Source: an uncultured Acidimicrobiales bacterium
GTDB taxonomy: Bacteria > Actinomycetota > Acidimicrobiia > Acidimicrobiales > SHLQ01
Reading direction: 5' to 3'
NCBI GenBank assembly: GCA_937934655.1
Contig: CALGZB010000070.1
Coordinates: forward strand, 3,005-67,004
Length of the DNA stretch: 64,000 bases
Shown here: positions 1 to 64,000 of the stretch, in pieces
How positions within the stretch are numbered: position 1 is the first letter of the stretch
How the letters are laid out: every line of letters starts with the position of its first letter
Program-made: the position numbers and the translations under genes
The notes under the pieces: generated by a model
Database searches by the model: none
Told to the model about the DNA's origin: nothing
The model's input: only the letters and a program-made list of their open reading frames with translations

Positions 1-1
1 C

Positions 2-340
2 GGCACCACCGCCGTCGAACGCGGACTCAAAGTCATCATCGCAGGAGCTGGCGGAGCCGCCCACCTACCTGGGATGCTCGCGTCGAAGACGCGCATCCCC
101 GTTATCGGTGTGCCGGTGCAAACCAAGGCGCTGTCCGGCGTCGACAGTTTGTATTCAATCGTGCAGATGCCGCGCGGTTTCCCCGTCGCCACCATGGCAA
201 TCGGCGCTGCTGGTGCCGCCAACGCCGGGCTTCTTGCCGCTGGCATCTTGGCCATTGATGACGAAGACCTCGCCGAGCGGCTCGAAGCATGGCGATCGGC
301 GCTTTCCGCCTCGATCCCCCAAACACCCGTCGATGGCTAA
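2..340 (+). CDS. purE: N5-CAIR mutase PurE (5'-truncated by the window edge)
   Basis: Frame from base 2 reads [51 protein letters not shown], the PurE signature motifs. Confidence 0.95.
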
Positions 341-1418
341 GGCCTCGGACCCAACCGAAGCGCTCCCACTCGGCGGCGTCATCGGGGTCCTCGGAGGCGG
401 ACAGCTCGGCCGGATGTTGTCGGTCGCAGCGTCGCGCCTCGGCCTTCGATGCCATATCTTTGAGCCGGGTCAGGACCCACCTGCCGGCCACGTCGCCCAC
501 CAAGTCACCACTGCCGATTACGGCGACTCCAGTGCACTTGTCTCATTCGCGAAGTCCGTCGATGTCATCACCTACGAGTTCGAAAACGTCCCCGCCGATG
601 CGCTCGACGAGCTCGAGTCGATCGCTCCGATTCGACCAGGCCGAAATGCGCTCGCTACCAGCCAGGACCGGATTGTCGAGAAGCAGTTTCTGGCCGATCT
701 GGGTTTGGGCGTCGCACCGTTTGCGCCCGTCGATGACCTCAGCTCCCTTGAGCAGGCCATCGCAACGATTGGCACTCCGGCCATCTTGAAGACGCGCCGG
801 TTCGGGTACGACGGGAAAGGCCAGGTGCGAATCTCCAAAGACTCCGACCTTGATGCGGCACTCAGTTCCGTTGCACACGCTCCAGCGGTCCTCGAAGGCA
901 TGATCCCGTTCGATAGTGAGATCTCCGTCATCGCTGCTCGATCTACCACCGGTGAAGTCGCGTGCTTTGACCCAGGTCAGAACATACATATCGACGGAAT
1001 CTTGGCCACCACGACTGTTCCCGCACCCATCAGTGACTCCGTACGCACAGAAGCGTTAAAGGCGGCGTCCCAAATCCTTGAGGCACTCGATTACGTCGGG
1101 GTACTTGGCGTCGAACTGTTCGTATCGGGCGACGACCTACTGGTCAACGAGATCGCCCCTCGAGTGCACAACTCCGGGCACTGGACCCAGAACGGCTGCG
1201 TGGTCGACCAGTTCGAACAACACATCCGTGCAGTGGCCGGATGGCCCCTAGGCAACCCGGCACGCCATAGCGATGTGGTCATGGAAAACCTGATCGGCGT
1301 CGAAATCGACGACGTAGCTGCCCTCACAACCGAGGCGGGCGTAGGCATCCACGTGTACGGCAAGGCCGAAACCAAACCAGGCCGCAAGATGGGCCACATC
1401 AATCGTTTACAGCGCTAG
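333..1418 (+). CDS. purK: N5-CAIR synthase PurK (ATP-grasp)
   Basis: [53 protein letters not shown]; ATG at 333 overlaps the purE stop (ATGGCTAA). Confidence 0.95.
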
Positions 1419-2302
1419 CCCGCGAGCCCGACCCCTGGCCAGTCACTAAAATCACGACCGGTAATCCGCTCGTAGCCCGCCACGTATCGCTCCCTCGTGT
1501 CGGCAAGAACCGATGCAGGAAGCGTGGGCGGTGGAGGCGTCTTGTCCCAGTCGAGGGTCTCAAGGAAGTCACGAACCGGTTGCTTGTCGAAGCTCGGCGG
1601 TGTGGAGCCCGGCTCCCACTGGTCGGCTGGCCAGTAGCGAGACGAATCGGCGGTCAGTACTTCGTCGGCAACCACAAGTTCGCCATCGACCAGCCCAAGC
1701 TCAAACTTGGTATCGGCAATGATGATGCCCCGCTCGGCGGCAAGCGCAGCTCCTCGGTTATAGAGGTCGAGAGAAATGGTTCGTGCCTGAGCGGCCAGGT
1801 CTGTACCAATGAGTTCCTCAGCCTCGGCATACGAGATGTTGATGTCGTGCTCGCCATCGGCGGCCTTCGTGGCTGGCGTGAACACCGGCTCTGGAAGTTT
1901 CGAGGACTTCAGCAAGCCAGTGGGCATCGGCGTGCCATGCATGGTTCCGCTCTCGGTGTATTCCTTCCATGCCGAGCCGGTGATGTACCCGCGAACCACG
2001 CATTCAATCGTCAGCATCTCGGCCTTGTGCACCAGCATCGAGCGCCCCGCCAGATCTGGATCCTGCGCGCCCTCGGGAAAGTCGGCCAGATCAGTACTGA
2101 TGAGATGGCTCTCGACGCCGAGGTGGTGAAACCAGAACGATGACATTGCCGTAAGCACCCGACCCTTATCGGGAACAGTCTCGGCCATCACCACGTCGAA
2201 GGCCGACAGACGATCCGACGTCACCAACAGCAGGCGATCGTCGCCGGCGTCGTACATGTCGCGCACCTTGCCCGAGTACAGATGCCGAAGTGCGATTGTC
2301 AT
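1415..2302 (-). CDS. purC: SAICAR synthetase
   Basis: YSGKVRDMY, SDRLSAFD, IECVVRGY, ADTKFELG, DEVLTADSSRYW, FDKQPVRD; shares CTAG stop overlap with convergent purK. Confidence 0.95.
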   Translation of the reverse strand: MTIALRHLYSGKVRDMYDAGDDRLLLVTSDRLSAFDVVMAETVPDKGRVLTAMSSFWFHHLGVESHLISTDLADFPEGAQDPDLAGRSMLVHKAEMLTIECVVRGYITGSAWKEYTESGTMHGTPMPTGLLKSSKLPEPVFTPATKAADGEHDINISYAEAEELIGTDLAAQARTISLDLYNRGAALAAERGIIIADTKFELGLVDGELVVADEVLTADSSRYWPADQWEPGSTPPSFDKQPVRDFLETLDWDKTPPPPTLPASVLADTRERYVAGYERITGRDFSDWPGVGLAG

Positions 2303-2335
2303 GGGGGAACCTCCGTGGGGTGGGTCTCAGAATCT

Positions 2336-3757
2336 TTAGAGCATGGCCCCAGGCACATAGCCTGCCGCATCAGGGAACTCTGCAAATAGCGGCGCTACTC
2401 GCTCGAGAAACGATGCCACCTGCTGCTGCGCCGTGCCGGCCAGATCGAGCGGGTCGCCGAGGGCACCGGTAAGACCGTCGATATCCATTGGAAGACGATC
2501 ATCAGCGGCAAGCCGGGCAAACAAATCGTTGTCAGATGTTGCGTGCTGGCGCATTTCGAGCGCCACAGCTACCGCATGTTCCTTAATGGCCTCGTGGGCA
2601 GCTTCGCGGCCAGCGCCGTTCTTTACCGCGGCGACCAGAATCTTCGTGGTGGCCAAGAAAGGCAGGTACCTGTCGAGCTCGCGCTGGATAACCGCAGGGT
2701 ATGCCCCGAATTCATCGAGCACCGTAATCATGGTCTCGAACAGCCCATCGAGAGCGAAAAAGGCGTCGGGCAAAACAACTCGGCGCACCACCGAGCAGCT
2801 CACGTCGCCCTCGTTCCATTGGTCGCCGGTAAGCCCGGTGGCCATGGTGAGGTGACCGCCGAGAATGGTGTGAAGGCCGCAGACCCGTTCGGTACTGCGG
2901 GTGTTCATCTTGTGAGGCATGGCTGACGAACCAACCTGGCCATCTTGAAAGCCCTCGGTGACCAGTTCGTGCCCGGCCATAAGACGGATTGTTGTCGCCA
3001 AGCTCGCCGGTGCGGAAGCCGACTGCACAAGCGCCGACACGACATCGAAATCCAGCGACCTCGGATAGACCTGGCCAACGCTGTCGAGGGTGGCGGAGAA
3101 ACCAAGATGCTTCGCCACTCGATCTTCGAGTTGATCGACCTTTGTGGTGTCGCCTTCGAACAGGTCGAGCATGTCTTGCTGGGTGCCGACCGGCCCTTTG
3201 ATTCCTCGCAGTGGGTACCGATCGAGAAGTCCATCGAGGCGAAGCAGCGACTGCCAAAGCTCTTCGCCCGCATTCGAAAAGCGCTTCCCAAGGGTGGTGG
3301 TTTGGGCAGCCACGTTGTGGGACCGGCCAGTGAGCGCAACCGCCGAGTAATCGTCGGCTCGCCGGGCGATGCGTGCCAGCAAGGCAATCATTCGGTCGCG
3401 GACTAACTCAAGGCTCTGTCGGACCTGAAGCTGCTCGACGTTTTCGGTGAGGTCACGCGAGGTCATGCCCTTGTGAACGTGTTCGTGCCCCGCGAGTGCG
3501 CAGAACTCTTCGATGCGGGCCTTCACGTCATGGCGGGTGCGTTCTTCTCGCACGCGAATCGAGTCGAGATCGACGTTGGTGAGGTGCTCGCGGTAGTCCT
3601 CAAGAACGCCATCGGGAACATCAACCCCCAGATCACGCTGTGCTTCAAGGACGGCCAACCAAAGCTGGCGTTCGGCGACGACCTTGTTGGTGGCCGACCA
3701 GATGTTGACCATCTCCGCCGATGCGTACCGGGTTGCGAGCACGTTTGGAACTGACAT
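2336..3757 (-). CDS. purB: Adenylosuccinate lyase
   Basis: NVLATRYAS, RHDVKA, HKGMTSRDLTEN, GSSAMPHKMN signature; start moved to ATG 3757 (MSVPNVL) just after the purD stop. Confidence 0.93.
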   Translation of the reverse strand: MSVPNVLATRYASAEMVNIWSATNKVVAERQLWLAVLEAQRDLGVDVPDGVLEDYREHLTNVDLDSIRVREERTRHDVKARIEEFCALAGHEHVHKGMTSRDLTENVEQLQVRQSLELVRDRMIALLARIARRADDYSAVALTGRSHNVAAQTTTLGKRFSNAGEELWQSLLRLDGLLDRYPLRGIKGPVGTQQDMLDLFEGDTTKVDQLEDRVAKHLGFSATLDSVGQVYPRSLDFDVVSALVQSASAPASLATTIRLMAGHELVTEGFQDGQVGSSAMPHKMNTRSTERVCGLHTILGGHLTMATGLTGDQWNEGDVSCSVVRRVVLPDAFFALDGLFETMITVLDEFGAYPAVIQRELDRYLPFLATTKILVAAVKNGAGREAAHEAIKEHAVAVALEMRQHATSDNDLFARLAADDRLPMDIDGLTGALGDPLDLAGTAQQQVASFLERVAPLFAEFPDAAGYVPGAML

Positions 3758-3774
3758 TTGGGAACGTGTCCTTG

Positions 3775-5025
3775 TTATTCGGCTGAGGCGGCGGCAGCTG
3801 CCTCGGCGATATCGGTGCGAAATTGCATGCCCGGCCAGGAGATCTTGTCGACACCGGCAAAGGCTCGTTCGCGTGCAGCAGCGATCGTTGTGCCACTGCC
3901 GGTCACGGCCAACACCCGGCCACCGTTGACGGTGAGCTGGTCGGGCGAACCGCCGGTTCCGGCACAAAAGACGGTGACGCCCTCAAGGGCGTTGGCTTCG
4001 TCGATGCCAGCGATGTCTGAACCCTTCACCGGCGCAGCTGGATAGCCCTCGGCGGCGCAGACCACAGTGACGGTTGCATCGTCGGTGAACTCGGGTGCGG
4101 TTTCAATGTTGCCGGCGGCGGCTTCACTGAGAAGCTGCACCAAGTCGGTCGTGAGTCGGGGAAGAACAACCTGCGATTCGGGATCGCCAAAACGTACGTT
4201 GTACTCGAGCATCTTGGGACCCTCAGGGGTCACCATGATTCCGGCGTACAACACGCCTCGGTAGTCGATTCCCATACCACGAAGGGTGTCGAGCGTGGGC
4301 TGTACGCCCTGAGTCATGATGAGATCGACAACCTCAGGAGTTGCGACCGGAACGGGAGAATAGGCACCCATCCCACCGGTGTTGGGGCCGGTATCGCCCA
4401 CTCCGATTCGCTTGAAATCTTGAGCAGGTGCCAATGCAACAGCCTTGGTACCGTCGCAAATAGCGAGAATAGAAATCTCCGGACCGGTGAGTCCTTCTTC
4501 GATGACCACCGTTCGACCAGCATCGCCAAAGGCGTCGCCCGAAAGGTACGAGCGCACGGCGGCCTGTGCTTCCGCGAGATCGTGGGTAACCACTACACCT
4601 TTGCCGGCGGCGAGACCATCGGTCTTGACCACATAGAACTCGGGCATGGTGTCGAGGTAGGCGAGCGCAGGCTCGACCTCGGTGAACGTGCCGTGCATGG
4701 CGGTCGGAACGCCGGCGGTTGCCAGCACTTCCTTCATCCAGGCTTTGGACCCTTCGAGCCGAGCGCCATCGGCCCCGGGCCCAAACACCAGCTTGCCTTG
4801 GGCCCGAAGCTGGTCGGCGAGGCCGTCGACCAATGGTGCTTCGGGACCAATGACAAAGAGGTCAGCGTCGATTTCGGTCGGATCGGTGTCGACCGAGCCC
4901 GGAATTCCCGGTGACCCGGGCGTAATAATGACGTCCGCGGTTCGGCCGAGAACCGATGCCAGCGCATGTTCGCGCCCACCGGAGCCGACCACACAAACTC
5001 GCTTGCGGGTTGTGTCGGAGCTCAT
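3775..5025 (-). CDS. purD: Phosphoribosylamine-glycine ligase
   Basis: VGSGGREHAL, GPEAPLVDG, KTDGLAAGKGV, QDFKR..GPNTGGMGAYSP, EYNVRFGDPE, NGGRVL. Confidence 0.96.
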   Translation of the reverse strand: MSSDTTRKRVCVVGSGGREHALASVLGRTADVIITPGSPGIPGSVDTDPTEIDADLFVIGPEAPLVDGLADQLRAQGKLVFGPGADGARLEGSKAWMKEVLATAGVPTAMHGTFTEVEPALAYLDTMPEFYVVKTDGLAAGKGVVVTHDLAEAQAAVRSYLSGDAFGDAGRTVVIEEGLTGPEISILAICDGTKAVALAPAQDFKRIGVGDTGPNTGGMGAYSPVPVATPEVVDLIMTQGVQPTLDTLRGMGIDYRGVLYAGIMVTPEGPKMLEYNVRFGDPESQVVLPRLTTDLVQLLSEAAAGNIETAPEFTDDATVTVVCAAEGYPAAPVKGSDIAGIDEANALEGVTVFCAGTGGSPDQLTVNGGRVLAVTGSGTTIAAARERAFAGVDKISWPGMQFRTDIAEAAAAASAE

Positions 5026-5034
5026 GGATTGGTC

Positions 5035-6330
<1,296 letters not shown>

Positions 6331-6566
6331 TTAGTCGACTCCGTTACGGAACGACCTTAGTTCGCCCAACCCCTCGATGAGCAACCGCAAATGACCAGTT
6401 TCGAATTCGGGCACCAAGAAATAACAACACTTATTGAAAGGCACTGGTATGTGCACAAAGGTCTGGCACCTTAATGCGTCCAGAGTGACAAGTGGGGGAT
6501 TTGTGGAGAATGTTGCTAAAGAGGTACCTTCGGCGAGGAACGAAGTTCTTTGGTAGGGAGTATCCC

Positions 6567-7730
6567 GTGGCGTACACCGCAACGAATAATGAAAACAGGC
6601 ATCACACACCGCGCATCGTGCGTCTTGGATTTGGTGCACTACTCACCGTCTTGGCCACGCTGTTCGCCTTGGCGCTGTTCAACGACGGCGACGCCGTGCA
6701 GGCCCAGGCCGGACCGAGCCCCGCCGGATGCGGCGGCGACTTCGCCAACTCCTTCGGCTCCGTAAGCTTCGACACCGTTGTCGGCGACAAGGTTCTTTCA
6801 ACCTCTCCAACCTCGCAGACCTACAGCCTCGGATCACCGATTCCGGCAGGCACCTACCAACTCGCTGCAGTGAGCTACGACGGGTACACCGGCCGCGAAA
6901 GCACAACCGGTCAAGGCAACGAACAATGGGTTGCCCAGCTGCTCGACGGATCCGGAAACGTTCTGGCAACCAGCGGCACCACCGGCGATCTTGCCGACGG
7001 CGTCTCTGAGGCCACCTGGAGCGGAGGCATTGGCGAAGTAACCGTCAACGGCACCGTCACCCAGATCCGTGCAGTGCATGCAGCCATCGGCTCATCCACC
7101 GTCAACTCGGTACGGCCAGTCTGCGTAGGCGCCCGCTTAGTCTCTGCACCACCGGAGACGACGCCTCCAACCACCGCACCGCCGGAGACCATTCCTCCTG
7201 AGACCGTCCCACCAGAAACAGTCCCACCAGCAACAGGGGCAAGCTCGATCACGGTCCAAAAAATCACCGAAGGTGACGAAGAGTTCGAAGCAACGCTCAC
7301 CCTCGACTGCGGTCCGAGTGGTTCGGCCCGCGGAACCGATCGCAACCCATCAATCTCGGTCGGCGACCTTCCGGTTGGGGCCACCTGCCTTATCTCGGTC
7401 GAAGCAGACGGCGCAGCGAATATTGCGTTCAATGTCGAACCCGCATCGGTTATTCCGATCTCTGAACCCGGCAACGCCATCAGCATCACCATCCCCGCTG
7501 AGGGTCTCGACATCGTGGTCTCCATCAGCTGCATCCTCGAAGGTGGCGGTGAGGTCGACCCGGAACCACCGGCCACCACACTGCCGCCCGCACCCGAGCC
7601 AGAGCCGGAACCAGAGCCTGAACCACCAGCGCCGGAGCCCGAACCAGAACCAGCTCCTCAACCAGCCAAACAACCAGCTGACCAGGAACCGGCACAACCT
7701 GTCGCTGCCGAGCCGGACTTCACCGGTTAG
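6567..7730 (+). CDS. Secreted protein with two beta-rich domains, Pro/Thr- and Pro/Glu-rich linkers and a C-terminal PDFTG
   Basis: AGGGAG RBS before GTG 6567; hydrophobic N-terminal segment ending AVQAQA; PPETxPP and (PE)n low-complexity runs; ends ..QPVAAEPDFTG-stop. Confidence 0.7.
   Translation: MAYTATNNENRHHTPRIVRLGFGALLTVLATLFALALFNDGDAVQAQAGPSPAGCGGDFANSFGSVSFDTVVGDKVLSTSPTSQTYSLGSPIPAGTYQLAAVSYDGYTGRESTTGQGNEQWVAQLLDGSGNVLATSGTTGDLADGVSEATWSGGIGEVTVNGTVTQIRAVHAAIGSSTVNSVRPVCVGARLVSAPPETTPPTTAPPETIPPETVPPETVPPATGASSITVQKITEGDEEFEATLTLDCGPSGSARGTDRNPSISVGDLPVGATCLISVEADGAANIAFNVEPASVIPISEPGNAISITIPAEGLDIVVSISCILEGGGEVDPEPPATTLPPAPEPEPEPEPEPPAPEPEPEPAPQPAKQPADQEPAQPVAAEPDFTG
7148..7229 (+). 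repeat. Coding tandem repeat PPET(T/I/V)PP linker
   Basis: Translation PPETTPPTTAPPETIPPETVPPETVPP. Confidence 0.6.
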
Positions 7731-7785
7731 CCGATAGAAACAACGAGAGAGAACGAAAGAACTCGCCCACCAAATTCGAAACAAG

Positions 7786-7957
7786 TGTTGTGCTTGGCTG
7801 AAGTTCGCCTTGGGGCAAAGGCGCCAGCCACAGAGCACCACAAAGCCATCTCAGGGAGTGGGGCAACATCCCCTGAGAAGGCGACTGGGACCTGACAGGT
7901 TCTCCAACTGACTTTTGTGGGGCAGCTGGAGAGCCAACGTCAGGTCCCTCTATTTTT
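7786..7957 (+). ncRNA. Candidate structured small RNA: three consecutive hairpins each carrying UGGGGCA, the last followed by a U-rich tract
   Basis: CGCCTT-GGGGCA-AAGGCG inside TGGCTG/CAGCCA; TCTCAGGG..GT-GGGGCA-AC..CCCTGAGA; GGGACCTGAC..TCTCCAACTG..TGGGGCAG..CTGGAGA..GTCAGGTCCC then TCTATTTTT. Strand inferred from the T tract only. Confidence 0.5.
7887..7957 (+). terminator. Intrinsic terminator-like long hairpin between convergent genes
   Basis: Perfect 10-bp outer stem GGGACCTGAC/GTCAGGTCCC followed by TCTATTTTT. Confidence 0.5.
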
Positions 7958-8083
7958 CCAGCGTTCCCTGGGCACGCAGCCCAACTGGGCTCGGGCTACA
8001 GGCTGGCGCCTTCCGCCCTACAGACTTCCAGCAGAATCAGCGCTTTCTGCTTGGTTGCAACACTCCAGAAGCACCGACGTGAC

Positions 8084-10564
8084 TTACTCGAAGGTCAGCG
8101 TGTCGCCTTTGAGATCGACGGTTACTTTGTCGCCTTCTCCGAAGGTTCCTTCTAGGAGTAGTAGGGCTAGGCGGTCACCGATCTCGTTTTGGATGACGCG
8201 CTTTAGCGGGCGGGCACCGAAGTCTGGGTTGAAGCCGTCGGTTGCCAGTTTCTTCTTTGCGGCCTCGGTGACTTCGAGAGTGATTCGGCGTTTGGCCAAG
8301 CGCTTCTCGAGCGACTGCAGCTGAATGTTCACGATGTGGGCAAGGTCGTCCAGATCGAGCGGCCGGAACCGCACCATGTCATCGACTCGGTTTACGAATT
8401 CCGGACGGAAGAAGTCGAGCGGATTGCCCGGAAGGTTCGACGTCATAATCAAGATCACGTTGGTGAAATCAACGGTTCGTCCCTGGCCATCGGTAAGACG
8501 GCCATCGTCGAGGAGTTGCAACAACACACCAAACACATCGGCGTGGGCCTTCTCGACCTCATCAAGCAACACCACCGAGTACGGACGGCGACGCACCGCT
8601 TCGGTGAGTTGACCCCCTTCGTCGTAGCCGACGTAACCAGGAGGCGCACCAATGAGCCGACTTACCGAAATCTTCTCCATGTACTCGCTCATGTCGATCC
8701 GCACCATGGAGCGTTCGTCGTCGAACAGGAAATCGGCAAGGGAACGAGCCAGTTCGGTCTTACCCACACCCGTCGGGCCAAGAAAGAGGAAGCTACCGAT
8801 TGGACGGTTGGGGTCGGACAGGCCAGCCCGGCTTCGTCGGATTGCGTTCGCCACCACGGTCACCGCATCGTCTTGGCCGACTACCCGTTCATGCAACACC
8901 TCTTCGAGGCGAACGAGTTTGTCGACCTCGCCTTCCATCAGTCGCGAGACCGGCACACCGGTCCAGTTCGATACCACCTCGGCAACGTCTTCCTCGTCGA
9001 CCTCTTCCTTCAACATTTTGGTGCTGACCTGCAGCTTGTCGAGCGCAGCGGTGGATTCTTCGATACGGCGCTCGAGCTCGGGAATCTGCCCGTAACGAAT
9101 GGTCGCCGCTTTTTCGAGGTCGGTTTCGCGGTCGATGAGCGTGTTCAACGACTCCAACAGCTCCTTCTGCTCGCGAATCTGATCGATTGCTTCCTTCTCC
9201 GACTCCCAATGTGCCCGAAGGCCGGTGAGGGTCTTCGTGAGGTCAGCGATCTCAGATTCGAGGTCGGCCAGACGTTCTTGGCTCGACCGGTCGGTCTCTT
9301 TGGCAAGGGCCAACCGTTCGATCTCAAGCTGGCGGATTCGCCGCTCGACCACATCGATCTCGGTCGGAACCGAATCGATTTCGATGCGAAGCTTGCTCGC
9401 CGACTCGTCGACAAGGTCGATGGCCTTATCGGGCAGGAACCGCCCGGTGAGGTAGCGATCGGAGAGCACAGCAGCAGCGACTAAAGCGGCGTCTTGGATC
9501 CGTACACCGTGGTGCACCTCGTAGCGTTCCTTGAGGCCGCGCAGGATAGCGATGGAGTCCTCGACCGACGGTGGCGCCACCAAGACCTGCTGGAACCGGC
9601 GTTCGAGAGCCGGGTCCTTCTCTATGTGTTTGCGGAACTCGTCCAGCGTGGTGGCGCCGACCATATGGAGCTCACCCCGGGCAAGTAGCGGCTTGAGCAT
9701 GTTGCCGGCATCCATCGAACTGTCGCCACCAGCGCCCGCGCCCACAACGGTATGCATCTCATCGATAAAGGTAATGACCTCGCCGTCAGCGTCGGTGATC
9801 TCTTTGAGTACCGCCTTGAGCCGCTCTTCGAAATCGCCGCGGAACTTTGCACCGGCGACCATCGACGTGAGGTCGAGCGACATCACCCGCTTGTTTCGCA
9901 GAGACGATGGCACGTCTCCTTCGACAATGCGTGATGCGAGGCCTTCGACGATGGCAGTCTTTCCCACGCCTGGTTCGCCGATAAGGATCGGGTTGTTCTT
10001 CGTTCGACGTGAGAGAACCTGAATCACCCGGCGAATCTCGTCGTCGCGGCCGATGACCGGATCGAGTTTTCCAGCGCGAGCGGCGGCGGTGAGGTCCTCG
10101 GCGTACTTCTCGAGTGACTTGAACTGGTCTTCGGGGTTCTGGGTGGTGACCCGGTGATTCCCGCGCACCTCACGAAGTGCTTCGAGTACTTCCTCGCGCT
10201 CGAGGTCGAGACGGTCAGCCAGAGCGAGCAACAGGTGCTCAGTAGAGAGGTACTCGTCGCCCAAGTCTTCGCGGGCCTGGTCGGCCTGCTCGATTGCGGT
10301 GGTGAGTTCGCGACTGATCCGGGCCTCGGAGCCATACGCCGACGGCAGTGTCGAGATCTCATTGTCGATTCGGTTTCGAACCGCTAGCGGCGACTCGCCG
10401 AGGTAGTCGAGCATCGGGAGAACAATGCCCTCGCTCTGCGAAACCATGGCCGACAAGAGGTGAGCCGGCGTGATCTCCGGGTTGTTTTTCGTCTTCGCCA
10501 GCGTGGTTGCAGCGGTGACAGCTTCTTGGGTCTTCAGTGTCCAGCGGTTTGGGTCAAAGGCCAT
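8084..10564 (-). CDS. clpB: Chaperone/disaggregase ClpB
   Basis: [13 protein letters not shown], two Walker A motifs ([16 protein letters not shown]), [10 protein letters not shown], coiled-coil M domain, [17 protein letters not shown]. Confidence 0.96.
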
Positions 10565-10576
10565 GGACCAATTCTA
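10565..10576 (-). promoter_or_regulatory. Leaderless-type -10 box of clpB
   Basis: TAGAAT lies 6 nt upstream of the clpB ATG; its TAG is the stop codon of the upstream gene. Confidence 0.5.
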
Positions 10577-13558
10577 TCGAAGAACCTCAAATGGTTCGGT
10601 TTGGCTGAACTCGATTCCGGCTGCGTCACCGACGCCGATCGTGCAACGTTCGGTTCCGCAATCGCTGAAGAAGGCTTCGACGGTGAACCCACCCGTTCCA
10701 TCGCTCGTTACCGGCGTGAGAGTGCCGGTGTCGCAACTCTCCGGCGTTTCCGCACCGTCGTCGCACGGCAGGATGAACATGGCGAGGCCAGGGACAAATC
10801 CCTTTCCGGTCACGGTCACCACTGAGTTAGCGGAAATCGGCCCCTCCGTCGTGATGGTGAGAGTACCTGTCCCGGGTTCAACCGGATCTGCGTTCCGATC
10901 AAACACCAGCGAAACTTCGGACTGATTTGGCTCGCCATGGTTCGAGTAATCGGTAATCAGCAAGACACATGACCTGGGCGTCGAAGCACAGTCGAAAGGT
11001 GTCTCGACTTCTTCGGGCCCAATGTTGCGGCGCACCCGAACCGTGACGGTCAGCGAGCCTTCGTCGCGTGTCCCGCCGCCCAGAGCGACGTACACACATG
11101 ACCCTTGTAGAACCTCCCCGTCGAGACGGACACACTGCCGAACGTCCAAGTGATTCGCTCCAGCGAGCGAAACAGTGACGAGCTGCCCGTCAGCCAAACC
11201 CTTCCTTGGATGCACCCGCGGCTTTGCTGGCGGAGGCACCTCGACCTCGGCATCGAAGCGGAGGTTGACCATTCCAATCACCTGATGGCTATTGCGGCGA
11301 AGCAACACCAGACGACACCGACCGGCCGCCTCGGCACAATCGACATCACCCAGATTTCGCCGGACGGCCACTGCGCTCTGGCGAGTATTTGGGTCTTCGT
11401 CCGGGTTCGATACGTTCCGCTGCTGGAGATAGAAGCAGTCGCCCGTATTCCCTTCCTCATCACGCACACACTGCTGCGCCTGGAACCTTCCCCCGGTGTT
11501 TTCTCCGGTTACCACCACGGTTTGCCCGTCGACCAGGCCACGCCGCGGCTTGGCCTCAAAGACTGGTTGTGGATCGCCGGGAACATCAGGGTCAAAGCGC
11601 AATAGCACCCGGCTTGTTTCGCGATGCCCTATGAAGAGTCGAAGCTGACATCGAGTGGTCGCACAGTCGACGCCATTTACGATTCTTCTCGGTGCGACCG
11701 TCCCGCGGGTCACACCATTCGCCTGAACCTGATTCTGTACTTGGAGTCGGAGACACCCATAGTTGGAGGATCGATCGGGGCATTGCTGCAGATTCCAGCC
11801 CTGTCCGACCCGTCCTACCTTGATGGCAACCGGCTCGCGATTCTTCAAATCATTACGTTGCGCCAGACGAAACTTTTCGGTCAGCGGGGATCCTTCGCTC
11901 TCGAAGTTGACCAGCAGTCGCCGCATTGGGCCATCGGTACCAAAGACTCGGAAGTCGCAGGACTTGGGTTCTCGACAGTCAACCTGTTCGGATGCCGTGC
12001 CGACATAACGAACCGGGGTTACCCGCACGGTGAAGCCCTCGAGTCCAATGATCGGAGGGTCCGTACGACTGCGTTGAGCGTCGCCGATCCTTTGGCATCG
12101 ATGATCGAGGTGCGTCATGGCCGACCGCGGACATTGTCCAACCTGCACGTACTGAGCTCGTGAGTTCTTCACGGTGATCGAAACCTGCGTTCCGGCCTGA
12201 AGTCCGTTACGAGACTTGATCTTGACGACGGGTTTTGCGACCACCAACTCTGGGTCGAATTTCAGTATTTGGCTGAGGGCAGTAATGCCTTCCTCAGACT
12301 GCACCGCCAGCACACACTTTGTCTCGATGCAGTCGGTTCGCCGAGATCCATCGTGGTCCTCGATGAAGATCGATCGGCGCACCTGGACGTTGCCAGCGAG
12401 CGAAACCGGACCACCCTCGGACTGGTTTCCGACCGTACCAAGTGGACCGATGGTCGTCGGTGTCGGCGGAGGGCCAGTCGTCGCTGGAGGATCGCCCTGC
12501 GGCGGAAGCGTTGTTGTCGGTTGGTCTCCGCCACCGTCTCCGTCCCCGCCGCCGCTGTAGTCCTGAAGCGACCCGACATACCGACACGTGGAACCGTCGA
12601 CCAAACCATTCGCCGTCAGGCCGCACTGGGTCACGTACGCGTAGGACATCAGGCGTTCGCCCTCCTGCGCAGTGATTGTCAGCGACACGACATCGCCATC
12701 GGCAAGGTTCTTTCGCGGCCGGACTTTTACGGTTGGCCCTGACTCAACCAGAGCCTCGGGGTCAAAGCTGATCGCGACCGCCGATGCCGGACGACCCGAG
12801 CCCTGCACAAACAGCACGCAGTTAGTTTTGGCGCAATCGAGCTGGCCAACGCCATGAACCGTTAGAACCCTCGACACCATGACCTCGGCTCGGAAGGTTC
12901 CATCGAGTTCGGCAGCGTCAGCTATTCCGTGCCTGCATTCGTTTCCGAGATTCGGGCCACACTGATTGATCCAGATGCGTTCGAATGGTTTGAAACCAGC
13001 GCCTTCAACGGTGATGAGTTCACCGTCGATGAGATCGTCCGCAGGCATGGCAGTTGCGGTTGGACGGGGATTCGGCGCCGTAGCTGGGTCGAAGGAAATC
13101 GCCACCGATTCGACAAGTTGGTCACCGAAGTACGGCATCACCGACAACACGCATGCGTCCACTGCGCAGTCACGGACTCCGTCGGCCAAGTCAATCTCGC
13201 GATAGACCGCAGCCGAAACGGAGCGAGGAGCACCGTTGCCGTGCCCGGTTTCAAGGAAGCCAAGCATGGAGGGATCACAATCGTCAGCGGTCGTGGCACT
13301 CGCCAAACACTGACGGACGACATAAACCTGGTACTCGATGGGCACTGAGGCTGACACCTGTACCTGTTGCTCGTCGACAAGGTCGGTGCTGGGCACAACG
13401 GTGAGGGTCGATGCCGTTTGCGCCGACGCCGAACCGGCCGCAGTCCCAAGCACCACGCAACACGCAACGACCAAAAGGCCGACGCCCAACAAAAGAGTGC
13501 AGAACCACGACGTCGAGGCCTGCGAATTCTCACTGACTTCAATCGTTCGGCCGTTCAA
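10574..13558 (-). CDS. Large secreted protein with 8 tandem neocarzinostatin-apoprotein-like domains
   Basis: Signal peptide ending ASA-QT; repeated V.P..xLxDGQxVxV ... QC..C ... R....DC...C.L ... (I/L)xFD units with 4 Cys each; start at TTG 13558 after GGGGA is uncertain. Confidence 0.8.
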   Translation of the reverse strand: MNGRTIEVSENSQASTSWFCTLLLGVGLLVVACCVVLGTAAGSASAQTASTLTVVPSTDLVDEQQVQVSASVPIEYQVYVVRQCLASATTADDCDPSMLGFLETGHGNGAPRSVSAAVYREIDLADGVRDCAVDACVLSVMPYFGDQLVESVAISFDPATAPNPRPTATAMPADDLIDGELITVEGAGFKPFERIWINQCGPNLGNECRHGIADAAELDGTFRAEVMVSRVLTVHGVGQLDCAKTNCVLFVQGSGRPASAVAISFDPEALVESGPTVKVRPRKNLADGDVVSLTITAQEGERLMSYAYVTQCGLTANGLVDGSTCRYVGSLQDYSGGGDGDGGGDQPTTTLPPQGDPPATTGPPPTPTTIGPLGTVGNQSEGGPVSLAGNVQVRRSIFIEDHDGSRRTDCIETKCVLAVQSEEGITALSQILKFDPELVVAKPVVKIKSRNGLQAGTQVSITVKNSRAQYVQVGQCPRSAMTHLDHRCQRIGDAQRSRTDPPIIGLEGFTVRVTPVRYVGTASEQVDCREPKSCDFRVFGTDGPMRRLLVNFESEGSPLTEKFRLAQRNDLKNREPVAIKVGRVGQGWNLQQCPDRSSNYGCLRLQVQNQVQANGVTRGTVAPRRIVNGVDCATTRCQLRLFIGHRETSRVLLRFDPDVPGDPQPVFEAKPRRGLVDGQTVVVTGENTGGRFQAQQCVRDEEGNTGDCFYLQQRNVSNPDEDPNTRQSAVAVRRNLGDVDCAEAAGRCRLVLLRRNSHQVIGMVNLRFDAEVEVPPPAKPRVHPRKGLADGQLVTVSLAGANHLDVRQCVRLDGEVLQGSCVYVALGGGTRDEGSLTVTVRVRRNIGPEEVETPFDCASTPRSCVLLITDYSNHGEPNQSEVSLVFDRNADPVEPGTGTLTITTEGPISANSVVTVTGKGFVPGLAMFILPCDDGAETPESCDTGTLTPVTSDGTGGFTVEAFFSDCGTERCTIGVGDAAGIEFSQTEPFEVLR

Positions 13559-13705
13559 AGTGTCATCCCCTATGTCAAAACTGCACATTTTGCGCCTAAG
13601 GCGGAGGGTACAGGATTGTGCCAACGAGGCAAGGGAGACTGGGCGGTTGAACGTCGTTACTGGTCAACTTTTCGGGCAGGGGTCAAATCCCGTTGGCGCG
13701 TTTTC

Positions 13706-13872
13706 TGTGAATAACTACGCCGATCTTGTCCACACCTGTGGATGAATTCGGGGAGAACTGTTGAACAATTTTCACGAAATGCACAAACCGTTGCGGATTA
13801 AGGTCGGATTGGACATGGATTCAACGATTGTCCCCAGGTTGGCTGTGGACAACACCCCTTATCTGGGGAGAA
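13706..13872. promoter_or_regulatory. DnaA-box cluster
   Basis: TTATTCACA (rc 13706-13714), TTGTCCACA 13726-13734, TCATCCACA (rc 13737-13745), TTGTCCCCA 13828-13836, TTGTCCACA (rc 13844-13852), plus degenerate TTCTCCCC(A/G) at rc 13749 and rc 13864. Confidence 0.65.
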
Positions 13873-13896
13873 ACATTTTTTGGCGGTCGGCGATAT

Positions 13897-14868
13897 TTAC
13901 CGGCAGGTGGAGATCGAAAGGGCGTAGTCGCCAGCCGTGTCAGTCCACCAATCGAGCAAATCAAGACCAACGTCGGCGAGTTCATCAGCTACCCGGTCTC
14001 GGGTGAACTTGGCACTGATCTCGGTTCGCATCTCTTCGCCCGCTGCGAAGGACACATCAAGGTCGAGATCGGCGATGTGGACCGTCTGGTCAACCAGGCT
14101 GCGAAGGCGCATCTCAATCCAGGCGTTCTCCTCATCGAACACCGCGACATGCTCGAAGGTGTCAGGATCGAAGTTTGCATCGAGGTGTTTGTTGACCACA
14201 CTCAAGACGTTCTTGTTGAACTCTGCCGTCACACCTTGACTGTCGTCGTAGGCGGCAACCAGCCGGCCCGAGTCCTTTACCAAGTCCGTACCGAGCACAA
14301 AGCTGTCGCCCGGGTTGAGTGTTGCAACAACCTGCTCGAGGAAGTCACGGCGCTGCGCCGGCGCGAAGTTGCCGATAGTTCCGCCGAGGAAGACGATGAC
14401 CCGGCGGCCTCCAGAAGGAAGAGTGCCGAGGTGCCGTTCGAAATCCCCAACCACCCCATGAATCCGAAGGTCGGGATAGTCCTCGCCAATCACCTTCGCC
14501 GCGTCGATCAGCGTCTGTTCGGAGACATCGAAGGGAACAAACCGAACAAGCTGCCCCGTCGCGGTAAACGCATCGAGCAGGACTCGAGTCTTGTCAGAGG
14601 TCCCCGATCCCAGCTCGATCAGCGTGTCAGCAGCGGAGAGCGCGGCGATCTCGCCGGCTCGAGCGTGCAGAATCTGGCGCTCAGCCTCAGTCGGATAGTA
14701 CTCGGGGAGGCGCGTGATCTGATCGAAAAGGTCGCTGCCACGATCGTCGTAGAACCATTTCGGCGGCAGCGTCTTTGGCGACGAGGTCAAACCTTCCAGA
14801 ACGTCGTTGCGGAGTTGTGGCGCCCACTCATCGGCATCGAGATGGATATCAAGTTCTGGCTCTGGCAT
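13897..14868 (-). CDS. egtD: L-histidine N-alpha-trimethyltransferase EgtD
   Basis: LPPKWFYDDRGSDLFDQITRLPEYYPT, ELGSGTSDKT, FLGGTIGN, AYDDSQGVTAEFNKN, EEMRTEISAKF. Confidence 0.92.
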   Translation of the reverse strand: MPEPELDIHLDADEWAPQLRNDVLEGLTSSPKTLPPKWFYDDRGSDLFDQITRLPEYYPTEAERQILHARAGEIAALSAADTLIELGSGTSDKTRVLLDAFTATGQLVRFVPFDVSEQTLIDAAKVIGEDYPDLRIHGVVGDFERHLGTLPSGGRRVIVFLGGTIGNFAPAQRRDFLEQVVATLNPGDSFVLGTDLVKDSGRLVAAYDDSQGVTAEFNKNVLSVVNKHLDANFDPDTFEHVAVFDEENAWIEMRLRSLVDQTVHIADLDLDVSFAAGEEMRTEISAKFTRDRVADELADVGLDLLDWWTDTAGDYALSISTCR

Positions 14869-14929
14869 GGGTCAACTTTCAAGGGAAGAAGTACCCAGTA
14901 TCAACCGTGGAGAACCCGAGGGCATTCCC

Positions 14930-15328
14930 CTACCGGCGTCGGCGTTGGTACAACGTCACTTCTTGACTCAAAGGCACCAGGTCGCGGCGATGTTCGCGAT
15001 GGGCATCCTTTACCGCTTCGTCGGCCGCTACCCGCAAAACAGCGAGCTGTGACTCCAACGTCGCGACCTCGGCTTCGAGTTCGAGAACCCTCTTCACCCC
15101 AGCCAAGTTGAGGCCCATCGAGGTCAGCTCGAGGATCCGTCGAAGAAACTCTATGTCGGCGTCGGAGTACCGACGTCCGCCACCATCGGAGCGAGAGGGC
15201 ACAACAAGGCCTTTGCGCTCATAGATACGCAACGTTTGGGGATGACACCCAGCCAGCTCAGCGGCGACCGAAATCACGTACAGCGCCCGAGTGGAGGCAA
15301 CGGATCGTGCTGGTAGTGGTTCCGCCAT
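14930..15328 (-). CDS. hspR: Heat-shock repressor HspR (MerR family)
   Basis: YVISVAAELAGCHPQTLRIYERKGL..PSRS.GG.RRYS, GLNLAGVKRVLEL; follows dnaJ with 1-nt overlap. Confidence 0.93.
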   Translation of the reverse strand: MAEPLPARSVASTRALYVISVAAELAGCHPQTLRIYERKGLVVPSRSDGGGRRYSDADIEFLRRILELTSMGLNLAGVKRVLELEAEVATLESQLAVLRVAADEAVKDAHREHRRDLVPLSQEVTLYQRRRR

Positions 15329-16482
15329 TAGTCGACCTCGAGATACGCCCGTGGTGAGTTGGTGGTTGCTTTCTGGAGCGCCTCAATAGCATTGCGCTGT
15401 TTGTCGGTGAGCTCGCTCGGAACATCGACGAGCACCTCGACGAGAAGATCGCCGGTGGTCTTTGCCGTTTTGACACCCTGACCTTTGACTCGAAACTTTT
15501 GCCCCGAACCGGTACCGGCCGGGATCTTGATGGTGCGGGTTCCATCGTCGAGTGTCGGCACCGTGATTTTGGCACCCAAGGCCGCCTCGGCGAAGGTGAC
15601 CGGCACGACAAGAGTGAGGTGGTTCCCTTTGCGACCGAAGTGCTCATGACCAGCAACATCGACGATTACGAAGAGGTCTCCAGGTGGTCCGCCATAGGTG
15701 CCAGGCTCGCCGCGCTTGGCGAGCTTGATGCGTTGGCCATTCTTTACGCCGGCCGGGATACGAACCTTGACTTCGCGGGGTCGACGCTCGGAGCCGGTAC
15801 CACGACACGAGCTACACGGATCGGTAATGACCGTGCCGCGGCCGCTACATCCGCCGCATGGCCGACTAAACGAAAAGCCGCCCTGGTCATCGTCGGTAAC
15901 ACCGTTGCCATGGCAGATTCCGCACACACCCGGGGAGGTGCCAGGTTCTGAACCCGAACCCTTGCAGGTCGAGCAGGCGGCATCACTAACCAAGTGAACG
16001 GCTGTGGTGATTCCGCGAACCGCATCGTCGAAGGAAAGGTGCAGAACCGCTTCGAGATCGGCACCCTTACGGGCTGGTGACGGCTGCTGACCGCGACCGA
16101 AGCCAGGCGGTTGGCGTTGGGTCGGGCCGCCACCGCGGCCAAACATTCCGCCGAGAAGGTCGCCAAGGTCGCCGAATCCGCTGGGGTCAAAGTTGAGCCC
16201 ACCAGAACCGGGTCCTTGACCACCGCCGAACCCTCCACCCATTGGGCCAAGGCTTCGAACCTGGTCGTATTCTTTGCGCTTTTCTTCGTCACCGACGACG
16301 TCGTACGCCGCCGAGATTTCCTTGAAGCGTTCTTCAGCCTTCTCGTCGCCCTGGTTCGCGTCGGGGTGATACTTCCGCGACAGCTTTCGGTATTCAGACT
16401 TGATGTCTTTGGATGTTGCATCTTTCGGGACGCCAAGAACCTTGTAGTAGTCCTTGTCCATCCATTCGCGTTGTGCGGTCAT
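15328..16482 (-). CDS. dnaJ: Chaperone DnaJ
   Basis: J domain DYYKVLGV..YHPD, G/F-rich region, four CxxCxGxG repeats. Confidence 0.96.
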   Translation of the reverse strand: MTAQREWMDKDYYKVLGVPKDATSKDIKSEYRKLSRKYHPDANQGDEKAEERFKEISAAYDVVGDEEKRKEYDQVRSLGPMGGGFGGGQGPGSGGLNFDPSGFGDLGDLLGGMFGRGGGPTQRQPPGFGRGQQPSPARKGADLEAVLHLSFDDAVRGITTAVHLVSDAACSTCKGSGSEPGTSPGVCGICHGNGVTDDDQGGFSFSRPCGGCSGRGTVITDPCSSCRGTGSERRPREVKVRIPAGVKNGQRIKLAKRGEPGTYGGPPGDLFVIVDVAGHEHFGRKGNHLTLVVPVTFAEAALGAKITVPTLDDGTRTIKIPAGTGSGQKFRVKGQGVKTAKTTGDLLVEVLVDVPSELTDKQRNAIEALQKATTNSPRAYLEVD

Positions 16483-16547
16483 GTCACCTCCTCAGGAGAC
16501 AGGTGGAGAAATAGTACGGCAGGAAATCAATGCTGGTGTGGAACGCG

Positions 16548-17186
16548 TTAGCCCCGGACCTTGACCATGGCGGCACGCAGGGTACGACCATTGAGGCCGT
16601 ATCCGGCGCGGAGCACCTCGGTCACGATCTGGCCTTCGTCGCCATCGACAGCCGGTTCGGTCATAACCGCTTCGTGCAGGTTTGGATCAAAAGCCTCCCC
16701 GGCAACGCCGAGTCGGGTAAGACCAACCGACACGAGGGTGTCGAGAAGCAGCGTATGAATAGGCACGACATCGGTGGAGCCCTGAGCGAGTGCACCATCG
16801 CAAGCATCGAGTACCGGCAGGAGTCTTTCGACGGTGCCAGCAGCGGCGAAGGAGGCGAGCTCCTGTTGCCGCTTTTCGGTTTGTTTGCGAAAGTTCGAGA
16901 ACTCGGCGGCGACCCGTTGGTACTGGTCGCGTTCGCCGGTGACTCGTTCGAGGTCGGCGATGAGGGTCTCGACGGTGAGCTCGGGAACCGGCTCGCCATC
17001 GAGAATCGCCGCGAGGTCCTCGTCGGTAATCGACTCCGAGCCACCAGCGATATCGGCTTCGGGGTGTGCCCCCATCGCTTCATCGCTGGTGATCGGATCA
17101 GCCGGAACCGCTGCAGCCTCGGCTGCTGGGTCTTGGGGTGCCTGGTTGGCTGGGTCGCCAGCCGGCACATCGTCGGTGTTGGACAT
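16548..17186 (-). CDS. grpE: Nucleotide exchange factor GrpE
   Basis: AEFSNFRK, LLPVLD, FDPNLHEAV, GY....RTLRAAMVKV; lies between dnaK and dnaJ. Confidence 0.93.
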   Translation of the reverse strand: MSNTDDVPAGDPANQAPQDPAAEAAAVPADPITSDEAMGAHPEADIAGGSESITDEDLAAILDGEPVPELTVETLIADLERVTGERDQYQRVAAEFSNFRKQTEKRQQELASFAAAGTVERLLPVLDACDGALAQGSTDVVPIHTLLLDTLVSVGLTRLGVAGEAFDPNLHEAVMTEPAVDGDEGQIVTEVLRAGYGLNGRTLRAAMVKVRG

Positions 17187-17192
17187 CGAGGA

Positions 17193-19043
17193 TCAGGCCT
17201 CGTCCGATTCGGCATCGTCTTCGTCTTCGACGATTTCGGCGTCGACTACTTCGTCGTCGTCAGGAGCTTCGGCATCATCGGTTGGTGCCGATGCGGCGGC
17301 TTCTTGCGATGCCGCTTCGTACAGCTTGGCGCTGACGGCCTGGACCTTTTCGGACACCGATTCGGTGTTGGTCTTAATGGCTTCGATGTCTTCGCCGCCA
17401 ATGGCATTCTTGAGGCCAGCAAGGGCGTCTTCGATACCTGAAGTCTCGTCGGCGTCGAGCTTGTCGCCCTGGTCCTTGAGAAGTTTCTCGGTGGAGTAGA
17501 CGAGCGTGTCGGCACCGTTACGCACCTCGGCTTCGTCACGACGCTTCTTGTCTTCCTCGGCGTGAGCTTCGGCGTCCTTCACCATCTGGTCGATGGAGTC
17601 TTTATCCATCGACGACTGACCGGTGATGGTCATCGACTGCTCTTTGTTGGTTGCCCGGTCCTTGGCCGACACATGCACGATGCCGTTGGCATCGATGTCG
17701 AAGGTGACCTCAATCTGGGGCATGCCACGCTGAGCTGGTGGAAGGTCGACCAGCTGGAATTTGCCGAGGGTCTTGTTGTACTGCGACATCTCGCGTTCGC
17801 CCTGGAGCACGTGGATCTCTACCGACGGCTGGTTGTCTTCAGCCGTGGTGAAGGTCTCGGTGCGTCGGGTGGGGATCGTGGTGTTGCGTTCGATGAGCTT
17901 GGTCATGACGCCGCCCTTGGTTTCGATACCAAGCGACAATGGCGTGACATCGAGAAGGAGGACGTCTTTGACATCTCCCTTGAGTACGCCAGCCTGAACC
18001 GATGCGCCGATGGCCACGACTTCGTCGGGGTTCACGGTCTTGTTGGGCTCTTTGCCGGTCATCTCGAGGACGAGTTCGGTTACCGCAGGCATGCGAGTGG
18101 AGCCACCGACGAGGATGACGTGGTCAAGCTCGCCCTTGGTGAGTCCGGCATCCTTGATGGCCTGCTCGAATGGCGTCTTGCAACGCTTGAGAAGCTCGGA
18201 GGTGAGTTCCTCAAACTTTGCGCGAGTGAGGTTGTAGTCAAGGTGAAGCGGACCAGCGTCGGTCGCGGTGATGAACGGAAGGTTCACCTGCGTTGCCTGG
18301 GTCTGCGACAGCTCGATCTTTGCCTTCTCGGCAGCTTCCTTGAGACGCTGCACGGCCATGTTGTCGGCCTTGAGGTCGACACCGTGGTCGCCCTTGAAGG
18401 ACTCGGCGAGCCAGTCGATGACCGCATCGTCCCAGTCGTCGCCGCCAAGGCTGGTATCGCCATGGGTGCTCTTTACTTCGAACACGCCGTCGCCGATTTC
18501 GAGAACCGAGACGTCGAAGGTTCCGCCACCGAGGTCGAAGACGAGGATCGTCTGATCGGCGCCGTCGTTCTCGAGGCCGTAAGCCAATGCGGCTGCGGTG
18601 GGCTCGTTGATGATGCGCAGTACTTCGAGGCCAGCGACGGTGCCAGCTTCCTGAGTGGCGGTGCGCTGAGCATCGTCGAAGTAGGCGGGAACGGTGATGA
18701 CCGCCTGGGTGACGGTGTCGCCCAAGTAAGCCTCGGCGTCACGCTTGAGCTTCATCAGCGTACGAGCGCTGATCTCTTGGGAGTTGTAGGCCTTGCCATC
18801 GATATCGATGGACCAGTTGGTTCCCATGTGGCGCTTGACCGACCGAATGGTGCGGTCGGGGTTGGTGATGGCTTGACGTTTGGCGACTTCGCCAACGAGA
18901 ACTTCGCCGTCTTTGGAGAAGGCGACTACCGACGGGGTAGTGCGTGATCCTTCTGAGTTGGGGATGACGACTGGTTCGCCACCCTGAAGTACCGATACCA
19001 CCGAGTTGGTGGTTCCAAGGTCGATTCCTACAGCCTTGCTCAT
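17193..19043 (-). CDS. dnaK: Chaperone DnaK
   Basis: [50 protein letters not shown], acidic VVDAEIV tail. Confidence 0.98.
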
Positions 19044-19186
19044 AGGTGTTGCTCCTTCTGCAATCCGCCAAAGGCGGAGTTTTGAGATTGATATTCGGGG
19101 GAAAGAATGGTTTGGGGGTGTTGTTTCTTGATTGTAGCCCAGCTATTCGCTGAATTTACCGTCATGTGACGACTGTTATAAACAAA

Positions 19187-19207
19187 GTTGAGTCGACCAT
19201 TGTCAGG
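19187..19207. promoter_or_regulatory. Degenerate HAIR (HspR operator) upstream of dnaK
   Basis: GTTGAGT-N7-TGTCAGG versus consensus CTTGAGT-N7-ACTCAAG (6/7 and 4/7), next to a minus-strand TATAAC at 19175-19180. Confidence 0.45.
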
Positions 19208-19318
19208 TTTAACCACAATAGTATTGGTAGTATTCCTTCTTCCCATTCGAACTGCAAAGAAATCTCTGGCCGCTCGGGAACGCTAGGAATTGTCACCACG
19301 ATCTGAAACACTCCTTTC

Positions 19319-20347
19319 ATGGATCCAACATTCGACGCTGAAGCCAAAGAAGAGGCGCTGCGCGAAGAATCAGAATCGTGGGACACCACCGCACCCGTCG
19401 AAGCCCGAGACGGCGACATCCCAACCGTCGATGTCGGGCCGTACTTCGAGTCGGGCACCGCTACCGACCTACAGGCCGCCGCAGATGCGCTGCGGCATGC
19501 ATCAGAAACCGTTGGCTTTCATCAGCTGGTCGGCCACGGCGTTTCCCAAGCCGCCATCGACGCGATCTTTCACCAAACCCGCCGATTTCATGCGCTGCCG
19601 CTCGCGCTGAAATCAACCATTCGCATGGACCGCGACGACTGGCCGCTCAAGGGCTGCGGCTACCTCCCGGTCGGCGAGCGCAAGCTCCCTCGCCGCGAAA
19701 AAGGGAACGCCAACGAAGCCTTCATCGTCAAAGCCGACCGCGACATCGAGTCCGAGCACAACCAGTGGCTCGCCGATGATGACCTCCCCGGCTTTCGTGC
19801 CGGAGTCGAAGAGTTTGGCACCATCATCACCGCCCTAGCGCTGCGAATCCTGCCCATCTACGCCGCTGCGCTCGACCTGCCCGCCGACTTCTTCGAAGCT
19901 GGCTTCCGCCATCCGTTCTCCCGGCTCCGCCTCTCGCATTATCCGCCGGCCGAACCTCGAACCGGCGACGATGCGTACGGCATCGCCCCGCACGTTGACA
20001 CGACGTTCTTTACGTTGCTCCTCCAAGACGGCCCTGGTCTCACCATCTATAGCCACGAGCGCGATCGTTGGGTGTCGGTTCCGGTTGTCGACGGTGCGTT
20101 CGTTGTGAACTCCGGCGAATTGCTCCGGCAGTGGAGCAATGACCGCTTCCTCAGCACTCGCCACTATGCCCATAACACCAGTGCCCATAACACCAGTGCT
20201 CGCGACCGCTATTCAATCCCGTTCTTCTTCAACGCAACGTCGGACTACCCCATGGAATGTCTGCCCACCTGCCACGGCCCTGACAACCCGGCGAAATACC
20301 CAACGATCAGCTACAACCAAAGCCAAGGCGTCATTCAGGGCGAATAG
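19319..20347 (+). CDS. 2-oxoglutarate/Fe(II) dioxygenase, isopenicillin N synthase family
   Basis: GFHQLVGHGV, LRLSHYP, HVD (HxD), VNSGELLRQWSNDRFLSTRH, RYSIPFF. Confidence 0.88.
   Translation: MDPTFDAEAKEEALREESESWDTTAPVEARDGDIPTVDVGPYFESGTATDLQAAADALRHASETVGFHQLVGHGVSQAAIDAIFHQTRRFHALPLALKSTIRMDRDDWPLKGCGYLPVGERKLPRREKGNANEAFIVKADRDIESEHNQWLADDDLPGFRAGVEEFGTIITALALRILPIYAAALDLPADFFEAGFRHPFSRLRLSHYPPAEPRTGDDAYGIAPHVDTTFFTLLLQDGPGLTIYSHERDRWVSVPVVDGAFVVNSGELLRQWSNDRFLSTRHYAHNTSAHNTSARDRYSIPFFFNATSDYPMECLPTCHGPDNPAKYPTISYNQSQGVIQGE
20167..20196 (+). repeat. Exact 15-bp tandem duplication inside the dioxygenase gene (AHNTS x2)
   Basis: TGCCCATAACACCAG repeated twice. Confidence 0.8.
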
Positions 20348-20362
20348 CCGACCATCTGGTTC

Positions 20363-21844
20363 TCAGAAACAGATCAGGATGATGTTTCGTTTGTTCATCA
20401 CCAATGGCATCCGACGCTCATTCACGACGGTTTCCTCTTGGCAGCGATGCTTGAGATCCCGGTAACCGGGAGCGCGTACGTTGCTGAGTGAAGTCTCGTA
20501 ACGCAGGTACCAGTAGCTCGACCAATCAGCCCAAAACAGGCTTCGCACCGCGCCAATGGTGTGACGGTGATAATCACGCTGCTGCTGCACTTCGCTCCAC
20601 CCGATAACCACCGGCTTCTCAGGGTCCTGCATCGACAACACTCGTTGCTCGATATGGGCGGCGGCGAGTTTGTCGGTCTGACGAAGACCGTCGAGACCCT
20701 CGTTTTGTTTCAGCGTGCTGTAGCCAAACTGCAGCACCAGCAGGGCAACGACGGCCACCACGCCCATGTTGATCTTGTCCCAGCGTTCGTCGCCCGCCGT
20801 CTTCTCCCACAACGCAGCGATCGCAAAGGAAAACAATAGGGGGATGAACCAGAACGACCGCAACGGTTGATCATCGAAGCTGACCGGGATGGTGAGTAAC
20901 TGCAGCATGCACAGACTGAAGGTGATTCCAAAGAAACCGAGCGCCACCTTCTCGTATCTATTAGTGCGGTTTGAGGCGATCAGATAGACGAGCGAACCAA
21001 CAGACAAGACCACCACAAGTGTTTGTTGACGGCCAGGAATGAATCGGAAGTCGTTCACGAGGCGTTCAAAATTGGAGAATCGATCGCCAAATACGTCGAT
21101 CATCTCGGAGGGTTCCCGAGACGAGAAGTGCCCTCGTGGCTCGACCCAAATGGCCACCAACTTGCCCAACGCCGTGTAGATCGCGAACCCGACTCCGAGG
21201 CCGCCGCCGGTTGCCAGAACAGCTTTGGCAAAGCCGACCCAAGACGTTGCGAACCGCGCCTGGTGGTAAACGAGAAGCGCCACTGCCAAGAACAAGATGT
21301 AGAGACCGCTCTGGTACGAACCGGCGACGATGGTCGTAGCTATCGCCGAGGAACCAAACAGAAACCCGAGCCGCGGCGCCCCCTTGTTTACCCACAACAA
21401 GGCTGCGCATACGAAAAACACAATGGCCAAACTGAACTGGATCAGCGTGAAGTGCAGAAGGATATAGAGAACCGGGTACAGCGAGAAATAGGCAACGAGG
21501 AGATAGCTACGAGCGGCCTGGTGAATATTGAGCAGGCGCATCGCGCTGAAACCGAAGACCACCATTCCTGCAACGGCAAAGAAGTAGCCGTACGACAAGG
21601 TCTGTTCACTTGTGTCGGCCACAAACCCGAGCACCAGGTTGAACAGATAGATGATGTAGCGGTTCCATCCGAGGAAGACATCGGCGATGTACTTCGGCGT
21701 GCCCTCGTTGGCGAGAACAAGCGGCGCATCATCGATGGAGAAGTGGCGATATGTCGGAAAGCGGATGATGACGAGCAACAGCCACAGAACTGCCATCCGC
21801 ACAAGACTCTGCCGATGAGCAGGGTCTTTGAGACTACTTCTCAA
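20363..21844 (-). CDS. Polytopic membrane GT-C glycosyltransferase, GtrII-like
   Basis: About 10-12 hydrophobic segments, DD after TM1 (FSIDD), SYQS motif, soluble C-terminal domain; start uncertain. Confidence 0.6.
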   Translation of the reverse strand: MRSSLKDPAHRQSLVRMAVLWLLLVIIRFPTYRHFSIDDAPLVLANEGTPKYIADVFLGWNRYIIYLFNLVLGFVADTSEQTLSYGYFFAVAGMVVFGFSAMRLLNIHQAARSYLLVAYFSLYPVLYILLHFTLIQFSLAIVFFVCAALLWVNKGAPRLGFLFGSSAIATTIVAGSYQSGLYILFLAVALLVYHQARFATSWVGFAKAVLATGGGLGVGFAIYTALGKLVAIWVEPRGHFSSREPSEMIDVFGDRFSNFERLVNDFRFIPGRQQTLVVVLSVGSLVYLIASNRTNRYEKVALGFFGITFSLCMLQLLTIPVSFDDQPLRSFWFIPLLFSFAIAALWEKTAGDERWDKINMGVVAVVALLVLQFGYSTLKQNEGLDGLRQTDKLAAAHIEQRVLSMQDPEKPVVIGWSEVQQQRDYHRHTIGAVRSLFWADWSSYWYLRYETSLSNVRAPGYRDLKHRCQEETVVNERRMPLVMNKRNIILICF

Positions 21845-22547
21845 CGTACACAGCGTATTGCGCCCCGAGTGGCACCCGCTTTAGTAGCCGATCGGCGACC
21901 TTCAAGATCTTGTTGATGGGCGGGATCGCCAAGATGAACTCGATCCGTGGGGTTCGGCCGAACGAGGACGAAACCATCCGCTCGAGTTCTTTCGGTTTCA
22001 ACAGAACTGCGTGTTCGTCCAAGATGCAGTCGTTGACGACCTTGAGCGTGAGCGGGTTATAGGGGTTGTGTTCGAAGACGGCGAAAATGCCACCGGGTTT
22101 CAAAACCCGCTTGGCCTGATCGATGAACCGCTGCCACTCGTCGGGGTCAACGTGGTGCATCACACACACGGTAAAGACCACGTCGAATTGTTCGTCGGGA
22201 AACGGGAGCGTCTGGCCCTCATAGAGCACATATTCAACGTCGGGGTGATTCTTGCGCGCCGCCTCGATGGACATTTCCGAGACATCGATGCCGACAATAG
22301 AACCGAAGTCGTTTTCGAACAGTCCTTCGAAGATTCCGATACCGCAGCCGAGATCAAGAACATCGAGTTCGTTCGTTGGCCCGAGAGTTTCGGTGAGGTA
22401 GTCCCGGAAGTACTCGGCCTTGCTACGGGTGAAGAAATCGGCCTTCAAGCCGCTGAAGGCAACAGAGCTATCGACGTCGGCGGTGTAGTTCGCGCTGCGG
22501 TCGTCGAAGACTTGCTTGAGTGACTTCGCAAGAGGTTTCTTCGTCAT
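21834..22547 (-). CDS. Class I SAM-dependent methyltransferase
   Basis: VLDLGCGIG, GIDVS, LPFPDEQFDVV, RVLKPGG, FEHNPYNPLT; GGAG RBS before ATG 22547. Confidence 0.85.
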   Translation of the reverse strand: MTKKPLAKSLKQVFDDRSANYTADVDSSVAFSGLKADFFTRSKAEYFRDYLTETLGPTNELDVLDLGCGIGIFEGLFENDFGSIVGIDVSEMSIEAARKNHPDVEYVLYEGQTLPFPDEQFDVVFTVCVMHHVDPDEWQRFIDQAKRVLKPGGIFAVFEHNPYNPLTLKVVNDCILDEHAVLLKPKELERMVSSSFGRTPRIEFILAIPPINKILKVADRLLKRVPLGAQYAVYVEK

Positions 22548-22661
22548 TTTGCTCCGCCGGGCTGTAGTCATCGGGACGGATAACTGAAATTCGACTCTAT
22601 CAGCGGGGCTAGCCGGTTACATCTCTACCTGCACATACACCAGATCGGGCTACGCTTTGCC

Positions 22662-23846
22662 GTGCCTGTGAACCCGAGCGGATTCGACGCCGACGTGATC
22701 GTGGTCGGTCTTGGAGCAATGGGTGCAGCTGTCACGTACCAAGCACAATCGATGGGGCTCGAGGTCCTCGGCATCGACCGCCACGAGCCGCCGCACGAGT
22801 TTGGGTCGTCGCACGCCGAAACGCGAATCTCTCGCCTCGCCGTCGGTGAAGGTCCGCAATACATCCCCTTTGTCGCGCGTGCGCACGAGCTCTGGCACAC
22901 GATTGGCGACGCTGTCGGTGAGACCCTGTTTCACCAGAGCGGCGGATACGTCATCACCAATACCGACGGCGGCAACGACGATCGCTGGCACGACTTTGTT
23001 ACCGCAACCGACAACGTGGCTCAGCTTGCAGGGATCCCGTACACAACTCTCACCGCAGCCGAGGTTCGGGCGGCTCACCCAAATCTCAAACTCACCAACG
23101 ACATGCGAGCCGGCCATGAGCCCACCGGCGGCGTCATCATGTGCGAGCGCGCTGTCGAAGCGCAGCTCAGGTTGGCCCGACAAAACGGCGCCCGCATTCG
23201 TGTCAACGAAACGGTCGCCGCGGTTACCCCCGATGACCAGGGCGTTGTGGTCGAAACCGATCAGGGGTCATACCGGGCTCGCGATGTGGTCCTCGCGACG
23301 GGAGCTTGGATGCACGATCTGGCCAGCGCTCATCACAGCAACCAACTCAGCATCACGCGACAGGCGGTGTTCTGGTTCGAAGCCGAAGACCTCGATGCGT
23401 TCCGTGTCGACCGAATGCCCTTTGTGATCTGGACCGGAGACACCATCGACGACTACGTCGGGTTGTTTCCGGTGCCCCCGGGCGCAACCAATGGCGTAAA
23501 GATCCTTGGTGAACAATTCAGCGAAACCACCTCGCCGAGCGAGGTAAACCGGACGATCTCCGACGCCGAAGTCGCCGAGTTCTACGAGACCCACGTGGCT
23601 CCGCAGATTGATGGCGTTACATCTCGCTGTATCAAGCGGGCGGTCTGCCTCTATACCAATACGCTCGATGATCACTTCCTCATCGAACCCGACCCACGAT
23701 CCAACCGCATCACCGTCATGTCGCCGTGCAGCGGGCACGGGTTCAAGCACTCCCCCGCTTTAGGCGAGGCCGTGGCACAACGAATCGCCACCGGCGCAAG
23801 CGATCTCGACCTCTCACCTTTCGGGTGGGGCGACACACCAGCTTGA
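22662..23846 (+). CDS. solA: N-methyl-amino-acid oxidase (SolA / monomeric sarcosine oxidase family)
   Basis: VVGLGAMG, GSSHAETRISR, CLYTNT (FAD-attachment Cys), CSGHGFKH. Confidence 0.8.
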   Translation: MPVNPSGFDADVIVVGLGAMGAAVTYQAQSMGLEVLGIDRHEPPHEFGSSHAETRISRLAVGEGPQYIPFVARAHELWHTIGDAVGETLFHQSGGYVITNTDGGNDDRWHDFVTATDNVAQLAGIPYTTLTAAEVRAAHPNLKLTNDMRAGHEPTGGVIMCERAVEAQLRLARQNGARIRVNETVAAVTPDDQGVVVETDQGSYRARDVVLATGAWMHDLASAHHSNQLSITRQAVFWFEAEDLDAFRVDRMPFVIWTGDTIDDYVGLFPVPPGATNGVKILGEQFSETTSPSEVNRTISDAEVAEFYETHVAPQIDGVTSRCIKRAVCLYTNTLDDHFLIEPDPRSNRITVMSPCSGHGFKHSPALGEAVAQRIATGASDLDLSPFGWGDTPA

Positions 23847-23899
23847 GACAAACGCCGGAGGCGTGGAGCCGGAGGCGCAACAATAAGGAAGAATAAGGA

Positions 23900-24772
23900 A
23901 TGCCCAACTTCAAACAGGTTGATGTGTTCACCGACGTTGCGTACCTGGGCAACCCGGTTGCCGTGGTGCTCGATGGGTCAGGTATCGACGACGAGGCGCT
24001 TCAACGGTTCGCTCACTGGACCAACCTGAGCGAGACCACGTTCCTGCTCCCTCCAACCGATCCGGCTGCCGATTACCGAGTCCGGATTTTCACCACCGAT
24101 ACCGAGCTGCCGTTTGCCGGCCACCCAACCATCGGCACATGCCATGCATGGCTCGAAGCCGGTGGGCAGCCGAAGACCCCAGGCGTTGTGATCCAGGAGT
24201 GTCCGGCCGGTCTCATTACCCTTCGCCAAAGCGCCCTTCGCAAAAACAGTGTCGGCCGCCTGGCGTTTGCCGCACCGCCGCTGACCCGCGGCGGGCCAGT
24301 CGACGAAGCAGACCTCGAAATGACGTGTCGAGTTCTTGGGATCGACCGAAGCGAAATCATCGACGCGCAATGGGCCGACAATGGCCCCGGATGGCTAGCG
24401 GTAATGCTCGCTGACGCCGACGCGGTCTTGGCTCTTGAGCCCGACTTCGGCGCGGCCGAAAGCTACGACATCGGGGTAGTTGGCGGTGCTCCGCTGGGTG
24501 TTGTTGGCGCGGCGCCAGGCGGTAGCGCCGATGTGGAGGTACGGGCGTTCTTTCGGTCGAGCGGCCAAGCGGCCGAAGACCCGGTAACTGGAAGCCTCAA
24601 CGCAGCACTCGCCCAATGGTTGTTGGGCAACGGAACGCTCACCGCCCCCTACATCGCCTCGCAAGGTACCGCTCTCGGCAGAGCCGGACGCGTCTACATC
24701 GACCAAGCGGACGGAGAGATCTGGGTAGGCGGCGATGCCGTCACCTGCATCAACGGCACCGTCGACCTCTAA
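23900..24772 (+). CDS. PhzF-family isomerase
   Basis: QVDVF..GNPVAVV, NLSETTF, RIFT...ELPFAGHPTIG, EDPVTGS, SQGTALGRAG. Confidence 0.9.
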   Translation: MPNFKQVDVFTDVAYLGNPVAVVLDGSGIDDEALQRFAHWTNLSETTFLLPPTDPAADYRVRIFTTDTELPFAGHPTIGTCHAWLEAGGQPKTPGVVIQECPAGLITLRQSALRKNSVGRLAFAAPPLTRGGPVDEADLEMTCRVLGIDRSEIIDAQWADNGPGWLAVMLADADAVLALEPDFGAAESYDIGVVGGAPLGVVGAAPGGSADVEVRAFFRSSGQAAEDPVTGSLNAALAQWLLGNGTLTAPYIASQGTALGRAGRVYIDQADGEIWVGGDAVTCINGTVDL

Positions 24773-24792
24773 CCAAACACCCAGCCCATCCC

Positions 24793-24827
24793 GGTGCCTG
24801 GCACCGAAACGGGGTTTTGGTGCCAGG
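24793..24827. terminator. Palindromic hairpin between convergent genes (terminator or REP-like)
   Basis: CCTGGCACCGAAAC-GGG-GTTTTGGTGCCAGG, overlapping a second palindrome GGTGCC-T-GGCACC. Confidence 0.55.
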
Positions 24828-24880
24828 TGGACGCGTCCGCGGGCGCCTCCGGCGGACCAGGTCGCCCGCCTATTGCAGGG

Positions 24881-26515
24881 TTAGAACGAGATGAGGCTCG
24901 GCTCGTAATCGTCGGGGGCTTCGTAGCCGAGCAAGTTGAACGCGGTGGCAGCGATGTTGGCGAGTCCGTTTTGGCTGGTACCGGTTAGTTGGTACTCGCC
25001 GTCGTAGCGGGCGTCGTGAATCACGAACGGCACGGGGCTGAGGGTGTGCGAGGTCTTTGGAGATCGCACGCCGTCCTTCTCGGTAAACATGATGTCGGCG
25101 TTGCCATGGTCGGCGGTGTAGATCAGCACACCACTCAGGTCGTTAATGACGTCGAGCAGTCGGCCAAGCGATTCATCGACAACTTCCATTGCTTCCACGG
25201 CCGCGGCGAGATCGCCGGTATGCCCAACCATGTCGCCGTTGGCAATGTTGATGCGACCAAACCGGAATTCGCCGCTGCGAAGAAGGTCGATGGTGGCGTC
25301 GGTAATCTCCCGGGCTTTCATCGCCGGCGCTTCGTTGAACTCGACATTGTCGGAGGGAATTTCGATGTAGGTCTCGAGCGACTCATTGATGTACCCGCTC
25401 TTGTTGCCATTCCAAAAGAACGTGACATGGCCAAACTTCTGGGTTTCGCTGATGGCGAAATTCTTCAAGCCGGTTGCGCAGAGAAATTCGCCCATCGTGC
25501 GATCGATGGTGGGTGGATCCACTAGGTAGTTGGTTGGAACAAAGGCGTCGCCGTCGTACTGAAGAAGGCCGGCGTAATAGACGTCGGGGTGGGCGCCCCG
25601 GTCGAACGCCGTGAACTCAGCATCTTCGTAGGCCATCGAGATTTCGATTGCCCGGTCGCCTCGGAAGTTGGAGAGGATCACCGAGTCGCCGTCGGCCATC
25701 CGCCCCACCGGATTTCCAGCCTCATCGACGACAACAAACTCGGGAAGGTACTGATCGCCCTTCTCGGTCTCGGCATACAACGTCTCGACCGCTTCGGTAG
25801 CTGACGGGAACGCCCGACCAACACCGTGGGTGTGGCAGTTGTAGCCGCGCTCGACCATGGGCCAGTCGGCTTCGTAGCGATCCATCGTGAGGGTCATTCG
25901 TCCACCGCCCGACGCAATGGCGAAATCGGCACCATGGGTCTGGTTGATTTCGGCGAGGACACCCTCGGTGGTTTCGAGATACCCCAGGGCCGACCGGGCA
26001 GGGACATCGCGGCCATCGAGAAGAAGGTGCAGACGGGCACGCTTTACGCCCCGTTCGGCGGCCTTGCGCAACAGTGCATACAGATGGTCATTGTGGGAGT
26101 GCACATTGCCGTCGGAGTGGAGACCAATGAAGTGCATCGTTCCACCCGATGTCCCGATGCATCGATCGGTTGCTGCGGCCCAGACCGGCGTGTCAAAAAG
26201 TGCACCCGACTCGATCGACTTGTTCACCAGTTTGGCGCCCTGGGCGAACACTCGACCTGCTCCGAGCGCGTTGTGACCGACCTCGCTGTTGCCCATGTCG
26301 TCGTCGGTCGGAAGTCCGACCGCGAGTCCATGCGCTCGCAACGGCGTCGATAACAATGATTCGTTCAGGGCATCGAGCGTTGGTGTGTTGGCTTCGCTTA
26401 CTGCGTTACTCGGCCCATCGGGCGCGATACCGACGCCATCGGCAACGACGATAAGGACCGGACCGGTCCGGCCTGGGAACGAGGCATGCGGCGACAGTGC
26501 AGAAACATTGGTCAT
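24881..26515 (-). CDS. gpmI: 2,3-bisphosphoglycerate-independent phosphoglycerate mutase
   Basis: DGVG, MGNSEVGH, SDGNVHSH, DGRD, NFRGDRA, ETQKFGHVTFFWNG, NGDMVGHTG, TADHGN. Confidence 0.94.
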   Translation of the reverse strand: MTNVSALSPHASFPGRTGPVLIVVADGVGIAPDGPSNAVSEANTPTLDALNESLLSTPLRAHGLAVGLPTDDDMGNSEVGHNALGAGRVFAQGAKLVNKSIESGALFDTPVWAAATDRCIGTSGGTMHFIGLHSDGNVHSHNDHLYALLRKAAERGVKRARLHLLLDGRDVPARSALGYLETTEGVLAEINQTHGADFAIASGGGRMTLTMDRYEADWPMVERGYNCHTHGVGRAFPSATEAVETLYAETEKGDQYLPEFVVVDEAGNPVGRMADGDSVILSNFRGDRAIEISMAYEDAEFTAFDRGAHPDVYYAGLLQYDGDAFVPTNYLVDPPTIDRTMGEFLCATGLKNFAISETQKFGHVTFFWNGNKSGYINESLETYIEIPSDNVEFNEAPAMKAREITDATIDLLRSGEFRFGRINIANGDMVGHTGDLAAAVEAMEVVDESLGRLLDVINDLSGVLIYTADHGNADIMFTEKDGVRSPKTSHTLSPVPFVIHDARYDGEYQLTGTSQNGLANIAATAFNLLGYEAPDDYEPSLISF

Positions 26516-26565
26516 AGGCTCGCCAAGTCTACGCGGCATACGACCAAGCGTGGTTTACGCGGTCT

Positions 26566-27066
26566 CTACGCCCTGGCTGCTTCGAGCAGGTAACCCTTCG
26601 ACCGCACCGTTCGCAACGCCAAACCACTGCCGTGGAGGCGCTTTCTAATTCGGGTGACATGAACGTCGAGGGCGTTGCGGCCACTCACCGAATCGTCGGG
26701 CCAGCCATGTGCGCTCAACGTTTCGCGAGAAACGACTGCGCCCCATTTGTCGACTAACGCCGACATGATACGCGCCTCGACTGGCGGTAGCGCCACCCAT
26801 TCACTCCCAAAACGGACAAGACCAGCGTCGTCCATCTCGGGGCGGACGAGGTCGTTTTGTTGCACCCGCCGCCGCAGAGTCTCGGCTCGCAATTCAAGGT
26901 CAGCTGCATCGGCTGGAACCCGAATCCAGTCTTCGAGCGGATCAGCCATGACGAGCGGCAACCCGGCGCCCTCGACAAGAATAAGTCGCGGGAGGCCCGC
27001 TTCCCGAAGTTCCGCCAACCGTGTGGCCTGATCAGGCCATGTCACAACATCGATAGTGTTAATCAT
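26566..27066 (-). CDS. OmpR/PhoB-type winged-helix regulator with truncated receiver-like N-terminus
   Basis: VVSRETL..W...RNALDVHVTRIRKRL....RTVRSKGY; N-terminal part only about 70 aa. Confidence 0.75.
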   Translation of the reverse strand: MINTIDVVTWPDQATRLAELREAGLPRLILVEGAGLPLVMADPLEDWIRVPADAADLELRAETLRRRVQQNDLVRPEMDDAGLVRFGSEWVALPPVEARIMSALVDKWGAVVSRETLSAHGWPDDSVSGRNALDVHVTRIRKRLHGSGLALRTVRSKGYLLEAARA

Positions 27067-27277
27067 TAAGAATCAGGAACCACCCTAATTAATGAAGCCG
27101 ATTACATGCGTAGGCGGCTGAGGTTGCGAACAACGTTATTGAACGTGATGCGAGGGTTCCGACGACACCAAACTGGCTCGCAAACTTCGAAACTGGCTCC
27201 GAGACGCCACTTATAGCGAGAAGGTTGACCTTTCGTCTGCGTGCTTCAGTGCCAGTAGCGGTATCGTCGCAATTGTT

Positions 27278-29575
27278 ATGAAGCAACGATTTCGCCCTCA
27301 GCACCTCGTCATCGCCATTGGCGTAGGAATTGCGATCTTTACGGTCGGATCAGGCATCGTCCCGATCTTCACCGAGTTCCACGATGACTCGCTTATTACT
27401 CGCGAGGTATTCGAGAACATCCCTACGGCCATCAAGGTCGCTTTCTACACGATCATCCCCGTGATGATCATCTACATGACCGTTCTCTTCGCACAGCGAA
27501 TGAAGAACTGGCAGCGAGGCGCTCCCGATAACCGGGCGACCACTTCGGAGAATGCTGGGCGTCGTTTGGGCGATTTCCGGGCAGGCGTCTACATGCAGAC
27601 CCTGCTTCGCGATCCAGCCGCTGGCCTCATGCACTCACTCATCTACTTCCCGTTCATCATCTTGATGGCCGTAACCACGGTGCTCGAGGTCAACCACCAG
27701 GTGCCCGAGGGACTCAAGTTCCTCCATGGCGATATCTACCGGGCCTACGCCCTCATCGGCGATCTCGCCGGAGCCGCCTTTCTGGTCGGCATTGTTTGGG
27801 CGATGGTTCGTCGCTACGGACCTCGTGCAGTTCGTCCATACCGCATCAGCATCAAGACCCGTCCCGAGCACGCCGTGGTTCTCCTTACCTTCTTTGCAAT
27901 TGGTGTCACCGGCTTCGGCGCCGAGGCTTTCCGCATTGCTCACCAAGGCGAACTTGCCGGCGGCACGCTCCCCGAATTCGAGCGCTGGTCGATCATTGGT
28001 TACCCACTGGCCGTGCTCGTCGAACCGCTCGGCAATCTGAGTGGTTGGCATCAGGGCTGGTGGATCGCCCACGTTCTGAGCTTCATCGTGTTCCTCGCAA
28101 TCCTGCCGGTCACGATGCTTCGCCACATGTTCACGTCACCGCTCAACATGTACCTCAAGGACCGCGACCGTCCCAAGGGTGCAATGAAGCCCATGGGCAA
28201 CCTGATGGAAACCGAGCTCGAAACTTTCGGTGCTTCGACCATCGAAGATTTCACCTGGAAGCAACTTCTCGACACCGACGCCTGCACCATGTGTGGCCGA
28301 TGCACCAGCGTCTGCCCAGCGCACCACACCGGCAAGCCACTTGATCCACGTGAGATCGTGCTCAAGACCGGCGAAGTCATGGCCGCTACGGGTAGTCCAC
28401 AGGTTTCACCTCCGATTGGCACCGACGCCGAGATCACCGTGCCCTCCAACTGGATGTTCGACCGGGTCACCCCCGAAGAGCTGTGGGCATGCACCACCTG
28501 TCGGGCCTGCGACGAGATCTGTCCCGTCAACATCGAGATTCTCGACAAGATCCTCGACATGCGCCGCTACCTGTCGCTGATGGAATCCAACTTCCCGTCG
28601 ATGCTCGGTAACGCCTACCGGTCCATGGAAAACTCCTCGAACCCCTGGGGAATCAGCCAGACCGAACGCGCCGACTGGGCCGAAGACATCGAGGGCGTCA
28701 GCGTTCTCGACGGCTCCGACCCGCTGGAATCCGAATACCTCTACTGGGTTGGCTGCGCCGGATCCTTCGACGACAAGAACAAAAAGGTCACCCAGTCGAT
28801 GGCCAAGCTGCTCAAGCGGGCGGGCATCGACGTGTCGATCCTCGGCCCATCAGAGCTTTGCACCGGCGACTCAGCTCGCCGCTCGGGCAACGAGTACCTC
28901 TTCCAGATGCTCGCCTCGCAGAACATCGAAACCCTCAACGGCATGGGTGTGAAGAAGATCATCACCCAGTGCCCTCACTGCTTCAACACCCTCGCCAACG
29001 AGTACCCAGAACTCGGCGGCCACTACGAAGTGGTGCACCACACGCAGCTGCTCGAATGGCTCATCGACTCGGGCAAGCTCGACCTCAAGGGTGCGTCGAT
29101 CGAAGAACGAGTCGTCTACCACGACAGCTGCTACCTGGGTCGCCACAACGACGTCTACCTCGCACCCCGCAAGGTGCTTGGTTCGCTCGGAGGCATTCAG
29201 ATTGTCGAAGCCGAACGCAACGGTACCGAAGGCATGTGCTGTGGCGCCGGCGGTGCTCGCTTCTGGCTTGAGGAAGACACCGGCAAGCAGATCAACACCG
29301 ATCGCTCGCAGGAACTTCTGGCCACCGGCGCAACCCGTATCGCGACTGCCTGTCCCTTCTGCTACGTCATGATGGACGATGGCGTGAAGGGCGAAGGTGT
29401 CGATGAAGATCAGGTAAAGGTCGGCGACATCGCCATGCATGTGGTCGAAGCCATCGAAGAGGCCGAGGTTCGTGCCGACGCTGAAATGTTGGCCGAAGCA
29501 CAAGCCGCAGCGTCAGCCACGGTAACCAACATGACCGCCACCGATTTGGGCGACACGCCACCAAGCTTCCAATAG
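27278..29575 (+). CDS. Membrane-anchored Fe-S oxidoreductase (FadF / HdrE-HdrD-like)
   Basis: N-terminal TM region, CTMCGRCTSVCP and CTTCRACDEICP, two CCG domains (WVGC, CPHC, HDSCYLGRHN, CCGAGG, ACPFC). Confidence 0.88.
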   Translation: MKQRFRPQHLVIAIGVGIAIFTVGSGIVPIFTEFHDDSLITREVFENIPTAIKVAFYTIIPVMIIYMTVLFAQRMKNWQRGAPDNRATTSENAGRRLGDFRAGVYMQTLLRDPAAGLMHSLIYFPFIILMAVTTVLEVNHQVPEGLKFLHGDIYRAYALIGDLAGAAFLVGIVWAMVRRYGPRAVRPYRISIKTRPEHAVVLLTFFAIGVTGFGAEAFRIAHQGELAGGTLPEFERWSIIGYPLAVLVEPLGNLSGWHQGWWIAHVLSFIVFLAILPVTMLRHMFTSPLNMYLKDRDRPKGAMKPMGNLMETELETFGASTIEDFTWKQLLDTDACTMCGRCTSVCPAHHTGKPLDPREIVLKTGEVMAATGSPQVSPPIGTDAEITVPSNWMFDRVTPEELWACTTCRACDEICPVNIEILDKILDMRRYLSLMESNFPSMLGNAYRSMENSSNPWGISQTERADWAEDIEGVSVLDGSDPLESEYLYWVGCAGSFDDKNKKVTQSMAKLLKRAGIDVSILGPSELCTGDSARRSGNEYLFQMLASQNIETLNGMGVKKIITQCPHCFNTLANEYPELGGHYEVVHHTQLLEWLIDSGKLDLKGASIEERVVYHDSCYLGRHNDVYLAPRKVLGSLGGIQIVEAERNGTEGMCCGAGGARFWLEEDTGKQINTDRSQELLATGATRIATACPFCYVMMDDGVKGEGVDEDQVKVGDIAMHVVEAIEEAEVRADAEMLAEAQAAASATVTNMTATDLGDTPPSFQ

Positions 29576-29636
29576 TCCAAAATCTCGTGGCACCAGCCGA
29601 CAGTATTTGTCGCTGTGTGTCACGAGTTTTTGCGTT

Positions 29637-30788
29637 TTAGGCGAGCTTCTTCGGGTTCTTCAGCAGTTCGAGCAACGAGTGCGCTGTTGGCAGGTTGCTC
29701 AGACGGTGGTTCTGGAAGCGAGTGATTCGACGCTGCCGGCCGTCGCGGACGCCAGCGATGCCGGCGTTCATGCTCATGACCTTTTTGATCTGGCCATCGA
29801 GTTTTCCATCGCCAGAGATGAGGTAGCCGCCGATGTGTTCGAGCTGCTCGCGGATGGAACCGACGTCGGAGGCAAGGACAGCACAGCCGGCCGCGGCGGC
29901 CTCGTAGATCACGATTGGCTGCGCATCGGCAACGTCTCGAGTCGGAAGAACAAAGATGTCGATGTCGTTAAACCACTCGCACCGGTCGTGATCATCAACC
30001 GGGTATTCGGCGTGATGAACCCGGTGCGGGTGACGGGCAGTTACTTCGAGAAGAGTTGAGCTGACCTCAAGGTCATCCATACTGCCGGCGATGTGCAGCT
30101 CGATTGCCAAACCGCTGTCGGCGAGTCGAGCGAAGGCTTCGATGACATCGAGTGCGCCGTCTTCGACCGTGAGAGCTCCCAAGAAACCAAGAATGATTGG
30201 TCGGCTTGTACCGACGTCTGGGGCTTCGTAGCCGGCAAGTTTGGCGACGACATCGTCGGCAAGGAACACACTGTTGTCGACGATCACGACGCGATCAGGG
30301 TCACCCGAATGAGCAGCAAGCTCGGCCATTCGTTGCGACGGGACGACTTCGAGCGCCGGTTGGCAGAGCCTCCGGAAGAGTCGGAGGTGGTTGGTTGAGG
30401 CAGAGAGATAGACATCACTGTGGTGCACGGCCACTACTGGCAGACCAAGCGTGCTGGCCGGAACTGCGCCGAGCGCGCCACGGACTGCGGTGTCGGAAGG
30501 AACCGTTACAAGGAAGGCCCCAGTTCCACTTGAACCGCGCCGGGAGCGACCAAAGAGCGAACGGACCGGAGCGACGGCATCGGAGAGATTGACCTCGCAA
30601 AGATCGACCGCATCGGACCGTTGCAGGTACTGCAACATGGCGTCGGTAGAACCGGCGGCCGTCGATGTGGCGGACGAGAGCGTGGATGACACAACGACCC
30701 GCGCATACGTGGCTCTTGTCGTTTCCTGCCGCTGCATCACACTGTGATTCAGCTCGTCCCAAGCCATGTTCGTCATCACTACACCCAT
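29637..30788 (-). CDS. Glycosyltransferase family 4 (divergent)
   Basis: LGFLGAL, LHIAGS, DIFVLPT..PIVIYEAAAAGCAVLASDVGSIRE. Confidence 0.7.
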   Translation of the reverse strand: MGVVMTNMAWDELNHSVMQRQETTRATYARVVVSSTLSSATSTAAGSTDAMLQYLQRSDAVDLCEVNLSDAVAPVRSLFGRSRRGSSGTGAFLVTVPSDTAVRGALGAVPASTLGLPVVAVHHSDVYLSASTNHLRLFRRLCQPALEVVPSQRMAELAAHSGDPDRVVIVDNSVFLADDVVAKLAGYEAPDVGTSRPIILGFLGALTVEDGALDVIEAFARLADSGLAIELHIAGSMDDLEVSSTLLEVTARHPHRVHHAEYPVDDHDRCEWFNDIDIFVLPTRDVADAQPIVIYEAAAAGCAVLASDVGSIREQLEHIGGYLISGDGKLDGQIKKVMSMNAGIAGVRDGRQRRITRFQNHRLSNLPTAHSLLELLKNPKKLA

Positions 30789-30972
30789 CGGCGAATGACG
30801 TTCGTCGATGAGGATTCAGACCGACATTTGTCGAGATGGGCGGAAGAGTGGACCTGAAACGGAGCTATAACTCGTCGGGGCAGTCGTCCTTCCTAAGTTT
30901 CGGTCCGAGTAGGCCGATTGGACTACGACCCTGCGACACCGAATCCGCCGTCGCGCATACTTAAAGGCCCTT

Positions 30973-32541
30973 GTGCACGTAGCTAGTCCGCGAATTCTCG
31001 AACCAGTTGAGGTTGATAACGACGCTTCGTCGGACTTGTACGAAGGCTTTCTACCTCCGCGCCGAGTCAGTCTCTTGAATTCTTGGCTCTCTCTTGCGGC
31101 AATAGCTACTGCCATGACTGTCGTTGCCTCATTGCTTCGGCCTGCCTCCTCACTTGGCCTCGGAATAACAATGATCCCTTACGTTTCAAGCGTTTTGGCG
31201 AACGCTCGGGTCGTTCTACTCCTTTCGAAGCACGTCCGCACTCCCGATTTAGGAGCGCTCAACCCGTACTCAATCGTGGTATGCATCGTGTGCACGATCT
31301 ACGTGGCGAGACCCCTCTTTATACTCCGTTCGGGAATCCTAGGCTCGGCCGGCACGAGTGAGCAGTCTCTCGCCGGTATGGAAACTGCAATGGCAAACGC
31401 GCTTGCGTCCACTTCATTGGCAATATCCGTGCTTTCCACTGGTCTCGTAGCCGGAGTTCTATCTGCTTCAAGTTCGTCAAACGGGCGCAACGTCACTACC
31501 CGGGCCCGGCCCCGTGGCGACAAAAGCATCGGGATACTTGGACTAATCGCGACCTTTCTTCTTGTCCTGGTACTCCGAACCATCTTTGATTCAGAACGAG
31601 GATTCTTCGGAGCACTTACCGCTCGGCAACTGACATTCGAAGCCAAAATGCACCTGCTTTGGGCAGCTGAATACCTCCGCCTTGCAGTCATAGCCCTTAT
31701 TGGTGCGCGCAGGTCCGCTGGCTCAAAGGTGGGAACACCCATCAAAGCTCTGTACGGCGCAACAATATGTCTCGACTTCCTATCGGGTTCCCGCACCGAA
31801 CTCCTGCTCAACAACCTGCTGCTTTGCGCAGCTGTCCTCCTCGTTACTTCGGTACGGTCAAATCGCCTGCAACAACGTGACATGATTCGATTTGCGGGAG
31901 TCCTTGCTGCGCTGTGTTTCTTCGTAGGGTTTGTTGCACTGCGCCAATACGTACGTGACGAACGAGGTCAGTTTGATGCTTCTGCAGTCGTGACTTCTGT
32001 GATCCGAATGGATGAGTACATTCTTGACTCAGACGAAGCTGCGGGATTCGACTATCTCGTTCAGATCCAAGGCGAATTCCCACGCTCGCACCAGTACCGC
32101 GGACTTAGTGGAGTCGCTTCGATCGCCGCCGCCCCAATCCCATCCGCGATTTTTCCAGGCAAGCCTGACAGGGCATCAGTTGCCCTAACAGCAGTACTTG
32201 CCCCCGATCGCGTGAAACAAAACGCCAACATCGCCGTCTCTGGATTCGCTGACTTGTATTCGATAGGAGGACTGGCATCGCTCTTACTAGGCAGCGCAAT
32301 TGTCGGAACCTTGCTCGGCTTCTGTATGCGGTTTGCCAGAAATTTCAGTGCACCGTATGTCCGGGTCATCGTTGCCTATGCAGTAGCTCTCTCCATGATG
32401 GACGCAATTCGTTCCGATATTTTCTCAGCCGCTCTTACCCCAGCGAGGCTGGTTTTGGTTTGGGTGGCACTCAAGACGGTCCTACTAATTAGTCGTGGGG
32501 TGGAACCCGTACCTTCGGACATCCCCGGACCCACCGTCTAG
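30973..32541 (+). CDS. Wzy-like polysaccharide polymerase
   Basis: More than 10 TM segments, SGSRTEL, extracytoplasmic loop with IPSAIFPGKP and ADLYSIGG; first gene of the polysaccharide run. Confidence 0.6.
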   Translation: MHVASPRILEPVEVDNDASSDLYEGFLPPRRVSLLNSWLSLAAIATAMTVVASLLRPASSLGLGITMIPYVSSVLANARVVLLLSKHVRTPDLGALNPYSIVVCIVCTIYVARPLFILRSGILGSAGTSEQSLAGMETAMANALASTSLAISVLSTGLVAGVLSASSSSNGRNVTTRARPRGDKSIGILGLIATFLLVLVLRTIFDSERGFFGALTARQLTFEAKMHLLWAAEYLRLAVIALIGARRSAGSKVGTPIKALYGATICLDFLSGSRTELLLNNLLLCAAVLLVTSVRSNRLQQRDMIRFAGVLAALCFFVGFVALRQYVRDERGQFDASAVVTSVIRMDEYILDSDEAAGFDYLVQIQGEFPRSHQYRGLSGVASIAAAPIPSAIFPGKPDRASVALTAVLAPDRVKQNANIAVSGFADLYSIGGLASLLLGSAIVGTLLGFCMRFARNFSAPYVRVIVAYAVALSMMDAIRSDIFSAALTPARLVLVWVALKTVLLISRGVEPVPSDIPGPTV

Positions 32542-32689
32542 TTCCCTTAGGCCATCCTCGTAGTCAATCCATTGTCTTGAGATTTGCTGCATCGCAGACC
32601 GACGCGCCGATATGCCTGACCAGGGATCAGGGCGGAGGTTTTATGGGCAAAAAGACTCATGACATGGGCCTTTAGGCCGATCGGTACTG

Positions 32690-33685
32690 ATGCCAATGAT
32701 TCAGTTACCGGCAACACCGTTGAATAAGGACGCCCGCATCTTTGTTGCAGGCCACGGTGGTCTTGTCGGCTCCGCGATCCTCAGAAATCTCAAGGGTCGT
32801 GGCTACCACAACATCCTCGTCGCGACGCGAAATGAACTGGACCTGAGGGATCAGGCAGCAGTGAATGAGTGGTTCGAGAAACACGAGCCGGAATTCGTAT
32901 TCCTGGTCGCCGGAACCGTTGGCGGAATTCTCGCTAACTCCACTCGGCCAGCCGAGTTCCTCTACGACAACATGATGATTCACGGAACTGTGGTTCACGC
33001 CGCGTACCAAACTGGCGTGCAAAAACTGCTTTACCTTGGCAGCTCGTGCATCTACCCACGAAACGCTCCACAACCAATCTCCGAGGACTCGCTATTAACC
33101 GGCCCCCTCGAGCCAACGAACGAGGGGTATGCGCTGGCCAAGATCTCGGGGATCAAGTTGTGCGACTACTACCGGGAACAATACGGATGTGACTTCATCT
33201 CCGCGATGCCCACGAATCTCTACGGGCCATTTGACAACTTTGACCTCCAGTCAAGTCATGTGTTGCCGGCGCTAATCCGGAAGTTCCACGAAGCAAAACT
33301 CACCGGCGATGCGGTCGAGATCTGGGGAACCGGCGCCGCTGAACGAGAGTTCCTCTTTGTCGATGACCTAGCCGACTGTTGTCACTTCCTCATGGAGAAC
33401 TACTCCGAAGCTGGCCACATCAACGTTGGCACTGGAGTGGATCTAAGTATCAAAGACTTGGCACTGCTCATCCGGTCGGTCGTCTTCCCCGAGGCTGACC
33501 TGGTGTTTGACGACACCAAACCAGACGGCATGCCGAAAAAGGTCCTCAACGTAGACAAGTTGACCGAACGAGGATGGAGAGCATCCGTGGAACTCCAAAG
33601 CGGCATTGAGCGCACCTATAGCTGGTTTGTCGAAAACCAGACTTCCATTCGCAAGACCCACGAACAGGAACACGACTATGCGTAA
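32690..33685 (+). CDS. fcl: GDP-L-fucose synthase
   Basis: [56 protein letters not shown]...REFL, KPDGMP. Confidence 0.95.
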
Positions 33686-34700
33686 GGCGATTGTTACCGG
33701 CGCCGCTGGCCAAGACGGCTCATACTTGTGTGAGCTACTGCTGGACAAGGGCTACGAAGTCCACGGGATAGTCCGACGAACTTCTTCCGGCGGCGAAACA
33801 CGGCTGACCCATCTTGAACACGACCCCAATGCCTCGGGCCGGTTCTTCCTTCATCATGGCGATCAGCTCGATACGGGTCGCCTGGTTCAACTCTTGTCCA
33901 AGGTAGAACCAGACGAGTTTTATAACCTTGCTGCCCAGAGTCACGTTCGGGTTTCCTTCGAGATACCCGAATCAACCGTCGACGTTACTGGTGTCGCTCC
34001 TCTCCGTGCTTTAGAGAGCATCCGACTACTCGGGCTCGAAACCCGCTTCTATCAGGCGTCATCTTCCGAAATGTTCGGATCCACGAACCCTCCACAGAAC
34101 GAACTCAGCCCGCTTCATCCACGGAGTCCGTACGCGTGCGCCAAGGTGCTAGCTCACCACTTGACGGTCAACTACCGGGAGTCTTATGGACTGCACGCAG
34201 TCAGCGGAATTCTCTTTAACCATGAGAGTCCGCGCCGCGGAGAGAACTTTGTGACTCGAAAGATCACGAAGGCCGTCTCGGCAATTGTCCGCGGTGAACA
34301 ACAGCACCTCTTCCTTGGCAACCTCGATGCCAAGCGAGACTGGGGATTTGCTGGAGACTACGTCGAAGCGATGTGGCGGATGCTCCAGGCAGACAGCCCT
34401 GACGATTTCGTCGTAGCAACCGGAGAAGCGTTTTCGGTGCAACAATTTTGCGACCTTGCGTTCGGACATGTGGGACTCAAGTGGCAGGACTACGTCCGTT
34501 ATGACGCCCGGTTCGAACGACCGGCAGAAGTTGATCACCTGCTGGGTGATGCATCCAAGGCGAAAGCAATCTTGGACTGGACCCCCACTGTTTCGTTTGA
34601 GGAACTTGTTACCCGAATGGTCGATGCCGACCTCCAATCATCAGACAAATCCGTGGTGGATCTGACGACCGAGCACAACGATGCGCATTCTCATTCATGA
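33678..34700 (+). CDS. gmd: GDP-mannose 4,6-dehydratase
   Basis: [65 protein letters not shown]; ATG 33678 overlaps the fcl stop. Confidence 0.95.
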
Positions 34701-35913
34701 CTTTGGGGCCTACCCATTCTCAGTACAACTCAGTCGAGAGCTAGCTACCCGTGGCCACGAAGTTCTCTACGTATACTTTGACGAGAGCTCGAGCGTTCGC
34801 GGCGAAGTTGCTCGACGAAAGGACGATCCGGCTGGATTCGCCACCGTCGGAATCGGTCGAGACGATAAATCCAGACGGTCATCGTTCGCGAAGCGACTAC
34901 TGCACGACTTCGACTATGCATTGCATCTGACGGCCGAAGCGCGCACCTTTTCACCCGATGTGGTTGTATCCGCAGACTGCCCCCTGATCAGCCAGAAAGC
35001 CCTCCAGGCATTCGCGTCTCGATCGAATGCGAAGTTCGTCTTTTGGTTACAAGATCTTTTCGGCATTGCGATAGAGGCTGTTGTTGGCAGGAAACACCCC
35101 AAACTCTCAAAGCTTGTTGCGGCTCCGTTCAAGCTCCTCGAACACCACGTCCTAAAGGCGAGCGACCAGGTGCTCGCCATCTCGCCAGCTTTCCAGGACT
35201 ACGTCGAGTCGGTCACCCACGAGGACTCTTCAACCGTCCTCTTCCCAAACTGGGCTCCCCTGAACAGCGTCCCAAACCACCCAGAAGTGCCTGACCAGCT
35301 CGGACTGCCGAAGAGCAAACGCATCCTCTATTCAGGAACGCTCGGGCTCAAGCACAACCCAGATTTTCTTGCAGAGCTAGCAACAGCTGTCGGCCGGGAC
35401 AATGCTCACGTTGTCGTGGTGAGCGAAGGACCTGGACGCGATCGGTTGGAGCAACTGAAGGCCGAGGGTTCGATCGAGAACCTTTTCTTGCTGGACTTCC
35501 AACCATTTGAAGATGTGCCGTCAGTTCTCGGGTCGGCTGACGTACTCGTCGCCTTACTCACCGCAGATGCCTCGGCATTCTCTGTGCCCTCAAAGATTCT
35601 CGGCTACCTGGCAGCTGGTCGCCCGGTGTTAGCCCTCATGCCTTTAGACAACTACTCAGCAGAAATCGTAAAGGATGCCGGCGCAGGGATCGTCGTCCAC
35701 CCCGCCGATCACCGTGAAGCAATCAACGAAGTTAAAGCACTTCTTCAGAGTTCTCAGAAGTCAAAGCAGCTCGGCGAGAATGCTCGAAACTATGCCGAGT
35801 CCGAATTCAACATCGCAACGATTGCCGACCGTTTCGAAGAGGCTTGCGGCATCGAGGCATCCATCAACCTGAACGAAACGATCGCGAGCCCAACGGTGGG
35901 TGCAGCGCTATGA
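34681..35913 (+). CDS. Glycosyltransferase family 4 (WcaI-like)
   Basis: [36 protein letters not shown]. Confidence 0.82.
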
Positions 35914-37022
35914 GGCTCGTCTTCAACGCCATTCAACTCCGACCCCGGATGGCCGGAGTACGAACCCTCGCTGGCGGACTATTGCAAGGAATTCAAAATG
36001 CTGCAGGAGAGTCGAAGAACGAACTCGAACTAATCGTCGTAACAACGGCTCTTGGCCAAGACGCTCTTGAACAGGCGGGAGTCGATATCGGCCAACTCTC
36101 CCGAAATCACAGACTCGTTCTTCTTCCCTCTTGGTGCGCCCGTTCGGGCGCTGCCCTAATGACAACGATCGTGGTTCTACCAATCATCAGCGCCTGGTTT
36201 CGAGCGACTGCGATTCTTAGTTACGACTACATGTCACCGATCTTCAGCACGGCGAAACGGATCACCGTCGTGACCGACCTTCGCCTGCAAGAACTACGGA
36301 AGATCAAGCTCCGCCCGTTCCCCGTTCTCATACGGTCAATATGCAACCTCGCAAACAGCAGATTTGCTGACTCCGTCATCGCCATCTCTGAACACTCTGC
36401 AGCCGAGTTCACGTCGGTCTACGGAAATCATGGTGGGAACGTCGCTGCAATTCCGCTCGGCGTCCATCCCAAGGAGCGCCGAACAGTTTCACCTTCGCCA
36501 GGCCAGATCGCCACGATTGGCACGACACATTTGCACAAGCGTTTCGCCACCCTTGTGCAAGCGGCAGCAATTCTGGCGGAGCGGGGACTCGTCTTCCAGG
36601 TCCATCACTACGGTTTCGATGGCGATCAGGATTCTGAGCTGAAGAGACTTGTTGTCGACGAAGGGCTTGAAGGCCAGTTCCACTTTCACGGACATGTCGA
36701 CGCCAAAACACTCGATCTCGCTCTTCAGTCCGCCTCTATCTACGTGGCCACGAGCGAATACGAGGGCTTTGGTCTGACACCTGCCGAGGCAGCATCTCAC
36801 GGAGTAACAGTCGTTGCGTCCGACATTCCAGCCCATCGCGCCGCAGTTCCCTCAGCCGACTTCTTTCCCGTTGGAGACTGCAAAGCCCTTGCAACCGTTT
36901 TGGGCCGCTGTCTGGACAATCAACAACACAGCCCCCCAGAGCGAAGTGCTATCCGAAGCTGGACAAATGTTGGACAAGAATATATCGACCTAATCGATTC
37001 AACGATGGCGGATGTCTCATGA
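35910..37022 (+). CDS. Glycosyltransferase family 4
   Basis: IAISEHS, HK motif, SEYEGFGLTPAEAASHG..VVASDIP; ATGA overlap with the previous gene. Confidence 0.82.
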   Translation: MRLVFNAIQLRPRMAGVRTLAGGLLQGIQNAAGESKNELELIVVTTALGQDALEQAGVDIGQLSRNHRLVLLPSWCARSGAALMTTIVVLPIISAWFRATAILSYDYMSPIFSTAKRITVVTDLRLQELRKIKLRPFPVLIRSICNLANSRFADSVIAISEHSAAEFTSVYGNHGGNVAAIPLGVHPKERRTVSPSPGQIATIGTTHLHKRFATLVQAAAILAERGLVFQVHHYGFDGDQDSELKRLVVDEGLEGQFHFHGHVDAKTLDLALQSASIYVATSEYEGFGLTPAEAASHGVTVVASDIPAHRAAVPSADFFPVGDCKALATVLGRCLDNQQHSPPERSAIRSWTNVGQEYIDLIDSTMADVS

Positions 37023-39448
37023 CCGCCAGTCGGTTCCAAATAACCCTTGCTGACCAGGCTGTTTCTTCGGCAACCAACTTTGGTGTTGCCCTTATTCTGC
37101 TTCTTACAACATCGGTGGCAGAGTTCGGCCGTTTCGGATTCGCGGTCACGCTTGCACTCGTCGTGCTTAGCGTTACTAGAGCGATCGCTTCAGAACCGTT
37201 CATTCTTCGAGCCCAAGCATCCACCTCCAGCTGCGCCGATTCTGACGCAGCGGCATTCTGGGGGGCCACAGTGACTGGTCTCGCTCTCCTCTTCATATCA
37301 TGGGTAGCCGTAGGTCTAACGGGCGCTGTTGTCTTCGTCTGCCTAGGCGCGGGCATTCTTGGTCTCCAGGACCACCGACGCTACGTATCTTTCGCAAACG
37401 GCGAGCCGGCGTCCGCCCTTAGTTCGGACACTTGGTGGCTCTTGACGACAATGGCCCTACTCGCCGTTGCCCAGCCGGCTCTCTCCTTCTCAAACCGGAG
37501 CATGTCTGCGTCGATGGCAGCCTTCTGCTGGGTAGCCGGCGCTGCTGTTTCGTTCGCCGCCACTGCAAAGCAAACCTCGTCTGACTCGAGCATCCCAAAC
37601 CTGCGCGGCTCAGCACGAGGATGGTTGCGGTCGACATCGCGCCTCGGAAAGTCCTTTCTCGCTGAGCTCCTTCTTGAGCGCGTCAGTTTCCAAATCGGAA
37701 TGATCGTTGCCGCCTCCTACTTGATCGCATCCGATTTCGGTTCTCTGCGAGTTACGCACTTTGTGTACGGCCCAGTGGCCATTCTTGCGGGTGGAATCTA
37801 CACATTTCTGCTGAGTGAGTTTCAACGCCGAACCCTTGATGGCCAGTCATCCCTCGTTCACCGCTCCCTGTCCTCAAGCTGGATCGTGATAGTCGGTACG
37901 TCGCCGGTCTGGTTGCTTCTCCCGAGCTCGATTACCGAATTGGTGCCCTGGGATTCTTCATCGTCAATTCGCATCTCGCTAACTCTGGCTCACCTCACGT
38001 ACGGCGGATGGATAGTCGGCGCTGTTGGTCGAGCAAAGCTCCGCTATGACGAGGCCTTAACTGTCTCAGCCGGAATTCGAGCTTTCAACGGCGCACTATT
38101 TATTGGTGGCGTACTGGTCGCTCTCGGCGCATCCGAACCTCTCCTTGGCTTCCTTATCGCTTTTGCAGTCGCATCATTCGCTACAGCCATCATCTGGACA
38201 ATTGCTGTCCTTCGCCTAGCAGCAAATCAAATCAATGAAACGGAAATAGACACCTTGACTGACACCACAACCGTAGGTACGGCTGCTGTTGATACTTCAG
38301 ACGACGTAGTTGACCTCAGAGAGAGTCCATCCGTCACGCATGTGATCTCGGGACTGAAGTTCTTCGAGAATGGTGCCCTGATTGGCGGTCACGCCAATGC
38401 TCTGCGGGGTCTCGTCCGGGCTCAAGCTACTCAGGCCGACGTTGACTCTCAGGACCTCCCCGAGGTGCTGCCCCTGCGCTCGATGACTGCTCGGTCGGTG
38501 GGATTCGGCGGCGTTGTCCACACCGGCGGAATAACTTCGTTCTGGCGAACGATTGTCAGGCAGCGGACAAAAGGCTCCCGTGGAGTTCTTCACTTCCATA
38601 TTGGTTACTTGGACTACGTCATACTCGCCCAGTTATCCCGTCTCGCCCGGTTTGAGCGTGTAATCGTCACCCACTACTGCCCAGCGCCAATGATTCGGCC
38701 CGAGATTGGCGGCTCACTTCGCGGTCGCCTGCTCCGTCAAATGGCTCGAGGTATCGAGCACATTTCAATTAGCGAAAATGTTCAGCAAAGCCTTCGTGAC
38801 GCAGGCATTGACTCCCATGTGATCGCGCCTGCAGTCGACCTCACGGACTTCAACGACCAACAATCCGACCGCACCAATCGACATGCGACTCGTTTCATGT
38901 TCGTCGGAAACCTGCGGGAAGAGAAAAACCTCGTCGGTCTCATTCGTTCCTTCGGACAAGCCTCAATGAGCAACCCACAAATTCGATTGGTGGCAACCAT
39001 CGAAGACCAGGCTCTTACGTCCACTGAGTACGGCAAATTGGTAGCTCAGGAAATCGAACGATGGAATGTCAGAGACAAGGTCGAGATGGTCGGCGTAGTA
39101 AACGACATGCCGTCGCTCATGAACAGCTGCGATGCCATGATCTTGCCATTCCTAGGCACACGCGGTCCTTCTGACTACTTTCTGGCAGGACTCGAGGGGC
39201 TGGCAGCTGGCCTCCCACTTATCTGCACCGACGTTGGAGCCATGGCCGAAGTCGTCGACACCACCTGCGGCCGATTGATCAAACCCGCATCCGACCAAGA
39301 ACTTACCCAAGCTATATCGGCCTTTGCCGCCGGCTCACTGCCAACGGTTACAGCAAACAAGAGAACCGAACTTGTTGAGACTTTCAACCCGTCTCGGATA
39401 GCCGAACGAATGAATTCGATCTACCAAGAAATGGAACCCACCCGATGA
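37019..39448 (+). CDS. Wzx-like flippase fused to a GT4 glycosyltransferase
   Basis: N-terminal LADQAVSSATNF plus about 12 TM segments, acidic/Thr linker, then GT-B domain (FVGNLREEKN, LEGLAAGLPLICTDVGAMAEVV) in one open frame. Confidence 0.72.
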   Translation: MTASRFQITLADQAVSSATNFGVALILLLTTSVAEFGRFGFAVTLALVVLSVTRAIASEPFILRAQASTSSCADSDAAAFWGATVTGLALLFISWVAVGLTGAVVFVCLGAGILGLQDHRRYVSFANGEPASALSSDTWWLLTTMALLAVAQPALSFSNRSMSASMAAFCWVAGAAVSFAATAKQTSSDSSIPNLRGSARGWLRSTSRLGKSFLAELLLERVSFQIGMIVAASYLIASDFGSLRVTHFVYGPVAILAGGIYTFLLSEFQRRTLDGQSSLVHRSLSSSWIVIVGTSPVWLLLPSSITELVPWDSSSSIRISLTLAHLTYGGWIVGAVGRAKLRYDEALTVSAGIRAFNGALFIGGVLVALGASEPLLGFLIAFAVASFATAIIWTIAVLRLAANQINETEIDTLTDTTTVGTAAVDTSDDVVDLRESPSVTHVISGLKFFENGALIGGHANALRGLVRAQATQADVDSQDLPEVLPLRSMTARSVGFGGVVHTGGITSFWRTIVRQRTKGSRGVLHFHIGYLDYVILAQLSRLARFERVIVTHYCPAPMIRPEIGGSLRGRLLRQMARGIEHISISENVQQSLRDAGIDSHVIAPAVDLTDFNDQQSDRTNRHATRFMFVGNLREEKNLVGLIRSFGQASMSNPQIRLVATIEDQALTSTEYGKLVAQEIERWNVRDKVEMVGVVNDMPSLMNSCDAMILPFLGTRGPSDYFLAGLEGLAAGLPLICTDVGAMAEVVDTTCGRLIKPASDQELTQAISAFAAGSLPTVTANKRTELVETFNPSRIAERMNSIYQEMEPTR

Positions 39449-40188
39449 CCAACGCAATCCGCGATTTCTACCAACAAGACGCTGCAACCTACGACGAGCA
39501 GCGATGGGTAACACCCTCCGGGAAACAAGCCGCTGCCGATAGCGAACGTCTCATCGAGGAAGTCCTCGATGAGCACAACGTTTCGGGACGAGTTTTGGAG
39601 ATTGGTTGCGGCTCGGGCCGGATCACCGAGAAGATCGTGCGCCGATCCTCGGAGACGCTCCTCGTCGACCTCTCGTCAAACATGCTCGACTTCACCAAGG
39701 CCCGCGTCCAAGAGGCCGCAACCGGCCCGATCACGACCCACGTGGCCAGCGCCTACGAACTTCCACTGGAAACAGCGTCTGTTGACTCTGTGGTTTCAAT
39801 CAACGTACTGAGTCATATGGAAACTCCAGCGGACTTCATGTCGGAAGTTGCGCGCGTGGTCCGCCCTGGCGGAAGTGTTGTGTTGAACTTCCCAATTTGG
39901 CACAGCCTTTTCCTCCCCGGAGCGCTACTTGTAAAGGCAAGGAAGCGAGCGTTCAACTTCGACGTCTACTCACGTTGGTACTCGAGCAGAGAGGTCAGGG
40001 GTCTGTTCCTGGACGCTGGAATCACAATCAACAAGTCCTATGGCCAGTACTACGTGCCGCGAGCGATCGATAAGTTCGACGTAAGCAATCCGATTCGTCG
40101 AATCAACGAAAAGGCGCGTGCTGGCAGCATGCTGTCGAAGGCTGTGGCGCCCGCGCTACTTATTGCCGGAACTCAAACGACGATTTAG
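39445..40188 (+). CDS. Class I SAM-dependent methyltransferase
   Basis: VLEIGCGSG, VDLSSNML, LPLETASVD, RVVRPGG; ATGA-coupled to the fusion gene. Confidence 0.85.
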   Translation: MTNAIRDFYQQDAATYDEQRWVTPSGKQAAADSERLIEEVLDEHNVSGRVLEIGCGSGRITEKIVRRSSETLLVDLSSNMLDFTKARVQEAATGPITTHVASAYELPLETASVDSVVSINVLSHMETPADFMSEVARVVRPGGSVVLNFPIWHSLFLPGALLVKARKRAFNFDVYSRWYSSREVRGLFLDAGITINKSYGQYYVPRAIDKFDVSNPIRRINEKARAGSMLSKAVAPALLIAGTQTTI

Positions 40189-40748
40189 TCGAAGTTTTCC
40201 CAGTAGCGGCTTGGCCGTGGGCCTACCTGGCCTTGGTACTTGCTCTTTAGGTCGCCTGATCCGTAGGGGCGATCGGCGGGAGTCGTCATCATGTTGAAGC
40301 TGATCTGCCCGATCTTCATGCCCGGGTAGAGGGTGATGGGCAGATTGGCGACGTTGGAAAGCTCGAGCGTGAGCTGTCCATCCCAGCCGGCATCAACAAA
40401 ACCAGCGGTGCTGTGAATCAAGAGACCAAGACGACCAAGGCTGCTCTTGCCTTCAAGTCGAGCAACCAGGTCGTGCGGAATCGCCACGCGCTCTGAGGTT
40501 GAACCCAGCACAAACTCGCCGGGGTGAAGGATGAACGGACGCTCATCATCGGCCTCAACGAGCTCGGTGAGTTCTTCGAGATTTTGCTTCACATCGATGA
40601 CCGGCATCGTGTGGTTGCGAAAGACCCGGAACAGCGAGTCGAGATGAAGGTCGACCGACGACGGCTGCACGCAGCTGGGGTCGAATGGCTCGATGATGAT
40701 CTCGCCAGATTCTACTTTTTCTCGGATGGTTCTATCGGAAAGAATCAC
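40185..40748 (-). CDS. dcd: dCTP deaminase
   Basis: ILSDRTI, VQPSSVDL, LHPGEFVL, EGKSSLGRLGL..HSTAGFVDAG, LELSN, KYQGQ; GTG start with TAGTGT 7 nt upstream. Confidence 0.95.
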   Translation of the reverse strand: MILSDRTIREKVESGEIIIEPFDPSCVQPSSVDLHLDSLFRVFRNHTMPVIDVKQNLEELTELVEADDERPFILHPGEFVLGSTSERVAIPHDLVARLEGKSSLGRLGLLIHSTAGFVDAGWDGQLTLELSNVANLPITLYPGMKIGQISFNMMTTPADRPYGSGDLKSKYQGQVGPRPSRYWENFD

Positions 40749-40817
40749 GGCGCTGACACTAGTGCCAGCAGAACGCCGCAGCCCACGACGGGAACGTGGC
40801 CGCACTAGATTCAGCCC

Positions 40818-41405
40818 ATGTCCTCTACCCAGCATGTTCTTCAGAACCGAAGCGATCAGGCGGCGCAGACGCTGGCGGTAGCCTTCGCCGACGACCCCGT
40901 CATGTGTTGGATATTCCACGACCCCGCCACACGCGACGCGCAACTGCTGGCATTTATGGCGATGGCCACCGAGCGATCACGGTCCGTCGGTCACGCTTTT
41001 GAGTTGGTCGACGGCGATGGCGTAGCGCTCTGGTGTCCGCCCGAGGTTCACTTCTTCACCGAAGCCATGGGGCTTGAGTTTTACGAGCTCGCTCTGACCT
41101 CCAACGGTGCCCGCACCGACATGGTCCTTACCGGGTTGTCGGAGATGGGCGAGCATCATCCCGAAGAGCCGCACTTCTACTTGGCCAATGTCGGTGTCGA
41201 TCCAGGATCGCGAGGAAAAGGCAACGGCGCGAAGCTGCTCGACCGGGTGCTCGGTACCTGTGACGACGAAGGCATCGTCGCGTACCTTGAGTCGAGCAAC
41301 CCTCGAAACATAACCCTGTACGAGCGAGCCGGTTTCGAAGTAACTGCCGAGATCCACCTGCCCGAGGGGCCCATCATGCGCCCAATGGTGCGACAACCTC
41401 GGTAG
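40818..41405 (+). CDS. GNAT-family N-acetyltransferase
   Basis: AFADDP, HFYLANVGVDPGSRGKGNG, YLESSNPRNITLYERAGF. Confidence 0.88.
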   Translation: MSSTQHVLQNRSDQAAQTLAVAFADDPVMCWIFHDPATRDAQLLAFMAMATERSRSVGHAFELVDGDGVALWCPPEVHFFTEAMGLEFYELALTSNGARTDMVLTGLSEMGEHHPEEPHFYLANVGVDPGSRGKGNGAKLLDRVLGTCDDEGIVAYLESSNPRNITLYERAGFEVTAEIHLPEGPIMRPMVRQPR

Positions 41406-41420
41406 TGCCAGACTGCGGTC

Positions 41421-42332
41421 ATGAGCACCACCGATCTCCCTGCCGTATCGCTTGTCGCAGTCCCCGGTCGCCGGGCATCGACGCTAGAACTCGCGCAAGA
41501 GATTGAGCGCCGAGGGTTCTCTGGCATCTACTCCCCCAGCCTCGGCGACTCGATGGCGTTCTGTCAGGCCCTCGCATCGGCGACCAGCACGATCACCTTC
41601 GGAACATCGATCGTGAACATGTACACCCGTCACGTGGGCGACTACGCGGCTGGCGCTGCGTACATTCACGAAAGCTCTGGCGGGCGGTTCAACTTTGGTA
41701 TCGGGGTAAGCCATCAACCGATGAACAAGCACCTCGGCGTGACCACAGGTAAGCCCCTGGCCGACACTCGGGACTTTGTCGAAAAGGCCCGAAGCACCAA
41801 ACGAATCGGCGATCTTCCCCCAATCATTCTTGCGGCCATGCGCGACAAGATGTGCAGCTTGGCGGCCGAGGTTGGCGACGGCATGGTGTTTGCAAACGCC
41901 TCACGCAAAGAGTTCCCCAAAACGCTCGAACGCCTTCATGCCACATCCACTGTGGCCGACGACTTCTTCATCGGCGGCATGATCCCTACCTGTATCGACG
42001 ATGACCGCAACGCCGCCGCGGCCGTCAATCGCAAGACGCTGGTGATGTACTGCGGGCTCCCCAACTATCGCAACTACTGGAAGGCCGCCGGCTACGTCGA
42101 AGAGATGGAAGCCATCGAGGCCGCCCTCGCTGCCGGCGACCGCGACGCCGTTCCAGGGTTGATGACCGACGAGTGGCTCAGCGACATCACCCTCTACGGG
42201 TCAGCAACTGAGGTCCGCGATGGCCTTGAAGAGTGGAAGGCCGGCGGACTCACCACTCCAATCCTTGTTCCGTCCTCCACCAGCGGTGGCCAGATGAAGG
42301 CCTTCGAAGAGCTGTTCGCGCTCTTCGACTAG
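41421..42332 (+). CDS. Luciferase-like (LLM) flavin/F420-dependent oxidoreductase
   Basis: ATSTITFGTSI, SGGRFNFGIGVSH, PIILAAMRDKM, LPNYRNYW..AGY. Confidence 0.8.
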   Translation: MSTTDLPAVSLVAVPGRRASTLELAQEIERRGFSGIYSPSLGDSMAFCQALASATSTITFGTSIVNMYTRHVGDYAAGAAYIHESSGGRFNFGIGVSHQPMNKHLGVTTGKPLADTRDFVEKARSTKRIGDLPPIILAAMRDKMCSLAAEVGDGMVFANASRKEFPKTLERLHATSTVADDFFIGGMIPTCIDDDRNAAAAVNRKTLVMYCGLPNYRNYWKAAGYVEEMEAIEAALAAGDRDAVPGLMTDEWLSDITLYGSATEVRDGLEEWKAGGLTTPILVPSSTSGGQMKAFEELFALFD

Positions 42333-42371
42333 CACGGTTCGACTAGCCCTGTTCGAGACCAGCCCCGGCAA

Positions 42372-44702
42372 CTATTGCCGCGGGGTGACTCGCAAGATCA
42401 CATCGTTGCGAGCGTCGCCGAGTCCGGAGTTCGAGGTCGTTACGTACAGGTTGCCGTCGGGGCCGAGCACGGGGCTTCGCATCCGCCCGTAGGTGCCAGC
42501 GAGTTCGTCCGGAATGACTTGGCGAACAAAGTTGCCATCGTCATCGAAGAACATCAGACGGAGGCGGCTGTCCTTCAAGGTCAAGACGGCCAGCGCTCCT
42601 TCATAGGAGCCCCACTGCGAACCTTGTAAGAACACCGCACCGCTCGGGGCGACCGTTGGATTCCCCGATGACCAGCGGGCGGCCTGAGCGTCGGGAAACT
42701 TGCTGAAGTCGGTCATTGGGTTGCGGTCTTGTTCGTAATTGGGGAACTCGGGTTCAAAGCCGGGGATGACCACCGGGTCCCATCCGTAGTTGCCGCCGCC
42801 CACCAGTTGGTTCACTTCGTCATCTACGGCTGGCCCGTGCTCGACCGACCACATGTCGCCGGTGCCCGGCCGCAGCGCTAGGCCCTGCACGTTGCGGTGG
42901 CCGTACGTCCAGATCTTTCGAGTCTGGCTATTGGGTGAGTTGAGGAACGGGTTACCCGGCGCAGCGTCGCCAGTGAATCGGTCGATGCGGTACGTCTTGC
43001 CGGCAAGGCGAGTGAGGTCCTGGGGTGCCGGACCTTCGTACCCGTCGCCCGAACCAACAACGAGGTAGCCCTCGCCATCAAAGCGGGTCCGACATCCACC
43101 GTGTCCGGGGTCCTGCCTGACCCTCGCAAGCGGTTCGCCAATGCGAGCGGCTGACCCGCCGTCGGCGGACAGTTGCCAAGCCACCACCACAATGGTGAAC
43201 CGGTCGGTCTGCTGACTCTGGCATGTGTAGAAGCGCCGGTTACTCGAGAACGAAGGGTCGACCACAAGGCTCATCAAGCCCGCGTTTCCTTCTTCGACAA
43301 CATCGCTCAAGTCAGCCTGCACCTGGCTGACCTGGCCATTTGTGCGCCGGATGCTGAGCCGACCTGGCCGTTCGGTAAACAGCATCGACCCGTCGGGGAG
43401 GAACCCAAGGTCCCAGGGCGTATCGATGCCGGTAACCACTTCCGCTACTTCCAACCGCGGTCCCTCGGACCCGGAAGTCGTACCGCCGGCGAATTGGAAG
43501 AACCCTCGGCAGTTGAGCAGATCGGTCTGGAATCGACCGGCGACCTCGCAGCTATCGCCCTGCGCCGACCCGAGCGACACAACCGCCGGATCGGTCGTCG
43601 GGTACGACACGCCGTCGATGACGACGCGCTGCAGCTTCACGTTGCGATCGATTTGTCCCTCAACGTAGAGATCGTTGTTGAACAGAACTCGGACTTGGCC
43701 GGGACGAACGGAAGCGTTGTGCTGATAGGTGTAGCGGGTCCAACGGACCTCGCCGCTCCAGAAGTTTGGCGATTGTGGCAGCCCATAGCGCTGCACACTT
43801 GAGCCATCGATCTCTAGAAAGATCTCTTCGGACCCTTCGAGGCCCGCAGCGAAAAGCTCGATGGTCGACCCTTGTCCACCAGCGTCGGCAGGCTCGACCA
43901 CAATAAGCACCGTGTCGTCACTCGTTGCGCCCTCATCGTCGGTGACCCGTGCCGAGAGTTGGTGGCTGCCCACGGTAAGCGAGACCGTAGCGGTGAGCCC
44001 CGACGCGATTTCTTGTTGACCCTCGAGCCACCGAACCCGTTGGATGCTGCCGTCAGGATCCGAGGCAGTCGCCGACAATCGCACGCTGGCGGTTCCGCTG
44101 GCATCTGCCGTGACGCGCTGGTCCCGACCGGCATTGACGACCGGCGGCACGTTTTCATCTGACGGCGGAATCGTCGACCCGCCCCCGTGGTCCGCGAGAA
44201 AGCTGAAGTACCCGCCGCACGCAAGCACCTCGTCAGCGTTGGATTGCAAAGGCGAACAGGTTCCGTCGGTCCATGCACCCGCTGAACGCACGGTGCTCGA
44301 CTCGGCCTGCACCTCGGTCCCGCCAAGGCGGAACCAATCAACTCGGATGTTTCGATCCTCACCGTTCGCGCTCACACCGTCATTGCGGAACAGCACCCGC
44401 ACATCGGCAAGCGAGAAGCTGGTTGGGTGGGTGTAGTAGTAGTTGCGGTACTCGGGGGCGGACCAGATTTCCTCGGACCGGTGAAGTCGATACGAACGTC
44501 CGACCCGGCCACCGACTTCGACAACCATGATCTCGTCGCCAGCGCTACCGGTAGCGCGAAGAACCAACTGAGTACCTACCGGGTTTGTGCCCTCGGCGCC
44601 CCCGACATCGACCGACGCACCGATACCGAGCAGCAACGCCACGGCGACGGTGAGCAGCACCATGGCTGGGCTGAGCCAACCTCGGGCGATGCTGTTGTCC
44701 AT
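42372..44702 (-). CDS. Secreted PQQ-dependent sugar dehydrogenase (GSDH family) with two CBM60-like modules and a PKD-like domain
   Basis: Signal/TM segment; two (F.ND..DRN..VD/Q) repeats; PPVVNAG.DQ..DPDGSI..VTDDEG; PWDLGFLPDG, HGG, GHRNVQG, EHGP..DEVN..GGNYGW, APSG, GRMR..GPDG. Confidence 0.82.
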   Translation of the reverse strand: MDNSIARGWLSPAMVLLTVAVALLLGIGASVDVGGAEGTNPVGTQLVLRATGSAGDEIMVVEVGGRVGRSYRLHRSEEIWSAPEYRNYYYTHPTSFSLADVRVLFRNDGVSANGEDRNIRVDWFRLGGTEVQAESSTVRSAGAWTDGTCSPLQSNADEVLACGGYFSFLADHGGGSTIPPSDENVPPVVNAGRDQRVTADASGTASVRLSATASDPDGSIQRVRWLEGQQEIASGLTATVSLTVGSHQLSARVTDDEGATSDDTVLIVVEPADAGGQGSTIELFAAGLEGSEEIFLEIDGSSVQRYGLPQSPNFWSGEVRWTRYTYQHNASVRPGQVRVLFNNDLYVEGQIDRNVKLQRVVIDGVSYPTTDPAVVSLGSAQGDSCEVAGRFQTDLLNCRGFFQFAGGTTSGSEGPRLEVAEVVTGIDTPWDLGFLPDGSMLFTERPGRLSIRRTNGQVSQVQADLSDVVEEGNAGLMSLVVDPSFSSNRRFYTCQSQQTDRFTIVVVAWQLSADGGSAARIGEPLARVRQDPGHGGCRTRFDGEGYLVVGSGDGYEGPAPQDLTRLAGKTYRIDRFTGDAAPGNPFLNSPNSQTRKIWTYGHRNVQGLALRPGTGDMWSVEHGPAVDDEVNQLVGGGNYGWDPVVIPGFEPEFPNYEQDRNPMTDFSKFPDAQAARWSSGNPTVAPSGAVFLQGSQWGSYEGALAVLTLKDSRLRLMFFDDDGNFVRQVIPDELAGTYGRMRSPVLGPDGNLYVTTSNSGLGDARNDVILRVTPRQ

Positions 44703-44786
44703 TTTTCGACTCTAGATCGGGGCTCGCAGCCGCCGACGGACCTTTTGAGCGTTTCGAAGCGCCCGGCTTTCTGTATGGTGAAACCG

Positions 44787-45593
44787 ATGCTGATCGCACA
44801 GATCTCCGACCCTCACATCACCGAAGATCTCGCCGATCTTCCCGTCGATCCTCGGCACCGACTCGAAAACGTCATCGATGCACTGAATGCGTCGACGGTG
44901 CCACTCGATCTCGTCATAGCGACCGGTGACCTCACCAACAACGGCACGGCCGACGAGTATGCCGTGCTGAGAGGCCATCTCGAGCGAATCACTGCCCGTG
45001 TATTGGTGATGCCTGGCAACCACGACGATGCCCCTCTTATGCGAAGCGAGTTGGCCGACTACCTTCCCGCAAACGCCGCCGACAACCATCTGAGCTACAC
45101 GATCGACGAGTACTCGCTCCGTCTGGTGTGTCTCGACACATCACTCGTGGGTCTTGCTGGCGGTGTGTTCGACGCCGAACGCGAAGCCTGGCTCGACAAC
45201 ACGTTGGCCGCGACCGACACGCCGACGATCGTGTTCATGCACCACCCGGCGTTCAACTCGGGTATGGGCTGGATGGACACCATGAGCCTCGACAACAAAG
45301 AAGAGTTTGCGGCAGTCATCGCCAAACATCCCCATGTTGGGACCGTCGCTTCGGGGCACCTGCACCGCTCTCTCACCACCCGAATCGCCCACGCAGTAGC
45401 GGTCGGTGCGCCATCGACAACCCATCAGTTAGCGCTCGACCTCAACCCCAACCAGGCCGCGCTTTCGCTTGAGCCATCGGGATACCTGCTCCACGCTTGG
45501 GACGGATCCACGATCATGACCCATGCGGTTATCGTGGGCGATTTCGACATCATGCGGATGGATCACTTCGTCGACATGATGAAGCCCGGCTAA
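44787..45593 (+). CDS. Metallophosphoesterase, CpdA/Icc/GpdQ-like
   Basis: IAQISDPH, TGDLT, PGNHD, MHHP, GHLHR; TATGGT 7 nt before ATG 44787. Confidence 0.87.
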   Translation: MLIAQISDPHITEDLADLPVDPRHRLENVIDALNASTVPLDLVIATGDLTNNGTADEYAVLRGHLERITARVLVMPGNHDDAPLMRSELADYLPANAADNHLSYTIDEYSLRLVCLDTSLVGLAGGVFDAEREAWLDNTLAATDTPTIVFMHHPAFNSGMGWMDTMSLDNKEEFAAVIAKHPHVGTVASGHLHRSLTTRIAHAVAVGAPSTTHQLALDLNPNQAALSLEPSGYLLHAWDGSTIMTHAVIVGDFDIMRMDHFVDMMKPG

Positions 45594-45669
45594 CACCGCT
45601 TCCCAACGGGTGGGACGGGCCCGAAACCCGCACTTCCCGCAAAACGAGACACCGTCTAGCCTGCCCCGA

Positions 45670-46596
45670 ATGTTCGGAGCGCTACGCGATGCATTTGCGG
45701 GAAAGTCGACCCTTCCCTACCTTGCCGGTGTCGCGCTCGTCGTTGGTGCCGGATTCATCTTTAGTTTCACGGCCTTGGTCTTTCGTGCGATCGACGACGC
45801 ATCGGACTGGCAGTTCCTCTTCTATCGCGGAACCGGCGCGTCGATCATGATGACGTTGCTGTTGTTCCTTCGCAGAAACTCTCGCCCAGTAACCCGAGAA
45901 TCCATTAACAGACGCTCGCTTCTCGCCGGACTCCTACTCGGAGCGATGTCGATGCTGTTCATCTTGGCCCTCGCCCGGACCACGGTGGCCACAGCGGTGT
46001 TTCTGCAAAGTGCCGCTCCCTTCTCGGGTGCGCTCTTCGGCTGGCTTCTGCTCCGAGAACGAGTAGACAAACGAACCTGGGCGGCAATGGCCGGCGCGAT
46101 TGTTGGCGTGACGATCATGGTCGGTACCGGTATTGGTGAGGGCTCTGCATCGGGTCTTCTGCTCGCCGGCATGCTCCCGATTCTGCTTGGTCTGTACAAC
46201 GTGATGGTGAAGACCGCGAAGGGCTCAGACCCGTTGGTGCCGGCGCTCATTGGCAGCGTGATTCTGGCCGTCGGATCAGGCGCTGTTGCACTCAGCGGAA
46301 GCGGGCTGGGAGTGAGCGGCAAGGACGCACTTCTCGGTTTGGCAGCGGGAGGATTCCTACTCGCCGGCGGACTGCCGATGTTTAACCTCGGCCACATGTC
46401 GGTACCAACGGCTCAAATTTCAATACTCCTTCTTGTCGAAGTCGTCCTGGCACCGCTGTGGGTTTGGATCTGGCCTGGAGAACGCCCGGCAACCGGCATA
46501 CTCATCGGCGGAGCCGTTGTGCTCGCGTCGGTCGTGGCGCTGGCCCTCAGCGCCGATGACGCAAAGAAGACACCGGGTCCCTTTCCCCCAGTCTGA
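45670..46596 (+). CDS. DMT/EamA-family transporter
   Basis: 10 TM segments in two repeats, LLRERV, LLVEVVLAPLWVWIWPGERP. Confidence 0.82.
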   Translation: MFGALRDAFAGKSTLPYLAGVALVVGAGFIFSFTALVFRAIDDASDWQFLFYRGTGASIMMTLLLFLRRNSRPVTRESINRRSLLAGLLLGAMSMLFILALARTTVATAVFLQSAAPFSGALFGWLLLRERVDKRTWAAMAGAIVGVTIMVGTGIGEGSASGLLLAGMLPILLGLYNVMVKTAKGSDPLVPALIGSVILAVGSGAVALSGSGLGVSGKDALLGLAAGGFLLAGGLPMFNLGHMSVPTAQISILLLVEVVLAPLWVWIWPGERPATGILIGGAVVLASVVALALSADDAKKTPGPFPPV

Positions 46597-46649
46597 AATG
46601 GGGGGAAACCCCCATGCCGTCGAGCCTGGCATCGGCATACGCTGGGAAA

Positions 46650-47855
46650 ATGGATGCATCAGCAGCACTCAGCATGTGGCTGGCGGAAGGCCACATCGAC
46701 GCCGCAACCGGCGAACGTCTTCGCGCCGCCCTCGACCAACACGAAGCACCGGCCAAGCAGAACAAGATCATTGGCGTTCTTGTAACGATCGGAGCCGTGC
46801 TGATTGGCGGTGGCCTACTGCTGTTCATCGCGAGCCAATGGGGCTCCAGCTCGCCCGCCAGCCGGCTGGCTCTTCTCTTTGCCATCTATGCACTCACCGT
46901 TGCCGGGGCCCTTCTCGCCGGTCGACAAAAACTCACGATCACTGCAAACGGCCTCTGGTTTCTCTCCTCCATTGCCGTCGGCGTCAACATCTTTCTTGTC
47001 GGCCAGATATTCAACCTGCCGCTCAACTACTGGCAAGGCACGTTCCTTTGGATGCTGGCTACTCTCGCGGCTGGTTGGGCGGCGCCGTCGTCCGCCCAGG
47101 GTTGGCTTGCGGTGCCACTCGGTATCTTGACCCTCGGCTGGATCTCAACCCCGTCGTCGTTTGCCTTCGATCAAGCAGCGTTCCTGTGGGAGCCCGCAGG
47201 TATCAAGGCGCTGCTCCCCATCATTGGCATCGGACTCGTCGCCATTGCGTTGCTCGTTCCAGATACACCTTTCGCATGGCTCAAGAAACCTGCCACCGCA
47301 TTCGGGACCCTGCTTGTTGCTGTTCCATTAACCATCTCTACTTTTGACCCAGAAATATTCGCTTGGATCTTCGGGATCGATGTCCAGTTCCTTCACCCAG
47401 TCATCGGCCTGGCGGCTCTCGCTCTCGTCGTCATCGTGTGGCGACGCGATCCAACCTCGCCACTCGCAATGGGCTTCGGTTCGGTGTTCCTTCTTCTCGT
47501 CGCACTCCTCCCCCAAACCTCGAGCGACAGCAGCGACCGCTATACCGAACCGTGGTTGGCCGAGCCGTTCGAAGTCTCCAGCGGTCTGTTCTGGGTGTAC
47601 ACCGCCATCATCTTTGGACTCTCGGTCGGGGCGATCATCGCCGGACAACGATTCGATATCAAGGCGCTCATCAACGTCGGGTTCGCAATGGTGAGCGTCC
47701 AACTGTTCGCCCTGTACGTGGGACGAATTGCCGGAGCCCTCCCCACATCGCTCGCCGTGATCGGCGGTGGCCTCTTGCTAGTCGGAGGAGCGATCTTCCT
47801 CGAACGCAAACGACGGGAGATAACCGACGAGGTCCTGCAGGAGGTGACGGTATGA
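46650..47855 (+). CDS. DUF2157-type membrane protein
   Basis: W..EGHID, GAVLIGGG...FIASQW, IFLVGQIFNL; sits upstream of a GDYXXLXY gene as usual; TACGCT 6 nt before ATG 46650. Confidence 0.75.
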   Translation: MDASAALSMWLAEGHIDAATGERLRAALDQHEAPAKQNKIIGVLVTIGAVLIGGGLLLFIASQWGSSSPASRLALLFAIYALTVAGALLAGRQKLTITANGLWFLSSIAVGVNIFLVGQIFNLPLNYWQGTFLWMLATLAAGWAAPSSAQGWLAVPLGILTLGWISTPSSFAFDQAAFLWEPAGIKALLPIIGIGLVAIALLVPDTPFAWLKKPATAFGTLLVAVPLTISTFDPEIFAWIFGIDVQFLHPVIGLAALALVVIVWRRDPTSPLAMGFGSVFLLLVALLPQTSSDSSDRYTEPWLAEPFEVSSGLFWVYTAIIFGLSVGAIIAGQRFDIKALINVGFAMVSVQLFALYVGRIAGALPTSLAVIGGGLLLVGGAIFLERKRREITDEVLQEVTV

Positions 47856-48316
47856 ATCGCCGACATGCAATCGCCATAGCCCTCGCTCTTCTCGCCATGT
47901 TCGCTTCCTTGGCGCAGCCGCTCTGGATCCGAACAACCGGCACCGAGGTTTCCCTCGAATTGCGACCCGTCGACCCGCTTTCACTGTTTCGAGGGAACTA
48001 CGTCGATCTCGACTACGACACCCCGGTCGATACCGGTAATCGCAATTGGGGAGACCCGGTCTTCGTCGTCTTCGACAACGCCCGGCCAGCGAACGCGGTG
48101 AAAGTCAGCGATGACCGACCCTCGCTCGCCGAAGGCGAAACATGCCTGGGCGGCCACGTTCAATCCGATGGTCGGGTTGGGTTTCGGACACTCGAACAGT
48201 TCTTTGTTACCGAAGAGGATGGCAGCCGACTGGAGAACGACTTGTCCTCGATGGTCGGCGTGATCCGGACCACCGGATCATGCCGATCGATTCTCGTGAG
48301 CATCGAACCCGAGTAG
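47852..48316 (+). CDS. GDYXXLXY-domain protein
   Basis: LELRPVDPLSLFRGNYVDLDY, LEQFFVTE; ATGA overlap with the DUF2157 gene. Confidence 0.8.
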   Translation: MNRRHAIAIALALLAMFASLAQPLWIRTTGTEVSLELRPVDPLSLFRGNYVDLDYDTPVDTGNRNWGDPVFVVFDNARPANAVKVSDDRPSLAEGETCLGGHVQSDGRVGFRTLEQFFVTEEDGSRLENDLSSMVGVIRTTGSCRSILVSIEPE

Positions 48317-48319
48317 CGG

Positions 48320-49861
48320 CTACAGCGTGCCGTCATCGAGCATTTGAAGTACTTCGACAGCCCGCTCGCGGACGTCCTCGAGATCGCTCAATCGGCGCAT
48401 TCCCGCCAACTGTTGGCCCATACGATGATTCCCGGCAAAAGCATCAGCATTGCGGGCCAAGAAATCCCAGTAGAGGGTAGTGAACGGGCAGGCATCCTCG
48501 CCCGTCCGTTTCTTCGGGTTATACCTACAGCCCTTGCAGGAGTCGCCCATCTTGTTGATGTAGGCCCCGCCCGAGGCGTACGGCTTGGTGGCCATCATCC
48601 CGCCGTCAGCGTGCAGCGCCATGCCGACAACATTTGGCAACATGACCCATTCGGCGCCGTCGACGAAACTGGCCCACATCCAGTCGGTCATGGCTTGCGG
48701 ATCGACACCAGAAGTAAGCGCAAGATTGCCGAGCACCATGAGTCGCTCGATGTGGTGGGCATACCCGTGTTCGTCGACGTGTGACATCACACTTGCGACG
48801 CAGGCCATGTTGGTCGACGACGTGCCAGAGAAGGCGGGCGGAACCGCACGATTCGCATCGAGTTGATTCCGATGTCGATAGTCGGGCATCCACAACCAGT
48901 ACACACACCACACGTACTCACGCCAGCCAATGACCTGCCGCACAAACCCCTCGACCGAATTGATTGGGGCGTCACCGTTTCGGTACGCAACCTCGGCCGC
49001 CTCGGCGATCTCAAGCGGATGGAGAAGTCCGAGATTCATCGACGACGCCAGCACCGAATGAGCCAGCTTCCACTCGGCCGCGATCATCGCGTCCTCGTGC
49101 GGACCGAAGGGCCCCAAGCCCGTTGCCACGAACTCATCGAGACGTACAAGCGCCTGGGTCCGGGTGACCGGCCAGGTCCCCTGTGGGCCTGCTCCCCACA
49201 GCTGGTCGGATTGTTTGTCGATCCCAAACTCGTCGATAACAGCGCGGTCGATGTCGTCGAGTTCGAAGCGAGTGATCTGTGGCCATGACCGACCATCCTT
49301 CGGTGGTGGTTCGCGGTTGTCGTGATCGAAGTTCCAACGGCCACCGGCCGGTTCGGCCGCATCGGATCCGTTACCGATGGGATCCATCAGAATTCCTAGG
49401 CGGGTTCGCTGCCAGCGATAAAAGTCCTCCATCTTGAAGCTCTTGCGAGGCTCGGACCATTCGGCAAACTCGTCGTAATGGCACAGGAACTGATCATTCC
49501 GGAAGATTTCGACGCCAAGGCGCTTGAGCATGGATCGCCCATCCCAGCTCATTGGCTCCATCGCCAAAACTCGCTCCACACCAAATTCAGAACAGTGTGC
49601 ACGGAGGCCCTCAGGCAATGAATCGGCGACACGGTGATCCACATCGAAACCCTCAACACGAAGCTCGTCGGCAAAGTGCGCCATGGCGGAAAGCACGAGG
49701 TGAAGACGTTGTCGATGCCATCGCTTCGATGCGATCTTCGAGTTGCTCGTCACAAGGAGAACTCGGCAATCACCAGGAAGACGCGCCGCCAGAGGTCCGG
49801 CGTTTCGGTTCAGCTGGTCTCCCAAAACCCAGACGGTTGGGACGGATTTACCTGTAAGCAT
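48320..49861 (-). CDS. Fe-S bacterial cryptochrome/(6-4) photolyase (PhrB/CryB class)
   Basis: WVLGDQL, MEDFYR, GGRWNFDHDNR, FGPHEDAM, EGFVRQVIGWREY, GYAHHIERLM, TKPYASGGAYINKM, Cys ligands MAC / CKGC / ACP. Confidence 0.9.
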   Translation of the reverse strand: MLTGKSVPTVWVLGDQLNRNAGPLAARLPGDCRVLLVTSNSKIASKRWHRQRLHLVLSAMAHFADELRVEGFDVDHRVADSLPEGLRAHCSEFGVERVLAMEPMSWDGRSMLKRLGVEIFRNDQFLCHYDEFAEWSEPRKSFKMEDFYRWQRTRLGILMDPIGNGSDAAEPAGGRWNFDHDNREPPPKDGRSWPQITRFELDDIDRAVIDEFGIDKQSDQLWGAGPQGTWPVTRTQALVRLDEFVATGLGPFGPHEDAMIAAEWKLAHSVLASSMNLGLLHPLEIAEAAEVAYRNGDAPINSVEGFVRQVIGWREYVWCVYWLWMPDYRHRNQLDANRAVPPAFSGTSSTNMACVASVMSHVDEHGYAHHIERLMVLGNLALTSGVDPQAMTDWMWASFVDGAEWVMLPNVVGMALHADGGMMATKPYASGGAYINKMGDSCKGCRYNPKKRTGEDACPFTTLYWDFLARNADAFAGNHRMGQQLAGMRRLSDLEDVRERAVEVLQMLDDGTL

Positions 49862-49990
49862 CTGGCCAGTCTCGCCGACACGGCAGGGACAACCACCGTG
49901 GAGCCAGCCTGGAGTGCGGACACAAAAGAATGAAGGTTGCTTCAAGCCGTTCGGGTTCACAGGACGCCATTTAGCTGTACCATCCCTACC

Positions 49991-50620
49991 GTGGGGACGA
50001 ACGACGCCAACCAAAAACGAAAGATCGTCTTAATCGACGATCAAGTTTCATACGCAGAAGCTCTTGGCTTGGCGCTATCGATGACACCAGACCTTCAAGT
50101 GGCTGGGCAAGCATCAGATCGGCAATCTGGCCAAGACATCGTGCTGGCCGTGCAACCGGACTTGGTGGTCACCGACTACCGGCTTCCGGGAGCCGATACC
50201 GGCATTGCCTGCGCGACCTATCTTCGCGAGAACGGGTTCGTAGCGCCCATCGTGGTCCTCACCGGTTACCCCGCACCTCAGGTTCTCCGTGAGGCATCTG
50301 GACTCACCAACATCACAGTGATGTCCAAGGATCTGCCAATTCTCGAACTCATCGATGGGTTCCGCGAAATGATCGACGGACACCAACCAAAGGCAACCGG
50401 TGCGCCCGGGCCCAAGGTCGAGCTTTCGTCTGGCGAACTCGAAGTTCTCGAACTCCTGAATCAGGGAGTGGCTCCCGCCGATATTGCCGAGCAGCTCTTT
50501 TTGTCGCTGCACACCATTCGTGCCCGCATCAAGTCACTACTGCGCAAGCTCGACGCCAACAGCCAACTCGAGGCGCTGGCCACCGCAACCCGACTCGGGC
50601 TACTCGTTCCCCCGACTTAA
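49991..50620 (+). CDS. NarL/LuxR-family response regulator
   Basis: LIDD, DLVVTDYRLP, VLTG, SK receiver motifs; LS..ELEVL..IAEQLFLS.HT HTH. Confidence 0.87.
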   Translation: MGTNDANQKRKIVLIDDQVSYAEALGLALSMTPDLQVAGQASDRQSGQDIVLAVQPDLVVTDYRLPGADTGIACATYLRENGFVAPIVVLTGYPAPQVLREASGLTNITVMSKDLPILELIDGFREMIDGHQPKATGAPGPKVELSSGELEVLELLNQGVAPADIAEQLFLSLHTIRARIKSLLRKLDANSQLEALATATRLGLLVPPT

Positions 50621-51207
50621 GCGACTCGGTCAACCTTCTTCGGGCCAGTCTTTTCTTCCGCCACAAGCTGCTCTGCGGTCTGCGCAAGCAAGTTGGCCAA
50701 GATCGAGCGATCGACCTTCGAGTTCGACAGCGTCTGTTCGGTGTTCTGAATTTGTTCTTCGAGCGACGAACGACTTGAAGCGATGGCCTTGTCGGTCGCG
50801 GTCTTCAATGCATCGAGTGACTTCTCGAATGCCGCGGCCTTGCTGGCGATTTCACTCTGCAACTCGGCGGTACCGTTATTGGCCATTGCCGTGAGGTCAA
50901 CCAGCGCACTCTTGCGTGCTGCGGCTTCCTTTTCGATCTTGGTATCGAGACGTTTGTCGATCTGGGCCTTGTTTTTGTCGACCTTGCGGTCGGTCACAGC
51001 AAATTCCTTGCGCATCTCGGTGCGAACTGCAGTGATGTTCTCAAGCAACATCGCTTCAATCGAGTCGATTCGGGCGTTGATCGCCTCGAACTGATCACCA
51101 AACAGGAGGCCTTGAACCCGGCCAAGGTCACCCTCGGCGAAGGTTTTTTCCGTTGATGATTCGAGCTGATTGCTCGTTGGCTCGTTACTCATTTGTTCAT
51201 TCCCCAT
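50617..51207 (-). CDS. Coiled-coil hypothetical protein
   Basis: Heptad-like A/E/K-rich helix flanked by RVQGLLFG and KVDRSILANLL; host-like codon usage; fills the gap between RR and HK. Confidence 0.6.
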   Translation of the reverse strand: MGNEQMSNEPTSNQLESSTEKTFAEGDLGRVQGLLFGDQFEAINARIDSIEAMLLENITAVRTEMRKEFAVTDRKVDKNKAQIDKRLDTKIEKEAAARKSALVDLTAMANNGTAELQSEIASKAAAFEKSLDALKTATDKAIASSRSSLEEQIQNTEQTLSNSKVDRSILANLLAQTAEQLVAEEKTGPKKVDRVA

Positions 51208-51369
51208 AGTGCGATTCGTTCGTCTTCAAGTAGCAATCGGCAGTCAGGGACACCGCATGAGTCGAATGGCCTATAAATATTCTTCGCAACGGGATGCCAA
51301 TCGACCCAGATTGGGGGCATTTCAAGAGAACGATTGAGGTCGACGGCCTACTCGGCCGATACAGATGTT

Positions 51370-52563
51370 ATGGATATGATTCAAGGCCGGCGGAGCCCTC
51401 ACGACGAAAGCGTTGCGCTTGAAGCAATTCGCGACGTAGTGCGGATCGCTCAGATATCAACCAATGCAGTCTTCGCTCAATTGTGTGTGGGTCCCGAGGT
51501 GGTTGCCTGGTCTGGACAGACTGATGAATTCCAGCCCGTACTCGAACTCATCACCATCGCCGAACTTCACTCCTCTGGCGCGATCATCTCCCTCGAGGGC
51601 GGTCTTCCGTCGTGGGCTGTTTCGATGCAGGCGGTCTCACTGACCGGCCCGCATGCCGAACCAGCATGGCTGCTTGTCATCTCTGACGAGGAGAGTGCCT
51701 TCGATGAAAAGTCGACAGAGCTCTTGGAGATTGCTGGCTCGCTCGCCGAGCGCTCGCTCGACCGGACCGTCGAACATGCACGGCTCGCCGACATCAGCGA
51801 AGAACTTCGCGTCACCCAAGCCGATCTTCGCGTCAGTAGTCAACAGCTCGAAATCTCAAACCGCGAGCTCGAACAGTTTGCCTATGTCGCGTCGCATGAG
51901 CTGGTCTCTCCCCTTCGCGCCGTATCGGTCTACGCCCAGCTTCTTCAGCAGATCCTTACCGATACCGAACTCGAATCCGGGACCACTACCAAAGTCGAAT
52001 CTTGCGTTGATGAAATCACCCGAGGCGTCAGCCTTATGAGTACCCAGGTGCAGAGCCTGCTCGAACTCTCCAGCGTCAACGCGACGGCCACCACACTCGA
52101 ACCTGTCGAACTCTCAGAGGCTGTCGGCAATGCGCTCGACACCCTCGCGCCGCAGTTGGAGGAAGCCAACGCCAACATCACGGTCGAAGCACTCCCAATC
52201 GTTCTCGGGCAGCTCGTGCCTCTGCAGGGCGTCTTCGCCAACCTGGTCTCGAACTCGTTGCGCTACTCTCACGCCGATCGTCAGCTCGAAATAGAGGTCT
52301 CCGCCAGCGCGACGACGACCCACACCAGAGTTACGGTTCGAGACAACGGTGTCGGTGTCACCGAAGCCGACGCTGACCGGATATTTGGACTGTTTGAGCG
52401 AGCCTCGACCACCACCGATGGCACGGGGATCGGCCTGGCGTTGAGCCGTCGCATTGTTGAATCGTTCGGCGGCCGAATCGGTGTGACGTCGGGGATCGAA
52501 GAAGGCTCCGAGTTCTGGGTTGAGCTGTCGAATGCCGCAACCTGGCCGGTCGAAGATTCGTAA
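51370..52563 (+). CDS. Cytoplasmic sensor histidine kinase
   Basis: ELEQFAYVASHELVSPL H-box, NLVSNSLRY, DNGVG, IFGLFER, GTGIGL; GAF-like N-terminus, no TM; start uncertain. Confidence 0.85.
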   Translation: MDMIQGRRSPHDESVALEAIRDVVRIAQISTNAVFAQLCVGPEVVAWSGQTDEFQPVLELITIAELHSSGAIISLEGGLPSWAVSMQAVSLTGPHAEPAWLLVISDEESAFDEKSTELLEIAGSLAERSLDRTVEHARLADISEELRVTQADLRVSSQQLEISNRELEQFAYVASHELVSPLRAVSVYAQLLQQILTDTELESGTTTKVESCVDEITRGVSLMSTQVQSLLELSSVNATATTLEPVELSEAVGNALDTLAPQLEEANANITVEALPIVLGQLVPLQGVFANLVSNSLRYSHADRQLEIEVSASATTTHTRVTVRDNGVGVTEADADRIFGLFERASTTTDGTGIGLALSRRIVESFGGRIGVTSGIEEGSEFWVELSNAATWPVEDS

Positions 52564-52699
52564 CGGCTTTCGGCAGACGTGCCGAAATAGGGCCGACGAG
52601 ATACGGCAGAAGAAAGAGGGCTGCAGAAAGAGGGAATAGGTGAGCGCCACGCCGGGTTGCCGGGTGACCTGTCCGAATCCTTGGAGATCTCTGCAACCA

Positions 52700-53305
52700 A
52701 TGCGACCAACCCCTTTTGCTGCCGGCGCCCTCGCTGCCGGCCTTTTGCTCTCTGCTTGTGGGGGCGGCGGTGAAACGACAAGTACCGGCGCAACACCTGA
52801 TGCCGGAACCGAAACCAGCTCTGGTGCGAGCCCGGCCGACCTGGCAGAGGAAAACGCCCAATCCTTACAAAGCACCGACGACGGCCGCACCAGCGAGGTT
52901 CTCAATATCGCCGATGGGTCAATCACCAGTCTGCAAGAGGCCGTCACTGGCGACCGTCCCGTATTGCTCTGGTTCTGGGCACCTCATTGACCGACCTGCC
53001 GGCGCGAAGGCCCGGCCGTTGAGCAGTTTGCTCAAGCCAACATCGACAAGATTCAGATCATCGGCATCGGAGCCCAGGACGACTTCGGTCAAGCCCAGGA
53101 CTTCTTGGGCGACACCGGCGTCGCCACGCCTGAGATGCTGTACGACCCAACCTTCAACACGTGGCGGGCCTTTGGTGTCACGACAAACTCCCAAATGAAA
53201 CTGCTCACCCCAGACCTCGACGCGAGCTCTGACCTTCTGTTCGGCTTCGGCGAGGATGAGCAAGCAGCCATCCTTGACGCGCTGCCAGCCTTTGCCCCGC
53301 AGTAA
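52700..53305 (+). CDS. Thioredoxin-fold (DsbF/Mpt53/TlpA-like) lipoprotein, probable selenoprotein with UxxC
   Basis: Lipobox LLSAC; VLLWFWAPH-TGA(52988-52990)-PTCRREG continues in frame to TAA 53305; TGA aligns with the first Cys of WFWAPWCPTC. Confidence 0.75.
52998..53016 (+). promoter_or_regulatory. Possible SECIS hairpin after the in-frame TGA
   Basis: GCCGG-C-GC-GAAG-GC-CCGGC starting 8 nt after TGA, G-initiated apical loop. Confidence 0.4.
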
Positions 53306-53405
53306 CCGCCGTATCGGCCAGTCTGGTTGAACGATGCCGTGTGGGCAGAGGAACCCTCCTCTTGCCCGTGCGGAGTGCTCGTTCCGGCAGTACCGTGAAC
53401 AACGT

Positions 53406-54359
53406 ATGCGTTCCTTTAGCGCCGGTAACTTCGGCAACACTGATGACCCCTGGTTTCGGGTTGGCAACATCAACGTCACCACCACGATTGCCTTCGTTGG
53501 TATCGGTATTGTGGGCCTACTCGTCTGGATGATCGAAGGGCCGAGCCGCAGCATCTCGCAGAACTTCTGGTTGTTCGGCGAAGCGTTCCGCGGCTTCGAG
53601 GGTGTCGGCACCGCAGGTGGTGGCCAGATATGGCGCATCTTCACCTGGCCGATGTTTCATGAAGCTGGCGCTCGGGTGTTCTGGGTGATCCTGATGTTCG
53701 CCATCTTCTTCATGTTGGGAAGCCAGCTCGAAGCGAAGATGGGGCGCAAGGTCTACACCTCATTTATCGCAACCCTCATCGTCGTGCCGTCGATCCTCGT
53801 CACGTTGATTCAGATCGGTGTCCCAATGCAGGGCGCCGTCGGCGGCCTTCGCTTCGTCGAACTCGGTGTTCTCATTGGCTTTGGCCTGGCGTTTCCTGAA
53901 GCCGTGTTCTTCTTCGGGATCCCTGCCCGGTTCCTCGCCGCCGGAATCGTTGTTATCGAGTTCATCCAAACGGTCGCCGACCGGAACACACTCGGTCTGG
54001 TATTCGGCTTCCTTCTCGTCGCTACGGCACTCCTTGCGATTAGAGCATTTGGTCACGCTCCCGATGACCAGTGGATTCCTCTGATCCCAGTTCCCGCCAA
54101 CCTCGGCGGCACCGCTGCACCAAAGGCGGCCAAAAAGAGCGGCGGACCAAACCTGAGTCGCCCTTCGCGTAAGCGAGCCAAAAGCAATCTCTCTGTGGTG
54201 CCACCGACCGACCCAGTGCAAGATGATCTCAACGACATGGAGATCGACTCGCTTCTCGATCAGGTCGCCAACGAAGGTCTCGACAGTCTCACCAAGGATC
54301 AACGAAAACGGCTCGAGCAACACTCGAAGCGGCTTCGTAAACGCGACGAAGGAAAGTAG
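53406..54359 (+). CDS. Rhomboid-like membrane protein with C-terminal DUF6576-type domain
   Basis: GQIWRIFTW (WR motif), G.QLE..MG, TM segments; tail IDSLLDQVANEGLDSLTKDQRKRL. Confidence 0.7.
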   Translation: MRSFSAGNFGNTDDPWFRVGNINVTTTIAFVGIGIVGLLVWMIEGPSRSISQNFWLFGEAFRGFEGVGTAGGGQIWRIFTWPMFHEAGARVFWVILMFAIFFMLGSQLEAKMGRKVYTSFIATLIVVPSILVTLIQIGVPMQGAVGGLRFVELGVLIGFGLAFPEAVFFFGIPARFLAAGIVVIEFIQTVADRNTLGLVFGFLLVATALLAIRAFGHAPDDQWIPLIPVPANLGGTAAPKAAKKSGGPNLSRPSRKRAKSNLSVVPPTDPVQDDLNDMEIDSLLDQVANEGLDSLTKDQRKRLEQHSKRLRKRDEGK

Positions 54360-54364
54360 GCGCC

Positions 54365-55144
54365 ATGTCGGAGCCTTCTCCTTCGCCCGCGTCGATCGCC
54401 CAGCAGGCCTCCGACTTCTACGTCCTGTCAGCACGAGATGGCAAGAGCCGTGCCGCCGTCGAAACGTACGTTGGCGACACGTACATCCAGCACAACCACC
54501 GGGTACCTGACGGCCCCGAAGGCTTCCGTAAGCGATACCACGACATGTCTCACGACTACGGGTATCGCGATGTTGCCGTCATCCGGGCCTTCGCCAACGA
54601 TCACACGGCAGTTCTCCACACGGTTGAAGATCGCGGCGATGGTGGCGTATGGGTTGCCATGGTCCTGCTGCGATTCCTCGACAACAAAATCATTGAGCAG
54701 TGGGACAACTTCGTTGAGGTTCCGGACTTTGCGAGCGGCTTGGCGTTCACGAGCGGCCCATCAACAACATCGACCCTCGAGACCACCGACGACACCGCCG
54801 ATCGTTCACGAGCGGTGATCCAAGCACTCATCGATGGCGACCCAATGGCAGCCGCACCGGCCTTCGACCACCGCAAGTTTCGCCATCACGACACAACGTT
54901 GACGGCACGCACGTTCGCCGCCGAGTGGTTCGAAAACCGTTCCGACATCGCTGTCACCCAGATTCACCAAGTCGTGGCGCACCACAACTTCGCGGCGGTG
55001 CAAAGCGAAGGCCTCGTCGATGGCACGCCTACCGCTTTCACCGATTGTTTCCGTTGCGAGCAAGGCGTCATCGTCGAGCATTGGGGCGTTTCCGAGACCA
55101 TCGTCGACGCCGCCGCATCTGCTCATACCAACGGCAAGTTCTAA
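54365..55144 (+). CDS. Tandem SnoaL/NTF2-like protein
   Basis: YIQHNHRVPDGPEG, KIIEQWD and second-domain FR.EQG.IVEHW. Confidence 0.78.
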   Translation: MSEPSPSPASIAQQASDFYVLSARDGKSRAAVETYVGDTYIQHNHRVPDGPEGFRKRYHDMSHDYGYRDVAVIRAFANDHTAVLHTVEDRGDGGVWVAMVLLRFLDNKIIEQWDNFVEVPDFASGLAFTSGPSTTSTLETTDDTADRSRAVIQALIDGDPMAAAPAFDHRKFRHHDTTLTARTFAAEWFENRSDIAVTQIHQVVAHHNFAAVQSEGLVDGTPTAFTDCFRCEQGVIVEHWGVSETIVDAAASAHTNGKF

Positions 55145-55181
55145 AAGGTCACGCACCAGCGTCCGACAGGAACACCCCGTG

Positions 55182-55901
55182 ATGCCACGACCGAAGTTCT
55201 TGTGGGCCTACGCACTCGTCCTCCACCTGGCTCTCCTGCTCCTGGTGCTCAGAATCGCGCAACCGAGCCTGGCCATCTGGGGCCCGGTGAGCTCGGTATC
55301 TCAGGCCGAAATTCACTACGTGAACATGGTCCAATACCACGAGCGCGGCGACGCAGCGCTCCCTCCCGGACGGGTCCTGTTTCTTGGCGACAGCATCACC
55401 CAAGGCTTGCCGGTTGCTGCGGCTACCTCCCGCGGCGTGAACTACGGAATCGGCTCCGACGATACGGTTGGCCTGCTCGCCCGACTCGAAAAGTACGAGT
55501 CGATCAACTCGGCGGCAGCCGTTGTCATCGCCATGGGGTCAAACGATATGAACCGGGTCACGGACGCAGAACTCTCCACAAACTATGAAGCGGTCCTCGA
55601 CGCAATTCCGTCCGACGTTCCCGTCATTTGTTCGGCGATTCTCCCAATCGACGAACCGGTGCGCAGCAACTGGCTCGACCGCTCAAACAAACGAATCATC
55701 AAACTCAACACCGACATCGAGAGCCTGTGTACCAACCGCGGGTACCTGTTCGTCGATCCAACCGCGGCAATGTCGAATGACGATGGCAACCTCAAGTCGG
55801 AGTTTCACGTCGGCGATGGCCTCCACCTCAACGCTGACGGAAATGCCCAGTGGATCGTCGACCTGAAGGCCGCGTTACAGCAGCTCGGCATTGACGACTA
55901 G
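55182..55901 (+). CDS. SGNH/GDSL hydrolase with N-terminal membrane anchor
   Basis: FLGDSIT, NYGIGSD, MGSND, DGLHLN. Confidence 0.85.
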   Translation: MPRPKFLWAYALVLHLALLLLVLRIAQPSLAIWGPVSSVSQAEIHYVNMVQYHERGDAALPPGRVLFLGDSITQGLPVAAATSRGVNYGIGSDDTVGLLARLEKYESINSAAAVVIAMGSNDMNRVTDAELSTNYEAVLDAIPSDVPVICSAILPIDEPVRSNWLDRSNKRIIKLNTDIESLCTNRGYLFVDPTAAMSNDDGNLKSEFHVGDGLHLNADGNAQWIVDLKAALQQLGIDD

Positions 55902-56015
55902 GACTATCTCGGTGCGAAGCTGGGAATGAAACGGCCGTACGATGAGTTCTTTATCTCGTACTTAGGTCTCAACGCCTCGGTCCCCAAACCCACAACTCGC
56001 CAGGAGGCCCTTCCA

Positions 56016-56408
56016 GTGGCAACGATCGAACTCAACAAGAACAACTTTGAAGAAACCATCAACCGAGACGGCGTGGTCCTTGTCGACTTCTGGGCCGAGT
56101 GGTGTGGTCCGTGCAAGTCCTTCGGGCCGGTCTTTGAAGCCACCTCCGAGGAGAACCCCGACACCATCTTCGCAAAGGTCGACACCGAAGCCGAGCAAGA
56201 CCTCTCCGGAGCGCTCGGGATCCAATCGATCCCTACCGTCATGATCTTCCGCGACGGTATCCAAGTGTTCTCCCAGCCGGGTGCGCTTCCCAAAGATGCT
56301 CTCGACGATCTCCTCGTCCAAGTCAACGGACTCGACATGGATGAAGTCCGCAAAGAGGTCGAAGAACACATCGCAAGCCACCAACACGGCCCCGACTGCA
56401 ACCACTAA
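56016..56408 (+). CDS. trxA: Thioredoxin
   Basis: VDFWAEWCGPCK, IQSIPT; AGGAGG RBS before GTG 56016. Confidence 0.9.
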   Translation: MATIELNKNNFEETINRDGVVLVDFWAEWCGPCKSFGPVFEATSEENPDTIFAKVDTEAEQDLSGALGIQSIPTVMIFRDGIQVFSQPGALPKDALDDLLVQVNGLDMDEVRKEVEEHIASHQHGPDCNH

Positions 56409-56415
56409 CAGCACC

Positions 56416-57180
56416 ATGGAATTGTTCGACACCCGGCCCGGTCAGGCACTCGTTATCGGTGGAACCGGCGGTGTCGGCAAAGCCACAGTGAAGCGGCTCG
56501 CCGCAGAAGGCGCATCGGTCGTGTTTACGTACCGATCGTCCCAAGAGGCAGCGCTCACACTCATCGCCGAGTGCGATGAGGCTGGAACCACCGTGTCAGC
56601 GGTACAACTCGATATCGCCGACTCAGACGCGTGCAAAGCAGTCATAACGGCAGCAGCCGCAGACGGCCTCCACACGGTCGTCTACGCGGCTGGGCCGAAG
56701 GTCCCGCAAACCCACCTCAGTAGGGTCTCGGTGAAGCAGTTTGGTGACGCCGTCGATGCCGAGGTGAAGGGCTTCTTTCATATCGTTCACGCCGCGCTTC
56801 CATTTCTCCGAGAGAACAACGGCTCGATTGTGGCCGTTACAAGTGCCGCTACCGATCGTTATGCGGTCCGCGACGGACTCTCTGCAGGACCGAAGTCAGC
56901 TGTCGAAGCCTTAGTTCGCGGCATTGCCGCTGAAGAAGGACGGTTCGGTGTCCGAGCCAACAGTGTCGGCCCGGGCATGCTTCATGACGGCATGGCGGCC
57001 GAGTTGATGGCCGAGGGCCACTACGACCAGCACGCGCTCGATGTCGCCACCAACAACATTGCGTTGCGCCGATTCGGTTCCTGTGACGACGTGGCGTCAG
57101 CCGTGTGTTTCCTCGCCTCAGATCGCGCCGGCTACATCTCGGGCCAGTCCCTCAACGTCGACGGTGGCTACACCGTCTAA
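56416..57180 (+). CDS. Short-chain dehydrogenase/reductase
   Basis: GGTGGVG, GVRANSVGPG, FLAS..AGYISGQSLNVDGG. Confidence 0.85.
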   Translation: MELFDTRPGQALVIGGTGGVGKATVKRLAAEGASVVFTYRSSQEAALTLIAECDEAGTTVSAVQLDIADSDACKAVITAAAADGLHTVVYAAGPKVPQTHLSRVSVKQFGDAVDAEVKGFFHIVHAALPFLRENNGSIVAVTSAATDRYAVRDGLSAGPKSAVEALVRGIAAEEGRFGVRANSVGPGMLHDGMAAELMAEGHYDQHALDVATNNIALRRFGSCDDVASAVCFLASDRAGYISGQSLNVDGGYTV

Positions 57181-57203
57181 GGCCTCTTCGGGCGAACCCG
57201 GAG

Positions 57204-58319
57204 TTAGCGCTTGTAGTTGGGGATCACGAATGGCAGGTCGGAAACATGGCACGCCACTCGTTTTCCGCGCACGTCGGCCTCGAGTTGGGTTCCAACGACT
57301 GATGCTGCAGCCGATACGTACCCCATGGCGACGGGACCATCGACCGATGCCCCAAAACCGCCACTGGTAACGACGCCGACCAATTCGCCATCGGCGTTGA
57401 AGAGTTCGTTACCTGGCCGAATCGGCCGTCGCTGAGCGGTTCCGATACCAACCCGGCTGCGGGTCGGTCCGTCGGCCTGCTGCTGCGCCACAACGTCGGC
57501 TCCGGGATAGTCGCCGGCCTCGCGGCGCCGTTTTGGAACCGCCCACATCAGGCCAGCTTCAACGGGTGTGGTTTCTTCATCAATGTCGCTGCCGTACAGG
57601 CAAAGGCCAGCTTCGAGACGAAGACTGTCGCGGGCGGCGAGCCCGGCGAACTCAACGCGTTCGTCGGCCAAGAGCTTTTCGGTGACGCCAACCACCATGT
57701 CGGCCGGCAAGGCCAGCTCGAACCCATCTTCGCCCGTGTAGCCGCTGCGGGTGATTCGGATATCAGCAGAACCAGCAGGCGTGGTGATTGCGACGATGCC
57801 GCCCGTCATGAACCCAAGGCCGGATACATCAATACCGAGGTCGGTAAGAACCGCTTCTGACTTTGGGCCTTGAAGCGCAATGAGATGCAGGTCGTCGCGT
57901 TCGATGACTTCGACACCGGCAAGGGCTTGCAGGTGAGCCACGTCGTGGGCAACTCGCGAGGCGTTGACAACAACACTCACTCGTCCATCGGGCATCGCCC
58001 AAGCGATGAGATCGTCGAGGATGCCACCTTGGTCGTTGGTGAAAAACGTGTACCGAAGCTTGTTCTCGGCGAGCGTGGTGATGCCGCCCGGGACCAACGT
58101 TTCGAGCGCTTCAGCTGGGGCGTCGCCGACGAGGTCGACGACACGCATGTGCGACACATCGAAGATCGACGACGATTGACGCGTATGAAGATGTTCGGCG
58201 ATGGCACCTTGGCCGTCATAGGACAATGGCATCGAGTAGCCGGCGAATGGCCCGAACTTTGCGCCCCGGGTTTCGTGAAGCGCATGTAAGAGCGTGGTCT
58301 CGAGTTCGGCGTCAGCCAT
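57204..58319 (-). CDS. gcvT: Glycine cleavage aminomethyltransferase T
   Basis: EHLHTR..IFDVSHM, GILDDL, ALQGP, RSGYTGEDGFE, GLAARDSLRLEAGLCLYG, TPVEAGL, TSGG..AMGYV. Confidence 0.9.
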   Translation of the reverse strand: MADAELETTLLHALHETRGAKFGPFAGYSMPLSYDGQGAIAEHLHTRQSSSIFDVSHMRVVDLVGDAPAEALETLVPGGITTLAENKLRYTFFTNDQGGILDDLIAWAMPDGRVSVVVNASRVAHDVAHLQALAGVEVIERDDLHLIALQGPKSEAVLTDLGIDVSGLGFMTGGIVAITTPAGSADIRITRSGYTGEDGFELALPADMVVGVTEKLLADERVEFAGLAARDSLRLEAGLCLYGSDIDEETTPVEAGLMWAVPKRRREAGDYPGADVVAQQQADGPTRSRVGIGTAQRRPIRPGNELFNADGELVGVVTSGGFGASVDGPVAMGYVSAAASVVGTQLEADVRGKRVACHVSDLPFVIPNYKR

Positions 58320-59160
58320 CAGTGTCTCCGTGAACGTACTGCCAGCCGAAGCGACCCTTAATGCAAAGGTTGCCCCACGTAACCGAGTGGTCGTCGGGGG
58401 AAGTGACCTTCACGATGCGCTCGTCCTGGGTGTGAAGCTCAAGGTTACAGCCGACACCGCAATACGAACAGACCGTGGTGGTCACCGTCTGGTCTTCCGG
58501 GCGCCAGTTGGCCACCTGGCGAAGATCAAACTCGGTTTTGAACTGCAGGGCATTGGTAGGACAAACCGCCACGCAGTTCCCGCAGTAAACACATGCCGAG
58601 TCAGGCAGGGTTACATCGAACTCGGTTGCGATGCGAGCACCGAACCCGCGGCCCGACATCGAGATGGCGTACGTGTGCTGAGCATCGTCGCCGCAGGCCG
58701 AGACGCACTTGTAGCAAAGGACACATTTGTCATAATCGCGAACGTAGAGATCATCTTGGATCTTGATCTCTTCGTTCATCCGCTCCGGGTTTTCGTAGCG
58801 GTCGGGTTGCGCGCCGTACTTAGCGCTCCACTCGTTGAGCTCGTCAGCCTCGCTCAGGTCCACACCAGATCCCAGGAACTCAAGAACCATCTTGCGACTG
58901 TGGTTCACGCGATCCGAATCGGTGCTAACAACCATTCCTTCTTCGACCGGTCGCGAACACGACGGCACGAGTGTGCGCGACCCTTCGAGCTCGACCACAC
59001 AAACCCGGCAGGCGTTGACCGGCGTCAGGTTAGGCCCGTAACAAATCGTTGGCGTCTCGACTCCGGCCGCGGTGCATGCGTCGAGAATCGTAGATCCCTC
59101 GGGCACCGCTACATCGTTGCCGTCGACCGAGATGGTCACCGCTACTTCGGTACTAGTCAT
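58312..59160 (-). CDS. Formate dehydrogenase Fe-S subunit (free-standing N-terminal part of FdsA/FdhA)
   Basis: 2Fe-2S (C..ACRVC..C), CVLCYKCVSAC, CVYCGNCVAVCP and C-terminal CSYCGVGC..LCIKGRFG (molybdopterin-enzyme Fe4S4 domain). Confidence 0.85.
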   Translation of the reverse strand: MTSTEVAVTISVDGNDVAVPEGSTILDACTAAGVETPTICYGPNLTPVNACRVCVVELEGSRTLVPSCSRPVEEGMVVSTDSDRVNHSRKMVLEFLGSGVDLSEADELNEWSAKYGAQPDRYENPERMNEEIKIQDDLYVRDYDKCVLCYKCVSACGDDAQHTYAISMSGRGFGARIATEFDVTLPDSACVYCGNCVAVCPTNALQFKTEFDLRQVANWRPEDQTVTTTVCSYCGVGCNLELHTQDERIVKVTSPDDHSVTWGNLCIKGRFGWQYVHGDTDG

Positions 59161-60899
59161 TGGTTTGCTCCGATCAAGCCCAGAGCGAGTGCGCTCTTGA
59201 TTGCCGATGCAGCCGTGTGGCCGAGACCACAGATCGACGCATCGGCCATTACTTGCACCATGTCTTCATGAAGAACCCGCTTCTCGTCGGGCATTGGTTT
59301 GTGGCCGATTGCCACGATCATCTCGTGCTGGCGAATTGCACCAACCCGACATGGCACGCATTGTCCGCAGGATTCGTTCTTGAAGAACTCGGCGATGCGT
59401 TGGCAAATGTCAGCCATGTCGTCGTCGGTGTTGAACACCATGACCACACCGGAGCCCAGCGTGGTGCCGGCTTCGCGTGTGGCTTCTAGTGTCAGCGGCA
59501 GGTCCATGGAGTCGCTCGTGACAAAGCTGCCCGCTGCCCCACCTAGGAGCACTGCCTGCACCTCACCAGAAGCGCCTCCGGCGGCCTCGATGATCTCGCC
59601 AAGGGTTGCACCGAATGCGTGCTCGTACAGCCCTGGCGCTCCGACACGGCCTGATACGCAGAACAGGCGAGTGCCTGGCGACCGTTCGGTGCCGATCGAC
59701 CGGTATGCCGCTGCGCCATCGAGAACGATAGGCAGCACATTGAGCAGCGTCTCAGGGTTGTTGATGACGGTGGGCTGGTCGAAAAGTCCGTTGGTGGTGG
59801 GGAACGGCGGCTTGTTGCGTGGCTCGCCCCGGAAGCCCTCGAGTGAGTTAAAGAGTGCGGTCTCTTCGCCGCAGATGTAGGCACCGGCGCCGCGTCGCAC
59901 CTCGAGGTGAAACTCCTTGCCACTTCCCGCAACGTCCTCGCCAAGCAGACCAGCATCGCGTGACGCCATGATGGCGTTCTCGAGACGCCCGGTTGCCTGC
60001 GGATACTCCCCGCGAATGTAGATCCAGCCGTTGGTGGCACCCGTCGTGACCGCGGCAATGGTCATTGCCTCAATCAAGGCGAACGGGTCGTGCTCCATGA
60101 CCATGCGGTCCTTGAAGGTTCCTGGTTCGCTCTCGTCGCAGTTTGCCACAATGTGCTTCTGGTCGCCGTCGGCGTCGCGAACCGCCGTCCACTTGATGCC
60201 GGTAGGAAACGCTGCGCCACCTCGACCTGAAAGACCAGAGTCGGAGATGGCAGCGAGGACGCCATCGGCGCCGAGTTCGAGGGCCTTGGTGAGCGCCTCG
60301 TAACCACCATGCTCACGGTACGAATCGAGGCTGGTCGGGTCGACAACACCGATCCGCTGGAGAAGCCGAAGAGAGTCGTCGCCCGCTTGAGGAAGGACGA
60401 AGGCGTCATCATCGGCCGGAACCACATCGGGGCGCTTGCGCCCCTGGATGAAGACCGCCGGTGGTCGTTCGCACTGGCCAAGGCACGGGCTTCGATGCAC
60501 GTGTTTCCCTTCGGCCTCGAGCGACGCGATGAGATCGTCGGCGCCGTCGATGCGGCATGCGGGGTCGATGCAAACGTGTACGACGTCGTCGTCGTGACCG
60601 GGTTCGGTGTCGACTCGGAACATCTCATAGAAGCTGGCCACGCCGTAGGACTCGGCTGGCGGCACCTGAAGGACTTCTGACAGGTAGTTCAGGCCGCCCG
60701 GGCTAATCCAGCCCGACTCCTTCTGCAAGGCATGTAACGCCGGTAAGAGGAGGTGGCGCAGTCCGCGGCGGCGACTGGCCCCGCCACGAACAATCCGTTC
60801 GCCCTCGATCGTGAGGGCGCTGTTCTCGCCAAGCGCAAGATCGATGGCGTTACGTTCACCGTCGTTCGCGATGGCGTCGGTGAAATGAAGGTCGGCCAT
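59157..60899 (-). CDS. Fused NuoE-NuoF-like diaphorase subunit (FdsG+FdsB-like)
   Basis: LLPALHALQ..GWIS, C....C / CLGQC 2Fe-2S; GRGGAAFPTG, DESEPGTFKDR, GAGAYICGEETAL, ESCGQCVPCR, SICGLG. Confidence 0.88.
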   Translation of the reverse strand: MADLHFTDAIANDGERNAIDLALGENSALTIEGERIVRGGASRRRGLRHLLLPALHALQKESGWISPGGLNYLSEVLQVPPAESYGVASFYEMFRVDTEPGHDDDVVHVCIDPACRIDGADDLIASLEAEGKHVHRSPCLGQCERPPAVFIQGRKRPDVVPADDDAFVLPQAGDDSLRLLQRIGVVDPTSLDSYREHGGYEALTKALELGADGVLAAISDSGLSGRGGAAFPTGIKWTAVRDADGDQKHIVANCDESEPGTFKDRMVMEHDPFALIEAMTIAAVTTGATNGWIYIRGEYPQATGRLENAIMASRDAGLLGEDVAGSGKEFHLEVRRGAGAYICGEETALFNSLEGFRGEPRNKPPFPTTNGLFDQPTVINNPETLLNVLPIVLDGAAAYRSIGTERSPGTRLFCVSGRVGAPGLYEHAFGATLGEIIEAAGGASGEVQAVLLGGAAGSFVTSDSMDLPLTLEATREAGTTLGSGVVMVFNTDDDMADICQRIAEFFKNESCGQCVPCRVGAIRQHEMIVAIGHKPMPDEKRVLHEDMVQVMADASICGLGHTAASAIKSALALGLIGANQ

Positions 60900-60903
60900 G
60901 TCG

Positions 60904-62850
60904 CTATGCCTCTGCTGCTACGAGCGGCTCGACGCGAATCGAGGCCGCCTTAAATTCGGCAGTGCCGGATTTCTTGTCCCACGCATCGGTGGTGAGGACG
61001 TTGGTATCGACAAGGTCGGGAAAGTGGAACGTGGTGAACGTAAGCCCCTCGACGAGCGAGTCATCGATACGGATTCGCATTTCCACGGAACCTCGAGGTG
61101 ACGACACCAGCGCCATGTCGCCGTCGTTCAAGCCCAAGCGTTGTGCGTCGGTCTCATGCATATCGAGCGCATCGCCGTAGCGAATTGGTGAACTGAAACC
61201 ACCCGATTGCACACCGGTGTTGTAGCTATCGAGGGCCCGACCTGTGGTGAGGCGAAGCGGGAACTCCTCGGTGAGCTCTTCCTTTGGTCCCTGATGGACC
61301 ACCGGGATGAACGGAGCCGGCTCACGACCTTCGAGATCGTCGGCCCAGAGCCATCCGTGCAAGAACGGCGAACCGGGGTGATCGAGTGCGGGACACGGCC
61401 ATTGCAACCCACCGGTCTCCTCGAGACGATCCCACGACATACCCAGGTGCATTGGCGATAGCGAACGAAGCTCGTCCCACAGCTGCTCTGGATCTGGGGT
61501 GCCCCAGTCGTGGCCCATCCGGGAAGCAAGGTCGAACAAGATATCGACGTCGTGGCGGGCCTCACCTGGTGGTGGCACTGCGGCCCGAACCCGTTGCACG
61601 CGTCGCTCCGAAGAGGTCACCGTTCCGTCAGATTCTGCCCAAGCGACCGACGCAGGGAGAACAACATCGGCCATCTCGGCGGTTCGGGTCATAAAGATGT
61701 CCTGCACAACCAGAAGGTCGAGGCCAGACAACAGCTTTCGAGCGTGTTGAATATCGGCCTCAGAATCAGCCGGGTTTTCGCCAAGCACATAGGCCGCTTT
61801 GATTTCGCCACGTTCCATTGCTTCGAACATGAGCGTGAGGTGCTTGCCCGGAACCGGATTGAGGTCGACACCCCAGGTAGCTTCAAACTTTCCGCGTGCC
61901 GCATCGTCGTCGATGTTCTGAAAGCCCGGAAGTTTGTTTGGCAGCGAGCCCATGTCGCCGCCGCCCTGCACATTGTTCTGACCACGGAGCGGCACCAAGC
62001 CACTCCCCCAGCGGCCGATATGGCCGGTGAGCAGCGCCAGGCTGCAGAGGGCCAACACGTTGTCGACCGCGTTGTGGTGCTCGGTGATACCGAGGGTCCA
62101 CAGAATCTGAGCGGACTCAGCCGTGGCGTAATCGTGCGCCAGTTCGCGAATCGCGTCTTCTGGAAGGCCAGTGAGCTGGCTCGTAAATTCGAGCGTGTAT
62201 GGCTCGACGTTTTCTTTGTACGCCTCAAACCCCTGTGTGGAGTGGGCAATGAACTCTTTGTTGGCCAGACCAGCAGCAATGATCTCGCGACCGATGCCAT
62301 TAGCCAGCGCAACATCGCTGCCCAGGTTGAGTCCGAGCCACACATCGGCAAACTTCGCCGATGACGTGCGTCGGGGATCGACGGCGAACATCTTGGCGCC
62401 GTTGTCGATGCCTTTCAGCAGGTGATGAAAGAAGATGGGGTGCGCGTTGCGGGCATTTGAGCCCCAGAGCACGATGAGATCAGTTTCCTCAATCTCGGTG
62501 TAGGAGGACGTTCCGCCACCCGCACCAAACACTGTCGCCAGACCGACGACCGAAGGAGCGTGTCAAGTTCGATTACAGGAGTCGATGTTGTTGGTACCCA
62601 GCACAACACGACCGAACTTCTGTGCGGCGTAGTTCATTTCGTTCGTAGCCTTCGAACAGCTGAACATTGCGAACCCCTCGGGTCCGAGTTCGTCGTTAAC
62701 CTTGGTGAAACCTTCAACGACGCGGGTAAGAGCTTCATCCCAACTCGCCGGACGAAGTTCACCGTCTTCGCGCACCATTGGTGTGGTGAGCCTCTTCTTC
62801 GGAAGGAACTGCTTTGTTCCCCACTTGGACATGGACTTCGGCTTCGACAC
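60904..62850 (-). CDS. fdhF: Selenocysteine-containing Mo/W-bisPGD formate dehydrogenase catalytic subunit
   Basis: Track ORFs 62563-62892 and 60904-62532 are one frame: NNIDSCNRT-TGA-HAPSVVGL; also LRGQNNVQG, QDIFMT.TA, TSSERRVQ, LTTGR, AEFK; GAGGT RBS before GTG 62850. Confidence 0.9.
62534..62550 (-). promoter_or_regulatory. SECIS element of the formate dehydrogenase gene
   Basis: GTCGTC-GGTCT-GGCGAC hairpin; GGTCT at +19 to +23 after TGA, the same register as the E. coli fdhF SECIS. Confidence 0.8.
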
Positions 62851-62998
62851 GTCGACACCTCTTGTTTTGCGCGTGGTTGTTGTCGCGTACATATCTCGCG
62901 GCTTTGTCAGTCTAGTTACCCGATGTCACAGGAAGAGACGCGAAACGACAGCGGTTTCCACCCAATGGAAGCCCTTGCAGGGCGGCCCAGAGAGACTG

Positions 62999-63673
62999 CT
63001 ACGAGGGCACTTGCCAGTCGATTGGTTTCCGACCGGCCGACGTAAGTGCAGCGTTGGTTTGCGAGAACGGCGCACTGCCAAAGAACCCCCGATGAGCCGA
63101 GAGCGGTGACGGATGCGGCGCCTCGAGAATCACGTGGCGCTCGGAGTCGATGAGCGACTTCTTCTTGCGCGCATGAGCTCCCCACAACAAGAACACCACC
63201 ATCTCGGCTTTGGCGCTTACCGCCTTGATGACCTCGTCGGAAAAGACCTCCCACCCTTGCCCTTGGTGCGAAGCCGCGGCCCCAGAACGGACCGTCAACG
63301 TGGTGTTGAGGAGCAAAACTCCCTGTTGTGCCCAGCTTTCAAGACTCCCGTGATCAGGCGGAGCGAAACCCACGTCGGTCACGAGCTCCTTGTACATGTT
63401 GGCCAAAGAAGGCGGCACCCGGACCCCCGGCTTCACGCTGAAACAGAGGCCGTGAGCTTGGCCGGGTCCGTGGTAGGGGTCCTGGCCAAGAATCATTACC
63501 TTTGTCTCGGCATAGCTGGTGAGCTGAAAGGCCGCGAACACGTCCTTCTGCGGCGGGAACACTTCGCCGGATAGTCGTTCTGCGGCGACGAACTCCTGCA
63601 ACGTCGACCAGTAGGGTTTCTCGAACTCGCTGCGCAGGATGGGGTCCCAGCCGGCGGCGATCGTTGCAGTCAC
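62999..63673 (-). CDS. ung: Uracil-DNA glycosylase family 1
   Basis: [34 protein letters not shown]. Confidence 0.96.
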
Positions 63674-63879
63674 GAGAGAATCGATGCAATCGCCCAGATC
63701 GATGCGGCGATGCCGAGCACGATGTAGACCACGCTGCGACCCACGGGGGCCTGCTGCATGTCGCCCTCATCTTTCGGTTTCTCCGGCGGGCGAATCAATG
63801 CCATGAGGTTGCCCGCTGCCATGGCTCCGCCGATCGCGAGCACAAGAAGGGGGAGCAGATTGTCGCCAAGGGGGTTCAT
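63670..63879 (-). CDS. Small two-TM membrane protein
   Basis: Two hydrophobic helices around a charged loop; GTGA overlap with the ung start. Confidence 0.65.
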
Positions 63880-64000
63880 CGTTCAAAGTTTCTTCTCAAG
63901 GTACGGCCGGAGACGCCGATCATCTTTGTAACACCAGCGGAATCGCCCCTGCTGGTGGGAACGGGGATTGAGTGGAAGTCGCTAACTCCCTCCAACGCAT

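Follow-up and report, generated by a model that had tools for sequence, protein, structure and literature searches.

Acidimicrobiia are abundant, mostly uncultured marine and freshwater Actinomycetota, about whose RNA regulators, to our knowledge, almost nothing is known. A stretch of 64,000 nucleotides (in the following, the window) from an uncultured Acidimicrobiales bacterium was analysed. Its source genome, G000, is an assembly of 308 contigs (90% complete, 60.7% G+C). A first reading made from the sequence alone had drawn attention to a region in which the heptamer TGGGGCA is repeated on three successive hairpins. This raises the question whether the region encodes a regulatory RNA that displays a G-rich motif, and on which strand, or whether it is a terminator region only.

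Three hairpins carry the same G-rich motif

The structured RNA element spans positions 7786–7957 of the plus strand, comprises about 172 nt and is present as a single copy in G000. Its TGGGGCA copies at 7811–7817, 7859–7865 and 7918–7924 fall into three separate hairpins with unrelated stems, the third of which is followed by TCTATTTTT, exactly as the sequence-only reading had described. Hairpin 1 (7785..7841) carries the first copy and displays the loop GGGGCA. Its 5' strand TGTTGTGC (7786–7793) is invariant, its middle helix covaries, and an invariant inner helix closes the loop. Hairpin 2 (7845..7882) presents the second copy within its apical sequence TGGGGCAA, and hairpin 3 (7887..7948), the presumed terminator stem, holds GTGGGGC (7917–7923) on the 3' side of its apical region. 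The U-rich tail (7949..7957) lies directly 3' of the base of hairpin 3 and presumably represents the 3' end of the RNA.

The plus strand folds with −98.2 kcal/mol (z = −4.58) and the minus strand with −104.2 kcal/mol (z = −4.85), and in neither case was any of 200 shuffled sequences as stable. In partition-function folding, GGGGCA/GGGCA of hairpins 1 and 2 are unpaired with probabilities of 0.97–1.0 in the four closest genomes. For hairpin 1, the loop bases reach at least 0.97 in all six genomes of the genus; for hairpin 2, the probability is partly lower in G001 and G003. The motif of hairpin 3 is predicted to be mostly paired within a weak, G-U-rich upper helix. The initial description of all copies as lying at or near an apex holds with this nuance for hairpin 3.

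The heptamer as such is not enriched. Its total in the window corresponds to chance (8 copies, 7.6 ± 2.6 expected; at least eight in 45 of 100 shuffles), and the 590 copies on both strands of the 4,735,845 bp of G000 rank only 76th among the 210 permutations of the same letters. From this genome-wide rate, about 0.02–0.05 same-strand triplets within 114–200 nt are predicted (own arithmetic), so that the two triplets found in G000, the element and a tandem repeat on another contig, represent clustering beyond chance. A coding function of the element was rejected, since indels of one and two bases in the six-genome alignment speak against a conserved reading frame; at 61% G+C, stop-free stretches carry no information on coding potential.

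Loop cores are invariant on covarying stems

In the alignment of the six sequences of the genus (G000–G005; 183 columns, mean column identity 81%), conservation begins sharply at TGTTGTGC (7786) and stops at the T-run, and neither the upstream spacer nor the downstream DNA aligns. The 3' boundary is also indicated by a strain-variant contig (run X6), which diverges from the window directly after 7957. Five letters differ in this contig, and the four that could be placed (7832, 7833, 7857 and 7883) are all located outside of the heptamers.

Within these boundaries, the motif cores TTGGGGCAA (hairpin 1), TGGGGCAA (hairpin 2) and GTGGGGC (hairpin 3) are invariant in all six genomes. The full heptamer occurs three times in G000 and G004 only; G001–G003 and G005 have TGGGGCG as the third copy, which reduces the invariant common core to UGGGGC. 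These cores are unchanged throughout the genus although the identity of the whole element to G000 drops to 70–72%.

The stems behave differently. In the RNAalifold consensus of 55 pairs, 13 have both sides changed in at least one sequence and are thus compensatory. Among 326 cells, 91.4% pair, compared with 86.4 ± 0.7% in column shuffles, and the observed pairing, compensatory-pair count and covariation score were reached by none of 500 such shuffles; these statistics are modest since they derive from only six related sequences, the shuffles ignore relatedness, and the structure was drawn from the same alignment. Sliding the partners by 1–3 columns lowers pairing to 39.5–48.3%. Most compensatory changes belong to helices 2, 5 and 7, where they affect 4 of 6, 3 of 9 and 4 of 15 pairs, respectively. 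Helix 3, the inner helix of hairpin 1, is 100% paired and hardly varies, and helix 5 of hairpin 2 is 90.6% paired. In hairpin 3, nine of the ten pairs of the lower stem (helix 6) are invariant, and the upper stem (helix 7) covaries. In hairpin 1, the pairing partner of the TGTTGTGC strand varies, while this strand itself does not. Collecting homologues and examining their covariation thus substantiates the earlier proposal that selection acts on a displayed motif: cores stay invariant and stems covary in all six genomes.

The element is confined to one genus

The element occupies part of a 353-nt spacer (7731–8083) between convergent genes. The upstream gene on the plus strand (6492..7730), the presumed parent transcript, encodes a protein of 412 amino acids with an N-terminal hydrophobic stretch and a Pro/Glu-rich tail, for which no Pfam or NCBIfam family was found; the product is a putative secreted protein. 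Between its stop codon and the element lies an A-rich, T-poor linker (7731..7785), which is not conserved in sequence and measures about 32–75 nt across the six genomes. On the other side, clpB is encoded on the minus strand (8084..10564), as identified by TIGR03346 (1232.4 bits at a cut-off of 1232.1) and Pfam domains. The arrangement of 412-aa homologue, element about 32–75 nt past the stop codon and convergent clpB is found in all six genomes; in G003 the stop codon of clpB is located 4 nt from the end of the element. Next to clpB, a minus-strand ORF of 1016 amino acids (10574–13624) resembles the neocarzinostatin family in three stretches (PF00960; E = 8e-23).

Directly 3' of the RNA, at 7955–8023, a dispersed repeat of about 60–70 nt was observed, which is often tandem and often located at contig ends. 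With the whole 353-nt spacer as query, and the RNA's own match included, 2 matches were obtained in G000, 9 in G004, 20 in G003 and 22 in G005. In an alignment of ten copies, G/C blocks are swapped between the two strands of two short helices, so that the fold may be conserved; one copy taken alone is no more stable than shuffled sequences (z = −0.77). The repeat has no match in Rfam.

By BLAST, the element was detected in all five other genomes of the genus and in none of 35 other relatives. A covariance model built from the six sequences recovers it in all six genomes with E-values of 1e-32 to 1e-47; with Infernal's stricter filters, it gave no match in 36 further genomes of the family and 150 further genomes of the order. 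A pattern restricted to the loops matched 47 loci in 185,579 species genomes, five of which are the element in known relatives. The other 42 were dismissed, as they have, by eye, nothing in common beyond the motifs, and most are short-period repeats with a recurring motif. Two metagenome scans, a plasmid collection and a phage collection gave no match to the element.

Compared with the RNA, the upstream protein family is far more widespread, with members in 38 of 42 genomes of the family. At four homologous loci in other genera, the gene is followed either by purA (two loci) or by a plain terminator hairpin (two loci). The combination of an older, wider gene family with a narrowly distributed RNA points to an innovation that arose within one Acidimicrobiales genus, at the 3' end of an already existing gene, as far as gene and element distributions reveal. 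A possible ancestral form, GGGGCAAAAGG 3' of the homologous gene in genome G019, sits in a stem and was judged a coincidence.

In conclusion, the element is real and more than a terminator: it is a structured RNA, specific to one genus and conserved there, whose stems covary and whose reiterated G-rich loops do not change.

Strand, promoter and 3' end

Several observations favour the plus strand. The predicted structure contains 29 G-U cells, each corresponding to an A-C mismatch if the minus strand is read, versus 8 A-C cells, although the structure used for this count was itself predicted on the plus strand. The minimum free energy of the plus strand is lower in five of the six sequences and about equal in G004. 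The RNAalifold consensus energy barely separates the strands (−61.8 kcal/mol for plus, −60.6 kcal/mol for minus). Finally, a TTTT run follows hairpin 3 in all six genomes, whereas on the opposite strand a T-rich stretch past hairpin 1 exists only in G000, G004 and G005. Taken together, G-U counts, folding energies and T-run make the plus strand the favoured functional strand.

TANNNT is the usual −10 pattern in actinobacteria. In none of the six genomes is it present within 90 nt upstream of the conserved boundary, where about 0.7 occurrences per sequence are expected by chance (own arithmetic). A consensus scanner found no sigma-70-like site between 6300 and 8300, and no hairpin with a U-tail was found between the stop codon and hairpin 3. 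At the other end, hairpin 3 combines a G+C-rich lower stem of 10 bp with TTTT(T) in all six genomes and thus resembles an intrinsic terminator, even though the U-run starts 4–6 nt past the stem, which is not textbook terminator geometry. A simple terminator scanner missed this hairpin because of its loop limit of 8 nt.

The missing −10-like hexamer makes it probable that the element forms the 3' UTR of the upstream gene, from which a small RNA may be processed. A search for RNA sequencing runs that contain the locus gave none. The previously proposed regulatory RNA retains its conserved structure, but the idea of a free-standing sRNA of about 170 nt has to be adjusted.

Comparison with known RNA families

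In Rfam 15 no family matches at gathering score anywhere in the window. In E-value mode, six chance-level matches were listed for 7650–8150 (E at least 1.4; 5.6–16.7 bits at cut-offs of 55–90); they involve miRNA and lncRNA models as well as BjrC80 (13.2 versus 80 bits) and were discarded as noise. This agrees with the first impression of an unrecognised family, and judged by its sequence the element belongs to no described one. In a literature search of limited coverage, nothing relevant was found on sRNAs with G-rich loops in Actinobacteria or Acidimicrobiales.

Two analogies had been put forward before, CsrB/RsmZ protein sponges and, on the minus strand, the 6C RNA. Like CsrB/RsmZ, the element repeats one short motif across hairpin loops. 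However, the motif of these RNAs is GGA, bound by CsrA/RsmA, whereas the loops of the element read GGGGCA or GGGCAA. Moreover, G000, which is 90% complete, gave no match to CsrA (PF02599); among the 14 control genomes named, the model matched three, those of E. coli, B. subtilis and T. maritima, all above cut-off. As two defining features, GGA loops and a CsrA gene, were not found, the CsrB/RsmZ analogy fails. Hfq was likewise not found in G000 (90% complete).

For 6C (RF01066), no match in the window reached the gathering score of 47 bits, nor is the family among the six weak matches on 7650–8150. In G000 there was no match at E ≤ 10, a result of limited power because the Corynebacterium control stayed below the cut-off as well. 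In addition, C-rich loops with four C each are found on the minus strand only, the favoured plus strand being G-rich. Lacking an RF01066 match and opposed by the strand evidence, the minus-strand 6C reading is unsupported. Comparison with 6C remains instructive. Mycobacterial 6C uses its C-rich loops to bind mRNAs directly; a few G-C pairs formed by single strands are enough, and neither Hfq nor ProQ is needed as chaperone (PMC6486639). 6C and the element both occur in the high-GC Gram-positive phylum and both have short homopolymer-rich apical loops on separate hairpins as working parts, which for the element are presumptive. In contrast to 6C, the loops of the element are G-rich on the favoured strand and thus of opposite polarity. 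Furthermore, 6C is described by a model of 75 positions, whereas the element consists of three hairpins over about 172 nt, shows no match to that covariance model, is confined to one genus and lies within a 3' UTR.

Capture by G-rich regions, two or three per RNA, has been reported for two further RNAs. RsaI of Staphylococcus aureus captures the C-rich sRNAs RsaG, RsaD and RsaE (10.1101/278127), and for RosA of Bacillus subtilis, which captures the C-rich RoxS and FsrA, three G-rich regions are reported (PMC8216469). The element, too, carries several short G-tracts, three in number. The tract of hairpin 1 is predicted to be single-stranded in all six genomes and that of hairpin 2 mostly so, with the third only partly exposed. 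RosA and RsaI differ from the element in that they are stand-alone genes from Firmicutes under CcpA control; they also share no sequence or model similarity with it. Searches with the 6C model and for clustered GCCCCA yielded no C-rich partner sRNA in G000.

The position of the element invites a last comparison. 3'UTR-derived sRNAs of the enterobacterial CpxQ/SroC type share the terminator of the parent mRNA, depend on Hfq and use linear seeds. Similarly, a coding sequence on the same strand precedes the element, which lacks its own promoter-like hexamer and ends at the presumed terminator of the mRNA, in conserved synteny in all six genomes. Its seeds, however, would be formed by apical loops, and a search for Hfq was negative. 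Overall, the element is best placed among those small RNAs or 3'UTR RNAs in which one seed or binding motif recurs on several hairpins, and the recurrence of its G-rich sequence suggests an undescribed regulatory RNA.

Candidate targets

Loops with the core UGGGGC(A) could pair with C-rich RNA of the core GCCCCA. A search for clustered GCCCCA in non-coding DNA led to mRNA leaders and dispersed repeats, but to no clear conserved sRNA; the search for 6C, a low-power test, gave no match. The most conspicuous site is a 15-nt tandem repeat of four units, of which three contain GCCCCA and the fourth ACCCCA (G000:C193:26044–26100; L092 ~3045–3101). On this contig TGGGGCA is antisense to the leader, and the repeat is positioned directly 5' of the Shine-Dalgarno-like AAGGAAG and a GTG start codon. 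The gene behind it encodes a paralogue of the A subunit of type IIA topoisomerases (NF004044, 743.6 bits at a cut-off of 654), whose GTG start is backed by two observations: similarity to relatives sets in there, and G002 has an ATG at the corresponding position. The loop of hairpin 1 and a repeat unit can form 11 bp with −19.7 kcal/mol, a value equalled by 1 in 3000 random genomic windows. For hairpins 2 and 3, pairing with this leader does not stand out (0.05 and 0.42 of background, respectively). As a conserved target the repeat was rejected: GCCCCA is absent from the 170 nt in front of the orthologues in G004 and G005 and occurs once each in G001 and G002 (the leader of G003 was left out), and the tandem repeat is species-specific among the five leaders of the genus examined.

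About 25–80 nt 5' of the topoisomerase paralogue, a CGAAC-N4-GTTCG palindrome was noticed in nearly all inspected genomes of the family (L093–L116). We take it to match the actinobacterial LexA/SOS box, in which case the paralogue would be part of the SOS regulon.

The leaders of recN carry GCCCC copies directly 5' of the start codon in three genomes, namely four in G000 (L128, C107), three in G001 (L124, C75) and two in G004 (L127). Those of G002, G003 and G005 are not C-rich and have no GCCCC(A) runs. Pairing with these leaders is strong only in G001 (hairpin 1, 0.004 of background) and modest in G000, and recN was likewise not retained as a conserved target.

Genome-wide counts gave no further candidates. 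GCCCCA triplets are not enriched in G000 (5, compared with 3–5 for control words), and in G001–G005 the triplet pattern was matched twice as opposed to 16 times for a reversed-pattern control. The sense-strand frequency of GCCCCA in spacers (46 versus 29) mirrors a general C-richness: in 1087 co-directional spacers of G000, the sense strand contains 615 CCCC versus 465 GGGG and 30 CCCCCC versus 5 GGGGGG, counts which, like all context counts, are rough, since they rely on crude gene calls that missed even the upstream 412-aa gene. Single 10-mer complements occur at chance density only, and none of 21 sites near start codons in G000 is outstanding. Four copies of TGCCCCA at 57348–61500 of the window lie inside minus-strand ORFs and were dropped.

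Two kinds of C-rich non-coding DNA were noted besides. A REP-like palindromic family of G000 has outer inverted arms and a central TGCCCCA and is intergenic in both orientations (C40:13373, C110:2426, C200:9198, C252:21836, C293:1638 and C97:5557). In related non-coding stretches near contig ends (G000:C40:1–450 and the end of C250), GGCCCCA comes after a conserved box; the stretch in C40 ends in a hairpin that resembles a terminator.

Proposed mechanism and alternative explanations

The conserved structure, invariant loops, strand preference, synteny and narrow distribution were all computed here. Transcription, the position of the 3' end, processing and action by pairing are inferred. With a probability of roughly 45%, and hence tentatively, we propose a genus-only 3'UTR RNA of about 172 nt, possibly released as an sRNA, which acts by chaperone-independent loop pairing. 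The mRNA of the upstream gene would run through the element and end at hairpin 3 and the U-run, and processing of this 3' UTR may yield a small RNA. The G-rich core UGGGGC(A) would then be presented by two apical hexaloops and by a third, less exposed copy, and direct pairing of these with single-stranded C-rich RNA would be the most likely mechanism. If the partners were mRNA leaders, or alternatively a C-rich sRNA, the element would serve as a regulator or as a sponge. The 3'UTR part of this proposal is based on the position on the same strand about 32–75 nt past the stop codon in all six genomes, the absence of TANNNT and the plain terminator that takes its place in two other genera. Pairing is suggested by the failure to find CsrA or Hfq in G000, by the predicted duplex between the hairpin 1 loop and the topoisomerase leader, and by the precedents named above, chaperone-free pairing of 6C and G-rich capture by RsaI and RosA.

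A more far-reaching version of loop pairing is quite improbable. By analogy, Acidimicrobiia might possess a 6C-like system of reversed polarity, in which a 3'UTR RNA uses its three G-rich loops to clamp, at several positions at once, arrays of C-rich sites within mRNA leaders. The example would be the four tandem units before the ribosome-binding site of the topoisomerase paralogue, with the SOS-box-like palindrome upstream. Were this true, expression of the secreted-protein gene would be tied to DNA-damage and topology genes without the involvement of a chaperone.

Since no conserved target has been established, a protein-binding RNA is kept as an alternative, which appears somewhat unlikely. 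The UGGGGC(A) loops would be recognition sites, and the RNA a sponge or decoy, or else a stability or localisation site in the 3' UTR of the upstream mRNA. Identical loops on unrelated stems are a hallmark of protein-titrating RNAs, and their strict invariance goes beyond the needs of pairing alone. However, there is no candidate protein: neither CsrA nor Hfq was found in G000, the loops lack the GGA of Csr/Rsm RNAs, and neither neighbour, clpB or the putative secreted protein, is an RNA binder by family. Moreover, a protein would meet a third copy that is presented unlike the first two. Clearly less plausible is a structured 3' end without any function in trans, that is, a compound terminator and mRNA-stabilising 3' UTR common to the upstream gene and clpB, where loop conservation would stem from the needs of folding or termination. 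The location between convergent genes, 4 nt from the clpB stop codon in G003, would fit such a role, as would the near-invariant 10-bp stem of hairpin 3 with its T-run and the simple terminator found here behind homologues of the upstream gene in other genera. Yet terminator loops usually vary, whereas here three loops keep their core across six species as stems change; termination does not require hairpins 1 and 2, which lack a U-tail, and the TGTTGTGC strand is invariant although its partner varies.

The remaining alternatives reassign the strand or the motif. A functional minus strand, with 6C-like C-rich loops (UGCCCCA) belonging to the 3' UTR of clpB or to a transcript with its own promoter, is very improbable. 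This strand folds well, as mentioned above, with a consensus energy near that of the plus strand and a T-rich stretch past the reverse complement of hairpin 1 in three genomes, and C-rich loops are the proven working part of 6C (PMC6486639). It would, however, turn the 29 G-U cells into A-C mismatches against 8 in the converse case, it folds more weakly in five of six sequences, it has no T-run in G001, G002 and G003, and RF01066 matches neither window nor genome. Barely credible, finally, is a mimic of the anticodon loop of tRNA-Pro(GGG), in which the loops would imitate U33-GGG-G37 and engage a factor recognising tRNA-Pro, tied to the Pro-rich upstream protein. The anticodon loop of this tRNA in the genome, CUGGGGG, has UGGGG in common with the motif, but this likeness extends over five bases only. 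The predicted loops measure 6 nt or much more rather than 7 nt, the closing stems are unlike those of a tRNA, and both ARAGORN and Rfam call nothing at the element.

Significance

The genus carrying the element consists of uncultured marine Acidimicrobiales, and with one genus and six genomes its reach is narrow, which limits its general importance to a moderate level. Acidimicrobiia appear to be without Hfq and CsrA. Against this background, the element would add a family to Rfam in a poorly covered class, and it would be a clean example of chaperone-free loop pairing with a polarity opposite to that of 6C.

Follow-up and report, generated by a model that had tools for sequence, protein, structure and literature searches.

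DsbE and DsbF of Mycobacterium tuberculosis, which are described as oxidases, and the pneumococcal Etrx1/Etrx2, a model of the extracytoplasmic reductant fed by CcdA, are thioredoxin-fold proteins that act outside the cytoplasm with a pair of cysteines. Thioredoxin-fold selenoproteins, in which a UxxC motif with selenocysteine (Sec) takes the place of such a pair, have been known since 2004–2008, and the findings presented here do not overturn current knowledge of them. In the GOS survey of marine samples, 321 selenoprotein sequences were assigned to Trx-like 1 (COG0526, UxxC), 225 to Prx-like 1 and 68 to Prx-like 3 (PMC2398784). A "Prx-like thiol:disulfide oxidoreductase" (PF00578; UxxC and UxxU) and a "UGC-containing TlpA family" have also been listed among bacterial selenoproteins (PMC13188914), and a 2026 preprint on Actinomarina, a marine genus of the Acidimicrobiia, reports the Sec machinery, selD in its Sec form and, in each genome, about five predicted selenoproteins (10.64898/2026.04.03.716425).

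The locus considered here is located at 52700..53305 of a 64,000-nt stretch (the window) from an uncultured Acidimicrobiales bacterium whose habitat is seawater. Judging from its sequence and from those of its relatives, we put at about 0.9 the probability that it is a real selenoprotein gene, with Sec in the predicted protein. This protein, a DsbE/DsbF-like lipoprotein, is referred to below as the redoxin.

Gene structure, conservation and selenocysteine machinery

With translation table 11, the gene is split into two ORFs of the same frame, 52640..52990, the product of which ends with VLLWFWAPH immediately before the TGA, and 53105..53305. When translation is started at the ATG at 52700 and TGA is taken to encode U, the frame contains a single TGA and gives 201 residues including the site WFWAPH-U97-PTC100, in agreement with an initial annotation of the window that had traced one continuous frame through a TGA at the attacking Cys. 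The residue opposite U97 is the first cysteine of CxxC in 17 Cys-form loci, as it is in database proteins and DsbF. The TGA is not an assembly error: no other letter was present at this codon in any covering contig from other marine runs, namely run X2, which shares its study with the likely source and has a contig spanning the whole stretch, and runs X4 and X6, from two other studies. In the same runs, contigs of related organisms match the stretch only at about 52970–53056, which comprises the active site and the RNA element. Among the database proteins, the only full-length relatives are Cys forms (26–44% identity), and the remaining ones are pieces of 114–164 residues corresponding to a quarter to half of the query, some of them named "hypothetical protein". 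Gene callers reduce the Sec forms to such short pieces; the initial annotation had expected pipelines to call this gene a pseudogene.

Within the same family, the best match (E ≤ 1e-20) was found in 21 of the 24 other genomes with a TGA in each, and in 20/20 loci of this set the TGA supplies the U of [AS]PH-U-[PS][TV]C, over identities ranging from 77% to about 37%. An even sample of the order (251 genomes) gave matches at E ≤ 1e-20 in 59 genomes, often with several copies per genome; TGA was present in 72 of the 77 match rows (one of the 72 being from the unpublished genome G065) and absent from 5. When both sets are taken together, all 43 orthologue sequences read have TGA as the first codon of UxxC, even at identities as low as about 35% (the Cys-form locus L073 is not counted among the 43), although the relatives are kin and counts among them overstate independence. 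A pattern scan built with Cys at the site, hence biased to Cys by design, detected WFWAPH-C-PxC in 17 loci (30–44% identity) of other Actinomycetota MAGs, named Acidimicrobiales, Acidimicrobiaceae, Microthrixaceae, Sporichthya/Sporichthyaceae, Paraconexibacter and others. Both kinds of homologue proposed as a check in the initial annotation, with TGA and with Cys at the site, are therefore present, and Cys/Sec alternation at a redox site is a classic signature of selenoproteins (PMC1794560).

The split of the frame by table 11 and the truncated pieces, the only form in which the databases hold such genes, are also what a nonsense mutation would produce, with the TGA ending translation and the downstream half decaying as a pseudogene. 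This explanation is hardly credible, since the TGA occupies the same codon in all 43 orthologues and recurs wherever contigs of other studies extend across it, and since selection is the same on its two sides. For 78 pairs of 13 closer orthologues (dS about 0.9 or more), the median dN/dS was 0.213 downstream (residues 98–195, 67 pairs computable) and 0.221 upstream (residues 64–96, 65 pairs computable), and no further stops and no frameshifts were found in these orthologues. The relaxed selection downstream of the TGA that the initial annotation had named as the mark of a nonsense mutation was thus not found. Values of dN were 0.39–1.13 for the linker, as compared with 0.10–0.34 for the domain.

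The genome (4.74 Mb in 308 contigs, 90% complete) contains the complete set of selA, selB, selC and selD, the genes that had been suggested as a further check: selA (330.8 bits) is adjoined by selB (285.8 bits against a cut-off of 242.25, with a SelB-wing_3 domain and a frame cut by the contig end), the single tRNA-Sec has the anticodon TCA, and selD is itself a Sec form, with the TGA in GAG-U-GCK. The window also encodes a Sec formate dehydrogenase (FDH), the TGA of which lies 9.57 kb downstream of that of the redoxin gene, as the initial annotation had stated to within rounding (9.5 kb). A frame on the minus strand at 42372-45425, about 9.5 kb upstream of the redoxin gene, was rejected as FDH because its translation is not that of an FDH. 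Positions of the features are listed in Table 1.

Table 1. Features of the redoxin gene and of the Sec FDH gene in the window
Feature	Position	Strand	Basis or remarks
Predicted DsbE/DsbF-like lipoprotein selenoprotein, CDS	52700..53305	+	201 codons plus TAA stop (53303-53305); Pfam Redoxin match, AlphaFold2 model
Signal peptide ending in the lipobox L-S-A-C, with Cys20 (52757-52759) as predicted lipidated N-terminus	52700..52759	+	Sequence
Low-complexity G/T/S/A/E-rich tether, residues 21-63, poorly conserved	52760..52888	+	Low pLDDT, gappy alignment, dN
In-frame TGA, predicted Sec97, N-terminal (attacking) position of U-P-T-C	52988-52990	+	Read-through translation, orthologue comparison
Cys100, resolving Cys of UxxC	52997..52999	+	Column invariant in orthologue alignment
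Hairpin 1 (columns 11-29 from U of UGA)	52998-53016	+	In all Sec forms; register and loop not conserved
Hairpin 2 (columns 32-48), 6-7-bp stem, loop A-G-U-U-U	53019-53035	+	Likely SelB-binding SECIS
N163-S164, aligned with Q-(cis)P of DsbF/DsbE and directly preceding strand 165-169	53186..53191	+	Profile alignment to 3ios and 1lu4; orthologue alignment; DSSP of model
Sec formate dehydrogenase alpha subunit (TGA 62563-62565, CNRT-U-HAPS)	60904..63174, putative start 62892	-	Translation

Elsewhere in the genome TGA serves as an ordinary stop, ending 592 of the 1676 stop-to-stop frames of at least 400 codons, and several orthologues of the redoxin gene themselves terminate with TGA. Seawater contains nanomolar levels of dissolved selenium. 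The seawater habitat thus lends some colour to the idea that the UGA is read not, or not only, as Sec, but by near-cognate insertion of Trp or Cys, or as Cys carried on tRNA(Sec) under selenium scarcity. We regard such read-through as very improbable, given the full Sec machinery, the normal use of TGA as a stop, the Cys/Sec alternation at the redox site (PMC1794560), and the hairpins, which are specific to the Sec forms and fit the SECIS consensus.

RNA structures downstream of the TGA

Every Sec form has two hairpins downstream of the TGA. Hairpin 1 is G+C-rich and starts 7 nt after the TGA; it is the hairpin that had been noticed in the initial annotation. Its loop takes 27 different sequences in the 43 genes, including CACG and AAGG, and it was scored per sequence because with one fixed register only 58.1% of cells are paired. 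Hairpin 2 has the consensus U/C-GAGC-AGUUY-GCUC-R, with GUU in the loop in 43/43. Among 42 distinct sequences, pair 33-47 is CG in 33 and UA in 9, pair 35-45 is AU in 39, GC in 2 and CG in 1, and pairs 34-46 and 36-44 are invariant, with no unpaired cell in any of the four. Pairing of hairpin 2 amounts to 86.7%, as compared with 19–48% when the partners are slid, and its covariation score was reached by 0 of 500 shuffles, a figure that is not to be taken as a probability since the sequences are kin. The covariation at 33-47 joins a third codon position (GUU/GUC) to a residue change (CAA Gln / CGA Arg).

The hairpins distinguish the Sec forms from the Cys forms. At equal G+C (0.674 vs 0.677, with one spurious locus, L051, dropped), the mean folding energies of the 43 Sec forms and the 17 Cys forms were -11.8 and -5.0 kcal/mol, respectively, for hairpin 1, and -9.0 and -3.5 kcal/mol for hairpin 2. 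The residues E-Q-F-A are fixed in the Sec forms but not kept in the Cys forms, which we take as a mark of RNA constraint on the coding region. When the 73 nt following the TGA were folded as a single sequence, the structure was no better than those of shuffled sequences (z -0.85; 38 of 200 shuffles as good), so that only the comparative data carry weight here. No Rfam family was matched at E ≤ 10 within 52900-53150. The exact hairpin-2 motif has 5 matches in the genome, and only that of the redoxin gene follows the in-frame TGA of a recognisable gene, which makes the element family-specific.

The consensus published for bacterial SECIS elements comprises i) a loop of 3-9 nt, ii) a G in its first two positions, mostly followed by G or U, iii) a distance of 16-37 nt between UGA and loop, and iv) an MFE of -7.5 or lower (PMC13188914). 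Hairpin 2 conforms to it, with a 5-nt loop, G at position 2 followed by U, and a spacing of 34 nt; its MFE in the redoxin gene (-7.4 kcal/mol; -6.8 to -12.6 over the 43 orthologues) is borderline, just short of the limit. Hairpin 2 is accordingly predicted to be the likely SelB site, and hairpin 1 probably is not. The relaxed or second type of SECIS invoked in the initial annotation is not needed, since it was called for by a hairpin without a conserved loop and the next hairpin fits the published consensus. The reverse assignment, with hairpin 1 as the SECIS and hairpin 2 incidental, would place the element where that of E. coli fdhF is found (loop at about +19-22), and it would agree with the loop GAAG of the redoxin gene, which starts with G, as well as with the restriction of hairpin 1 to Sec forms. 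It is unlikely, however, in view of the many loop sequences and shifting registers of hairpin 1, its loop spacing of 15 nt, shorter than the consensus range (PMC13188914), and the invariant G-U-U in the loop of hairpin 2.

With hairpin 2 as the preferred site, SelB loaded with Sec-tRNA(Sec) would be recruited by the mRNA just downstream of the UGA, binding at hairpin 2 (loop A-G-U-U-Y, with G-U at +39/+40), and hairpin 1 would act as a helper through its structure only. As compared with the bSECISearch consensus (PMC13188914), the spacer of the redoxin gene is filled by a second, obligatory-looking hairpin.

Among the other Sec genes of the genome, the FDH SECIS has the loop GGUCU at +22-26. 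A single hairpin, its GGUC loop at about +30-33, is present in each of four DsbE/F-like paralogues (on contigs C163, C300, C215 and C265). The loops CGGGU, AGGUU and CGUGU at +24-28 belong to three UGC-type Prx-like genes; these were spotted in a genome scan for Sec codons (motif plus codon-usage score), which was used for that purpose only, since the ranking of its 3686 candidates was swamped by antisense frames and the redoxin gene ranked 174th. A UxxU paralogue is also present. In selD, two adjoining hairpins were found as in the redoxin gene, the loop of the second being GUG, GUC or GUU at about +37. By MFE folding, the same layout, with compensatory changes in the stems, was seen in most of 19 Sec-form selD genes of relatives, and it was absent in the one Cys-form selD read. 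A helper hairpin followed by a conserved hairpin is thus a layout common to the redoxin gene and selD of this lineage.

Since the layout is common to these two genes, we tentatively suggest, from the positions of the hairpins only, that some selenoprotein mRNAs of this marine actinobacterial order, those of the DsbE/F-like lipoproteins and selD, could carry a bipartite SECIS, although we consider this rather doubtful. The helper hairpin (about +11 to +29) would contribute structure only, leaving its loop and register free to vary, and by packing away about 18 nt it would bring the second hairpin (loop N-G-U-N, with G-U at +37 to +40) nearer to the UGA, at an effective distance equal to that of the G-U (+23/+24) in the FDH element of the same genome. 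If true, this would represent an undescribed architectural class of bacterial SECIS and would explain how elements can lie close to the upper limit of the permitted spacing.

Predicted protein and redox role

The N-terminus of the redoxin, M-R-P..AAGLL-L-S-A-C20, matches the lipobox [LVI][ASTVI][GAS]C, and a lipobox was found in 19 of the 20 orthologues, the 20th being cut by a contig end; the lipobox reported in the initial annotation is thereby upheld. The genome contains lgt and lspA, and the redoxin is presumably exported and lipidated on Cys20. It scored 42.4 bits against Pfam Redoxin (PF08534; cut-off 26.6) and also matched AhpC-TSA (PF00578) and Thioredoxin. It is not a member of the NCBIfam DsbE, TlpA or ResA equivalogs, as its scores were below the cut-offs for DsbE (TIGR00385, 35.3 vs 123.15 bits), TlpA (NF047696, 25 vs 230) and ResA (NF002854, 19.2 vs 170 bits), and likewise for StoA. 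In profile searches, the best solved relatives were M. tuberculosis DsbF (3ios, E 1.3e-30) and DsbE/MPT53 (1lu4, E 2.5e-22). The likeness to DsbF had been recognized in the initial annotation, and solved DsbF indeed has WFWAPWCPTC at the aligned place.

The AlphaFold2 model, based on a 27-row alignment, has a mean pLDDT of 89.6, with values of at least 92 for residues 41-200 and about 60 for residues 1-40. Foldseek related it to DsbF, DsbE and ResA with probability 1.00 (TM-score on target 0.83 for 3ios and 0.79 for 1lu4), and in the ranking by fold these two were followed by ResA, pneumococcal Etrx1/2, the N-terminal domain of PilB, and TlpA. In the model, U97-P-T-C100 is positioned just before helix 98-113, as in a CxxC-type site with Sec for the first Cys. 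The cis-Pro loop is a conserved element opposite the active site of the thioredoxin fold. At this column the redoxin has S164, the conserved Pro being missing and the Q-P of DsbF aligning with N163-S164, so that the replacement described in the initial annotation is real for this protein. It is not, however, tied to the use of Sec: 23 of the 43 Sec forms have N-S (the family of the redoxin and two others) and 13 have Q-P (7 were not read), and two Cys-form database proteins have Q-S at this place. As 13 Sec forms retain Q-P, the change from Pro to Ser is a trait of a sub-lineage rather than a corollary of Sec.

These features make it very probable that the product is an actinobacterial DsbE/DsbF-type (TlpA-like) oxidoreductase of thioredoxin fold, anchored by a lipid outside the cytoplasm and with an exposed Sec97. 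The pre-protein would be exported, lipidated on Cys20 by Lgt and cleaved by LspA, so that a flexible linker some 40 residues long would hold the domain on the outer side of the membrane. The selenolate would then attack disulfides of substrates (or sulfenic and other oxidised groups), and Cys100 would resolve the resulting selenenylsulfide.

The direction of electron flow may be considered in the light of possible partners in the genome, which include two CcdA/DsbD_TM genes and one DsbB gene. ResA, Etrx1/2, TlpA and the N-terminal domain of PilB are reductants, and a selenolate is advantageous mainly as a nucleophile that resists over-oxidation. We lean slightly towards a reductant fed by CcdA, on the grounds of the two CcdA genes, the reductants among the structural neighbours, the benefits to be expected of a selenolate from general chemistry, and the failure to find VKOR in the 90%-complete genome. 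A disulfide-forming oxidant resembling M. tuberculosis DsbE/DsbF and re-oxidised via DsbB is nevertheless a serious contender, since DsbF and DsbE are the closest solved relatives and a DsbB gene is available.

The neighbourhood of the gene did not point to a partner for either a CcdA-fed reductant or an oxidant. The 75 of 92 candidate ORFs scanned around the redoxin gene included none for CcdA, ResB, Msr or a cytochrome, the other 17 having been dropped by eye for overlap with the redoxin gene or its antisense. Synteny with genes for a histidine kinase and a DUF6576 membrane protein extends within the genus only. The one neighbour recurring across the order is gcvT (9 of 38 loci; 3.9 kb from the redoxin gene in the window), which suggests old vertical inheritance rather than a functional link.

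Relation to known selenoproteins and redoxins

Because gene calling breaks the gene, the proteomes of this marine actinobacterial order, an abundant one, lack a whole set of surface redox enzymes. The predicted lipoprotein selenoprotein is moderately interesting, both for annotation and for the layout of SECIS elements. A selenol at the outer face could be a plausible answer to the over-oxidation of exposed thiols in oxygenated seawater, and envelope redox maintenance in these bacteria would then be tied to the supply of selenium. The 43 Sec and 17 Cys sequences also provide a clean natural data set for studying how a coding region accommodates a SECIS, and the two-hairpin layout common to selD is testable.

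The family is not new, and the description of the selenoprotein as hidden in the initial annotation has to be given up, since an orthologous read was already catalogued in the GOS selenoproteome of 2008. In the supplement of that survey, JCVI_READ_1093012207452 is listed after the heading "#Trx-like 1" and before "#Trx-like 2"; it encodes a lipobox (..ATACGG..) and VTGDRPVLLWYWAPHUPTCRGHAAEVEQFA, with 24 of 31 residues identical to the redoxin when counted by eye (PMC2398784). Over these 31 residues the read is evidently an orthologue. Trx-like 1 likewise has UxxC at a thioredoxin-fold active site and likewise comes from marine samples, but in the material of that survey it is treated as a broad Trx-like class (PMC2398784). 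In a limited literature search, no mention was met of the lipoprotein anchor, the likeness to DsbE/F, the Ser at the cis-Pro site or the two-hairpin SECIS.

The redoxin can be compared with three further groups of proteins. 1) The Prx-like and UGC-containing TlpA selenoproteins (PMC13188914) belong, like the redoxin, to the TlpA/AhpC-TSA superfamily and have Sec at the first active-site position, but they are subfamilies other than that of the redoxin; no lipobox was seen in the N-termini of the UGC genes of the same genome. 2) Pneumococcal Etrx1/Etrx2 (4hqs, 4hqz, 2yp6), which are among the fold neighbours, are also TlpA-like thioredoxins anchored at the surface as lipoproteins; in contrast to the redoxin they use Cys and keep the cis-Pro, and the redoxin gene has no MsrAB gene beside it. 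3) M. tuberculosis DsbF (3ios) and DsbE/MPT53 (1lu4), which are extracytoplasmic and of the Actinomycetota, share with the redoxin the motif W-F-W-x-P-x-[C/U]-P-x-C, from which the redoxin, at about 25% identity, departs by having Sec for the first Cys, His for the preceding Trp, and N-S for Q-(cis)P.

Conservation of the redoxin active site and its paralogues

In marine sequencing runs from other studies, contigs of related organisms cover the stretch only at window 52970-53056, which comprises the active site and both hairpins, and the depth over this segment peaks at 31–45 in X4, one of these runs. This is the best-conserved portion of the redoxin gene at the DNA level. Several relatives carry two or three adjacent redoxin paralogues bearing TGA (Table); these are tandem clusters of genes for predicted extracytoplasmic selenoproteins.

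Other Sec genes of the genome

The genome carrying the window (G000) contains at least 10 predicted Sec genes: those for formate dehydrogenase (FDH) and SelD, five DsbE/F-like genes and three UGC-type genes (Sec-Gly-Cys active site). Each of the four additional DsbE/F-like genes has only one hairpin, whose GGUC loop lies around +30 (counted from the U of UGA). In all four, the cis-Pro position is occupied by Pro or Arg; a lipobox was seen in three. The active site of the C300 gene reads U-P-F-U, and its product may thus contain two Sec residues. The UGC-type proteins are long (339–391 aa), with the motif W-U-G-C or Y-U-G-C, and no lipobox was seen in any of the three.

The selD gene is of the Sec form in G000 (C283:1064) and in 18 relatives read (L076–L100). 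Most minimum free energy folds show a pair of adjacent hairpins downstream of its UGA, the second with a GUG, GUC or GUU loop at about +37, and compensatory changes are present in the stems. This layout was absent from the single Cys-form selD read.

Genes surrounding the redoxin gene

In the window and in 9 of 38 orthologue loci, with many families of the order represented, the redoxin gene has gcvT, which encodes the glycine cleavage T protein, in its vicinity, and in three loci gcvT is adjoined by chorismate synthase; the proximity of gcvT to the redoxin gene is probably old synteny. The 776-residue frame has a pair of similar modules at its N-terminal end, and its C-terminal portion, judged by eye, resembles soluble glucose/sorbosone dehydrogenases. 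The SECIS loop of the FDH gene is GGUCU (+22–26), and the minus-strand region 57409-63174 looks like an operon for an NAD-linked FDH.

Features of the window, of G000 and of related genomes (G021, G024, G093, G134)
Feature	Location	Strand	Remark
776-residue frame	window 42372-44702	-	signal-like N-terminus
gcvT	window 57204-58319	-	
2Fe-2S/4Fe-4S Cys-motif frame	window, within 57409-63174	-	past NuoF-like frame
NuoF-like flavoprotein frame	window 59142..60899	-	adjoins FDH alpha gene
Sec-containing FDH alpha subunit	window 60904..~62892	-	
DsbE/F-like redoxin gene	G000 C163:17882-18343	+	in-frame TGA at active site
DsbE/F-like redoxin gene	G000 C300:7047-7463	-	in-frame TGA at active site
DsbE/F-like redoxin gene	G000 C215:5919-6224	+	in-frame TGA at active site
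DsbE/F-like redoxin gene	G000 C265:310-621	-	in-frame TGA at active site
UGC-type Prx-like/TlpA-family gene	G000 C58:62798-63817	+	
UGC-type Prx-like/TlpA-family gene	G000 C117:95-1270	+	
UGC-type Prx-like/TlpA-family gene	G000 C141:15452-16627	+	
TGA redoxin paralogues	G021:C187:605-3194		side by side
TGA redoxin paralogues	G024:C253:3700-6413		side by side
TGA redoxin paralogues	G093:C1:2010704-2012277		side by side
TGA redoxin paralogues	G134:C1:1305963-1306995		side by side
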